Translations under genes and position numbers: made by a program
Notes under the pieces: generated by a model
The model's database searches: none
Told to the model about the DNA's origin: nothing
Seen by the model: only the letters and a program-made list of their open reading frames with translations
Shown: in pieces, positions 1 to 64,000 of the stretch
Position numbering within the stretch: the stretch's first letter is position 1
How the letters are laid out: each line of letters begins with the position of its first letter
From: Eledone cirrhosa
Lineage: Eukaryota
DNA length: 64,000 bases
Direction: 5' to 3'
Assembly: GCA_964016885.1 (NCBI GenBank)
Contig: OZ024742.1
Span: forward strand, 243,846,001-243,910,000

Positions 1-35
1 CCCTTCCCCAAAATTTCTGGCCTTGTGCCTAAAAT
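1..35 (+). mobile_element. 3' end of a family-A-type SINE, running into an (ATC)/(ATT)n tail
   Basis: CTGGCCTTGTGCC matches the 3' end of the SINE copies at 18194-18206, 21264-21276 and 41952-41964. Confidence 0.6.
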
Positions 36-55
36 CATCATCATCGTCATTCATC

Positions 56-3000
56 ATTATTATTATTATTATTATTATTGTTCTTTGAGTCTCAGTCATT
101 GATGTTATTTAACTGGAAAGTTTGTTGAAATGAATATCAAGCCACTACCTGCAGCCTCAGATATTCAGGACGTATTGGATGGTTCTTGCTGTTCCCAGCA
201 AGCATGCCTTTTGAAGTGTTCCAAAAAGCGGGGCGGGACCAATTTTCTTTAACCATCCTTGGAAACTCTTTGCGCCTATGACTATCGGGACCACTTTGAC
301 CTCATGGCAGTTCCAAATCCTTTTTACTTCCCACTTTAAGTGCTGGTATCGGTTAATTTTCTCCCTCTCCTTCTCTTGCACTCTCGTGTTGAATGGGCAG
401 GCTACATCCACAATCAGGCACGATCTCTTTTCCTTGTCCCAAACCACCAGGTCAGGTCTATTGTGTTCCAGTTTCTTGTCCGTCTGTATCCTAAAAACCC
501 ACAGCACCTTCACCTGATTGTTTTCTATCACCGACTCTGGCTTATGCTCATACCACTTCTCAGAATATGGTATATTGTTTACTTTGCATAGGTGCCAGTG
601 GATCACCCTGCCTATCACATCATGTCTCCACCCTTTATAGTGTGTCTGGGTTAGGTGTTTACACTCGAATACAATGTGAGCCACAGTCTCCTCTCTCTCT
701 CCACAGATCCTTCACAGTGGGCTAGCCTCCTCCTTGTAAATATGGTGTTTCAGCCACTTCGTTTTGAGGGCCTGCTTTTGCGCAGTCATTAGCATTCCTT
801 CTGTAGCCTTTTTAAGGTCTCCTCTTTTCAACCAGTTCCATGTCTGTGGATCTCTAAATTCAGTTTTCTCAAAGAAGGTACTATGAAGTGATTTTTCATG
901 AAGGTTGCTCTTTCTCCTTGTTGTTATTTCCTCCTTGGACATCCCCTGGCTTATTGTCCTCTCCTTCAGTACAATTCTGAGCATTGGCTCCCTACTATCA
1001 GTCACGTATTTGTGTAGGTTGTTTTTCTCCATCTGAACACAGTCCTCTATGCTGATAAGACCTCTTCCACCTTCAGATCTCCTTAAGTTGAGTCTATCGA
1101 CATCACTCCTCTTGTGGAACATGTAGATAGTCAATAGCTTCCTAGTCTTCCTATCCATTTCTTTTTGTTCAGCACATTCCATCTCAGAATTCCTGCACTG
1201 TACCTAATGATAGACACAGCTCGGGAATTTACTGCACTTATGGCATTCCTACTGTTCAGATGTGATTTTAATACGCTCCTTACTCTCCGAATGTATTCAG
1301 ATCTTATCAATTCCTTCAATTTTTTGTTCTTGATGTCATCTGCCTCCAGAACACCTAAATATTTGTATTCTTCTTCAGTATCAATTTCCTTTATCATCTC
1401 ACCTGTTGGTACCTGGATTCCGTTGCTTCTGCTCAATTTACCCCCCTTCATCACAAGGACTCCACACTTACTAATACCAAATTGCATACATATATCATTG
1501 CTGAAAATACGGACAGTGTCAACAAGCACATCCAACTCCTTATCACTCTTCCCGAAGAGCTTAAGAACGTCCATGAAGAGGAGGTGATTGATGGTAAGCT
1601 CTCCCTTTCCCAACGTGTATCCTGCTCTCACTTTTCGCAGTATAATGGTCAGGAGGATCAGGGCAAGGACAAACAACAAAGGAGACAAACTATCTCCCTG
1701 AAAGATACCTCTCTTGATCTTCACGCCTCCCAAGGATTCTCCGCCCGATGTTAACTCTGTTTTCCAGGACTTCATACTGTTGCTCAACAACTGTCTGATG
1801 TTATCTGCCACCTTGAAGATCTCTAGGCTTTTGGTTCTCCAAGAATGAGGTACCATGTCGAATGCCTTTCTGTAGTCTATCCATCCCATGGCAAGACCAG
1901 TGTATCTCCTCCTGCAATTCCTCATTACCATCTTATCAATAAGTAACTGGTCCTTTGTACCACGGGACTTCTTTCGGTATCCTTTCTGTTTGTCCGGTAA
2001 CAAGTTGTTTATGTGGAGGTGATGGTAGATTTCCTCAGACACAATGCTTGTTAACAGTTTCCACATTACGGACAGACATGTGATAGGTCTATAGTTGGTA
2101 ACATCATTACCCTTGGTTCGGTCTTTCATTACCAGAACTGTGGTACCTTTTGTCAACCACTCTGGTACCTCACCTGGCATCAAGCAGTTATTGAACATGG
2201 TTGTCAGTTTCGGGTGGAGGGATGTTATATTTTTAATCCAATACCCTTGCACACTATCTGGGCCTGGTGATTTCCAGTTGGTTAGTTTTCTGGCCTGCCC
2301 CTTAAGAGTTTCAACTGTGATACTCAAATCAGTTTGTTGGTGTGCCTCTTCACTAATCTCCTTTTGTACTGTCTCAATCGACACTGCCTGATCATTATGT
2401 TTAACATCCTGCTCCCATATTCCTCTCCAGAATGTCTTAGTTTGTTCCGCCTCAGGGATCAAGTCGTTGCCTCTTTCTTTCCCTTCAAGCTGTCCAAACA
2501 ACATTTTCTGGTTGTTGTCAAACATGCGGTTCTGTCTATACTGACTGACTCTGCTCGCGTATCGCCTAATCTTTGTGCTCTTTACTACAATGCGTTGCTT
2601 CAGTTCCTCTATGATAATATTTAGCTTTTTCCTCCTAGTTTTGTACTTTATTTCCAGTCTATTTTTAGTGTCTGTGTTTTGTAGTGTCCCATTCAGTAGT
2701 GTCCCATTCAGCAAGCTTTCCAATGTCATTTCTCATTTCCCTGATTTGACCATTCAGTCGTTTCTTCCACCAAGGTTCTGATCTTTCTTGTCTGTTGTTT
2801 CCTCTCGCTTTTATGCCAAGTAATTTTCTCACCACATTTGCTTTGAGGATATTGTTGCATTGGTGAAGGTTCCTCGCCTCAAGGTATGGGATGACTTTGT
2901 TTACCTTAGGTGTTGTTTCTTTTAACTTTTTCCTGTCTACAAATCTTAGGTTCATAGGTGTCCCACTATCATTGTTCATTTCATCTACCACTAAGTTTAG

Positions 3001-3749
3001 GATATCAACCAAATCTTGTCCTAGCCCGTCAGTATTTATTTCCTCAATGGCCGTATCTTTGTTCCAGGTATTATTTATTTAAGCATTCAGATCATTGTCT
3101 GCTTCGGATGCTTCCTCCGTTCTCTCAACCTCTTCACCTTCATTTCCCACTGGCTCGTTTGCCTGGCATACTCCACTCTCCATTTCCAACCTAATCTCTC
3201 TGTTCAGTTCCTCCAGTTCCAGCTCGCTTATCCACCCATTAGTTCTTATTACCCGAGCCTGCCTGGCCAATTTTTGTTCATCTAATTTAAATAGACCAAT
3301 CTCGTTCCAGATGTTATGCATCCGTTTCCTATAGCCTTTTTCCTTGGGGTTACTCTTCAGGTAACATTGCATAACAGTTCTATTCAATTCTTTCGTCCAG
3401 TTGGTTCTGGTCCCTTTCCTTCTTCCGCCAACACCAGCAGTATTTGGGTGACAGCCAGGTCCCTGCTGCTGGGCCAGGGAGCACCTGCTGGGTGAGAGTC
3501 TGCCACATGACATTCCAGTCTCCACTTCACCGTTATTCGAACTGTTTAGGTTCGACATTTAAACACTCATATCGAGGATTGGTGAATGTATGGTTACATA
3601 ACCCCCGGTGATTTGATCACCCCCGGTGATTTTAGCGTGGCACTATCACACTGTAGACGAACATAAATAAATAAACAAATAAATAGTTAAAAAAATAAAA
3701 ATAAACATAAGTTTCATTGTAATGTAATGTTTGAATTTCTGACTTAGTT
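56..3749 (-). pseudogene. R4/Dong-like element, copy 1 (whole ORF present but frameshifted; RT motif FMDD changed to FMDV)
   Basis: ORF pieces 3079..3558, 2665..3012, 1131..2729, 712..1182 and 157..684 are collinear with the copy-3 protein. A short tandem duplication of GTGTCCCATTCAG at ~2685-2712 causes one frameshift. The (AAT)n tail is at ~56-79. Confidence 0.93.
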
Positions 3750-4883
3750 TTTTTTATTATTATTAATATTATTATTATTCTTTGAGTCTCAGTCATTGAT
3801 GTTAGTTAACTGGAAAGTTTGTTGAAATGAATATCAAGCCACTACCTGCAGCCTCAGATATTCAGGATGTATCGGAGGGTTCTTGCTGTTCCCAGCAAGC
3901 ATGCCTTTTGAAGTGTTCCAAAAAGCGTGAAGGGGCCAATTTTCTTTAACCATACCTGGAAACTTTTTGAGATAGTCCCTAGTGCGCCTATGACAATCGG
4001 GATCACTTTGACTTCATGGCAGTTCCAAATCCTTTTTACCTCCCACTTTAAGTCCTGGTATCGGTTAATTTTCTCCCTCTCCTTCTCTTGCACTCTCGTG
4101 TCGAATGGGCAGGCCACATCCACAATCAGGCACGATCTTTTTTCTTTGTCCACAACCACCAGGTCAGGTCTATTGTGTTCCAGTTTCTTGTCCGTCTGTA
4201 TCCTAAAATCCCACAGCACCTTCACCTGATCGTTTTCTATCACCGACTCTGGCTTATGCTCATACCACTTCTCAGAATGTGGTAAATTGTTTACTTTGCA
4301 TAGGTGCCAGTGGATCACCCTGCCTATCACATCATGTCTCCAGCCCTTATAGTCAGTCTGGGCTAGGTGTTTACACTCGGATACAATGTGAGCCATAGTC
4401 TCCTCTCTCTCTCCACAGATCCTGCACAGTGGGCTAGCCTCCTCCTTGTAAATATGGTGTTTCAACCACTTTGTTTTGAGGGCCTGCTCCTGCGCAGCCA
4501 TTAACATTCCTTCTGTAGCCTTTTTAAGGTCTCCTCTTTTCAACCAGTTCCATGTCTGTGGATCTCTAAATTCAGTTTTCTCAAAGAAGGTACTATGAAG
4601 GGATTTTTCCTGAAGGCTGCTCTTTCTCCTTGATGTTATTTCTTCCTTGGACATCTCCTGGTCTATTGTCCCCTTACTATCAGTCACGTATTTGTGTAGG
4701 TTGTTTTTCTCCATCTGAACACAGTCCTCTATGCTGATAAGACCTCTTCCACCTTCAGATTTCCTTAAGTAGAGTCTATCGACATCACTCCTCTTGTGGA
4801 ACATGTTGTAGATAGGCAATAGCTTCCTAGTCTTCCTATCCATTTCTTTTTGTTCAGCATCATTCCATCTCAGAATTCCCGCA
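3750..4883 (-). mobile_element. R4/Dong-like element, copy 2 (5'-truncated; late RT/CCHC/RLE region and 3' UTR)
   Basis: ORF 3854..4843 is near-identical to the C-terminal third of copy 3, with an in-frame loss of EPMLRAVLKE. Its (AAT)n tail at ~3755-3779 abuts the 5' UTR of copy 1. Confidence 0.92.
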
Positions 4884-4994
4884 TATTATTATTATTATTA
4901 TTATTATTGTTATTGTTATTCCTTGAATCTCAGTCATTGATGTTGGTTAACTGGAAAGTCCGTTGGATTGAATATCAAGCCACTACCTGCAGCC

Positions 4995-7900
4995 TCAGAT
5001 ATTCAGGACGTATCGGAGGGTTCTTGCCGTTCCAAGCAAGCATGCCTTTTGAAGCGTTCCAAAAAGCGTGAAGGGGCCGATTTTCTTTAACCATCCCTGG
5101 AAACCTTTGGAGATAGTCCCCAGTGCGCCTATGACAATCGGGATCACTTTGACTTCATGGCAGTTCCAAATCCTTTTCACCTCCCACTTTAGGTCCTGGT
5201 ATCGGTTAATTTTCTCCCTCTCCTTCTCTTGCACTCTCGTGTCGAACGGGCAGGCCACATCCACAATCAGGCACGATCTTTTTTCTTTGTCCACAACCAC
5301 CAGGTCAGGTCTATTGTGTTCCAGTTTTTTGTCCGTCTGTATCCTAAAATCCCACAGCACCTTCACCTGACTGTTCTCCATCACCGCCTCTGGCCTATGC
5401 TCATACCATTTCTCAGAATGTGGTAGATTGTTTACTTTGCACAGGTGCCAGTGGATCACCCTGCCCATCACATCGTGTCTCCAGCCCTTATAGTGGGTCT
5501 GGGCTAGGTGTTTACACTCGGACACAATGTGAGCCACAGTCTCCTCTCTCTCTCCACAGATCCTGCACAGTGGGCTAGCCTCCTCCTTGTAGATATGGTG
5601 CTTCAACCACTTCGTTTTGAGGGCCTGCTCCTGCGCAGCCATTAGCATTCCTTCTGTAGCCTTTTTGAGGTCTCCTCTTCTCAACCAGTTCCATGTCTGT
5701 GGATCTCTAAATTCAGTTTTCTCAAAGAAGGTACTATGAAGGGATTTTCCCTTAAGGCTGCTCTTCCTCCTTGATGTTATTTCCTCCTTGGGTATCCCCT
5801 GGCCTACTGTCCCCTCCTTCAGTACAGCTCTGAGCATTGGCTCCTTACTATAGGTCACGTATTTGTATAGGTTGTTTTTCTCCATCTGAACACAGTCCTC
5901 TATGCTGATAAGACCTCTTCCACCCTCAGATCTCCTTAGGTAGAGTCTATCGACATCACTCCTCTTGTGGAACATGTTGTAGATAGTCAATAGCTTCCTA
6001 GTCTTCCTATCCATTTCTTTTTGTTCAGCAACATTCCATCTCAGAATTCCCGCACTGTACCTAATAATAGACACAGCTCGGGAATTTACTGCGCTTATGG
6101 CATTTCTGCTGTTCAGATGTGACTTCAATACGCTCCTTACTCTCCGAATGTATTCAGTTCTTAACAATTCCTTCATTTTTTTGTTCTTTATGCCATCAGC
6201 CTCCAGAACGCCCAAATACTTGTATCCTTCCTCAGAGTCAATTTCCTTTATCATCTCACCTGTTGGTATCTGGATCCCGTTACTTCTGCTCAACCTACCC
6301 CTCCTCATCACAATGACTCCACATTTACCAATACCAAACTGCATACATATATCACTGCTGAAAATACGGACAGTGTCAACAAGCACATCCAACTCCTTCT
6401 CACTTTTCCCGAAGAGCTTAAGATCGTCCATGAAGAGGAGGTGATTGATGGTAAGCTCTCCCCTTCCCAACTTGTATCCTGCTCTCACTTTTCGCAGCAT
6501 AATGGTCAAGGGCATCAGGGCAAGGACAAACAACAGAGGGGACAGGCTATCTCCCTGGAAGATACCTCTCTTGATCTTCACGCTTCCCAAGGATACTCCA
6601 GTTGATGTCAACTCTGTCTCCCAGGACCCCATACTCCTGCCCAGCAACTGTCTGATGTTATCTGCCACCCTGAAGATCTCCAGGCTTTTGGTGATCCAGG
6701 AATGAGGCACCATGTCAAATGCCTTTCTGTAGTCTATCCATCCCATGGCAAGATCAGTGTGTCTCCTCCTGCAGTTCCCCATTACCATCTTATCAATAAG
6801 CAACTGGTCCTTTGTACCACGTGACTTCTTTCGGCATCCTTTCTGTTCGTCCGGCAACAAGTTGTTTGTGTGGAGGTGATGGCAGATTTCCTCAGACACA
6901 ATGCCTGTCAACAGTTTCCACATTACGGGCAGACATGTGATAGGTCTATAGTTGGTAACATCATTACCCTTGATTCGGTCTTTCATTATCAGAACTGTGG
7001 TACCTTTTGTCAACCACTCTGGCACCTCACCCGACACCAAGCAGTCATTGAACATGGCCGTCAGCTTCGGGTGGAGGGATGTTAAATGTTTAATCCAATA
7101 CCCCTGCACACCATCTGGGCCTGGTGATTTCCAGTTGGTTAGTTTTTTGGCTTGCCCCTTAAGAGTTTCAACTGTGATACTCAAATCAGTCTGTTGCTGT
7201 GCCTGCTCACCGATCTCCCTCTGTACTGTCTCAATCCACCCTGCCTGGGTATTGTGTCTAACATCCTGCTCCCATATTCCTCTCCAGAATGTTTTAGCTT
7301 GTTCCGCCCCAGGGATCAAGTCGGTGCCTCTTTCTTTCCCCTCAAGCTGTCCAAACAGCATCTTCTGGTTGTTGTCGAACATGCGGTTCTGTTTATACTG
7401 ACTGACTCTGTTCTCGTATCGCCTGATTTTGGCACTCTTTGCTACAATGCGTTGCTTCAATTCCTCTATGATAATATTTAGCTTTTTACTCCTAGTTTTG
7501 TATTTTATTTCCAGTCTATTTTTAGTGCCTATGTTTTTTAGTGTCCCATTCAGTAGTGACTCAAGCTTTCCTATGTCATTTCTCATTTCCCCGATTTGCC
7601 CACTCAGTCGCTTCTTCCACCACGGCTCTGCTCTTTCTTGTCTGTTGTTTCCTCTCGCTTTTATACCAAGTAGTTTCCTCACCGTATTTGCTGTTGCTTT
7701 GAGGATATTGTTGCACTGGTGAAGACTCCTCGCCTCAAGGTATGGGATGACTTTGTTTACCTTAGCTGTTGTTTCTTTTAACTTTTTCCTGTCTACAAAT
7801 CTTAGGTTCATAGGTCTCCCACTATCATTGTTCAACTCATCTACCACTAAATTTAGGATGTCAACCGAATCTTGTCCTAGCCCGTCAGCATTCATCTCCT

Positions 7901-8387
7901 CAGTGGCCGTATCTCTGTTCCAGGTATTATTTATCTCAGTATTCAGATCATTGTCTGCTTCGGGTGGTTCCTCCGCTCTCAGGACCTCCTCACCTTCATT
8001 TCCCGCCGGCTCGCTTGTCTGGCATACTACACCCGCCATCTCCAAGCCATTCTCTCTGCTCAGTTCCTCCAGTTCCAGCTCGCTTATCCACCCATTAGTT
8101 CTTATTACCCGAGCCTGCCCGGCCAATTTTTGTTCATCTAATTTAAATAAACCAATCTCGTTCCAGATGTTATGCATCCGTCTCCTGTAGCCCCTCTCCT
8201 TGGGGTTACTTTTCAGGTAGCATTGCATAACAGTTCTATTCAATTCTTTCGTCCAGTTGGTTCTGGCCCCTTTCCTTCTTCTTCTTCCTCCAACATCAGC
8301 AGTATTTGGTTGACAGTCAGGTTCCTGCTGCTGAGCCAGGGGGCACCTGTTGGGTGAGAGTCTGTCACATGACGTTCTAGTCTCCAT
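4995..8387 (-). CDS. Intact ORF (1130 aa) of an R4/Dong-clade non-LTR retrotransposon: reverse transcriptase, CCHC zinc knuckle and restriction-like endonuclease
   Basis: RT motifs NWKSPGPDG, NYRPITCL, IDYRKAFD, RGIFQGDSLSPLLF, LLFMDDLKL, YKYLG. CRICGEREETVAHIVSEC (CCHC), RHD, then RPDLVVVD...IVDV and KINRYQDL (RLE). No stops or frameshifts. Confidence 0.95.
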   Translation of the reverse strand: METRTSCDRLSPNRCPLAQQQEPDCQPNTADVGGRRRRKGARTNWTKELNRTVMQCYLKSNPKERGYRRRMHNIWNEIGLFKLDEQKLAGQARVIRTNGWISELELEELSRENGLEMAGVVCQTSEPAGNEGEEVLRAEEPPEADNDLNTEINNTWNRDTATEEMNADGLGQDSVDILNLVVDELNNDSGRPMNLRFVDRKKLKETTAKVNKVIPYLEARSLHQCNNILKATANTVRKLLGIKARGNNRQERAEPWWKKRLSGQIGEMRNDIGKLESLLNGTLKNIGTKNRLEIKYKTRSKKLNIIIEELKQRIVAKSAKIRRYENRVSQYKQNRMFDNNQKMLFGQLEGKERGTDLIPGAEQAKTFWRGIWEQDVRHNTQAGWIETVQREIGEQAQQQTDLSITVETLKGQAKKLTNWKSPGPDGVQGYWIKHLTSLHPKLTAMFNDCLVSGEVPEWLTKGTTVLIMKDRIKGNDVTNYRPITCLPVMWKLLTGIVSEEICHHLHTNNLLPDEQKGCRKKSRGTKDQLLIDKMVMGNCRRRHTDLAMGWIDYRKAFDMVPHSWITKSLEIFRVADNIRQLLGRSMGSWETELTSTGVSLGSVKIKRGIFQGDSLSPLLFVLALMPLTIMLRKVRAGYKLGRGELTINHLLFMDDLKLFGKSEKELDVLVDTVRIFSSDICMQFGIGKCGVIVMRRGRLSRSNGIQIPTGEMIKEIDSEEGYKYLGVLEADGIKNKKMKELLRTEYIRRVRSVLKSHLNSRNAISAVNSRAVSIIRYSAGILRWNVAEQKEMDRKTRKLLTIYNMFHKRSDVDRLYLRRSEGGRGLISIEDCVQMEKNNLYKYVTYSKEPMLRAVLKEGTVGQGIPKEEITSRRKSSLKGKSLHSTFFEKTEFRDPQTWNWLRRGDLKKATEGMLMAAQEQALKTKWLKHHIYKEEASPLCRICGEREETVAHIVSECKHLAQTHYKGWRHDVMGRVIHWHLCKVNNLPHSEKWYEHRPEAVMENSQVKVLWDFRIQTDKKLEHNRPDLVVVDKEKRSCLIVDVACPFDTRVQEKEREKINRYQDLKWEVKRIWNCHEVKVIPIVIGALGTISKGFQGWLKKIGPFTLFGTLQKACLLGTARTLRYVLNI

Positions 8388-8956
8388 TTCACCGTTATTC
8401 GAACTGTTTATGTTCGATATTTAAACACTCTTATCGAGGATTGGCGAATGTATGTTTACATAGCCATCTGTGGATCCGCCATCCCACTTGGCCCTTGTGT
8501 GGCATTATCACCACGCTGTATACGGACACACATAAACAAACAAACACACGGGCAGAAAGGGTCCCAAAAATGAATAAGCATAAGTTTCATTGTAATGTAG
8601 TATTCGAATGTCTGACTTAGTTTTTGTTTTTTAAGTTTTACTTTTTCCCCCCTCTTCTCTGTCCGTCCGCCTGCTTCTCTCTTCATTCTTATTTTCTTTA
8701 CGTTTTTGGGGTTTCTTTTTTTGTTTTTGTTTTTCTCTGTTTTTCTCGTTTTTTACTGTTGTTGCTGTGCTGCTTTTGTTGTTTGTTTTTTCTTTTTTCT
8801 TTTGAGTCTATCTATATATTTTGATGCCTTCCTCTTTGTTAGTAGTAGGAATTCTATAATGTGGAAGTGGTAGCCAGCAGAGACTGGCGGCGTTGGCGAT
8901 ACTGAGACAGTGGTGGTGGTGATGTCGATACCGAGGCAGTGGTGGCGGTGATGCGA

Positions 8957-9218
8957 CCGTATTACTGTAGTGATGGTGCTGTAGCGGTGGCAGCAGCAGT
9001 GAAGGAGTCAGGGGGTGGTGGCGGCGGTGATGGGATAGTGGAGGTAATGATGGCTGTAGTGAGCGGTGGCGGTGAAGGTGAAAATGCTGTTGTGTTTAGT
9101 GTACACAGATGATGGGGTGGGTGGTGTATCTAGTTTCTGGTGTTGGTGAGTTTCGCTGTCCTATATAGTGTAGCCAGAGGAGAGGAGGGGGGGGGGGGTT
9201 CTTCTTCTTCCATTTATA

Positions 9219-9279
<61 letters not shown>

Positions 9280-9637
9280 GATATACAGTGTACAATACAA
9301 AGTTGAATATTTGAATATTTGAGCCGTATTACTGTAGTGATGGTGCTGTAGCGGTGGCAGCAGCAGTGAAGGAGTCAAGGGGTGGTGGCGGCGGTGATGG
9401 GATAGTGGTGGCAATGATGGCGTAGTGAGCGGTGGCGGTGAAGGTGAAAATGCTGTTGTGTTTAGTGTACACAGATGATGGGGTGGGTGGTGTATCTAGT
9501 TTCTGGTGTTGGTGAGTTTAGCTGTCCTATATAGTGTAGCCAGAGGAGAGGAGGGGGGGGTTCTTCTTCTTCCATTTATAGCTATTTTTTTTGGATATAC
9601 AGTGTACAATACAAAGTTGAATATTTGAATATTTGAG
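8957..9637. repeat. Two-unit tandem duplication (367 + 314 bp) in the putative 5' UTR of copy 3
   Basis: Units start CCGTATTACTGTAGTGATGG at 8957 and 9324 and both end GAATATTTGAATATTTGAG. They differ mainly in the T-run (T56 at 9223-9278 versus about T9) and the G-run. Confidence 0.95.
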
Positions 9638-9805
9638 CCTTATAACAATATATTTTGGGTCCGAATTTTTTTGGGGCTCAAGCCGGGTGCTTTACGTAGC
9701 ATTTGTACTAAGAGTTGTTATTTCACAAATGATTTAAATATGTTAAAAATTCAAAACTTACGGGAGCGATTTCATGACCTCCGTCACCTCGTGCGTCTTC
9801 TGCCC

Positions 9806-9874
<69 letters not shown>
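9806..9874. repeat. (TAT)n microsatellite; probable target site of the Dong-like array
   Basis: Perfect trinucleotide tract directly adjoining the 5' end of copy 3. Confidence 0.97.
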
Positions 9875-9877
<3 letters not shown>

Positions 9878-10600
9878 GGGTATATTAGTGAAAGAGTTTA
9901 AAGGATCTGTTAAATCATTTATGTCTAATAGTATTTAATGAAAAATATAAATAAATAATTCAGTTTACTGATCTTGTAGTTTTCTTGTTAGGATGTCTTT
10001 AACTTGCCTGTAATCTGATCTTAGAATCATAATTCTAGTTTTTAACATAGTACCCATTAGCCACATACTTGGAATGCTATTTGTCTAAAGAAACACTGTT
10101 GCTTCTGTCAGAATAGAATTTGCCTTGTTTCAATTGCTGCTTAAATATGTAAGTTGGTTTTCTACACTAGAATCAGGAACACTTGATTCTATGTTTATAT
10201 ATTTCATTAGCAATACTCTCACACAAATTTAGAATTTATATTTACTCACATACTCATGCATGTATGCATGAGTGAGTTTGTGTGTGTGTGCCTGTATGTA
10301 ATGTATGTATGTGTGTGTACATGTATGTGTGTATACATATATATGTTTTTATATATTATGCATGTAATGTAATATATGTATATGAGAGAGTGCATATTCA
10401 TAAAAACTTTAATGTTATTTTTGTAAAAAATGTTTGTCTAGCTTAGAAGAGGTAGCACCTATGACCTTTGCTGAACTGCTCAGCTTTGTGGTAGGAAGCA
10501 TCATGTAAAGATCATGCTCTGCTTAGATTAGAAAACTGGTCTGAAGGTTTGCCACAAAGATGATTCTGAAAGACATTAAAGAGCTAGGTGATAGTGTTAA

Positions 10601-10836
10601 CCCTTTCATTACCAAACTGCCTGAAAATGACCTGGTTTTATAATACAAAACTCTCATTTTAAAATGTTCATATTTATATTAAAATCTCTTATCATAATTT
10701 TTATTCAAGAAATTTTAAAGTTATGTTTCAAACATCAGCTTACTAATGAAAACGCTATTTTATTAAATTCCTCCAATTTAAAAAAAAAAAAATTATTTAG
10801 ACCGTGTTTTTCATTAGAAATATGTTAACAAAAGGG
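10601..10836. mobile_element. piggyBac-like MITE (~240 bp)
   Basis: TTAA|CCCTTT...AAAGGG|TTAA termini. The internal motif ATTAGAAATATGxTAAx recurs in related copies. Confidence 0.8.
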
Positions 10837-13528
10837 TTAAATGGGCAGCAGATTGTGTCTACCATCCAAGAACAGGTACATTCCATTTGGGGAGCTTCAC
10901 ACAATTCTGTCTTCCCAGTTTTATCCATATGAATTGGGGTGATCGGAGGCTTTCATAGAAGACGATGGAGGTGAAAGTGTATGTATGGCATAGGGGTTAG
11001 GGTGTTGGACTCATGATCATAAGGTTGTTTGGTTCTATTCTTGAACAAGATGCTTTATTTCATGTTACTTTTCATAATATGACTGGGCTCCATATCGTTT
11101 AAATGTCCAAGAAACCCTATATGAGATGCAAGTTCACAGGAGGTCAGCGAAACTTGCATACAGATGTGAGCTGTAAATTTAATTTTTTCACTTTGCTTGG
11201 CCAAGGAACCATGACTCATGTTATTACAAAGTGAACTTCTTAACTACACAGCTATGTGAATATTAGATTTATAGGTAGTACTAAATCATAAAAGCTCTAG
11301 CAATTGATTCTATTAATTGCATTGTAGTTAAATAAATATTTATTCATATAAGAATAAGAGAGCATACACTTTCCCGCTTTCTCCTCTTGCTTGACATATA
11401 TGGCTCTTTGATTTCACTTGCAATGCATTTATAGAAAAGTAAGCAGAGTAAAATGTTAGTTACTAGCTGGGATTGATCTTCATTCTCTTCTATGTTCAGT
11501 ATGCATAACACATGATTTTATAGCAGCAGAATAATAAAACATATGGAACATGTTTATTCTTTAAAGTAAAGCAGAGATTGCAATTCAAAGAAATTTCGAA
11601 TTATAAAATGTTGGTGTTTTTTGTAACTACTATGTATTTTTATTTGTGAAAATTCTGTTAGGTATCATTATGAAGAACTCAATGGAGTTATATATTTATA
11701 CCATGGTAGAGATCAGTGACTTTTACTAACTTTATTTAGTTTCTCATGAAAAAAACATCTATGTTTTACTGTCTTATATTATAATAAATCTCTAACTATA
11801 TCGTCATTAGACAGAATTAAAAGTTAAATTCTATTTAAAAAAACAACCCTAAATGGATTGGATTCTATGATAAAATTGTCATAGGATGTGTATTATTTCT
11901 TTAATAGTTTCAGTTATTGGACTGCTGCCATACTGAGACACTACTTATACAGATTTTAATCAATTGTATTGGCCCCATTTTTAAAAAAGCCTGGTTCTTA
12001 TTTTATCGTTGTTTTGAGTCAAACTGCTAAGTTATAGGATAGAAACAAATAGCACTGGTTGTTAAGAGGTACCAATGTAAACACAGGTAGAAAAATATAC
12101 ACATGCACACATATCAAATGAAAATGTAATTTATACAGTTCACACCTATGCAGGTGTAACCGGTGTTTTAGGAGGTTGCATATCAGGAAGTTTCTTGGGT
12201 GTTCTAATGATAGAAGCTCCAGTTCTAGCATGAAAGGCAATGTGAAATGAAGCATCTTGATCAAGAACACAAAGTGCTGCCCGGTCCAGGAACTGAATCC
12301 ACAACCTTATGATCATGTGTCAAACATCATAACTACTAGGCCATGTACCCCCCCCCCCATATTTATATGTATGCGTGTATCTGTATATATTTGTGTGTGT
12401 ATGTGTATGTGAGTGTGTGTGTATATACCTATGTATATATGTGTGTATATGAAGGGCTTCTACTTAATTTCCGTCTATCAAATTTCAATCACATGGCATT
12501 GGTCAACCGAAAGCTATTGAACACTTGCTTAATGTTCTGTACAGCGTCACTGAACCTGAAACAAGGTAATTGTGAAGCAAACCTTTTAAATACAATGCCA
12601 TGGCATATAACTGTTGAAACCTTTTCACTTATACTTTAATCGAAAATATCTGTTTTTTTTTGTATTTGTAGCCCATCTCTTGGACTTTTACAAAGCGCTA
12701 AGGGGATAAAGTTAATATAAAGTGTGTTGTGTTCATGCATGGAGATACTATAAAATAAGGTGAAGACCCTTAAAAATGGAAAAAGAAGTTGCCACCGGCT
12801 GTTATGATGAATGGATGATGGCAACCTCTTTTTTCATCTTTAAGGATCTTCACCCTATTTTATAAGCTACTCTATAGCATCTTCACACACGAAACACCAC
12901 TCTTGATTTTATCTGTTATTTTATTTCAAAATGTTATTATTTCCCATATTCTGTATTTAGAAATAAATAAAGGCACCAATAGCCAGCAGTTAAGATATAT
13001 TCTCACACAATTATGCTTGAACCAAATTAACATATAAACGAGTTAATGAATTGTCTTCTATACTATCTAAATCTCCATGTTAAATTGTGCAAAGGTTATA
13101 TTAGTAGTTTTAACTATAATGTTTTCGAATGTTAAAACCTTGTTAGAAAGTTTTGAATATTTATGTTTTTCAAACTACTGTTATATCAGCGAATTGACAG
13201 TCATTAGAACATTGGATAGAATGCTTTTCAGCATTTGTTCTGACTCTCTGCACTCTGAGTTCAAAACACGCTGAGGTCAACTTTGCTTTCTTCCACTTTC
13301 AAAGTCAAGATCGATAAAAAAAGTACCAGTCTAGAACTGGAGTTGATCCTTCCTTAATATCTCTTTCTCACTTCCTTTCTCCCTCTCCCTTCTTCCCATT
13401 CTCTGGAAGAAATTGGCTGTGTTTAAAATGTCCAAGTCACACTATATGTTTCTATTGTGCCCCTATGATTCCATCAGGAGTCACAGGTCCATGTCTGCCT
13501 ACTACATTATCTCAGCTATACTCCTTAA

Positions 13529-13784
13529 CCCTTTTGAAATCAAACCGGCTGAAAACGTTCCTGGTTCTATTATAGAAAATTATTTGTTTTGAAGTGCTTA
13601 TATTTATCTAAAACCCTTCCATCATAGTTCTATTTAAGAACCTTTATTATGTTATGTTCCAAATACCAGCTTAATAATGAGAACATTTGTTATATTACTA
13701 AATCCATCCAAATTCTTGATTATTTTCAGAAGTATTTGAAAATCGTTGGCAGTATTTTTCATTAGAAATATGGTAATGAGAGGG
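13529..13784. mobile_element. piggyBac-like MITE, same family
   Basis: TTAA|CCCTTTTG...GAGAGGG|TTAT; collinear with 10601-10836. Confidence 0.75.
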
Positions 13785-14362
13785 TTATACTGTTTTAGTT
13801 TGCAACACACTTAATGTTAATTAATATTAACTTTGTCAGTTAGGTTTTTTTTTTATTTGTCTGTCTTCACTCATAACAAAAGTCCAATAAGCAGATTTCT
13901 AGTAAAATACCTAATATGTATGTATACACACACACATATATATGAATATGATTTAATAAAAAAAAAAGCTTCATTATAACCATGAAAATTTAGTTGAACC
14001 ACAGAATTCAGTATTGTACTAAATAGTGTGTATACTCTAATATTTAATTTATCTGCAACAGTAATTTCACACACAATATAACTGATTGATGAATATGATT
14101 TAACATATTTTTATATGAATTCAATACTTGGGAAAATTTGCTAGACTAGTAAACTTGTGTGTGGTCGCTCGACATGCTAAAAATAGCAGTTAAATATCTC
14201 TAATCTCACATCAATACTTTAAATAAGTAGGCTACATTGAACAATGTCCATGATATTCTTTTATTCTTATGTTGGTTTCAGTCATGAGACTGGCTATGCT
14301 GAGGCACTGCCTTTATTTAATTGATCATATTGACCCTACTGGTTCTGCTGCTGCTGCTGTTG

Positions 14363-14400
<38 letters not shown>

Positions 14401-14402
<2 letters not shown>

Positions 14403-15575
14403 AAGCTGATGTATGTTATCCAACCATCTTGCTTGGTGTCTATCCATGGGTCTGCTGTCGGTTGGTTTTGCCCGTAAAATCTGTCCAGCGAATCTTTCCT
14501 GCGACATACTAAACACATGCCCATAGTGTCAGAGCTGTGATCTCTCAATTTGGAGAAGTAGCAGCTCTATCTGCAGTGGTTCTCTAATCTTCGAGCTATG
14601 TACTCTATTGAGTAACGTTACTCCTAAGACCCTTCGAGGAACCCCATTTTGGCCACTTATATTCACGATTGTATTCTTTTGGTCATTACCCAAGAATCAT
14701 AACTTTCGGTAAGGGTTGACACGAATACTGAATTAAAGATAGCAACTTTGGCTTTTACACCTACCCTCCTTCTTCTGATGATCGAATGTTGAAGCTGGCA
14801 CATTACTGCACCAGCTTCTGCAATTTTTGTACTTAATTCAGCCTCCTGCCTTCCATCACTCGCAAACACAGCCCCAAGATACTTGAACTTCTCCACCTGC
14901 TTCAGTGGAACTCCATTCACATGTAGCAGGCTTCCTTGAGAGGATGAGTGCCTCAGTTTTCACAGCACTGATTTTCATTCCAGCCATGCAGCACTCAGCA
15001 TCAAACATATCAAGTGCAAGTCAGAGATCACCTTCCATAGAGTTAGCACAATATCATCTGCAAATTTCAATCAACTGGTTTTACACCTGCCAATCGTGGT
15101 ACCACTTCCAAACTGACTGCGCATGTCAATCCTGTTCATGTAAACAATTGTTTCTACTTTTGGCACAAGGCCAGCAATTACCCAGTACATTACTGGTACT
15201 TTATTTTATCGATCCCGTAAGGATGAAAGGCAAAGTTAACCTCAGCGGGATGTGTACTCAGATCATAAAGGGACGTAACTATGCTGGAAAGCATGTCCGA
15301 CCTTCTTCTGATACTGCCAATCCCATGTAAATAATGAACAGGAGAGGTGACAGTATGCACCCTTGACGGAGTCCAACTTTCGCATTGAATGGTTTCAATT
15401 TAGCACCATTTATCTGAACACAAATACTTGGGCATTCGTATAGAGACACCAGGGCAGCAAGAAGCTGACCATCGATCCCATATTCCTGCAGAACCTTCCA
15501 CAGCAGGTCCTGAGGAAGTGGCCATATGCCTTTTTGAGGTCTACAAAACAAGAATATACCCCAGTACTTACTTTT
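14401..15575 (-). mobile_element. RTE-clade LINE fragment (family 1), interrupted by a SINE
   Basis: Translations CFVDLKKAY, VGLRQGCILSPLLFIIYM, LKQVEKFKYLG and ARWLDNI, with frameshifts. Confidence 0.88.
15149..15323 (-). mobile_element. tRNA-derived SINE (family A) inserted in the RTE
   Basis: Reverse complement of the 18033-type SINE. TSD CATGTAAA(C/T)AAT at 15137-15148 and 15324-15335. Confidence 0.85.
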
Positions 15576-16517
15576 TCAAATCTGGTACTTATTTTTATCA
15601 ATCTCTTTTTGTTGAACAGCTAAGTTATGGGACATAAACACGGATACAGATATAAACATAGGCAAATACACACTCTCTCTCTCTCTCTCTCTCTCTCTCC
15701 TGCAGTTTCCATCTACCAAATTTCACTCACAAGGCATTAGCCAACTTGTGGTTATAGAAGAAGATACTTTCCTAAGGAGTCACATAGTGAGACTGAACCC
15801 AGAAGCTAGTGGTTACAAAGCGAACACCTAAATTGTGCCTATGCAAAATAAATGTGATGATTATGGCAAGAGCATCTTTGATCACAGAAGTGTTTCGATC
15901 TGGGCTAAAATGGGACTAAACTACAACAACAATTGAAGCTGAATTTTATTATTGCTGAATGTCATTTTAAAGTATGAAGTTAAAGAAAGCAATGTCTATT
16001 TTCCATATAAAGTAAAGCAGTAACATTAGTATACTTTGAATAGAGATGCCATATAATGCCTAGAGCAAGGTTTGAAAATTTCACCTTTTATTGAATAGAT
16101 TAGCACCTTATCCATTGAATTGCGATTTCGCAATACAACCATTCAAATTTCTCTTGCAAGAGGTAATTGACTTCCAGAGAGAAATTTTTTTCTACAGTTG
16201 TATAGTAATAGTTAAATCTGCCGAAGTAATTTTTCAAATCAATTATATTCCCTTTTATGCACACACACACATTACACACATATATTATACATACACATAC
16301 CTATATATATATATAAATAAAATACAATGTCTGTCTGTCAAGTACTGTTGCTGTTAGCCATGGGAAATTATATATCACATGGTATTAAAATTAAATTGAA
16401 ATGAGAAATCAAATTGCATCAGTGCAAATTCAAAATACTGTTGTGATTAATATGTAATGTTCACTTTTATGAGCAGTACACTCCCCACTCACCACCACCA
16501 CCACCACTAACAGCAAC

Positions 16518-16518
<1 letters not shown>

Positions 16519-16570
<52 letters not shown>
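16519..16570. repeat. (CA)n microsatellite
   Basis: Direct inspection. Confidence 0.97.
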
Positions 16571-16573
<3 letters not shown>

Positions 16574-16784
16574 TAATAATAATGAGTATCAATAATAATT
16601 GCTTCAACTTTTGGCACAAGGTCAGCAATTATCCCAGTGCATTACTGCTGCTTTATCCTGTAAGGATTGAAAGGTAAAGTTAACCTCAGTGGAATTTGAA
16701 CTCATAATAATAATAAATAATAATAATAATAATAAAAAAACAAACAATAACGGCCAGTTATCAAAACTGATTAATTGGTGGAAC

Positions 16785-16787
<3 letters not shown>

Positions 16788-16845
<58 letters not shown>

Positions 16846-16854
16846 GTGTGTGTA

Positions 16855-16924
<70 letters not shown>
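16788..16924. repeat. Compound (TA)n/(TG)n microsatellite
   Basis: Direct inspection; explains several spurious ORFs in the track. Confidence 0.97.
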
Positions 16925-16926
<2 letters not shown>

Positions 16927-17570
16927 CAGGGTGCGGACGATATTTGTTCGCAAGATTAGTCTAGGAAAAAAAACACAGTAGTTTTATTTTTTAAGATATA
17001 TTTATCAAACTTGGGTCAGTTTGTCTTCATGACTTGTTCTTTTGATCTCGCTCGATAAACCCACAATTGGCTTTGATGACGGCCTCAAGGCGGCCTCGGA
17101 ACCGGCTACAGGCCTTCGTCACTGTCCCCCGACTTAGGCCTTCAGATCGTCAGTTTTACTACCTCACTCAGAACGCGGATGTAGCCATCGGTGTTCAGCT
17201 TGAGGCCCTCAGGGAAGAAGTGAGGTGGCATGACGTCACCTTGACTGCTGACGACACCTAAGACCAATGTTGTCACTGGAAACTTTGTCTGCATGACTCT
17301 GGGCACGTCTTTGGATGAGACACCATTCTCCTGCTGACGCTGAGAAAGTCTGAAATTTCCTTATTTGTCCTCTCGGTGCGGATTCCAAAAAGAACTCTGT
17401 GTCTCTTCCACAAATTTGGAGGTTCAAAATTATTCATAATCAATTATTCTGAAAATAAATAATGGAAATATAGTCACTGTTTTTATGAAGACAAGAGTAA
17501 CAACAGAAGTTAAAAAAATTTGCATAAAATTAGCAGTTGAAAATTGCGAACAAATATCGTCCACACCCTG
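16927..17570 (-). mobile_element. Internally deleted Tc1/mariner element, maT (DD37D)-like
   Basis: 27-bp TIRs CAGGGTGCGGACGATATTTGTTCGCAA / TTGCGAACAAATATCGTCCACACCCTG (1 mismatch), with TA on the left and CA on the right. Minus-strand remnants read KDVPRVMQTKFPVTTLVLGVVSSQGDVMPPHFFPEGLKLNTDGYIRVL and KACSRFRGRLEAVIKANCGFIE. Confidence 0.9.
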
Positions 17571-17574
17571 CATA

Positions 17575-17613
<39 letters not shown>

Positions 17614-18032
17614 AAGAAAGAAACATATATATGTGCACATGTTTCTCTCTCTCTCTATATATATATAGAGGGAGAGAGAAACATGTGCACATATATATAT
17701 ATATATATATATAAACCTACAGATTCTTGGCTTCATTTGACTTAAATAGTAATAAATATGAACAACCCACTCCAAAGTTTTATGTTGTATCAAGTACTAG
17801 AATTTCTATTGCCAATCTGTGAATTAACAATTATTTTTCCTAGCAGTCTGTTTGTCAATGATGTGAGATGGCATATGTTGTAGATACAATGGCTATAAGA
17901 TAAAGCTAAAAATGTTGGTACAGTTGACATTGGTGGATCAATAAAAAATCACTTATATTCTAAGATTGATTTAATCAGTTATATCCTTTCTAACTACAAA
18001 ATCACACTATAATAGAAATCATTATTTTCTTT

Positions 18033-18418
18033 AAGGGCGGTGAATTGGCAGTATCGGTAGAGGGTCGGACGCCATGCTTTCCAGCATAGTTACGTCCCTT
18101 TACGGTCTGAGTTCAAATCCTGTCGAGGTTAACTTTGCCTTTCATCCTTACGGGGTCGATAAAATAAAGTACCAGTAATGTACTGGGTAATTGCTGGCCT
18201 TGTGCCAAAAAGTAGAAACAATTATTTTCTTTAAGGGCGGTGAATTGGCAGTATCGGTAGAGGGTCGGATATGCTTTCCAGCATAGTTACGTCCCTTTAC
18301 GATCTGAGTTCAATTCCCGCCGAGGTTAACTTTGCCTTTCATCCTTATGGAGTCGATAAAATAAAGTACCAGTAATGTACTGGGATAATTGCTGGCCTTG
18401 TGCCAAAAAGTAGAAACA
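18033..18418 (+). mobile_element. Head-to-tail pair of tRNA-derived SINEs (family A)
   Basis: Two ~190-bp units, each with an A-box-like TGGCAGTATCGG, a B-box GAGTTCAAATCC-like motif and the core AACTTTGCCTTTCATCCTTAYGGRGTCGATAAAATAAAGTACCAG. ATTATTTTCTTT occurs at 18021, 18221 and 18419. Confidence 0.9.
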
Positions 18419-18435
18419 ATTATTTTCTTTTTTAG

Positions 18436-18655
18436 CCCTTTTGATACCAAACCACCTGAAATTGGCCTGAATTTATGATACAAAGCTGTTCATTAAAATC
18501 TTCCATCATTTAAAAAAAAAATTATTCTAAATATCAGTTTCCTAATGAAAACCTCAGTTATTTTATTTAATTCTCCAAATTTTGGAGTATTTTCCAAATT
18601 AATTGAAACACTCACATAGGCAGTGCATTCCATTAGAAATATGGTAATAAAAGGA
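18436..18655. mobile_element. piggyBac-like MITE, same family (degenerate ends)
   Basis: TTAG|CCCTTTTGATACCAAAC...GTAATAAAAGGA|TTAA. Confidence 0.7.
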
Positions 18656-19084
18656 TTAAAAGAAATTTGAGGTATGAAGTAAGTGATATAGGAGTTGGTT
18701 AGGGTGTTGAACTTATAATCGTGGATTGTTGCATTATTGTCATTAGCTGAAATGAATGAATACTATCAGCAGCTGAGGCCAAACCCTGCATGTGACTCAA
18801 TTATCATAGAGTGAAGAGTGTTGTGCTCTCAGTTGCTTAATGCCAGTAAGACCAGGATAAACTCCAGTATGATGAGCATCTGCGCTTGAGACAGACTCTA
18901 ACTTATGGACTTAAAGTTGAGACATTGAAATACCACCTAGGAGAACACGTGTGTAGATTAGCCTCCTCTCCCTATTAAAATATTTAATAACACAATTTCA
19001 GCAAAGCAGGAGCAGACTTAATAAAACATATTCTACTGTTCAGACCATAAAAATAATTTTTGAAAGACTGTAATTTCTGTCAGT

Positions 19085-19612
19085 AATGCACCACCTTCAG
19101 CATTCAGTCATCAGAAGGGAGGTAGACGTAAAAGCCAAACTCGCTATCTTCAATTTCGTATTCATGCCAACCCTTACCTATAGTCATGAATCTTGGGTAA
19201 TGATAAAAAGAATATGATTGTGAATACATGTGGCCGAAATGGGATTCCTCTGAATGATCTTTGGAGCATCGGTACTTGATAGAATGCATAACTTGGAGAT
19301 CAGAGAGTTGTTCCGGGTAGAGCTGCTTCTCTGAATTGAGAGATCACAGCCTTAATATTATGGGCATGGGGTCAGAATGTCTAAGGAAAGAATCACTGGA
19401 CAGATTTTATGGACAAAACTAGCTGGCAGGAAACCCAGGGATAGACTCTGAGCAAGATGGTTGGATAACATCCATGAGATTGGCTGATCTGACTTGGGGA
19501 TCAATCTTGATCAATTGGAGAGGGTTGCTTCTGACAGGACCCGCTGAAAGGCATGCTTGATGACTCTGCCCCCACGATCCTCCCAGGAATAAGTGGGCGA
19601 AGAAGTAATGTC
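19085..19612 (+). mobile_element. RTE LINE family 1, 3' fragment
   Basis: Reverse-complement match to 14401-14800. Encodes GRKPRDRL*ARWLDNIHE and ends in CCCAGGAATAAGTGGGCGAAGAAG. Confidence 0.8.
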
Positions 19613-20209
19613 TGTCTAAAGCTGTTTTAATACAAATTTTATTTTTAATATATATTTTTTCATGATTTCCACTTCGGGTGGTGTTTCTGCTAGCCTGTGT
19701 AGTGTGCATATTGATATTATATGCAAGTATATATACATGTAGATATGATACATCAAATAAAATCGTAATTGACAATATACACAGAAATTGAATGAAGACT
19801 GCATTACACTGTCTTATGTAATCAGTAACGTAATCCATTGACGGAAATATATGACTGTTTATTTAAGCGATCGCTAACCGGAAGTGTTGACATTTGAAAA
19901 TTTTAAAGAAGTGAATCTTAAAATAAGCAACAAAATGATTTATATTTAATCACGAATAACGAAATTTAGTAGATAAATTATGTAATATTCATTCATTATT
20001 TATTCAAAGTAATCCAACTTATTTTACAAACGGGATAAAAAAATATATTCTGGATGCTGTCCAGCACTCCTCCCTTTATTATATTTTAGATTTCCTCCCT
20101 ATTTCTAATAACAAAAATATATCTATCAAACTTTGTTTTATATGATGATAATGTATATGATTAAAAAATATGTATAAGGAATTTATTAAAATTTTCATTT
20201 TAATATGTA

Positions 20210-20997
20210 CTAGCAGTAAAGCCCGGCGTTGCTCGGGGTCGCTCAGTAGCTGTGTTAAAGTTACAATGTTAAGTTTCTTTTTTGGCTTAAAAACTGTAGT
20301 GTCTACTGTGCAGACTTGCATGTGGTGTTTTTGATTAATATTCCCCCAACCAACAATATGCCTTATGAAGTTAAGAAAACATAACGATAACCCGAATGTT
20401 ATAACAAAAGAGGATGCTGGGGATAAAAACTGCACTGGTTATTTATTAACAAAGATAGAAAATGTAAACACTGCAACGCAGAGAAAAACATTAGCGTAAC
20501 CAAATTATCAGTTATGTCTGTCTGCACGCCTATATCACCTCTCTGCACGACTGTCTGTCTGCACGCCTAACGACGAAATATTTGCTTGTTTTACGTAGTC
20601 TTTAAATAGACTTGTTTTCAAGTAAAAATATTGTTTTAAAATGCTTTTAAATGGAAATGAAGCAAAACGGAAGCTTAGTGTTCGAACTGATGAATTTTGC
20701 AGGTCAATATTTTGCTGGCTCGACAACTGTTAAAGCCAGCGTAATTTTTTACGTAAGACGCTCAATGTAAACAGAACAAAGAGAAATAACTGATAACTTA
20801 CGCTCAAAAATCGATACATTATATTCGATTTCGTCACATAGGGTGGGTCAATTTGAAATTTTTTTTTTCCCGATGTCTTCGCTAGGGCTCAATGTACAAG
20901 TATAGCAATTTCGGTGGAATTCCGTGAGAGATTCTAAGAGGAGATGTGTGCCAAAAATCGATAGACAGACAGACAACCACAGTTTTATATATATAGA
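20210..20997 (-). mobile_element. Non-autonomous Helitron (788 bp)
   Basis: Minus strand reads A|TCTATATATATAAAA...(CTGT)n...CCCGAGCAACGCCGGG hairpin...CTAG|T. This gives the 5' TC, 3' CTAG, subterminal hairpin and A/T insertion site. Confidence 0.85.
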
Positions 20998-21109
20998 TTA
21001 GAAACTCATTAGAAAGTTTTTTTCTTGTTAAATTTTATAGGGCATGTTAACCTTGAATTCATAAAAAATTTAAAATGTGCCATTTAGTATAACATCCTCA
21101 TCTTCATTT

Positions 21110-21296
21110 GGGTTGGCAGTATCGGTAGAGGGTCGGACGCCATGCTTTGACGCATATAGTTACGGCCCTTGCCATTCTGAGTTCAAATCCCGCCGAGGTT
21201 AACTTTGCCTTTCATCCTTATGGGGTCGATAAAATAAAGTACCAGCAATGCACTGGGTAATTGCTGGCCTTGTGCCAAAAAGTAGAAACAATTATT
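21110..21296 (+). mobile_element. tRNA-derived SINE (family A)
   Basis: Near-identical to the copies at 18033 and 41795. Confidence 0.9.
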
Positions 21297-21809
21297 TATA
21301 GGAAACAGTTTAGACAGTCATTTTACTTCTTAACTCCAATTTCTTATTGTGATGGGTGCAACTCCCCTGCAACCATATGGTTTTATGTTTGATTTCACTG
21401 TGAGGCATGTAGGGAAAGTGCCTTCTACTATACCCTTTGGATGACCAGCACTTTGTGAGGGTAATAGAAACCATGTGGAAGCTTGTTGTGTATGTGCCGT
21501 GTGTGTGTGTGTGTATTAAAAACCCTTGTTGGCAAGGAAAACAGTTATTAAATGATGATGATAACCTATGCCAGCTTGGAAGATGGGTATAAAACGGGGA
21601 TGGCGATGAGGACACAGACGTACGTTTTAGTTAGATTTCAAGGTTTTAAAATATTTTTTTAGCTGATAAAAGCACACATCCTCCATTATTACAAGCTGCA
21701 TGTACTAGTCACAAAAAGTAATCATTAGTCATATATTAGGGTATATATAAATTACCTCAATGCTTACATATTGAGGGCTCATTTTTTGTGAACTGAAATC
21801 GCACTCAAT

Positions 21810-21846
<37 letters not shown>

Positions 21847-24800
21847 TATGTCTCCACTTCATATTCATGTCACCTGGGCAAACACATTTTTCTTATGCCC
21901 TGCATAAACAATATACCCACAGCTCAGCAGTTTTACATTAGAAGACCAGTACTCTACCCCCCCCCCCCCCCCCCATCAAGTTAAGAGAGACATTAAGATG
22001 TGCACAAACTGTTTGAAAAAAAACTTCTTCGACTCATGCCACCATGTAAAAGTGGACATAAAAATGATGATGATGATGAGGAGGGCTGTGAGGTCTGGAA
22101 ATGGTAAAGTGATGGATTAATTAATTTGCAGTATTTAGTCACGCACTTTTATAGTTCAAATCCTGTTTAAGTCAACTTTGTGTTTCATCCTCCAAAAGTT
22201 ATTATAAGTATCAGTCAAGTATTGGGTTCATCTAACTGACGCTACCTTTCTTCATTGCCTTGTGTCTATGTAAGAAATCTTTATTATTATTTACTAAATA
22301 AAATGCCATGTAATATTTTGGTACCTCGTTACATTCTGTGTTCAAAGCTCATCAAAAACACCTTTGCATTTCATCCTTCTTGTGTTGTAAGTACCAGTCA
22401 TAGAGTGGCATTGATTTAATTGACTGTGTCTTCAACCAGTATTTATGGTGTTATGCCAACATGAGAAATCATGATTATTATTTGCATTACTGACTTTGTA
22501 GAGCTCTAGACAGCATGTCCTTCTTATAATCAGTGTTAGGAATCTCTATTTACATTATTATCAGTATATTGGGAAGGTTATCTATCATCATGGAATGAAG
22601 TGAGGTTGTTGTTACATATGTATACTGGCATGGAGAAATTGTTACAATGACAATATCCTCTTGATAAGAGGAGATCTTATTGTTGAACATATAGCTGGAG
22701 ATGTTCCATACTGCTGCTTTATGTGTAATTACCAGTAAAACAGAGTTGCAGACAGAACTCAAAGCTAACATTTCAACACTCCATCATTCAATCACCATAC
22801 TTAAATGTCTTTTAGCTAAGTGTGTATGAGAGCACACACACAAACAATATTACATCCTGCTATTTTCCTTGAAATATTTTTACTCTTTTGCAGGTAGAAA
22901 GCATTTTCCTAAAGATACATAAAATAAACTAGTTATCCAAAATGGATATTTTAATGGTAGCCTTTTGTCAATTTTGATTAATGACAGTACAGTTAGGAAG
23001 TTAAGAGTTCAAACACAATGTTGTTTTGTCATATTCATAAGTCAAACAATGCAATTTTCTAGAGCTTTTCTTTTTTGTTTTCTCCTTTGTTAAAATGTAT
23101 TTTTGAATCACAAGCTACTTTGGGATTGGTTAAACTGCATAAATATTGCAGCTGATATCCTGCAAAAATGAGATAACTGATTAGTAGAATAAGACAATAA
23201 AGTAGTCTATTTGTGTATCAACAGGGAACAAATGTAACATGTTACATTTTTGATCTTATCATACACTGCCATCTTTTTCGAATTCATGCGGTTGATATCA
23301 CTTATCTTAGCTTTTGAATAAACTTTCTTTATTTATATTGGTTAACATATTTATACATACTGTGTAAAAACTTCAAGTATCTCATTGATCTTTGTAAGGC
23401 CTAGAGATATTGAAAGTGTAATACATACATGAAAGAGAGACAGACACACATATGTGGTTAAGTGTTTGCTTTCTATTAAGAACTATTTCTTCAAGAAATG
23501 GCTACCAGGCATTTTTGGACATTGAGTGATTATTGGGCTGTGAGGAAGAGGTTGTAGAATAAATGTAGAGAATTAGTTATTGAAGGCTATTAGTTTGAAG
23601 TACCAGATAACCAATGAAAGATTATGTTAATATAGATCCTAGCAAAAGACAAGAGAAAATGGAAAAGATCAGTCCCAGCTAACCAAAGTGGTATAGCTAT
23701 GTTGTTGTTATTTAGCTCCAAGTCAACTCTAATCGATCAGACCTTTGTTCATAAACATTCTAGTCATGACCATGCTGGCTTTATAGATAATGTTTATCTT
23801 AGACTGTATAATTCAAACATGTTCCTTTTTTAAAAGATGGCAAGGAATGATTTCTAGTAGTTTAGGTTTCTTCATAGATGTATGTATGTGTGTGCGTGCG
23901 CATGCATGTGTTTGTATGTACATGTGATATACTATATTTATATAGTAAGAGTTGGTCTCAAGACAAGAAAGGTGTCTGGTTGTAGAAAAACCTTTTCAAA
24001 AAGCAATTGTAAAAATGATGTTGATGATTGCATGAACAAGTCTGTAAAGGTAACAGAAGGGCAAAAATAAATCAATATAAAAAAAAAAAAATCTTCTTGC
24101 AACAAATACCGTATATACTTATATAACAATTGCACCTTTTTCCGTTAAAAAACAAAAACAAAAAAAAAGTGACCTATCCACTCGACCTACAAAATCTTAT
24201 ATGCATGTCAAGTACTGAGCTAAGAATGTTTTATGTAAAATAAGGTGCAACTTATCTACTGGTGTGATGTATATGCAGTTTATTTTTCTTTTAAAAGATA
24301 TATGAACAGAAGAATTAAATGATTTGAACTACAGAATAATAAATAAGTGGTGCACAGAAAATAGTACTTCAAAAAACATGATTATTAATGTTAAATTCTT
24401 TTGGCATAGTAACTACCTCCTGCAATGTGTTAATGGTTCTTCTAATATTTAACATATTCACTTAATTATTTTATTTTACAAATCATGAAATTGTTCAAGT
24501 TGGATCTTTACTTATAATATTTATAGACACAGATTTAATCAACATTTCAGTATGGGTTGTAATTTTCTCAAATTAATAACTAGAATGATATTGATAAAAA
24601 GTCCATAACATTTCTCAGCCTATTGGTTTAACTTTCTAATTTTCTTTCAGTTAAAATATAAAATATAGGTTGTTATATCTGCCTAATGCTATAAATACAT
24701 AAACCATTGTTTGTAAAATTGTGAGTTTTTAAAATTGCTCTTTTGAAACAATAATTCATAATTAATGACAGTTACTTCTAAACATAAACACATACACACA

Positions 24801-25842
24801 ATTAGTAATTTCATAAATATTACATTTTATGCACTCCATGGAAATAATATTGATTGTGTAAGACAAGATTAACCCTTCTTTGGCTGGAGTTACTTTTACT
24901 ATTTTAATGACATGTAATAGACAGGTTTGAATAGCTTAGCTATTATATATCTGTCTGAATCTAATTTTTTCTCCTTATTCCAATTTACTTCTCTGAAAAC
25001 ATTTTGTGGTGAAAAACAACTTGAAATTGCTATACTTGTTTAAGCATAGCTGTGTGGTTAAGAAGTTCACCTTGCAATTTCATGCTTCCAGATTTGATTC
25101 CACTGCATGATAACTTGGGCAAGTGTCTTCTACCATTACCTTAGGGCAATGGAGTGAAATTAGGTCAACGGAATCTGTTGGATGCACTGTACCTATCCTT
25201 GAGTAGTAGAATTAGCATCGCCTAATTTAACACCATTACCTGGCAGTCAGGTGTCTTTAGCAGAGTCCACTCTGTTGCAAGTGCTTGAACCAGGTTTCCA
25301 TGAGTTGTGGTTTCTTTCTTACATAGTAGCTTTATTTTATCGCTAATCTACGAATATCTGCAAATAATTCATCGACAATGTCTTTTCTCCTGACTAAGCC
25401 AAAAAAATGTAATAAATACAGAAGCAGGATAACTATGAAGTTAAGATCAGCCATTCAGATCAAGCTATAGTTTTTGTATTTAGTCCTTAAACAAAACATA
25501 TTACACTGCTTCAGTCTGTTTGGCTAACAGTAGGTGTTGCTTCCACCTGATAATTGACTTGTTAATGTTAAGAAGAGCATCCATTTGTAAAAACATTTGA
25601 TTGAATCAATAATACATATGCATACGTACCAACTTTGAGAGAATCCAACACAGACTAGTAGGAAAGGTGATTTGAAATTATTAGAATTAATCATTTCTCT
25701 TTAATTTATTCCTTTTATTTCTCTTGAAAAATTAATTAAAAAGATATTATTAATTTTATGAAGCGCATAACTTTTTCATCTAACAATAAAGTGAAAATTC
25801 AACAGATCTCTTTTCCTTACACTCTTTAAGATTTTAAAAAAC

Positions 25843-26352
25843 TCCTCCTCCACCTCCTCGGGAGGGTCATGTGGGTTGAGTCTTCAAACCCTAAGTAGCA
25901 ACCGTCTCCAATTGATCTAGCTAGGTCTCCTGCCAGTTGGTTTTGCCATTGACATTCTAACCATATGTCTGTAGTATCAGAGCTGTGATCTCTCAATTTG
26001 GAAAAATAGTGGCTCTACCTGGAGCAACTCTTTGATCTCTGAGCTATGCCTTCTATCAAGTAACGTTACTCCAAAGACCCTTTGGAGGAACCCCATCTCA
26101 GCCGCTTGTATTTGCAATTGTATTCTTTTAGCCATTACCCAAGATTCATGATCTTAGGTAGGGATTGGCGCGAACATCGAATTGAAGATAGCACGTTTGG
26201 CTTTTACACCTATCTCCTTTCTTCTGATTACCGAATGCTGAAGCTGGTGCATTACTGCACCAGCTCTGCATTTCTTGCATTTAATCCAGCCTCCTGCCTT
26301 CTGTTACTCATGAACATGGCTCTGAGATACTTGAACTTCTCCACTTGCTTAA
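25843..26352 (-). mobile_element. RTE LINE family 1, 3' fragment with internal deletions
   Basis: Collinear with 14450-14900 (CTGAGATACTTGAACTTCTCCAC = VEKFKYL on the minus strand). Confidence 0.8.
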
Positions 26353-29277
26353 ACAATATTTAAAATATTCCCTGTATAAATATATAAGAAACCTTTACTG
26401 ATATATTTTGTTACAAATAACATAGGAAATGATTCATTTCAAGGCTTACAATAATAATAAATCTATTAATATCAACTCTCATCTGTTGTCTTCCTGATAG
26501 TCCTTCCAGATCTTCTTTTAATTGCTGTTAGGCTTTGCAATAAAAGCTTTTTTTTTTTCTGCCAGAATAAAATAAAAAAATGATGTTTAGTTGTAAGTCT
26601 GCCCTAATTATGCAGAACTATGACAAAGGCATTGTAGTCATGAACATCTGATCTGCAAGATAGCTGGATAACATCCATGAGCTTCATTGGTCTTGCTTGG
26701 GGATCCAGCCGAATCAATTGGGGCCGGTTGTTTCTGACAGGGTCTGCAGGAAGGAGTTGAAGATCATCTGTAAAAAAGGAGTGTTGGCAATTAATTCATT
26801 ACTTTGTTATTTGTTGATTAAAAGCAAAGCTAGTAAGATTTGTATGATGAGTTATGAGGCATTAAAGAATCATCTATCTTGGTCCTCTGCAACATTTCCC
26901 TTATTCTGATAAACTCATCACCCCTGTATTGTAGCCTTTTCTGAACATTTTCTATTGGTGATATTCAAAACTATCTTATCTGTTTAAATTGTTTTCATTT
27001 TTGTTTTTATGTCTGTGTCTAATTAGTTATATTTAATTACCTATCTAAGCTTGTAAATTAGTGAGCATAATTGTTAAATAGATAAAGTAAACAATTGTGT
27101 GATGTGTATGTATTTGTTATTGTTAGATAGATGAAAGCAAGTACTAATATACTGTAAAACATATTGAATAAACCAAATTTAATTTCTTGTTACTATACAT
27201 TGACATAAAAGTGGTGATGGCTGAACTTGTATATTGGTTCATATCTAACTACAACTGTTTTGGGGTAGAATGAACTTGAATATCATGTTCAAAGGAGCTT
27301 TTAACTTTCTTTATGACTAGTATATAACCTGTTGTTTTATGGATGGAATAAGTAATATTCAATTTCTTTATGAAAATTTAACCAAGCTGTTTGTGGAGTA
27401 CACACATACATAGAGGGAGAAAGAGAACACTGTTGACAAAGCACCCTAATTTCTGTTATGAATGAAAGCATTTTGAACCCCCACCCCATACCACTTTCTT
27501 ATCTTACATTTGTATTTCAGAAATTTTAAATAAAGATCACAGTGTCCCTGTGACAGACTGACAAAAAGGTTGTGCAATTATAATATAGATACTGTGTGTG
27601 TATTAGAGAGAGGGCTACTCATCTATAACTGTGTTGCTCCAGTCTTCATATCCACCTAGGAATGGCTCTGTAAAAATTTAACTTGTAATAATAGATTAGT
27701 ATTATTTTTGAGTAATATCTGTCTCATCTACTTATCCATTCAGAAACTAAAGCTAAACACTAACCTACTTAGCCAACTAACATTCAGAAAGTATTTAAAA
27801 AAATTATACTGACTTGATACTTTCTTCAAGGTTGTAAAAAGAGCCCTGAAGTATGAGAGTTGGGAAATTTTCTTTCTTCAGTTTTATTTTTTAAATTTTC
27901 TTTATTTATTTCTTTATTTTTAGATATTTTATTTCCCCAAATATATTATATTTGTTGGTGAAATTCATGAGAGAAAAGAAATCATGATGTACTAAGCCAG
28001 GCTATCAATTTCTTAAATTTGTTGAGGTTTTAAAGAATATTTCAGTTCAGCCTGTTTTATCTAATTCATTTTCTTGTTCATTACTAAATAGATCCATTTT
28101 TGAAATTTAACTAACATTGAAATTTAACTAACATACTTAAGTATAAAATAAACATGTTGAAAACCTCTTAGTAAATGTTATTGCTTTAAGAAAAAAATGT
28201 ATGAGCCAAATTAGATATTCTAGAAATGAATATTTTAAATGTTTCCTGAGATAGAATATGGTTAGAATGTCTAAGGAAGGAATTGCTGGACATATTTTAC
28301 TGGTAAAACCAACTGGCAGGAAACCCAGAAGTTGACCACAAAGCTCAGTTGGTTTTGCTTGGGTTTCTTAAATAAACATAATAAACTAATTGTGTGTGCA
28401 TGAGCATATACTGCCTTATGCCAATTTTGAAAACTAGTTATGATTAATAATAAATATCACAGTGGACCTTTTGGTAACAAATATCTGTGGTAATGAAAAC
28501 GAAAATGCCATGTGTTTTTCCACAAATTTGGTAATGAATAAAGTATAACTACAGTTTAGTTCCACCCATCCTAACTTAGTTTCTTCACCTCTTTCTTAAT
28601 AATGCATATTTTTAAAAGTTTAGCAGATACATTTTCCATGCATGGATTGGGATTATGATATTTAAAAAAAAAAAAAATAAATTAAATATGTTCGATAATG
28701 TTTTCATTTACTGAATACTTTCCATTTGCACCTGTAGTAAACTGGGAAAATTTTTCATTATGCCTTTCAATTTCATGTTGAAAGTAAGAAATTTCATTGA
28801 GATAATGAATAATATAAAATCAAGATAATGCCATAGATCTTCTACAGGCATGCAATATTTCAAACCACTATGAATTGCAGGGGAGGGTTAGATTTCTTTT
28901 AAATTTCATCAATATAATCGTAATTTAAACATTCAAATATGTATCTTTGTAAAATTTCATTAAAAAATATGCAATCTTAAGAGAGTTATGAGTTAACAAA
29001 TTTGAGTGGCCACTAAACTAAACAAAACGTGGCTTGGGATCACTTATGCAAATTATGTGTGAGTATGTATGAGTGTTAAGTTATTTTCCTTCGTTCATAC
29101 TCGTCGGTTACCAAGACAGACAAAACATTGATGAATTGAATGCCAATTCTTTTGTTCAGTATATTTATTCTTACAATTTATAGTTTTATTGAAATATTAT
29201 TATGCTGTATTTATTGTAGTCACTTATATTTTTATTGATAATTTGTGTTTTATTATTTTCTAAAAGTATTTTTTATC

Positions 29278-29530
29278 TGGTGGTAAGGGTGTTGAACTTA
29301 TGATCATAATGTCATGGGTTTGATTCCTGGGCTGGGTTGCGTGTTGTGTTCTTGAACAAAACACTTCACTCCACGTTGCTCCAGTGTACTTAGCTGAAAA
29401 TGAGTACCAGCAATTGTGGAGGGTTTAACCCTGTGATGGACTGACATCCTGTCCAGAGGGGAGTCTTGTACTCTCAGTTGCTTCACACCATGAAACTGAG
29501 ACAAGCACTGAGCTTAAGACAGACTTTAGA
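29278..29530 (+). mobile_element. tRNA-derived SINE (family B)
   Basis: tRNA-like head followed by GTTCTTGAACAAAACACTT...TTGCTCCAGT..ACTTAGCTG. The same core occurs at ~10990, 37430, 60347, 63295 and, on the minus strand, ~12250. Confidence 0.7.
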
Positions 29531-32500
29531 CTTAGACTAGACTAGGCTTTTGGTAATAGTTGAGGGTATGGAACAGATTGTCCCTAAATACATATATATT
29601 AATTGATGTAACATTTTTGTGTTAATGAATGAGGTTCTGGAATGAACTAGATTCATTATCAAAGGGTCCACTTCAGTTGTAGAATATGTCTTTAATACAA
29701 ATTATCAGTGACTTGACTAAAAAGAACAGACTCTTCTATAAGTCATGAATATTTTCATCTTAACTATGAGGTAGTATTTGTTAATACCTTTTTTTTATGT
29801 TGTAGCAAGTATTATGGTTGGTTACCCTTTCTAATACAACTTCTTTTCTTTCTAGTGGAATTAGTAACCATTTTATAATAAGAAACATGTCTGGTTAACA
29901 ATTTAGATACAAAGATAAACTTAATCAAATCTGTCAGTTTCTAATCATTAGATTACCACTAAGATAGGTTGTTACTACCGATATTGACAGTGTCTCATAG
30001 GATATATTTAGTTGTTATATTCAAACATTTCTTCTAATCTTTGAAAGATTGTGAATGTGTGTGCGTGTGTACTCATATATGTGTCATTCACACATACACT
30101 ACATACACTTTCTCTCTCTCTTTTTCATTCTGTATGCACATGTGAACTTTCTAGCATAAATATTCTTCTTTTACATTAACAAATTTAATAATATGGAGTT
30201 GTTGATCTTCATTCTACCAGCCTTCCTGCTTAGTGTTTTGTTAGGTCTTCATCCTCCTCTTCCACCACACACTTAGAGCAAAACAAAATCTGCTTGCCAG
30301 TGTTCCTTGTTTTTGTGTGATCTAGATTGCTGGTTTTCTTAAAGTATCAGTTGTGACCCAATATTAGATTGTGAACTGATACTTAGTAAGTAATGTATAT
30401 GACAAAAGAGTTTATTCCAAATTCCTGTTTTTAAAGTTAGAGGTAAATATGTTACTACTGGGCTTTAGGAATTTCTATGACTTTTTGATACTGTGTGTGT
30501 GTAAAAGGACTTCCTTTATTGCTATGGAAAGAATACTTAGATACTTTTGGATTTTGTAACATGTTATATAGTTTTTCCATGACATGAGTCAGTAAAATAA
30601 CATATAACATTTAAAAATAAATGATTTTACATGTAATTTCTTAATCGTTAGCAATTGTTCATTTTCATTTGGCACATTTTGATAACTATTTTTTGGTTTA
30701 TTAACAAAAAATAATACTTTATAAAAATGTATTGTCTAATTAAGTCCCATTTAAACTACTTTGAGTATATCTAATCAATAATTAATATAAAAAAAAAAGT
30801 CTTTCTCGAGTTCATCAGCAACTTTCCTTTTTCAATATTGTTATTATAAAAAAATACAAAATGAATACCACAAGCGAATTAATGATACAACTCTTATCAT
30901 TTTATCAAAAACGAAATGAGTTTGGTGTTAAAATTTTGTTTCAATCAAGTAACATGTTGATAACATAAGAAACATTTCTTTTGTTCTCCTTCCTCATTAA
31001 AAGATGAACCAATCAGATAGCAGACATATCTTTCAAATCTATTTTCTATTTATATTTACTACTTTAAGAAATTACTCAGTGCTGTCTATTAAATATGAAC
31101 GTTTTCTTTCAAGATCACATTACTTGTATAGTCTCTGCTAACAAGCTGAGATTTTACTGGCTTGTAATCAATACAATATTTGCTATTGCAAAGGCTATAT
31201 CATGCAAGCTTACTTTAGATTTGATTTTTATACTTTCTCTCATCTATCGCAACTATAATTCCATTTTCAATATTTTAAAGAATTTTTATATAATTAACAA
31301 AAGCTGTAGCATATTTTCAAATTGACCTTACGAGAAACAGCTATATTTTGAATTACTAACATACCTTAAAAAATTAGTTTAGTATTTTATTATAAAAATG
31401 TTTTTAATAGTCATTATTCATTATATTTCTAAACCTGAAATCAGGATCTGATTTAGTTTGTAATCTCTCTCTAATATTGTTCTAAGGATCGTCAACAGAA
31501 ATGCTATCTCAATGTGTGGTCCAATTATTGTAATTTTATTTTCTTCAGATTATAGATGAAAAGGAATTTGTAGACCCTTCAAATTTCAGAGAGGAGCTAT
31601 CTAGAGTTGGATAAATTGCGCACATAGCAGTCATGTAAAATAATTTCAAACGTTTACCAACCATGATAATAATACATTCTACTAAAAGCTACTTCCTTAA
31701 ACTACATGAATGGAGGTTAGGAAGGAGTGTTTTAAAAATAGTTAATAGTTTTATGAATGAGAGAGCTTCGAAAAACTCAGTAGCAAGATAGATGACAGTT
31801 TGTTTACATACCCATTATATTCTTTTGATAGGCTTGGTAATTAAATGTGTTAATTATTATAATGGAGTGCCTGTATAGCTTAACATTTTAGAAAGTTGGT
31901 TTTTAGTAATACTGTATTGTTTTCTTCTTTTTGATAAGTTGTATTAATAGTCTTTGCTTGATCTTGTTTTTTTTTTATCTTTATTAATGTTAAAATCTAT
32001 ATTAGCATGAATGAAGAGCTCAACCTTAATAATCTTTATTTTTTTCCTTCTCTAAGTTTTGGAGATAAATTATTATCCTGTTATGAAATAAACAGTAAGA
32101 TTGCTTACTATTCATTCCGTAACACCAACCTAATTTTTTTTTAATGTAAAAGCTTAATACAGTTGATTCTTAAGCTTTTTTCCATGTGCTATCTATTTCA
32201 CTAACATATGTTGCACAGCCTTTTCTTCCCTCTTAAAATAGCTAAAAATTAAAAATTCCATATTTCTTTTCGTTTTCTTCTTTTTCTCATTTGAACAAGC
32301 TTTGTAGAATAACACTCTTTACTACACCAATAAACATCCATACATTATAAGAGAGAGAACACTTTTGTTGTCAGTTGCAACAAGTTGTTTGAATTTATTC
32401 AAACAACTTCAGAGTTTTGTTACTCAGATCTCTATAGTATTGATTGTTCTCTAGGTAACAATTTATCTACCTTGTGATTCCTTCCTATAAGTCATTAGAT

Positions 32501-32833
32501 TTTCTTGTACAGCCTATCTTCTAGGACAGTTAATACATTTGAATAGACGCCATTTTGTTATACTGTCTTGAATATAGCTATTGCTATATATGTATTTCAT
32601 TGCTTGCATACTTATTGGTTTTGTATCTTTACCTCCACCTCCACAGTATACCTGAGTGGGTGTTAATTATAGATTAATTCAATGTTATTTTCATAGTTTT
32701 AGCTCTAGTAATTTTCACAATAATTATCTAGTCATTTCTTAAAGGAAAAGTATTAGATAGTGAAAGGAATTTTTATAAACCTTAAATTCAATTAGCACAT
32801 ATCACTTGTCTTTACTAAATTCAAACTTAGTTG

Positions 32834-32978
32834 CAGGCATGTCTGTGTGGTTAAGACATTTATTTCACAACCATATGGTTTGGGGTTTTATCTCACTGTG
32901 GTGCACCTTGGACAAGAATCTTCTTCTACAGCCTCAAAATGACCAATGCTTTGGGAGATGGATATCCAACAAAGTCTG

Positions 32979-33021
<43 letters not shown>

Positions 33022-33268
33022 TGGATGTTTACTGTCCCTTCTCTTTGCATTTGACATCAATGGTGCATGTGGTGATATTTGTTTATCTTCTGTGCACACA
33101 GATGCTCCATTGTTTGATGTGCAAAGATCCATATCTTCCTTTAAAAATATGAAATAAAAATTTAAGGTTAATGTTAGGAAGGGCATCTAGCCATAAAATT
33201 CTGCCTCAGTAAGTTTCGTCCAACCCACGCCAGCATAGAAAAACATGTAAAACTGGTGGTGATGATAG
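32834..33268 (+). mobile_element. tRNA-derived SINE (family C) with internal (GT)n and an RTE-like tail
   Basis: Head GGCATGTCTGTGTGGTTAAG, core CACCTTGGACAAG..TCTTCT, then GTTAGGAAGGGCATC and a (TGA)-rich end. Related fragments lie at ~25043 and, on the minus strand, ~12455, ~15700 and ~21340. Confidence 0.7.
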
Positions 33269-34536
33269 TGGGGTCTTATTTAAGATGCTACCTTTTCATG
33301 GATTTATATTATTTAGATGTTACTTTTTTGTGAGTTTATATTATTTTCTAGCATTAGTCTATGTTTATACAAAAGGACCACTAGTCAGTAAAGATATATC
33401 ATTAATTTTATTTTCTAATTGATAAACACTGATTGAGCTTATATAATCAAGTTTGAATATGGTTAAGGCAGAATTTTCCTGCATTTTTAGCAATAATAGA
33501 CAGGACAGTTACAACATATACGATTTTGTTTTTTACTGTATTCAGGATCATGTTTAAAACATTTTTTAATTGATGTTAGTCAAGAAAGTGGAGCAATGGT
33601 CATAATCTTTGCAGGCCCTCTCAGTTTAGTGGGGTTAGGGCAGTTGATGTTTAACTTTAGCCTCTCTAGTTAAAGTTAGCAGTAATTCTGTGGACAGGAG
33701 GGAATACCAGAGGGTTACAGTTTGGGGTGGAAAGACTATGTACAATGACTAGTATGAGGGGCGGAGGAGTGAAATTTAGTAAGATTGATGAGAGGAGAAG
33801 AGATAAGTGGAGAGAGTATTTCAGAAGCAGAGGTCATTCATTGTAGCACTAGAAGAGGCAAAGGGAGGAAACCAAACTTCTACAAATCTTTTGTTGAAGT
33901 GTTAGTGAGTAGATTTTTGCCAGTCAGTTGAATGACCTTGTTTTGGAGGTTGTGTATGTATGTGTATATAGCAGCAGCACTGTCTCAAGAGAGCAGTACT
34001 CTAATGTGGGTCACAGAGAGCCAGCAACTGATCAAAGCTGAAGTATTTCCTATCTCCAAAGAGAAACCCTAATCTAATTGTGATGTGGCTATGGTATATT
34101 ATATATTGTGTTGCTCAGCATGTGTAGTGATTTGAAGGCTTTTAACTGTGTCATTATTATTTGTATACAAATCAATTTCTCTATAATAACCATATAGTTT
34201 AAAGAGATAGAACAATGTTGATTATATGGAGGGAACTTCTAGTGAGCTAACATGTAATAAGAATATAAAAAATAACAACAGAATTTAGAAATTATCCCCA
34301 GGAAGTCCTGCAAAGTATTGCATTTCCCAAGTATAGAATTATTAAAATATATGAAAAGATATAAATTCTGTAAAGCTACCTTTATTCTACCATATATATA
34401 TCTTGAAATGCATTCATATTTTGATTCTTGTGCTAATAGAAATAAAAAAACATTAAAAACACTATATTGTATAATAAACAACAACAAAAAACAAACAAAA
34501 CAAAACAAAACAAAACAAAACAGACTTAATGAATTA

Positions 34537-34684
34537 CCATATCCACTTGTGTATAAGCCGCGATTACAATTTACAATGTACCATATATTTTGAGTTGAGG
34601 TTGGTTTTGTAGGCCTAGCAGATATGTTATGTCACATGCTAGTTTTTCACATATATTCGTGGGAAGAAGTGCACCTTATATGGT
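34537..34684. mobile_element. Possible pogo/Tigger-like MITE remnant
   Basis: TACCATATCCACTTGTGTATAAGCCG resembles TA-flanked pogo-type termini. Similar starts occur at ~34807 and ~24107. The right end is degenerate. Confidence 0.3.
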
Positions 34685-34736
34685 AAATATGAAATAAAAT
34701 ATATATGTATTTCTCAATTCAGTTGAGTTTTGAATT

Positions 34737-34788
<52 letters not shown>

Positions 34789-35299
34789 TAATACCCAAAA
34801 AATATTTACCATATATACACGAATATAAGCTGCTGAGAATAAAAGCGAAGGGCAGGTAATCAACACATTATGTGTAGATGGCGCAGTTTTGAAATTCTAA
34901 AATGTTCTAAGTGTCATTCAAAGTATAGTTTTTGTTTCATAACTCCATTACGTAATGATTAAAAAGAAATATATATATATTTCTGATCATTTTGAAGGCC
35001 ATATTCATTCAAAACATAAAAAACAATAGGAAATATGAATTTCACGTTGAAGGTAAAACCGATCTAATATTTACCTGCAAAGCGAAAATATTTTAGCACC
35101 TCATTTACATAGAACTTTGAAGTTGGTGAAAATCGGCATATTGATCTCAAATATAGGCAGAACCCTCATTTTATCTTCTTTTTTTGTTGTTGCATATTTC
35201 TCGATTTATATATGTGTATATTTGTTTGGTTTCTAATGAATACCACTTCATATTCTACACTTCTCTGAAGAGTTTATTGGTTCTCCATTTAAATACATA

Positions 35300-35731
35300 T
35301 TTCTGATGAAACACATTGCCTATAATTTTCAAAGAATTTTGAAAATAATCAAGAATTTAGAGGGGTTTGGTAATGTAACTAACTTTCTTGTTTTCTATCT
35401 GGTGTCTGGAATGTAATTTAACAAAGGTTCTTACATACAATTATGACAGGAGGTTTTTAGATAAATATAAATTTTTTAACACTTAACGCCCTGTAATGAT
35501 TTAGTTGAAAATGTCTAAAACCAAGTACACTAATTCAAATATTTACAGTATCTGTACTAGTGGACAAATTGTTGTGTAAATTTGTAACATTGGAATAAAG
35601 GCTTCAGTTTTTAATGTGAGACAGTCATAGTGTTGTTTGTACTATGCAGTATAGGATGCGAAGAGTTAAAACAAAGTTTTGATTTGTAGAACCAAGAGCT
35701 GGTTCGGGTGGTTTGGTATTATAAGTGTTAA
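35300..35731 (-). mobile_element. piggyBac-like MITE (reverse orientation) containing a nested ~190-bp TTAA-flanked insert
   Basis: Flanks match the reverse complement of the 10601 family (ends GGTTTGGTATTATAAGTGTTAA). The insert at ~35476-35669 is bounded by TTAACACTTAACGCCCT / AGGATGCGAAGAGTTAA. Confidence 0.5.
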
Positions 35732-36819
35732 CACATTTAAACAATTCCTATAGATTATAGAATAATTTTCTTAAGAAGCTTTATAGAAAGAATATTTCTT
35801 TCTTAATGTAAATTACAGCTAGCCGAGTCAATAAAGTGTCTATCAATGACTGATGAGTAAATTGAATATACTATCAACTTCAACAAAACTCTTGTCCCTT
35901 GTCTCAACTTTCACTGCGTCAATGGATTCAGAGGAACTTAGTAACATAACAAACTTCTTTGTTATTTATGGTGAACCAATCTTTTACTGGCATTGATTAA
36001 GCTGACAAATAAAATAGGACCATTCTCTGATACATTGCAGGTGGATTACTAGATTTAGATGAAATAACGATATTTTAAATGAAACAAAAAAACAGAAAGG
36101 GAAAGATGAAAAAAGTAAAAAGAGAATGAAGCAACAGGGGGAAAGAGCAAGTTTGAGTGGTGATTTAGCTGCGTCCCGCAGACAAAATAGCGATGATATT
36201 GTCACAGTGAATGGCCAGTGACACCCACTGTAACAGCTACTCTGCCTCACAAGGCTCCTCCATCAGGCAGACTACTGTCAGGCTTCTGTCTTTCTGGAAA
36301 TCGGCAGTGTGGGATCTTGATGGTGACTGATACACAAAGGAAATAGAATATATTTTCCTCGTTTACTAATTAAAAATTCTTACACAAGTAAAATCTATGA
36401 TAAAATTGTGTATTTTACAGAGAGAAAGACAAAGATATATATATATATATATCATTATATTTATTTATTACAGAGAGAGAAGTGGTCTCTAACTACTGTG
36501 CCCCATGAAAACTATTACATTATTCTTTAGACATTACACTTTGCTTTAAAAATAATGATTATTTTATTGGTGCTGGAGATGTGTTGAAAGCTAACAAAAA
36601 AGGATCTAACAAAATACTGTAAGGCAGTGAACCCCTACCTGTGGCCCTAAGGCTGCATGCAGCCCTTAAGGATGTTCAGTACGGCATTCAGAAGAAGATA
36701 AGAATTATGGTCTTATCCAGCAGTATCTGCACGACAGGATTTTTTCCTACATTTCAAATATTTGCACTAATTTTTATATAAATTCAAAATACTTTGCAAA
36801 CTAGTAGTAGTAATAATAA

Positions 36820-37203
36820 TCTATATTATAGAAGGTAACCTATTTCTCTGTTTATCTGTCTGTCCATCACACTTCATATGTATACGTGTGTGTGTGTGTA
36901 AAAATTCATCATATAGGCAACACAACTTAAAAAAAAAAAAAACGCGCGCGTCTGTGTGTCTATGTCCTTCAACATCTAGATAATGCGACAGACTTCAAAA
37001 AACTTTCCCGGAAAAAATTGTGTGTGTTTTAACGAATTTTGATTGAAAATGCAGCAATTTTAAGGGCAAGTCTGTCATAAATACGTGAACTGTCTTGGAT
37101 AGTATGGATAATTCTAATATGCGGCCCTCATCTAAATTTGGAATGTTAATGTGTGGCCCTTTCATGCAAAAACGTCGGGGACTCTGCTGTAAGGCAGCTC
37201 TAG
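36820..37203 (+). mobile_element. Possible second non-autonomous Helitron
   Basis: A|TCTATATTATA...CTGTCTGTC start and a weak CTGC-6nt-GCAG hairpin before CTAG|T. Confidence 0.4.
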
Positions 37204-39220
37204 TAGTTCTGATATTCTGTCTCAAATGATCCATTTGATATACATGCATGCGCACACACACAGACACACATGCACACAAGGATGTTTACTTTAAAGGTTT
37301 GTTGCTAAAGTCTATTTGATAATTCCTTTCAATTAGCTGTCTCAAAATATATTATTACATGTTTATTTTAGATTATTCAGATGTCTCTTTTAAGTAACTT
37401 ATAAATGTAACCTATTTATTAGTGTTGGGCTCATGATGATAAGGTTATTATCAGCTTCATTTTCAGACTGGAAGACATGTTGTGTCCTTGAGCAAGGTAC
37501 TTCATTTTATACTGCTCGAGTTCACTCAGCTGAAATTGCATGCCAGCAGCAGCTGGGGGTTAACCCTGCAACAGTCTCGTATCTCATTCAAGGGAATCTT
37601 TTACTCTTAGTAATTTAATACTCATGAAAGAAGGACCAGCTCCAGGCCTCATCAAACTTGCACAAGCATGGAAAAATGACAAAAAACACAATAACTCTAT
37701 ATCCCAGAACCAGAAATGTGATTGATAACTTATACTAGTTTCATTTTTGTATTAAGACTATGTAAACAGTAACTTATCATCAATTTGTAGTAGGTGAATT
37801 GGCAGTCATTGGAATCCCCTTGAAATTAACTTTGTCTTTCACTTTTTCAAGTTTGATGAGTCAATAAAATAAAGTACCAGTTGAGGGCAGTTGATTAACA
37901 AGACTGATAGAAGAGAGTCCAAACTGTGGCAAACATTTGAGCCAGGTCTCCAATTTGAGGATACTTTCCTCTCTCTCTCTCCAGTCTTGGAGGCCCTAAA
38001 AAGGGGGCATGATCATTATTGCTCATCTCTTATTGACTAAATAGAAAAGAAATGTTTTTGTTTTTTTTTAAAATTAATATATAAATGTAAGGTTTCATGA
38101 GAAGTGAAGTGAAGAGGTTGGAAGTGAACAGTTGGTTCTATCTGAATCAGTTCTTATTCAGAACGACTGCCCTTCTAGTCTGGTTGCAAGATGATCCCTT
38201 ACTCGTACGTACCACTTTTTGGTAGTGTTTTTATGGCTGGATGCCCTTCCTAATACTAACTCCTTTACAGGGTGTTTCATATTAGTCATCACCATCATTT
38301 AATGTCTGACTTCCCTGATAACAAACGTTAGATGAGTCTTCACAAACCAAGTCAGTACTCAGATTGGTTGGGGGCTTGCATCTCACTTATATATATTTGT
38401 CTACTCTACTGATTGCATTTTATCATGGCACCAACACTAGGGTGATTGTTATATATTTGACATAGCTGAAGAGTCATCCCAACCTTTTGTTTGGCAGTTT
38501 TCTACAACTGGAAGTGTGAATGAAATACTTTTCTTAAGGGCATTAGTGACATGTGCAATGGGACCAACCATGAATTGAAACAAGATCATAGACTTGGCTT
38601 GTTGTGAGCTCACACCTCTAATTTGCAGATAGTGTTTGCTCGAGTATACTAATTGCAATCCACAGCGTTGTAATGACATTCTCCAGCATGTTGAAAGTGT
38701 TAATTGCATTTAAATTCAGTTGTAGATATTTGATGAGAGGCTTTCACAGAGGAACTTTAATTGGCTATCATAATATCTTTACTTGTTTGGCATTAAGTAC
38801 TGCTGATCTGTTTATTTGCTATCAACTTCATTTGAAGTACTACTTTCATATTTTCTTTGAAAAATAGTGTAAATAAATAATAATTCATATGAAATTAACT
38901 TTATAGGATTTATTTGATGTAATTATTTGATTATATTTTAAATGCATTAGGAAAGAATATTGATAACATTAACAGATTTATTTATTAATATCATATTAAA
39001 CATGTGATGCTTTCTATGTCTGTTATTACTTGGTTGTTCTTACTATTTCTTCTACTACTGGTATTGTTCCTTTCTTTAAAAAAGATAGGGATAAGATTGA
39101 TAAAAAAATAATTAGAATTGAATATAAGAATCTCCAAACTCCTACATAAAAATGAGGAATTCTAATATTTGCATTTTATTGTGAAGTTGGTACTCAGCTT
39201 TCAAAATGTCTTCATTATTA

Positions 39221-39660
39221 ATTGGCAGTATCAGTAGAGCGCCGGACATCATACTTTGCAGCATAGAGTTACGTCCTTTTATGTTCTGAGTTTAAATCCT
39301 GCTAAGGTTAGCTTTGCTTTTCATCACTACAGTGTCAATAAAATAAAGTACCAGAAATACACTGATTTTGAATTGACCCATTAGCATTTAAACCGACTGT
39401 ATCCAGCCAGAATTCTCTCACCTCTTTTTGTTCAAACCAGCTGTAACCAACTGATCATACTGATGTTAAAGTATTGTTCTCAAAATAAATAATATCAAAA
39501 TCTCATAGATTCGACATTATGTGAGATAATTATGTGAAATAAAGCCTTTACTGTGAAAATATAATAGTATATATATAGAGTAATGTAAATGCTAAAGAGT
39601 TAATCGATTTTCCCCTACCCGAAAATTGTTGGCCTTGTGCCTATATCATAAACCGTTATA
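39221..39660 (+). mobile_element. Family-A SINE split by a ~225-bp MITE (~39376-39599)
   Basis: SINE head and core at 39221-39365, tail (TTGGCCTTGTGCC) at ~39603-39655. Insert termini TTGACCCATTAGCATTTA / TAAATGCTAAAGAGTTAA. Confidence 0.65.
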
Positions 39661-40158
39661 TTCTAACAGAAATGAATATTCCCTGTTTTTATCATTCATG
39701 ACCTAACTGTTGTTAAAGAAATATCAGAGTGGATGAGGGGTGGTAGTGGGATAAGTGACTTTGTTGCTATGGATGTGTGATACAAATGAATTCAAAGAGC
39801 TAGTCTTTGGCAACACCACCACCACCACCACAACTGTCGCCTCCAATACTACTACTATTGCTGCTACTGCAGTCGCCATCACCATCATCACTGATGGTAT
39901 AGATTGATAAGAGAGGTTGATAATATAAAAGAAAGGCTAAGCTTATTACTACAAGCTTTTTCTCAGTGGAATTAATTTTTGAATTAAGGAAAAGTTTAAT
40001 TAATTATGTGTAGATTAAAAAAATTTCTTGTGTGTTACTAGAATCTGGCATAATAAGTAGTTCCAGCTCATCTCCCTCACCATCCTTCAGGATAAGCAAT
40101 TCATTATTCTGTCCTCTGGGACACTGACACATTTTATGTGATTTCCATTGTTTATTAA

Positions 40159-40191
40159 CCATTTTGAGGAGCCCCACCCCCAAACTGCCTC

Positions 40192-40224
<33 letters not shown>

Positions 40225-40401
40225 ACATTTTTTAAAAGTGTTCCTTCTTCCTATCTAAATTAAAATCACCCAACATAATTTGATGTCAGAACCATATCTT
40301 AAGTTATGTTACAAATACCATCTTAATAATGAAATGGTTAATAATTTTGATAAATTGATTGAAATACAGTGTATTTAATTAGAAATGCAATCACAAAACA
40401 G
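40159..40401. mobile_element. piggyBac-like MITE, degenerate
   Basis: TTAA on both sides and internal similarity to the 10601 family. Confidence 0.55.
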
Positions 40402-41437
40402 TTAATGAAAGATGATTTATGTATAAAGTTATTCAGCTCCTCTGCTGTCTAATAGTTTATATGTATTGCTTCCATTGGTCCTGATTCTACATCAGTCATT
40501 CACATACCAAAAGTAGCAGTTTCAATTCCTCCCAAATATTGCCTTACTATCTCTTCGGTGGTCTGCTTCTTTTCCCTTGTATCTGGGTTAGAGTATCGAT
40601 ACTTGTATGCATGTTCATTTCTTTGTTTCCCCAACACAGTACATTCTTCTGCAATGATATAGCAACACCTCTGCTGCTACTCTTTTATGTAGTTCTGCTT
40701 TGAGTTTCAAAAGGTTTTATGCTTCTACTCATCTGTTAGCCTCTCCTCCCCTCCCCCTCACATATTGCATATACAGAGAATAAAATGTTTGTCATGGTTA
40801 TCACTTCACAATAAACTGTTTCAGTAATATAATTTGTTACTCTAAATCAATTCTTTCACTTATTTGTTAAGAGTATTACTTTCCCATACAAATATATACC
40901 TTCGTTCCTTCCCTTCCATCAATTTGCCCTCCACACCTCTCTATCTGCACTCAGGGCATCATTTACTTTATACTATCTTTTATACTAGAGTATTCCACAC
41001 AAATCTATACCTTGGTTCATTCCTTCCCATCAATTTTCCCCCTATACCTCTTTATTTGCAGACAGCACATCATTTACTTTACACTATCTCTTATTATAGA
41101 AATAGTAAGCTAATAAAAGCTAATTAACAATGCAAAGTCAGACAAAGATAAATTTATTCAATATTTCAGCTTTAACAAGCCATAATCTTAAATGGAAAAT
41201 GTTTAAATGAGAAGTAAATCATAAACAATCTCAAAAATGTTATGTTGTTTACAGAGATACGAAGCATGGCAATGATGTGTGGGCTGCAATATTCAAATGA
41301 TGGAGTAAACTGTTTACAATTGAGAATCTTATGGAGGTTGTTTCAGTTTAAATACTTTTTTACCACATTTCCAATGTCAAATACTGTTTAAGATTTTCAA
41401 ATAATTTTGAAAATAGAGAGATTTCATAATATAACAA

Positions 41438-41640
41438 CTGGGCAAAAACGAACTGGCAGGAAACCCAGGGGGTAGACCCTGAGCAAGATGGTTTGATAAC
41501 ATCTATGAGCTTGGATGGTCTCGCTTGGGGATCTAGCTGAATCCATTAGAGATGGTTGCTCTTGACAAGACTGGCTGGAAGACGTGTTTGAGGACTCTGC
41601 CTCTACAACCCTCCCAGGAATAAGTGGGTGAAGAAGAGGT
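41438..41640 (+). mobile_element. RTE LINE family 1, extreme 3' end
   Basis: Matches 19410-19610. Confidence 0.8.
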
Positions 41641-41794
41641 CTTGAAAGAATCCATAAGTTATGTATCCTGGCAATTCTCGAGATGTTTTTTAATATTATG
41701 TTTGTATGTTCTCTAATACATATATCTAATAGCTAGATAGTATTACCAATGTGAAATTTGTTACATTTACACATTCAGTAGAGTATTATTACAT

Positions 41795-41977
41795 GGTGGA
41801 TTGGCAGTATCGGTAGAGGGTCGGACGCCATGCTTTGACGTATAGAGTTACGGCCCTTGCCATTCTGAGTTCAAATCCCGCCGAGGTTAACTTTGCCTTT
41901 CATCCTTACGGGGTCGATAAAATAAAGTACCAGTAATGTACTGGGTAATTGCTGGCCTTGTGCCAATAGTAGAAACA
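41795..41977 (+). mobile_element. tRNA-derived SINE (family A), young copy
   Basis: Perfect TSD ATTATTACAT at 41785-41794 and 41978-41987. Confidence 0.92.
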
Positions 41978-44178
41978 ATTATTACATAAACATTTGTTGT
42001 TATTTCCAACTGAGTAATTTACCAGCTAGTATATACTGTTAGGATCCTGGACCTCATAGAAAGGTTCTAACATATTGAATTCTATGTTCAGCCATTCTTT
42101 TTATAGAATGAATGGATCCAATTGCATTGGTGACACACCCATTCAGGTCCTTTTTGATGCACTGTTCTAAGACTGGTGCCAACTCTTTTAGTTGCCTCTT
42201 ATGACATGCAGAGACAAAATGATTTGCAATAATGAATGATGTGAAGACAAATGGAATAAGATGGTTGGGTTATTTGTTTAGTAAAGATGAAAATAAATGT
42301 GGAAGGGTGAGAGGAAGGAGAAGACCTAGGAAGACTTGGCTGGAAATGATGGAGGAGGAAATGAAAGCCAGGGGCTTGGTGAGGGGGATTCAGATGATAA
42401 GGGAAAATGAAGATTTTCATGGGGATCACAAAAATAAAGTACCAGTCAAGTACTGGAGTTGCTCCCCCCCAAAAAATTTACTGACCTTTTTATCTAAATT
42501 AGAAATTACTTATTTGATTTGGTGACATTTGTATGGTTGAATATTTTATCTTATTAAACTAAGAGTCACCCCACCTCCACCCTTTATTGGTTTTATTCTG
42601 AAATGTCCTTTCCTTCAGAAATTGTTTTGAGAGCCCCCCCCCCCCCCCAAAAAAAAAAAAACTAAATAGAGGAGAAAGAAAGTCAGTGCATGATCAACCA
42701 GTTATTGCTTAATTCATAGGGAGAAACTTTGGGCACAGGTATAGCAAGGGTTTATGAAAACGTTTATGTTATTAAAAGAAGCATGCTCCTTTGCATACAC
42801 TTGAATACACACATACTCCTCCACACACAGAGTTACTTATAAATATTAAAAGAAGCATGCTCCTTTGCATTCACTACCACACACACACACACACACAGTT
42901 ACTTATAAACATTAAAAACTCAAAATGAAAGCTTCAAAAAGAAACATGGGAAGTAGAGATGACATTGATTCATAGGGATTACATGGCTGGCTGCTATCCC
43001 TTAAAAAGAACGGAGACTAACACACAGATATGCACACACAACACTTCATCAGATACTTAACTTCCAAGATATCACATTTATTAGAATGAGGTGTGAAAGA
43101 GGAATTTGAATTCAAATTAATTTGAAAGTCATTATTTCGAGAGAAGATCGTAAAAATAAATATAAATAAATCTCTGTATGTAAATAGACATAACTTGTGG
43201 AATCTCTCCATTTCTGCATTGGAGATAATAAAAATAATTTAATTGAAAAGGTATTGAACTCCAGTAGATGAGCCAATAGAATTTCCAGTAAACTTTTCAT
43301 ACTACATTAGCTGTTGCCAGCTTGTGCCTGCTAAACTGCTGTAAAATCACCCAGCTGAGGTAATGGCTGAAGCATTAATATGATAGCCTTAGATTATAAT
43401 GTCTTCCTGTAGTTACATATTCATTCACTCTCTGCAACAGGAATCTCCGACATCATCATCACTGCCACTGTCGCCACTGCCAACACCACCACCACCACTT
43501 TCATGATTTCAATATCTGCTTTTTCATGCTTGCTTAAATTAGATGAGTCTGCAACACAAAATTTTTCCATCTACCAAGATATAATACAGCTCCTTTTTAC
43601 TCAGAGATATAAAATTTTAGCAGCCCGTTCACTTCTTTAGAATATTTGCTCCTTCTAAAATGGCTTCTGATTTAGAGACATAACCAGCCATTTTTGGGGA
43701 AGGATAGAGGTTAATTAATTAAATCACTACCAGTACTTACTTGATTGGTACTTTATTTTATCGATCTCAGCAGGATAAAAGGTAGAGTTGATCTTGGTGG
43801 AATTTGAACCTAGCACTGAAAGAAATACTACAAGGCATTTTGTCCAATGCCCCAACAATTCTGCCAAACCATTATGCTCCCTATCCTGTTCCTAATAATG
43901 GTTTCTGATTTAGGCACAGGGCCAGCAATTTTGGTGGTGGGGAAAAGTCAATTAAATCAATCCAATGCATTACTGGTACTTTATTCCCTCCAATGAAAGG
44001 CAAAGCTAATTAATGTCAGTGGGATTTGAATTCAGAATGTAAATAAAATATATTTTGTATAGAAATATGCTGGTGTATTTTTAAAAACATTGTACAGAAA
44101 GTTAATTTGGAGCAAGGAAAAAAAGGTAATTTATAAGTTAATCAATAAAAAGAATTTGATAACATTACTTAAATAATG

Positions 44179-44361
44179 GTTTCTTAAATAGGCAATTTGG
44201 GGGGAAGGGAAAGTCGATTAAATTGACCCCAGCGCATGCCTGGTACTTTATTTTATCGACCCCTTAAGGATGAAAGGCAAAGTTAACCTCGGCGGGATTT
44301 GAACTCTATGCTTGAAAGCATGGTGTCCGACTCTCTACCGATACTGCCAAACCATCACCCT
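44179..44361 (-). mobile_element. tRNA-derived SINE (family A variant)
   Basis: Perfect 17-bp TSD ACATTACTTAAATAATG at 44162-44178 and 44362-44378. Confidence 0.9.
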
Positions 44362-44569
44362 ACATTACTTAAATAATGTCTTTAGTCAGGGAGAGAAAAG
44401 CAATGGCCATTAATTCCTTTTTTAGGATCTCTGAGACTAGTGAAAAGGAAGGAGAAATTTATTCTTTAAACCGACCTAGCCTGAATACTTACAACAGAAT
44501 GGACTCTGTTAAAGAATTTATCTAAGGTTACAAGAGGCATTTTGGTTAGAAGAAAGTATAATTTCATTG

Positions 44570-44730
44570 ATAGTGTGTACTTTACTATATAGACAATAGC
44601 CTTACTATAGGCAATAGGGTGTACTTTACTTAAGTCATTAGGGTTTGCCTTACTTTAGTCAATAGGGTATACTTTATTTTAGTCAATAGGGTTTGCCCTC
44701 TATAATCAATAGGGTTTACCTTACTTTCAT
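44570..44730. repeat. Degenerate minisatellite (~27-bp unit containing AGTCAATAGGGT)
   Basis: Five to six imperfect copies of ...TTACT.TAGTCAATAGGGT. Confidence 0.75.
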
Positions 44731-47700
44731 TTCCTTAATTTTTTACTTACATTTCCATAATTACATCCCAATAGAGAACTAATTTAATTTTAAAAAATTC
44801 TGTATTGTTCTTAGTCTTCAAGTTGTTATTTTGATAATTACACCTAGTTACAATTTTAGAAGAGAACAACTGAAAATGAAATATTTTATCAAAATGCTGT
44901 AATTCATTATTTTTACTTTTGATTATGAAATGTTACTGTTATTGCTAAAGAAGGTAAAATTTTAGCTAATAAGATTAGTTCAATAATTAAGATTTGGGTA
45001 TCTTCCTCTTAATTTTATGATTCCCATTTTTATTAGAGAATAGACAAATCTCATCAAAACGAAATTTCAATTTATTCATCATAATCCTAGTTATTCTCAA
45101 ATTGCTCTTAGCATAAAAATGCACGAAAAACATTATTCTTTATACCCACAAATTTATATCTTTGTGGGATTTACACTGTTACATTTTTCAAAGTTATAGG
45201 CAAAAATAACATATTTCTTGTCAGTATTTGTAAATATTCTAAGTAAAATGACAAGTTACTTAAAACATTATTTGATTATAAGATTTTTTTGCTAATTTCT
45301 TGGCAGTCTACACTTTGGGTTTATAAATGTAGGATACTGGATTAGTGATAGAAAAACAGACAAACTTGAATAATTGATAAACAGTTTGTGGATTTATAAT
45401 TCTGATTCTGAGGTTTGGGAAAATACAAATAAAATTACACTTTTAGGAAAACTGCATATCATAATGATGCTGAAAAAAAAAAAAAACAGATATAAAAATT
45501 GTTCCTGTAAGCAGAGGTTTAAAGAATAAGGAAATGACAAGAATTAAAAGTGAAAGCTGAGATTTGGTGTTGATGATATCCTTTCAAGATAGTGACTTGA
45601 TGAGAGAAACAAGTTAATTGGATTTAAGGAGAGGAAAAAAGATTAGTTGTCTTAATGTAAATCATACTGTTAAGAGAATCAGTAATACTGTAGATATTGG
45701 ACAGTGATTTGAAAAGAAAAATGTAAAAGTAGTAGTTGGGTGTGAATTAAAAATATATATTAGGGAAGAAGCCACGTTTTCGCATTTGATCAAACAACGA
45801 TGTTAGGAACACGAGTTTTGCTCTCCCTGAAAATTGGATATACATTTAATCCACCTTTGATAATTGCATCATATTTTCTGCAAGGCTTCACCACACTGTC
45901 AACAAAAACACATTCATATGTTGAATTTCTTCAGAGTAATACGTTAACATGATTCCGATATAACAAATAAAGAGAAAAGAAATGGTAATAGTTTAACTGA
46001 CAATGCAAAGCCTTTTTAAACTTTTTTTTAAAAAAATATTCTTTAAGAAACAGAATTTATTTGGCTATGATCATTTTGTAAAATGTTTGAAGGGTGCTCA
46101 TAGTGGATATTTTAGTCTTAAATTCAGTCTTTAATGTATAATTTTATTGTAATCTATTCTTTTCTTTTTTTTTTGCTGGTAGATTTTTTTAAGAACTAAA
46201 AGCTTAGATTAAAAAAAACAACAACAAAAAACAAACATATTGAATAATTGAATAGTCACCAATGTTTTATTTAACAATTCTTTATTAATCTGTGTCTTAT
46301 TTTATTTCTTAATTGAAACAAATGTACATTTAGAATATAAAATGTGTGTAAGCATGGCTATGTGGTTAAGAACTTCACTTTGCAACTACAAAAAAATGCG
46401 CATAGCCTGCCATCTGAGGGTTGTGGACTTAATCCATTGCTCAAAACAGCACCATCTGACAAACAAGTGTCAACTGTTGTAAGCATTCAGACCAGATTTC
46501 TAATCCAAGATTAATTTCCTCCCTTTCTCTTATCGAGATCTTGAAAAAACTCATTGCCATTACACTTCTTACTCTGATCATATAGAAGAAGAAAAGAAAA
46601 TTGGCAAAATGAATTGATTTTCAATAATGATATCTTATAACAAAGTAGAAGGTTTCATATTATAGGGTTAGATGTAAAATTATTTAAACCAACTGCACTA
46701 TTACTTATTTTATAAACCCTAGAGGATTGCCAAAGTACTCAATACTTCAGGAAGTAGATTTATAAATATTTTATTTAAATAAATCTGTTTCAATCAACTT
46801 GATCTCTTCATAATCAGATTAATTCTGAAGAAATCAACTTGATTGAAACAAATTTATAAAGCTATAAACCATTGTTTAAATAGAATATTATATATGCTTT
46901 GCTTTTAATTTTTTTTTTCAACTGGTTCCAGCGGCCATGCTGGGGCACTGACAATGCCTCCCATTAGAAATTTGGTAATGAAAGGGTTAACAGACTTAGT
47001 TTTGAATCCTCTTGATAATTATCTTTGAAGCTAGTTGATTTTACTAATTTAATCACCATCATCATTGTTGTTTTAACATCTGCTTTTCCTGCTAGCAAGA
47101 GTTGGATGAATCTACATAGACCAAGCCAGTACTGAAGCAGTGGGAAGTCAGTATTGAAGCCAGGGATCTGTCACCTCACTTATGTACAATCACATGTCCT
47201 ACCAAGTGCACAGGATCTCTGTCTTATCTCTGACTCAAGTGAGGGTCTTTCTATGGCTGGATGCCCTTCCTATCACCAACCACTTTACAGCATGTACTGA
47301 GTGTGCTTATCATGTAGATCACCAAACACTAGGGAGTCCTCCTGACTCTTTAATCTGAGTGTTTTATTAGATATAATTATTTCTATTTTCAACAATTTGT
47401 TTATTACTCAATGAAAATAATTGGTGAGAGTATCTTTAGTAGGATGTATATATTGAATTAGTAGGGTATGTATAAGGAATTAGATGCTTTTTTTTCAATT
47501 GTATAAAAATCAAATTTAGAACTAATTTTAGAAAGTTGAATTCAAAAGTCACTTTAATTCAATTTTGATAATAAAACAAAATAACAATGTAGAGCCACAC
47601 TATATAAAATTGATTATGAATTAGATTACCAATCAATGAGTATTAGCTTATATCCTGTTACCGGCATTGTGCTATGCCCATGATCAAGAACTTAGTTTAC

Positions 47701-48451
47701 CTAGATGCAAATAGGTATTATGATTAGGTACAATCCACTGCTGTATGGTACAAGACATGATGCAGTCATGAGTTCAAGATCTATTGCGTCTCTTGGGAAG
47801 GCAAAAGAAAACACTCTTCTACTCAGTTTCAAATAAGAACACTCAGTTGTCTCATTTATTATAGGGTCAAATCACTGGTTTTGATTTTGAGAAATTTCAG
47901 GTCAACAGTGTTATGTGTGGGTGGTATTTGTGATTTTTATTTCTGTTTTCATGCCTGTTTATTTTTGTAAGTGATGAAGATTAGGAACAACATATATAAT
48001 CTTCTCATTACCAGCTTTAATCTTTTGTTGCTAAATCCTAACTAATTTTCTAAAAATATTTACCCATTTTTATAATATCTATGCAAAACATCTGAATTAC
48101 CTGCTCATTCTTCTTCTTTTCTCTCTTCAATGTTATCAATGGGTTTTTCTTAAATTGTTTTTTTCCTTCATATATTTTTGTTCTACTCATAATCATTCAA
48201 ATAGTTTTTGCTTTTCTCTCACATTTATATATTGTTTTCTGAAATTTTTTCTATAATGAAGTGTGTATTGGATTATTATTTCTATCTTAATGACAGTTTT
48301 CATGGATATTTATGTAGAGGTTTCTCAAGAGTTTATTTACTAGAATTTAACAACCTGTCTGGTTAGATACTAGGTAAATACTTATTTCAGGTTGTATTTA
48401 TGTAAAACTAAATATTGGTAATTTTCATCTCCATATAGTTAAACATTCCCT

Positions 48452-49486
48452 TATCCTTAATGTTGGCACCCTGAAAGGTAAATCAGGTGAAATTGTGGAG
48501 TTGCTAAAGAGGAGATATTCTGTGTACAGGAGGTGAGATAGAAGGGTGCCTCAGTGAGACTGTTACAAGGGCGAAGGTGATGCTCTAGAAAGGAGCAACT
48601 ATAGAGGAATTAAACTAATGGACCAAATTATGAAAGCAATGGAAAGAATTATAGCATAACTAATTAGAGAAAGAGTCAAATTAGACAACATGCAGTTTGG
48701 TTTCATGCCTGGGAAAAGTACTACAGATGCCCTCTTCTTAGTGAGGCAACTATGAGAAGTTCTTAGGCAAAAATAAGCCACTATATCTAACTTTCATTAA
48801 TAAGACTTTTGACAAAATATCTCAATCCATTATCTGATGGTCCTTAAGAAAATTAGGTGTAGAAGAATGTCCAGTAAAAGCAGTGCTAGCCATGTACAAA
48901 GAAGCCGTCAGCAAAGTGAGAGTGGAAGTGAGTTTAGTGAAGAATTCAAGGTACAGGAGTTCATTAAGGTTCAGTTCTTAGCTCACTTCTGTTCATTATA
49001 GTTCTCCAAGCTATAACAGAGGAGTTTAAGACCGGCTGTCCATGGGAACTCCTCTATGCAGATGATCTGGTCCTTATAGCTGAATCCATTAAAGAACTAA
49101 AAAATAAGTTCCAACTATGAAAAGAGAATTTGAAATAAAAAGGTCTGAGAGTAAACTTAGTCCAAACTAAAGTGCTAGTGAAAAAGAGAGAAAATAGGAC
49201 CCTGATTCCTTCAGGGAAGTGGCCTTGTTCAATATATAGAAAGGGAGTAAGCATAAACTCCATACGATGTACACGGTGTAAATATTGGGTACACAAGAGA
49301 TGTAGTGGGATAATGAGTAGACTAACACAAATGGAAGACTTTGTAGAAGATGCACAGCGGTAACTGAAGGGACCTATTCCAGTCGCAGGAAAGATCCATA
49401 GAAGTGGTTGCTTCTGCTATCTAGGCGACTTAATGAGCAACGGAGGAGGGTGCTCTGAGAGCATAGTAGCTAGAATAAAGATAGGC
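48452..49486 (+). mobile_element. RTE-clade LINE family 2, decayed and internally deleted
   Basis: LNVGTLKGKSGEIVE (APE N-terminus) is joined to KGDALERSNYRGIKL, QFGFMPGKSTTDA, PWELLYADDLVL and SGKWPCSIYRKGV. Confidence 0.85.
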
Positions 49487-51269
49487 TGTGACTGCAGATG
49501 ACGTGTATACTGGAGAGAAATGAAGCAACCATGCTTCATTGGAGGTGCAATGTATGTATGACTGGGTTTAACTAATATGAATTTCAGAGCTTCCCAGTTC
49601 ATCCTTTCTTTAAGTCATAGGGAGAGAGAAAGAATGTTTGAGTGATTCTCACCATCAATTGTGAATAATCAACAGTTTGTATTTTATTACATACATTTTG
49701 TTTCTGGGCACAATGGCTGCTTTTATTGGATTCGGTTTATATATACTTTCTTAAGTTCCAAGTCCTACTTGATTTGGGGATCGGGAAAAATAAATGGGTG
49801 AAATGAATGTGGGAAAGTTTTGGTTTGGGCTATTAATAGGTAAGAGTTGGATGAGAAAACGGATTGGAAATGAGCTTTGAAGGATGCAGCTTTCAAGGAG
49901 GCCTTTAGTAAAGTGTTTAGGCCTGTGAAGTGAAATCATAAGAGCAACAGAAGAAGAGGCAGGGATCATTTCATTTCATCATTTCATTTTACGTCCGCTT
50001 TTTCCCTGCTTGTAAGGGTGGGACGGGAACTGATTTTGGCTTGATTTCTACAGCTGGATATTTAGTGAATTTAAATGTAAAGGTCTCTTACCCATGTAAG
50101 GGGAGGGGTCTCCACAAAACTTGTGCAATATAATTGCTCTATGAGCACAGAATGTTATAAGTAGGTTATAAAATATAAGTAGATTTTGTTTGATTGCAAA
50201 AGTATCAATAACTTAAGAAATCGATTACATATCAACTTGGTTCCTATACTTATTTTATCAACTTGCAAGGCTATTGGGTGGAATGGCCTAGTGGATATGG
50301 TTTGATTTTTCATCTCATGGCTGGTGTGTTGAAATTCATTGTATGTATTTTATTTATTTTCTAGGCAGAACATCTTATTATGAATTGCCTCTATTTACTT
50401 TTGATTGACTGGCTTCCTATCCAGTGTTGAGATTTCTCTCTCATTCTCTTTATTCCATGAAACTGGAGCTGCTTGATAAATTTGAATATTTCAACTTGCA
50501 ACTCTGAGGCTTTATTTTCAGTACAGTAAACGATCTAGTTCAGTAACTTGTACATTATACCAGCTATATCACTTTTCTTTTATATCTCTATACTATGATT
50601 GAAATATATATTTTACATTAACAAGCCTAGATATTATTAGTACTACAATATCAATCTCTATAACGAAAAAGTATCATTGCTGTTAGAATATGGTTTTCTG
50701 TTTCTAATCTAACTGTTCTTTCTTTGTCCATCATAGATAGATTCTATGTGCTGGAAATTAGGAACTTAAATTCTTCAACAACATTTCTCTGTTGTTTAAT
50801 TTTTTTAATTTCAAAAGTAACTTTGCTAGTATTCTTTTAACAATTTTATGTTTATTTAGTTTTGTTTTAAAAACCTACTCCTTTTGAGTGGCTCAAAACA
50901 ACATTCCACATAACATATGTGTATACTGATTCTAAGCTATTAGTTTAAAAATTCTCTGGCTTGTGCTTTTAAAGTTTTAAGAAATATATTTCTTCTAGAA
51001 AGCATCTTTACTGCATTATCCTCAAAAATGCATTTTGAATATTTTCTAGTAATAAATTTATTTCGATTTTTTTTCTTTTCTTTTTTTTTCTTCTTTTTTT
51101 TTTCTTTGTTGTTGCTTAATTTCAAATGTTCAAAAATGTAGATTCATGTTGTTTATTCAGATTATCTGCAGGATATTTCAATCTCTAGTATTTAATTTTA
51201 AGAAGTCAGATATATCAGATTTATATAACAAAAACATTATTATCTTATATACTCTAACCTCATGACAAT

Positions 51270-51329
<60 letters not shown>

Positions 51330-51333
<4 letters not shown>

Positions 51334-52320
51334 GACCGGCTGCCCATGGGAACTCCTATATGCAGATGATCTAACACTCATAGCTGAATAAATGGCTGAA
51401 CTAGAGAAGAAATTCCAAACATGGAAGCATGGCCTAGAATCAAAAGGCCTTAAAATTAACCTGTCTAAGACTAAAGTTCTAGTTTGTAGGAAGGAAAATA
51501 GGGCACAGGTGCTCTCAGGGAAATGGCCATGCTCAGTGTGTAGGAAAGGAGTAGGCAGAAACTCCATTTTATGTCCCAAATGCAAAGTATGGGTGCATAA
51601 AAGATGTAGTGGGATCACAGGTAAGCTAACTAAGAATATAGATTTTATATGGGGCCAGTGCTCTGGTGCAATAAGTAGCAGCAAGTGCCCACAGAATACT
51701 AGCTCATTCCATTGCACAGATGGTTCTATAGAAATAGTGGACACCTTCCGTTACTTGCGTGGCAAAATCAGCAGTGGTGGAGGGTGTTCTGAAAGTACAG
51801 TAGCTAGAGTCAGAACTGGATGGAAAAAGTTCAGAGGGCTTATACCACTATTAGCCGCTAAAGGGTTCTCTCTAAAAATGAAAGGCAGGCTGTATGATGC
51901 CTGCATACGAACAGCAATGTTACATGGCAGTGAGACCTGGGCATTGTGTGCAGAGGATATACGCAGACTGGAGAGGAACGAAGCTTGCATGCTCCGCTGG
52001 ATGTGTAATAGTAATATACGTGAACGGCAAAGCATAAACGAACTAAGGGAAAAATTAGAAATAAGAGGGATCAGATGTTGTTTATTCGAGAGAAGACTAC
52101 GTTGGTATGGTCACGTGATGCGCATGAAAGACGACAGCTGTATAAAAAAAGTGCAGGGCAATAAAAATAGATGGTAGCCACGGAGTAGGCAGATCCAGAA
52201 AAACCTGGGACGACTTGATAAATTCCGACCCCAGACACTTACACCTCTCCAAGACAATGTCACTGGACCGAGATCTTTGGTGCTACACAGTAATACAGAA
52301 GACCCGCCTTACCTAAGTAC
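51330..52320 (+). mobile_element. RTE-clade LINE family 2, 5'-truncated (includes ORF 51392..52177)
   Basis: PWELLYADDL; Cys-rich insert GKWPCSVCRKGVGRNSILCPKCKVWVHKRCSG; AMLHGSETW; RRLRWYGHVMR. The 5' end abuts (TA)n at 51274-51329. Confidence 0.9.
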
Positions 52321-52479
52321 AAAGTGAAACCTACTACAGTCAGTAGTCACCTCCAACAAAAATACACCCCGTCCCACTACCCCCACCCCATCCACACCAC
52401 CCCTTTCAATGTAAAGTTATGTTGGTACTACAACATCCAGTCCGAAACAAATGAGGTTGTGAGGTGTCACGACAAAAAA

Positions 52480-52855
52480 ACACACAGTCCACGCTGTAAT
52501 GTGGCCATGTAGGTAACACGGTAAAAACCTCCCAGTCCACACTGTAAATGTGGTTGGTGTTAGGAAGGGCATCCAGCCGTAGAAAACCCGCCAGACAGTC
52601 CTATGTGAGCAAGACAACCACTCTTACCTCAAGTGGGAAAACTCCCGTCCAAACCCATGCAAGCGTGGAAGATGGACGTTAAACGATGATGATGATATAT
52701 ATATGTAGAAATCAAGCCAGAATCAGTTCCCGTATGAGCAAGACATGGTCAGCCGACCAGCTACTGCCCACAACAGGACAACCTGTCTAACCCATGCTAG
52801 CGTGGAAGGACAGACGTAAAACGCTGATGATGATGATGATGATGATGATGATGAG
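52480..52855 (+). mobile_element. Two stacked SINE/RTE-type 3' tails ending in (GAT)n
   Basis: GGTTGGTGTTAGGAAGGGCATCCAGC...GGACGTTAAACGATGATG, then a second AGAAATCAAGCCAGAATCAGTTCCCG...GACGTAAAACGCTGATGATG. The same motifs occur at 60570-60680 and, on the minus strand, 49966-50059. Confidence 0.7.
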
Positions 52856-53679
52856 GATATATATATTGGAAATGTTGTTCCAACACTGAATGACCATAAT
52901 AATTTTTTATACATTTAACACAAGGTCATAAAAACACAAGGAGCAGAAAAAAATTGTAATTGATATAAGATGGGGCTGCACAATAGGTCTGAATAAGGAA
53001 TCTTGATTGGTTCATTAATTGTATGTGTGAATGTGTGTGAGAGAAGTTTAGTGTAAGCATAATGAGTAGGTTATTTTTACTGTTGGAAAAACTGAATTCC
53101 TCAAATATTGAAATATTAGACAAGGTCATTTAAAAAATTGCCAACAAAAATAAAGTATAAATTATTAGAAATAACGAGGTGTGTTGATTAGAATATTTAC
53201 ACACCATTTTAGCTTGCATATATTCTTCATACAAAATTGTACAACTTATTTTTAAAAATAAATCTATAACATTCGTCATAACTAAGTTTCACCTTTGACT
53301 ACATTACTATTTTCATTTTAAGCTTAATTTATTCCTTTTATTACCATTCATAATTTTATGTAAGAAATGTTGTTAAATTAGGTTCCAAACACTAACTTAC
53401 TCACGTGAAAGTTGTTTTATTACTAAATCCCTCCAAATTCTTGGTTGTTTAAAAAATTATAGGTATTGTCTTTTATATAACAAAAAAAATATGGTAACAA
53501 ATGGTTAAATATTCCTTAAATATTAATTAATGTTCATATCTTAATTCTTTAATCACACCTTATTCATTTAGTCAAATTATTATCACTTTTTTAAAACCTT
53601 TTCTTTATGTAAGATTTTGATTTTAAATTATTTCTCCCATCTTTTGCTTTACATCACCATATCTTTAATTATTTAATTA

Positions 53680-55960
53680 GCTGGATCTTCTCTTGCATAT
53701 GTCCCCAATCACCACATTTCTTTGCCATCTCTGTCATGAGGTTCAGTTTCTTGAGATCAGTTTTTACCTACATCTTACTAGATAACCCTCTCCTAAAGGT
53801 TCTATCCACTTCAAGCATTCAGTATTTCTTTGTAGAACTAACATTCTCCATATGCATCACATGTCAATATCAATGCAGTCTTCTTTTTTGTACACTATTT
53901 CTGATTCTGCTTATATCTAGTGGAGCATGCTCACTTCTTTTCTTTCCAGCTGTCATAGGTCTTCCACATTCAAGTCATCATACCTCAAACACAAATATCA
54001 TTCAATGTGCTCTTCATTCTAAGGAAAAAAAACAACTCCCTGAACTTTCTTCACTGGCAACTTTGTATTTGGTATACACATCTCTACTACTAATTAGGTC
54101 ACCCTGTTTACAAAGGCTATCAACTTCTTTCACTGTGCCTTTAAAGTACTTATGAGAATTTTTTTCACATATCTTCTTACTGCTAACTGCTCTTGTTCAT
54201 TTGCCACATATGATGTTTACCTTTCATGCCAGCCTGCTTGCAATCCCACTACACCTTTTGTATGTCCCAAAGATACACTGGGTATACTGCATGGAATTTC
54301 TACCTACTCCTTTTCTGTAATGGTACTTTCCATGATGGCTGCTGAATCTTGTCTTCTTTCCTACTTATTAAGATTTTAGTTCTTGCCAACTTTAGTCTGG
54401 GTCACTTCAAATCTAAGTTTTGCATCCACATTTTCAATTTCTTTTCTAACTCTTCTAAATCAGCTTTAGGAATTAGGCCATCAGTATACATGAATTCTTA
54501 TGGAGAGTAATTCTTAAAACCCCTGTTATGGCCTGGAAGTCTGTAATAAACAGGAGGTGAGGTGAGAACTAAGCCTTGGTGGACCCCTACCTGTATGAAT
54601 TTCTGACTCCCATCTTGCTGACTTTGATTAGCCCTTACAAGCTATCCATTTACCTCTAGTTTCCTGAGCAACCATCATATCATAGAGCATAGGACTCTGT
54701 CAAAATTCTTCTCCATTTTAATGAATGCTAACTATAGGGGCTTATTCCTAGCTAAGTACTTTTTCCTGACACAAATCTGAACTGCATTTCGTCTACTTCA
54801 ATTTCACTTCTGATTAATATTACAATAATTTTTTCTGTAACTTTCATAATCTAAACCAGCAATTTGATGTCTCTGTAGTTTCCACACTCTAGTGTATCAT
54901 ATTTTCTCATGTCAAATTTAATAATGATATTGCTACACTAAGTCTTTGGATATGGTGTCTTCCTGTATTATTTGATTTACTTTGCAAAGGACTAACAAGT
55001 GTCCAACTTTACCAGCTGTTTTAAGTATTTCAACAACTAATCCTTTCTTCACTTCATATTCTTAATTGGGTTTGAAATCATACTGCTGCTGACTTTAATG
55101 GCTTGTTCCTCTGTTGGGTCTTTTTGAATAGACCCTCTCTTATGCATTCTCCACATTCCACAGCTTCTTATAAGAACGCTGCTATACTTTTTTTCTCAAT
55201 ATTAATAAGAGCAAATGTGCTGTTATCATTCCATACACATTTCTCCCTAACGAGGCTCTACCCTGCAATTTGATACAGTTCAGGCCTCTAGCCCCCAGAT
55301 CGCAGAACATGTGTACACTTTGTACTTTTTGCTTTCCCCTTTCCCACAGGTATATTGGACATCTAGGCTCTCTTCTAGCTACTTGGTATTGTTCTTTGCT
55401 GCCATCTGTTTTCCAGATTTTTCAAGCCTATCTCTTACCTTTTTATAGTTCTATCTACAATATTATTCGACTTCTATGTGACCTTCCATTTGGTTGGAAC
55501 CTTGCACCAGCTCCACATCTGGCCTGTAGCTCTCAGCAAGTTGGCCTGTATTGAATTCCCAGTTGTCCTCCTCTATCCCCTCCAACCCGTCATACTCATC
55601 AACTAATACTTCTCTGAATCTACAACCAGCTAGGGTTCTTTCAGCCGACACATTTTCTATCACCAGAGTTTCTTGTGTATCTGGATCCATCTAACTTTAA
55701 CTATGAAGTCACTAATAATTACCCTGTTTCCTGGTGAATATAAAATCTATCTTGTTTGTTTGCTTGATTAATAGGTGATCAGGTTGTTTGCACCCTTTCT
55801 GAAGTTAGTGTTGCAAATGGTTATATTATTTGTTTCACAGAAGTCCATTCCTCTTACTGTGACCATAGCCTCCATGTACTCAGGGGAAACCTTAATGATG
55901 TTGCCCAACATGTCCATTAAAATCACAATCCAGGATAATCAAGTCACTATCAATCAATAT
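53680..55960 (-). mobile_element. RTE-clade LINE family 2, long heavily decayed copy (APE + RT)
   Basis: Minus-strand remnants DFNGHVGQH (APE), NYRDIKLL and VGVHQG, with many stops and frameshifts. Confidence 0.75.
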
Positions 55961-56419
55961 TGTGATCACCTATAGAGAAAAGAACTCCCTTCGATTATGA
56001 ATGACCATGGAATTTGCACTTAGAAAGTTCCTTTCAGAGACAAGTCCAGAAAGTTCCTTTCAGAGACACAAGTCCAGGCAAGGCCCTTTTGTGGAAGACT
56101 AGCAGTTGCCCATGCATACCAGTCTCCCCTCTCCACACCATTGATGTTGTCCAAGGGAAAGACAATGGCTGATACAGCTTGGCACCAGTGACATTACAAC
56201 TGATTTATACAGCTGAGTAAAGGGTCTCATAAATGTGGTCCTTTGTAATACACATATTCATACCAACAGTTTATATATAAGATTGCACAAAATATCCAGC
56301 ATTCTAACTCATGCTAACACTTATGCTAAAATCCCATCAATGCTATGAGCTCTTTGATTTTTAAGCTTGTCCAAAGAATCTCTTACTTCATTGAAAATAA
56401 GTGGATCATATGTTTCTGA

Positions 56420-56595
56420 TTTCCTCCTCCCCATTCCTGAAAGGGTTGTGGGGGCAGAGTCCTCAAACATTCCTTCCAGCAGGTCCTGTCAGAAGCAACT
56501 GTTTCCAACTGATCCAGCTCGATTCCCAAGCAAGACCAACCAAACTCATGGATGTTATCCAACCATCTTGCTCAGGGTCTACCCTTGGGTCTCCT
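56420..56595 (-). mobile_element. RTE LINE family 1, 3' piece (left of the Transib insertion)
   Basis: Reverse complement of 41455-41620; stops at ...GGGTCTCCT. Confidence 0.85.
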
Positions 56596-56909
56596 GTGCC
56601 CAGAATGCCAAATTTGGGGATAAATTCATATATCCGCAAAAAATTGGCACAAAGAAGTTGTTTATAGCTCGTTGGAAGTGTTTTGGCAAGCTGCAAATGA
56701 TGGAATTAAAACTATTCACAGAAAACATCTAATTTTGAAGATATAACTCGATTTCCTTTTCTGCATTCTGCTGTAAAAATTGTTTAATTGCCATGATTTG
56801 TGGTTGGCGGAAAAATAAATGGATCAGATTTATAAATTTTATCAATTACTTCATAGGGATGGATTTGACATACTTAGAGAAGGAGTGTCTCTCTATGGCA
56901 CTCTGGACC

Positions 56910-56944
<35 letters not shown>

Positions 56945-59229
56945 CTTGTTTATATTGTCATGAATTACGGCTTGCTAGAATTATGGCTTGCCAATAATGT
57001 TATTTGGACAAAACCTGTTCCAAACAGCACTGTGTTTGCTCATCCAGTTTTGTTGGTACGAGCTGTAGAGGATTGAATGTGCTGTCTGCAGAACTTGAGC
57101 CTTCTTTGAATGTTATCAGGGAAAGTTTTGGTACATGTGTCACAGTGAATGACATAAATGTGAATGCCATGTGCAAAATAGTGTTCAATGATTGACAGCA
57201 AGATGGTATCTCTTCTTCAAGGTGACACTGGTGCATTCTGTCATTTATACCATTGGCACCCACAAGAGCTGTTGCAAATTCTTACTTCATTAATATTTGA
57301 TTGGTTCCAGATAACAAAGGATTATAATTTCTGTAATGAAGCATGGGAAAAATTGGTTGCTGACAAGATACCATATTTTAGCAGTGAAAGGAGGGTCAGT
57401 GCCATAAAAACATCATAAAAGCAGATTTGCATTGTTTCTGAGTCTTCCACTTCAAACTGAGATCATTAGATTTTGCTCAAAAGATTTTGTATCACTTGAT
57501 CGCTGGTCAAACATGGGGTGAAGCTGGAAATCTATTGTCCAAGCCACAGTGCATTAACCATATCAGGTCCACTTACCCAGTGGAATAAGTGGGAACACCA
57601 ATATGGGACGATTGGCTGACAGACTTTTCAGTCCGAAAAACTGCCAAAATATATGTTCTCTCAATTTGAACCAGGAAGACTAGGACAATTATAAAATATT
57701 CGTGTCTCTGACCAACGTTATGCTCCATGTCATACAATCAGTGAACGAGAAAGTAAACGTCTGCCAGATTGAAGGCACTTGGGATAGATTTAATGTTACA
57801 CTTAAAAAAACTAATTTCTCGATGTGAGAGGCTTCTCATGGGTGGTTATAATTGCATCATTTCATCAAATGTGTGCTTGCAGCTGGGAACTTTTTGAATG
57901 GAATGGTGGGTAGTCAATTGGGAAATGGAGTGAAAACCCACTTGAAAGTTGGAACAAGTACAGGCCATTCCAGAGTGGGGCAGCTGCATGATCTTGCCAG
58001 TTTTCAGTAAAAGACAATATTTATATCTTCCAAAGGATGCTTATAATGTCTCATTTGGAAATTTCATCGAAAAGATCTTGCCCTAGCTGCTCCATTTGTG
58101 GAGAAATAAACACACAGTTCAATTACTCAGACATAAGAATGCTTCAACGTGGGAGGAAAGCATAATTGCCTCCATGTATTTTACAAAGACATTGAGTATT
58201 GAACTTGTGGGGCACTAGAAAATTTTATCTTTGTATTAGTTTAAAAGTCTGTACTGATATATGCATTTAGTTTCAAAATGTATAATCTTTTCTAAGTTCT
58301 CCTACATATGTATTGGTTATTGCAAAGCCTCTATATTATTTCTAAATGTCAATTATTGCTCAACATCAAGTCCCTCCCATATGGTGACTATTTTAGATGG
58401 AGTTGCCCCTCTAATTTCAGGGTTTTAGACATTTTTTTTTCCGGCCAGACCAAAGTTTCCTTGATGATAGTGCCAAAAGCACCTGACTATCCTGAATTGG
58501 ACACTAGGATAATGAAATGTCTCTAAATATCTATATTAAACATTTCAATCCATTTGTGTATCATTGTATTGGGTACCATTAAACAAAAGTGTGGCTTAAC
58601 ACAAAAGTATGCGTTATTTTTATGGGGAACTGATGTGTTGCAAGCTCCAATAAAGAACATTCAAGTCAGCATAACACTTCCACTTGTAAGTCATTTTAAT
58701 TGAATTTTTGCTCGAAAGTCCATCATAGCCAGAGGATTCCAGAAAGTAACTGTATAGTGTGGAATGCTGTGAAATTTTTTAAATTTTGGTTTTCTGAAGA
58801 CTTTCTTAGAGCAAAAATGGAATAATTTCATTACAATGAATTATTACATTTCGAAAGGTTGCTTGATTTTTGTTAGACTTGTTTAGAAAACTACACTTAG
58901 GAGGAGGGTAAAATTCAATAAATTATCTTTGAGAAAAGTGCCAGTTCAATCTCTGGTTTATTGGCTTTGATATTTTATGACCTTTTTATTTTGAATGATT
59001 TTTCAATGTATTTTGGGGATTTTTGTTAACTAATTTTTTTTGTGCAAAAAAAAAAAAAAAAAGCGATGATTAACTTTAAATTATCATAAAATGCTTTTGG
59101 CACAATCTTTTTAGGTGTGGTTTTTTTTTTGCTTCTTTCCCCTAAAGGTCTTATTCAACAGAACATTTGCAATAAACAATGATAGGAAAAACTTCAATAA
59201 TAATATTTTCACACTCTGGGTGCACTGTG
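56596..59229 (+). mobile_element. Transib-superfamily (RAG1-related) DNA transposon, decayed, with 5' internal deletion
   Basis: The right end reads CACAGTGCACCCAGAGTGTGAAAAT on the minus strand, and a degenerate left counterpart GTGCCCAGAATGCCAAAT lies at 56596. The RTE sequence resumes at the matching position after 59229. A transposase pseudogene lies inside. Confidence 0.85.
56800..58125 (+). pseudogene. Transib / RAG1-core-like DDE transposase pseudogene
   Basis: Motifs in order across frameshifts: VIWTKPVPNSTVFAHPVLLVRAVED; MIDSKMVSLLQGDTGAFCHL; ERxGQCHK...VFHFKLRSLDFAQKILYHL; SGNTNMGRLADRLF; SFHQMCACSWEL; SIGKWSENPLESWNK; CSICGEI-H. Confidence 0.88.
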
Positions 59230-59847
59230 GGGTGGTTTTGCTTGTAAAATATGCCCAGCAATTCTTTCCTGAGCATTCTAACCACATACCCATAGTATCG
59301 GAGTTGTGATCTCTTAATTTGGAGAAGTAGCGATTCTACCTCAAGTGACTCTTTGATCATCAAGCTATGCCCTCTATCAAGTAATGTTACTCCAAAGACC
59401 CTTTGGAGGAACCCCAATTCGGTCGTTTGTATTCGCGATTGTATTCTTTTGATCATTACCCACATATAAGGGTTGACACAAATACTGAATTGAAGGTAGC
59501 AAATTTGGCTTTTACACTTACCTCCCTTTTTTGACTATCGAATGCTAAAGCTGGCACATTACTGCACCAGCTCCTGCAATTCTTGCACTTAATTCAACCT
59601 CCTGCCTTCCATCACTCGTGAACATGGCCCCAAGATACTTGAAGTTCTCCACCTGCTTCAGTGGAACTCCATTTACATGTAGAGTGCACTGTGCAGGCTT
59701 CCTTGAGGGGACGAGTGTCTCAGTTTTTGCAGTACTGATTTTCATTCAGCTGGAATTTGTAGATGACATGGTATTACTTAACTCAACAGAAGGTGATCTC
59801 TTACTTCCACTTGATAGGTTTGACGCCGAATGCTGCATGGCTTGAAT
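59230..59847 (-). mobile_element. RTE LINE family 1, continuation right of the Transib, with an inverted 5' segment (59747-59847)
   Basis: Minus strand encodes LKQVENFKYLG and SQLRYYGYVVRM. The upstream piece FVDDMVLL...FDAECCMA lies on the plus strand. Confidence 0.85.
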
Positions 59848-60346
59848 CTTTAAATTAACAGTTCTTTATTGAGTTAATAAGTTATCATTTTAACAGAGTT
59901 GTTTACATAGGTTTCTTTGCAAGGATAATATATTTTATACATGTTTAGTATTATAAAGGAACTAACCCTTGCTTTTGGACTTTGTAAACTTCAATACTTC
60001 TTTTGAAATTTGGTAAATCTTATTTTTAATGACACTTCATAGTAATATACTTCAAAGAATTAAAACCTTTCTCTAACTCTTGTAAGGCAAGAACTTTCCT
60101 TTAATTTTGCTGCCTGAACTTGTTTTAAGTGTTGAAAATTCTGTTTACTAATATTAGGTCTTTGAACTTCAGTTTAACTCGTCTTTTAACATTTGGGCAC
60201 ATTTCATATCATTCACATCTTTCTTTTCAGTTAGAATATAATCAACCATGTGTCATTTTCTGGAATCTAGGTGCATCCAAGTTCCTTTGTGAATATCTTT
60301 ATGTTCCAAGAATATGTTAGAGACAATCAAATACATTTCTGTGTAT

Positions 60347-60680
60347 GGAGGCACATGGCTTAGTGGTTAGAGCATTGGCCTTGCAATCGAAAGGTTGTGA
60401 GTTCAATTCTCAGACCGGGTGATGTGTTGTTTCCTTGAGCAAGACACTTTATTTCACATTGCTCCAGTTTACTCAGCTGTAGAAATGAGATAAGGACTGG
60501 GGTCCCTATCATTCCACTGTAAAGTGGAGGTGCCACAGCAAAAACCACCCAGCACTCACTGTAAATGAGGTTGGTGTTAGGAAGGGCATCCAGCTGTAGA
60601 AATCAAGCCAGAATCAGTTCCCGTCCCACCCTTGCAAGCAGGGAAAAAAGCGGACGTAAAATGAAATGATGATGATAATG
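60347..60680 (+). mobile_element. tRNA-derived SINE (family B head) with RTE-type tail
   Basis: GGAGGCACATGGCTTAGTGGTTAGAGC A-box, GAGTTCAATTC B-box, CCTTGAGCAAGACACTT core, and a tail ending TGATGATGA. Confidence 0.8.
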
Positions 60681-62999
60681 AAACCATTAGAGTTTGACTT
60701 TGGTTGTTTTATTGCATAATTTTCTGCACCAGTTCCATATTTCAATATGTTGAAATCCCCAATAATTATTACTTTATTTCTAACTTAAATTTTCCAAACA
60801 AGGCCTTTTAGTTGCTCATAAAACAGATTTTTGTCCTCATCAGATTTATTCATTGTTGTTGCATAGGTACTGAAGAATGTCACTACATGGCCATAGGATT
60901 GAGACATGGAAATAGACATAGTCTATCATTTAAATCAAATGGGAGTTCAGTAAATAGTCTATCATTTAAATCAAATGGGAGCTCAGTAAGATATGGGATT
61001 AATATTGTATGTATTTATGGACTCATAACTCCTGATGGTGTTGTAGGGTCACCATAATAACGTACATTATATTTTAAACCTAGTAGAACCCATCCCTTCT
61101 CTGGGTCTAAACACAACCAGTTTCTTCCAGAGAAGGAGGGAGAAAGTGGTGGAGAGGAAGTGGGAAAGACATATAGAGTAAGAACCAACCACAATACTGA
61201 AATGTACATTTTCACCAACCTCAAAAGGATGAAAGCCAAAGTTTACCCCTGTGGGTTTTGAACTCGGAAGGAATACTGCAAAGCTTTCTATCCAACATTT
61301 TAACAACCCTGCAGATACACTGCTTGGGACTAATGACCTAATTGCAAAACATATGCCGGGCCCTCTCCACATTATCATCTCCTCTATTCCAGTAGATAGT
61401 GTAGCCACCACTTATTTCAGCATATTGACCCAATCAACAAAACAGGTCTCAGATAAGTCTAATATTGATCCTGTACTTAGCAAATTCCAGAGAAAGTAAA
61501 GTAGTTTTATCCATTCAGGTCCTTACATTTCAAAAACCAACTAGAAAATCAGATATGAGCATTTTTGGCAGCTGCTTGATGATAACCTAGGCCTAACTAC
61601 CTTTCATAGAAACCCCTGCCCTGATTAATCTGGAAGCTCAAGTCTTGCAAACTCTTTATGTTATTTACATTACTTTGGGAGCTATACAGTTAATAAATTT
61701 GATTGTGTTTTTTGTTTTAAGGCAACCAACTGAAAGATTTCAAGTAGTTTTAAGAGGATTCAACACAATTAAGTTAAGAAAACACATGTATGGACATTTT
61801 GCTTGCACAGCATCACATTGCCTTACTTAGCCATTTGTAAAAAATCATTGAGTATTACAAAAGGTTGAAGGTTTTTATCCAAACTGACTTCTTAGGAAAA
61901 CTGCTTTCACCACAGTTAAAGAGCACAAGACAACCTGTCCTTTATATGTGGTCTTAAAATCACAAGCACTCATCATCTTAATTATTTCTGTGCTACCACA
62001 CATGTATATACCATCATAATCATTTAATGTTTTCCCTGTTAGATAGATAATTGACAATGATTCCTGAAGTTTTCATTGCAGATCTTATGTTAAAATATTA
62101 TATTTGATTCATTCATCTTTAAATAATTAAAGTTCAATTCGATATAAATATAATTTCTATTACTTTTGAAATATAGCAATTTAATTATAATTTTTGTCAA
62201 ATAATAGCACTTAAAATACATTCAATATATATTAAAAAAGCTTATCTTCTAGCTGCTGCAACCACCATCAGTACTATTGCTGCTGCTGCTACTACTACTA
62301 CTACTACCGCCACCACCACCTCCACCACTACTACTACTTAATTCTTTTCACTCACAGCTGACATACAGAGGTGGGGGACATCAAATGTTTGTGTATGAAT
62401 GAGTATTTTAGTAGCATTCATAACTGGGTGTTTACTGGAAAGGGAATAAGAACTGCAATGTTCATGCCTTTCCCAATAGCATAAATAAATATAATTGAAG
62501 GGAAACTGACTTGTCATAAGTCACAACTGAGCCTTGGACTTTGACTTAGGCCACCAGTAGCTAACTTTTATTGTATATGGTTTGCTGTTGACTGAACATG
62601 CATATGTGTATGTGTGTACATGCACATGTGCAAATTGAAAAGATTTATTTCTTTCAAAACTACATGTTGATTCTCCACAATGAACGAACACCACTTGTAT
62701 CTCCAAATCTAGCTTTATTTATCTTTTGATTTTAAATTTATTTGTATTGATATTACATACAAATAAATAGAAAAGAAATCAGTACAGTTCATGTGTACAA
62801 TACTTCTCTCTTTTTCTCTTTCCCTCTCATATATAGGCTACATTGCCTTGATAGACAACATATGCCTTCTACCTGGCGACAGCTTGAACCTCTCTTAAGC
62901 TTTTATTTTGATGAATTAGAGTAATAGTTAACCTTTCAATAAGCCAATTTTGCCAAGTTTGCTTTAATGTCCATTTGAAGCCAATTTATTTCAATTAAG

Positions 63000-63210
63000 C
63001 CCTTTTGATTGTATGAAACAAAACCACCCATTTTAAATGGTTTCTTCTTAAATTAACATTTTCCCAGCATATTTTTTAAAAATTAAGAACTATTTGTTAT
63101 AAATACTATCTTAATAATGAAATATTTAATAGTTTTAGTAAATCCTTCCAAAATATTCATTAGTTGATTAAAATACAGTGTAGTTCAATAGAAATATGGC
63201 AACAAAAGGG
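63000..63210. mobile_element. piggyBac-like MITE, degenerate
   Basis: CCCTTTTGAT...GAAATATGGCAACAAAAGGG. Confidence 0.6.
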
Positions 63211-63294
63211 TTTATGCTTTAAAAAATTCCTTTCTTCTTCCTTTCAAATTACAATTTTAATCCTCTCAACTAGCAGTAGTTGAAAACTTATGAA

Positions 63295-63480
63295 GGCATA
63301 TGGCCTAGTGGTCAGGGTGTTGAACATATGATCATAATGTTGTGGGTTTAATTCCTGAACTGGAAGACACATTATGTTCTTGAGCTATATGCTTCAATTC
63401 ATGTTGCTTCACATGATAGGACTGGGGCCCTTATGATTAAAACACCTGAGCAACCTCCTATGAAATACAACTTTGTATGA
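63295..63480 (+). mobile_element. tRNA-derived SINE (family B), decayed
   Basis: GGCATATGGCCTAGTGGTCAGGGTGTTG head; collinear with 60347 and 10982. Confidence 0.65.
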
Positions 63481-64000
63481 GGGCAGCTAAATCTGCATAG
63501 GTGTGATCTGTACATTTTTTCTTTCATTATTGAATGGAATTGTTAAAATAAGTTCCAGTACTCAGGTTGACTAAACCCTTGAAGGCAGTGCCCCAGCATA
63601 GCCACAGCCTAATAGTCTGAAGCCAGTAAAAAAAAATACATACACACAAATCAAGCATACATTTGTAAACAACACTAATTCCACATATTAATGCTTTAGT
63701 GCATATATATTCATATATTAGCATATGCACATGTGTATATACTACTGAGAGAGAGGGGGGGGGGTACATTCCACTGTAAGCACATTCTCTATCTTATTCA
63801 TGCATAGTTACATATGTGTAAATGAGAGGAAGGATGGAGAGACAGTGATAAGGATTATTTATTTGATATTTTGATATGAGTTGTTATATAAAATATTATC
63901 ATTATATTGCTAATGTAATAATATATAATACCATTGTTTGAACTGACATTATTCAATTAAATCTCTTCTGCTTGGAATTTGTTTGTGTACACTTTTACTC

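Follow-up and report, generated by a model that had tools for sequence, protein, structure and literature searches.

Transib transposons and the RAG1-like (RAG1L) transposases are the closest described systems to the locus studied here. Tao et al. (2022; PMC9435367) defined Subgroup I Transibs, which carry alpha11-alpha12, a CTT1 tail (Cx2Cx3GHx4C), a GRP motif and asymmetric terminal repeats, gave as members a ctenophore element, Hydra Transib-9 and a Ca. Thioglobus contig, and termed the subgroup possible intermediates between Transib and RAG1L; in Subgroup II, alpha11-alpha12 is lost and the tail is of the CTT2 type. Subgroup I is the proposed source stock of RAG transposons, and the only Transib with structures in our PDB search, HzTransib (6PQN, 6PQX), is a Subgroup II member. 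According to excerpts of Martin et al. (2023; PMC10629977), asymmetric ends, a CCGHC tail and a GRP motif are all known from Transibs, and excerpts of Martin et al. (2020; PMC7204232) supply the tail motif together with criteria that divide Transib from RAG1L. For molluscs, an excerpt of one survey lists a single Transib in a total of 14,275 ORF-based elements (PMC10294476), and excerpts of PMC9885083 and PMC8355894 hold nothing on cephalopods; in the literature searched, partly as excerpts and including the supplement and species table of Tao et al. (Repbase and Dfam lay outside this search), we found no report of a cephalopod Transib.

In this study, we analyzed a 64-kb window of Eledone DNA, by which we mean the whole stretch of 64,000 nucleotides, and compared one locus in it with these systems. 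We conclude with considerable confidence that the locus is a dead, 5′-deleted Transib copy, most likely of Subgroup I, likely moved by the transposase of an intact copy that was not found. The family to which it belongs is a member of the Transib superfamily, placed there by sequence, fold, ends and target-site duplications; it is not RAG1L, and the locus itself is a fossil without any function. A preliminary description had confined the feature to 56800..58125, but the element spans 56597-59229 and, with the repeat that houses it, comprises the following parts.

56433..56596, no strand assigned: left half of the host repeat, contiguous with the right half in loci L003 and L012 and at window 14402-14926; very high read depth
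56597..59229, + strand: whole decayed, 5′-deleted, non-autonomous Transib element; the boundaries of the matches with other copies fall at 56595-56610 and 59210-59229
56597..56615, + strand: remnant of the left terminal inverted repeat; other copies begin CACAGTG, and reads from empty host-repeat sites depart from the window at 56596
56616..56900, + strand: left subterminal region without protein homology (tblastn with six intact relatives gave no match), containing GGKINGS
56900..56901, + strand: junction of the family-wide 5′ deletion, common to 14 of 16 testable copies; copy L002 carries 598 extra coding bases there
56901..58182, + strand: transposase pseudogene, about aa 272-711, from alignment to relatives and copies
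56914..56942, + strand: poly-A run, a 22-nt expansion of the family's short A run, from copy comparison
57194..57196, + strand: second catalytic Asp, family motif MIDGK, aligned with HzTransib MIDGK and RAG1 YDEK (profile A4) and backed by copy column counts
57239..57250, + strand: ZnC2 CxxC, with the second Cys codon Tyr in the window copy, from translation and relative alignment
57287..57450, + strand: insert of alpha11-alpha12 length between ZnC2 and the ZnH2 His, from the Cys-to-His spacing of intact relative P0004
57944..57946, + strand: catalytic Glu (ESWNK), GAA in 20 of 21 copies, aligned with HzTransib EARNK and RAG1 ESGNK
58088..58137, + strand: C-terminal zinc tail, CxxC...H, His replacing the fourth Cys, from copy and relative alignments
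58183..59209, + strand: 3′ non-coding region (about 1 kb), in which no stop-free stretch exceeds 76 aa
59210..59229, − strand: right terminal inverted repeat, intact, beginning CACAGTG, from comparison of the copies' ends
59230..59682, no strand assigned: right half of the host repeat, from unbroken repeat copies and read depth

The Transib copy sits inside another, high-copy repeat, whose unbroken form is found in L003, in L012 and in the window itself. This host repeat has a minus-strand frame that we take to resemble the 3′ end of an RTE-type LINE, and a Pfam search with that frame gave no match; the same repeat occurs elsewhere in the window at 14402-14926, 19081-19590, 25953-26755 and 41457-41621. 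The inserted element belongs to a dispersed 2.7-kb DNA-transposon family, for which a DNA search of the 3.0-Gb genome returned at least 52 matches at 70-86% identity to the window copy (a lower bound, with 40 of 49 candidates scored). These paralogues, gathered as had been proposed, gave a majority sequence, and no intact family copy came to light among the best-scoring candidates in the genome.

The ends of the family carry two marks of the Transib superfamily. CACAGTG stands at both ends across copies, that is, the terminal inverted repeats open with the CAC heptamer, and the right end is intact in the window copy, where the left heptamer and the left target duplication are absent, probably through a deletion of about 14 bp. 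The second mark, a 5-bp target-site duplication, is present at the family level and lost in the window copy itself: among 16 two-ended copies (L025 and L028 omitted), the 5-bp flanks are identical in 4 and match at four or more of the five positions in 7 (permutation with shuffled pairing, p 1e-4), with no clear duplication in the other 9. The flanking sites are often CAnTG-like, a preference described for two Anopheles families, Transib-N1/N2_AG, in an excerpt of Kapitonov and Jurka (2005; PMC1131882). The two ends have about 15 bp in common and then diverge in a side-specific way, a second AT-rich block being offset by about 7 nt, and these side-specific differences are conserved between the Eledone family and an element on a metagenome contig (L070:1693-4042), a 2.35-kb internally deleted relative flanked by an exact CGTTA 5-bp duplication. 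The first 95 nt of the family end are 74% identical to the left end of this element, whose ends are nearly those of the Eledone family though its protein is only 39-48% identical to relatives.

Between these ends, translation of 55500-58800 in three frames recovered the motifs of the preliminary description where it had placed them, with VIWTKPVPNS at 56999, MIDSK at 57188, ERR/GQCHK..FHFKLRS at 57385-57465, SGNTNMG at 57588, FHQ at 57860, SIGKW at 57914, the Glu codon at 57944-57946 and CSICGEI at 58088. Their collinearity is far above chance: intact relative P0004 matches the window in 11 collinear ungapped pieces spanning its aa 282-697 (sum E 1.7e-114) and has no further match in the rest of the 64 kb at E<=1. 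The pseudogene is broken by 6 in-frame stops, 9 private frame-breaking indels and 2 frameshifts common to other copies, and its zinc tail is disrupted by a 1-nt frameshift that the copies have in common. These breaks are real, since contigs of independent sequencing runs match the locus with no more than 0-1 differences in each piece.

The copy comparison also shows which residues of the window copy speak for the family. GGKINGS (56803-56826), formerly taken for an eroded first catalytic Asp, lies within the ~300 bp upstream of the junction near 56900 and has no counterpart in the six intact relatives, and that reading is withdrawn. The S of MIDSK is a private change (AGC in 1 copy, GGC in 14) and the M of GNTNMG a decayed ACG, through a CpG change, so that neither is a family trait. 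The RAG1-like SIG survives in part: its G is copy-specific at the locus, at a decayed Ala codon (GGG 2, GTG 8, GCA 5, ACG 4, GCG 3), and SIG nevertheless occurs in the intact relatives P0009 and P0010. As to the suggested CpG decay, the TGA at 57989 goes back to AGA (present in 17 of 22 copies, CGA in none), whereas the TGC at 57995 fits it (TGC 7, CGC 4 and CAC 3 of 22).

The 5′ deletion is a property of the family rather than of this copy. It removes about aa 1-271 (~270 codons) of a transposase of ~711 aa, first catalytic Asp included, and in 14 of the 16 testable copies the 5′ region is fused directly to about codon 272. With P0006 as protein query, 73 matches were obtained among the best-scoring candidates in the genome, all except two of which begin at aa 274 or later. 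Only two copies have N-terminal sequence, and their internal deletions differ: L002 (G000:C28) retains aa 74 onward and is the only one to keep the first-Asp motif KIGVDGPGS, and L051 (G000:C1) retains aa 1-206 and then 648 to the end. At the family level, the first Asp is thus seen in L002, and the second Asp and the Glu in the window copy, which lacks the first. L051 has a short tandem duplication where its reading frame starts. DNA searches of the genome with the N-terminal parts of L002 and L051 matched each other only; another copy, L017, carries an additional 569 bases at the junction, which were absent from the results of these searches and are taken as a foreign insertion.

Because copies have frameshifts in common (a one-base frameshift in the tail, and in most copies a two-base frameshift before the second Asp), the amplified templates were already defective. 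Divergence from the family or column majority (K2P) has a median of 0.089 and is 0.076 for the window copy, and 27 copies, which together contain 127 stops, give a pN/pS of 0.85 (L025, L028 and L030, two duplicate loci and one short copy, were omitted from the alignment), which is in keeping with close to neutral decay. That the locus might instead be a domesticated or still functional host gene masked by assembly errors would draw on its recognizable motifs and on nothing else; the deleted first Asp, the stops and many frameshifts, the agreement of independent contigs with the assembly, a pN/pS of 0.78 for the window copy and the dozens of equally decayed copies refute it.

Placement of the family drew on intact relatives. 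A profile built from the C-terminal fragments led to 42 proteins, many of them intact at 700-720 aa, of which the six closest share 65-74% identity with the family majority in the core region, and a full scan with the middle fragments reached 223 proteins at E<=0.001; these proteins have no informative names. Fragment profiles A1 and A2 alone gave no relevant match in the PDB, so the link to solved structures needed these intact intermediates; comparison of profile A4 with A5 was set aside because they have members in common and the comparison would be circular. An 18-protein profile of relatives matches HzTransib at 154 bits (E 4e-44), the top sequence match among solved structures, BbeRAG1L of ProtoRAG (PDB 6B40) at 54 bits (1e-13) and vertebrate RAG1 at about 50 bits (1e-12), and a broader profile gives 242, 141 and 100 bits in the same order. 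The proposed RAG1/Transib-family remnant is hereby borne out, and by sequence the family is much nearer HzTransib than RAG1L. The AlphaFold model of P0004 (pLDDT 79.7) likewise has HzTransib as its top fold match (Z 28.5), followed by RAG1 (27.7), BbeRAG1L (24.9) and, as the next family, the P element (10.2), but because the HzTransib and RAG1 scores are tied within 1 Z unit, fold alone gives no placement. In a language-model atlas, clusters partly tagged RAG1_RNase_H rank first and RAG1 later. Pfam RAG1 matched only 4 of 12 intact relatives, all under the cut-off; with the Pfam RAG1 and RAG2 models nothing was matched in the genome, an uninformative outcome, as the controls matched nowhere either, and a word-index search with one degraded fragment returned nothing.

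At the family level the element thus shows the superfamily's single DDE transposase of ~700 aa, homologous to the RAG1 core. It resembles HzTransib and Subgroup II in the MIDGK and G-T-N-G motifs, in the 5-bp duplications and CAnTG-like preference and in an autonomous size of 3-4 kb (excerpts of PMC1131882), and departs from HzTransib in two respects. In close relatives (P0004), the stretch between the second zinc Cys and the zinc His measures 65 residues, compared to 31 in HzTransib and 61 in BbeRAG1L (the latter two counted from profile alignments), which leaves HzTransib without the ~34-residue insert, and the HzTransib tail is of the CTT2 type. Insert and zinc tail are both present in our family, in contrast to the alpha11-alpha12 loss and CTT2 tail of Subgroup II; the RAG1L-type tail reported earlier is thereby confirmed and joined by a RAG1-like insert absent from ordinary Transib. 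This insert presumably corresponds to alpha11-alpha12 of the RAG1 structure. The relatives have a CxxCxxxGH tail, and among the first 10 full-length close relatives checked, 9 have a GRP-like motif, which aligns, as a weak match, with the start of the RAG1 nonamer-binding domain.

The insert and tail also bear on whether the locus is what remains of a RAGL (RAG1L-RAG2L) transposon after loss of RAG2L, a route to Transib that has been proposed (excerpt of PMC7204232). BbeRAG1L does share the fold, the insert length, a Cx2Cx3GH tail and 5-bp duplications with the family (excerpts of PMC7204232 and PMC10629977), and CACAGTG is identical to the consensus heptamer of the vertebrate recombination signal sequence (RSS). 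Yet the intact relatives, at ~710 aa, have no RING or other RAG1 N-terminal domain, and neither a RAG1-type N-terminal non-core region nor a greater similarity to RAG1L than to Transib, the published marks of RAG1L, was found: the profile reaches 54 bits with RAG1L and 154 with HzTransib. The 3′ region measures 1.04-1.11 kb in the window copy, the family majority and L051, and no stop-free stretch longer than 76 aa occurs in the 3′ and 5′ non-coding parts of these three, from which we conclude that they hold no RAG2L gene. After CAC, moreover, the terminal repeat differs from those of BbeRAG1L and other invertebrate RAG1L, and the ends are unlike the protostome RAGL consensus CACTWMCAAACKTYKBB (excerpt of PMC7204232). 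These observations largely refute a RAGL remnant, which we regard as highly improbable. Vertebrate RAG1, for its part, shares the DDE fold and the heptamer but has an acidic tail and requires RAG2 and the 12/23 nonamer; no RSS-type nonamer spacing was seen at the ends of the Eledone element.

Subgroup I, in contrast, agrees with the family in the single ~700-aa transposase, the insert of alpha11-alpha12 length, a zinc tail resembling CTT1, the GRP motif, the CAC termini, the 5-bp duplications and the absence of RAG2L, and by these hallmarks the family is in all likelihood a Subgroup I Transib, as judged from sequence and with a tree that holds relatives only and a tail without the published fourth Cys. 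By eye, the Mnemiopsis proteins of PMC9435367 have motifs like those of P0206, P0210 and P0211, which belong to the same profile group. The differences are that the species table of PMC9435367 lists no cephalopod, that the window copy is a 5′-deleted pseudogene, and that the family's subclade has, in place of the fourth tail Cys, a His two residues later. Among 57 tail-bearing relatives (a count that includes some near-duplicate rows), Cys occupies the fourth-ligand position in 30; in 24 a His stands two residues further along instead, and 3 have neither. The Eledone family has the His form, which marks its subclade in the tree and suggests a zinc-ligand switch from Cys-Cys-His-Cys to Cys-Cys-His-His, in a part of the P0004 model that is of low confidence.

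In a quick tree of 48 rows, all relatives, the family groups with P0004, P0006 and P0009 (SH-aLRT 97), and this group lies inside a 30-row clade (SH-aLRT 100). A long branch (1.58) lies between this clade and those relatives most similar in appearance to the ctenophore references. The 30-protein clade could merit its own subgroup. That it should be a separate, undescribed subgroup nearer RAG1L than the published Subgroup I members is, however, unlikely: the long and fully supported branch dividing it from the other 18 relatives, a Cys-to-His spacing of 65 that is nearer the 61 of BbeRAG1L than the 68-80 of other relatives, and 0 matches for five of six diagnostic motifs in the supplementary sequences of Tao et al. 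speak for it, but profile scores run about three to one for HzTransib over RAG1L, all hallmarks have already been assigned to Subgroup I (PMC9435367), and that supplement comprises representatives only, with Repbase members such as Hydra Transib-9 outside the comparison.

A lineage between Transib and RAG1L had been suggested for this locus from the start, rightly as to its kind; as to novelty, such an intermediate is already in print as Subgroup I (PMC9435367). What is new is the exchange of the fourth tail Cys for His in the subclade and the side-specific conservation of the ends with L070. We also entertain, tentatively and as a possibility short of our preferred reading, that a distinct marine clade of RAG1-related Transibs, with GRP motif and zinc tail but without RAG2, and with a tail rewired from Cys-Cys-His-Cys to Cys-Cys-His-His alongside a conserved RSS-identical heptamer, once invaded a cephalopod genome; if so, P0004 and other intact natural relatives could serve directly as models of the ancestor that preceded RAG2. 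Intact transposases of ~710 aa, defined ends and a target preference make it possible to test the pre-RAG2 role of the RAG2-binding insert and the recognition of the terminal repeat by the tail. Provided that the host is a cephalopod, the range of Subgroup I would extend to a mollusc class for which we found no report.

Taking the locus as a dead Subgroup I copy, we propose the following history. The ancestral element, as reconstructed from L002, L051 and the intact relatives, was probably about 3.8 kb long with one DDE transposase of ~710 aa. By analogy with HzTransib and ProtoRAG, a transposase dimer would bind the CACAGTG ends and cut by nick and hairpin, the zinc tail presumably clamping the bases that adjoin the heptamer, and the element would insert without a RAG2 partner, by a chemistry that could leave the 5-bp duplications observed. 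A derivative that had lost the first ~270 codons and kept both ends, a structure shared among the copies, may then have been amplified in trans. The window copy would have inserted into the high-copy repeat, its left heptamer disappearing at a later point. It is thus unable to make an enzyme and likely cannot be moved again.

Beyond the family, searches with the distant relative P0159 returned the Eledone family again and one weak place (L078, G000:C1:168430048-168430209; E 1.8e-4) outside the loci of the family search, possibly another Transib family. P0208, P0213, P0215 and P0041 form a distant clade that keeps the insert and in which the zinc tail motif is absent. No relative was found in viral contigs, and a would-be bacterial member, a single 1.2-kb contig in a bacterial bin, was rejected as evidence. 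The window also houses other elements. An uninterrupted frame of 1141 aa at 4995-8420 (− strand) encodes a reverse transcriptase domain (RVT_1 in Pfam, E 6.5e-22), and two more decayed tandem copies of the same non-LTR element adjoin it at 157-4885 (− strand). At 51392-52177 (+ strand), a 261-aa frame has a PHD-like Pfam match at the cut-off, followed by what we take to be a LINE-like C-terminal part, and is probably a retroelement fragment; 60345-60500 has a tRNA-like head, presumably as is typical of a SINE.
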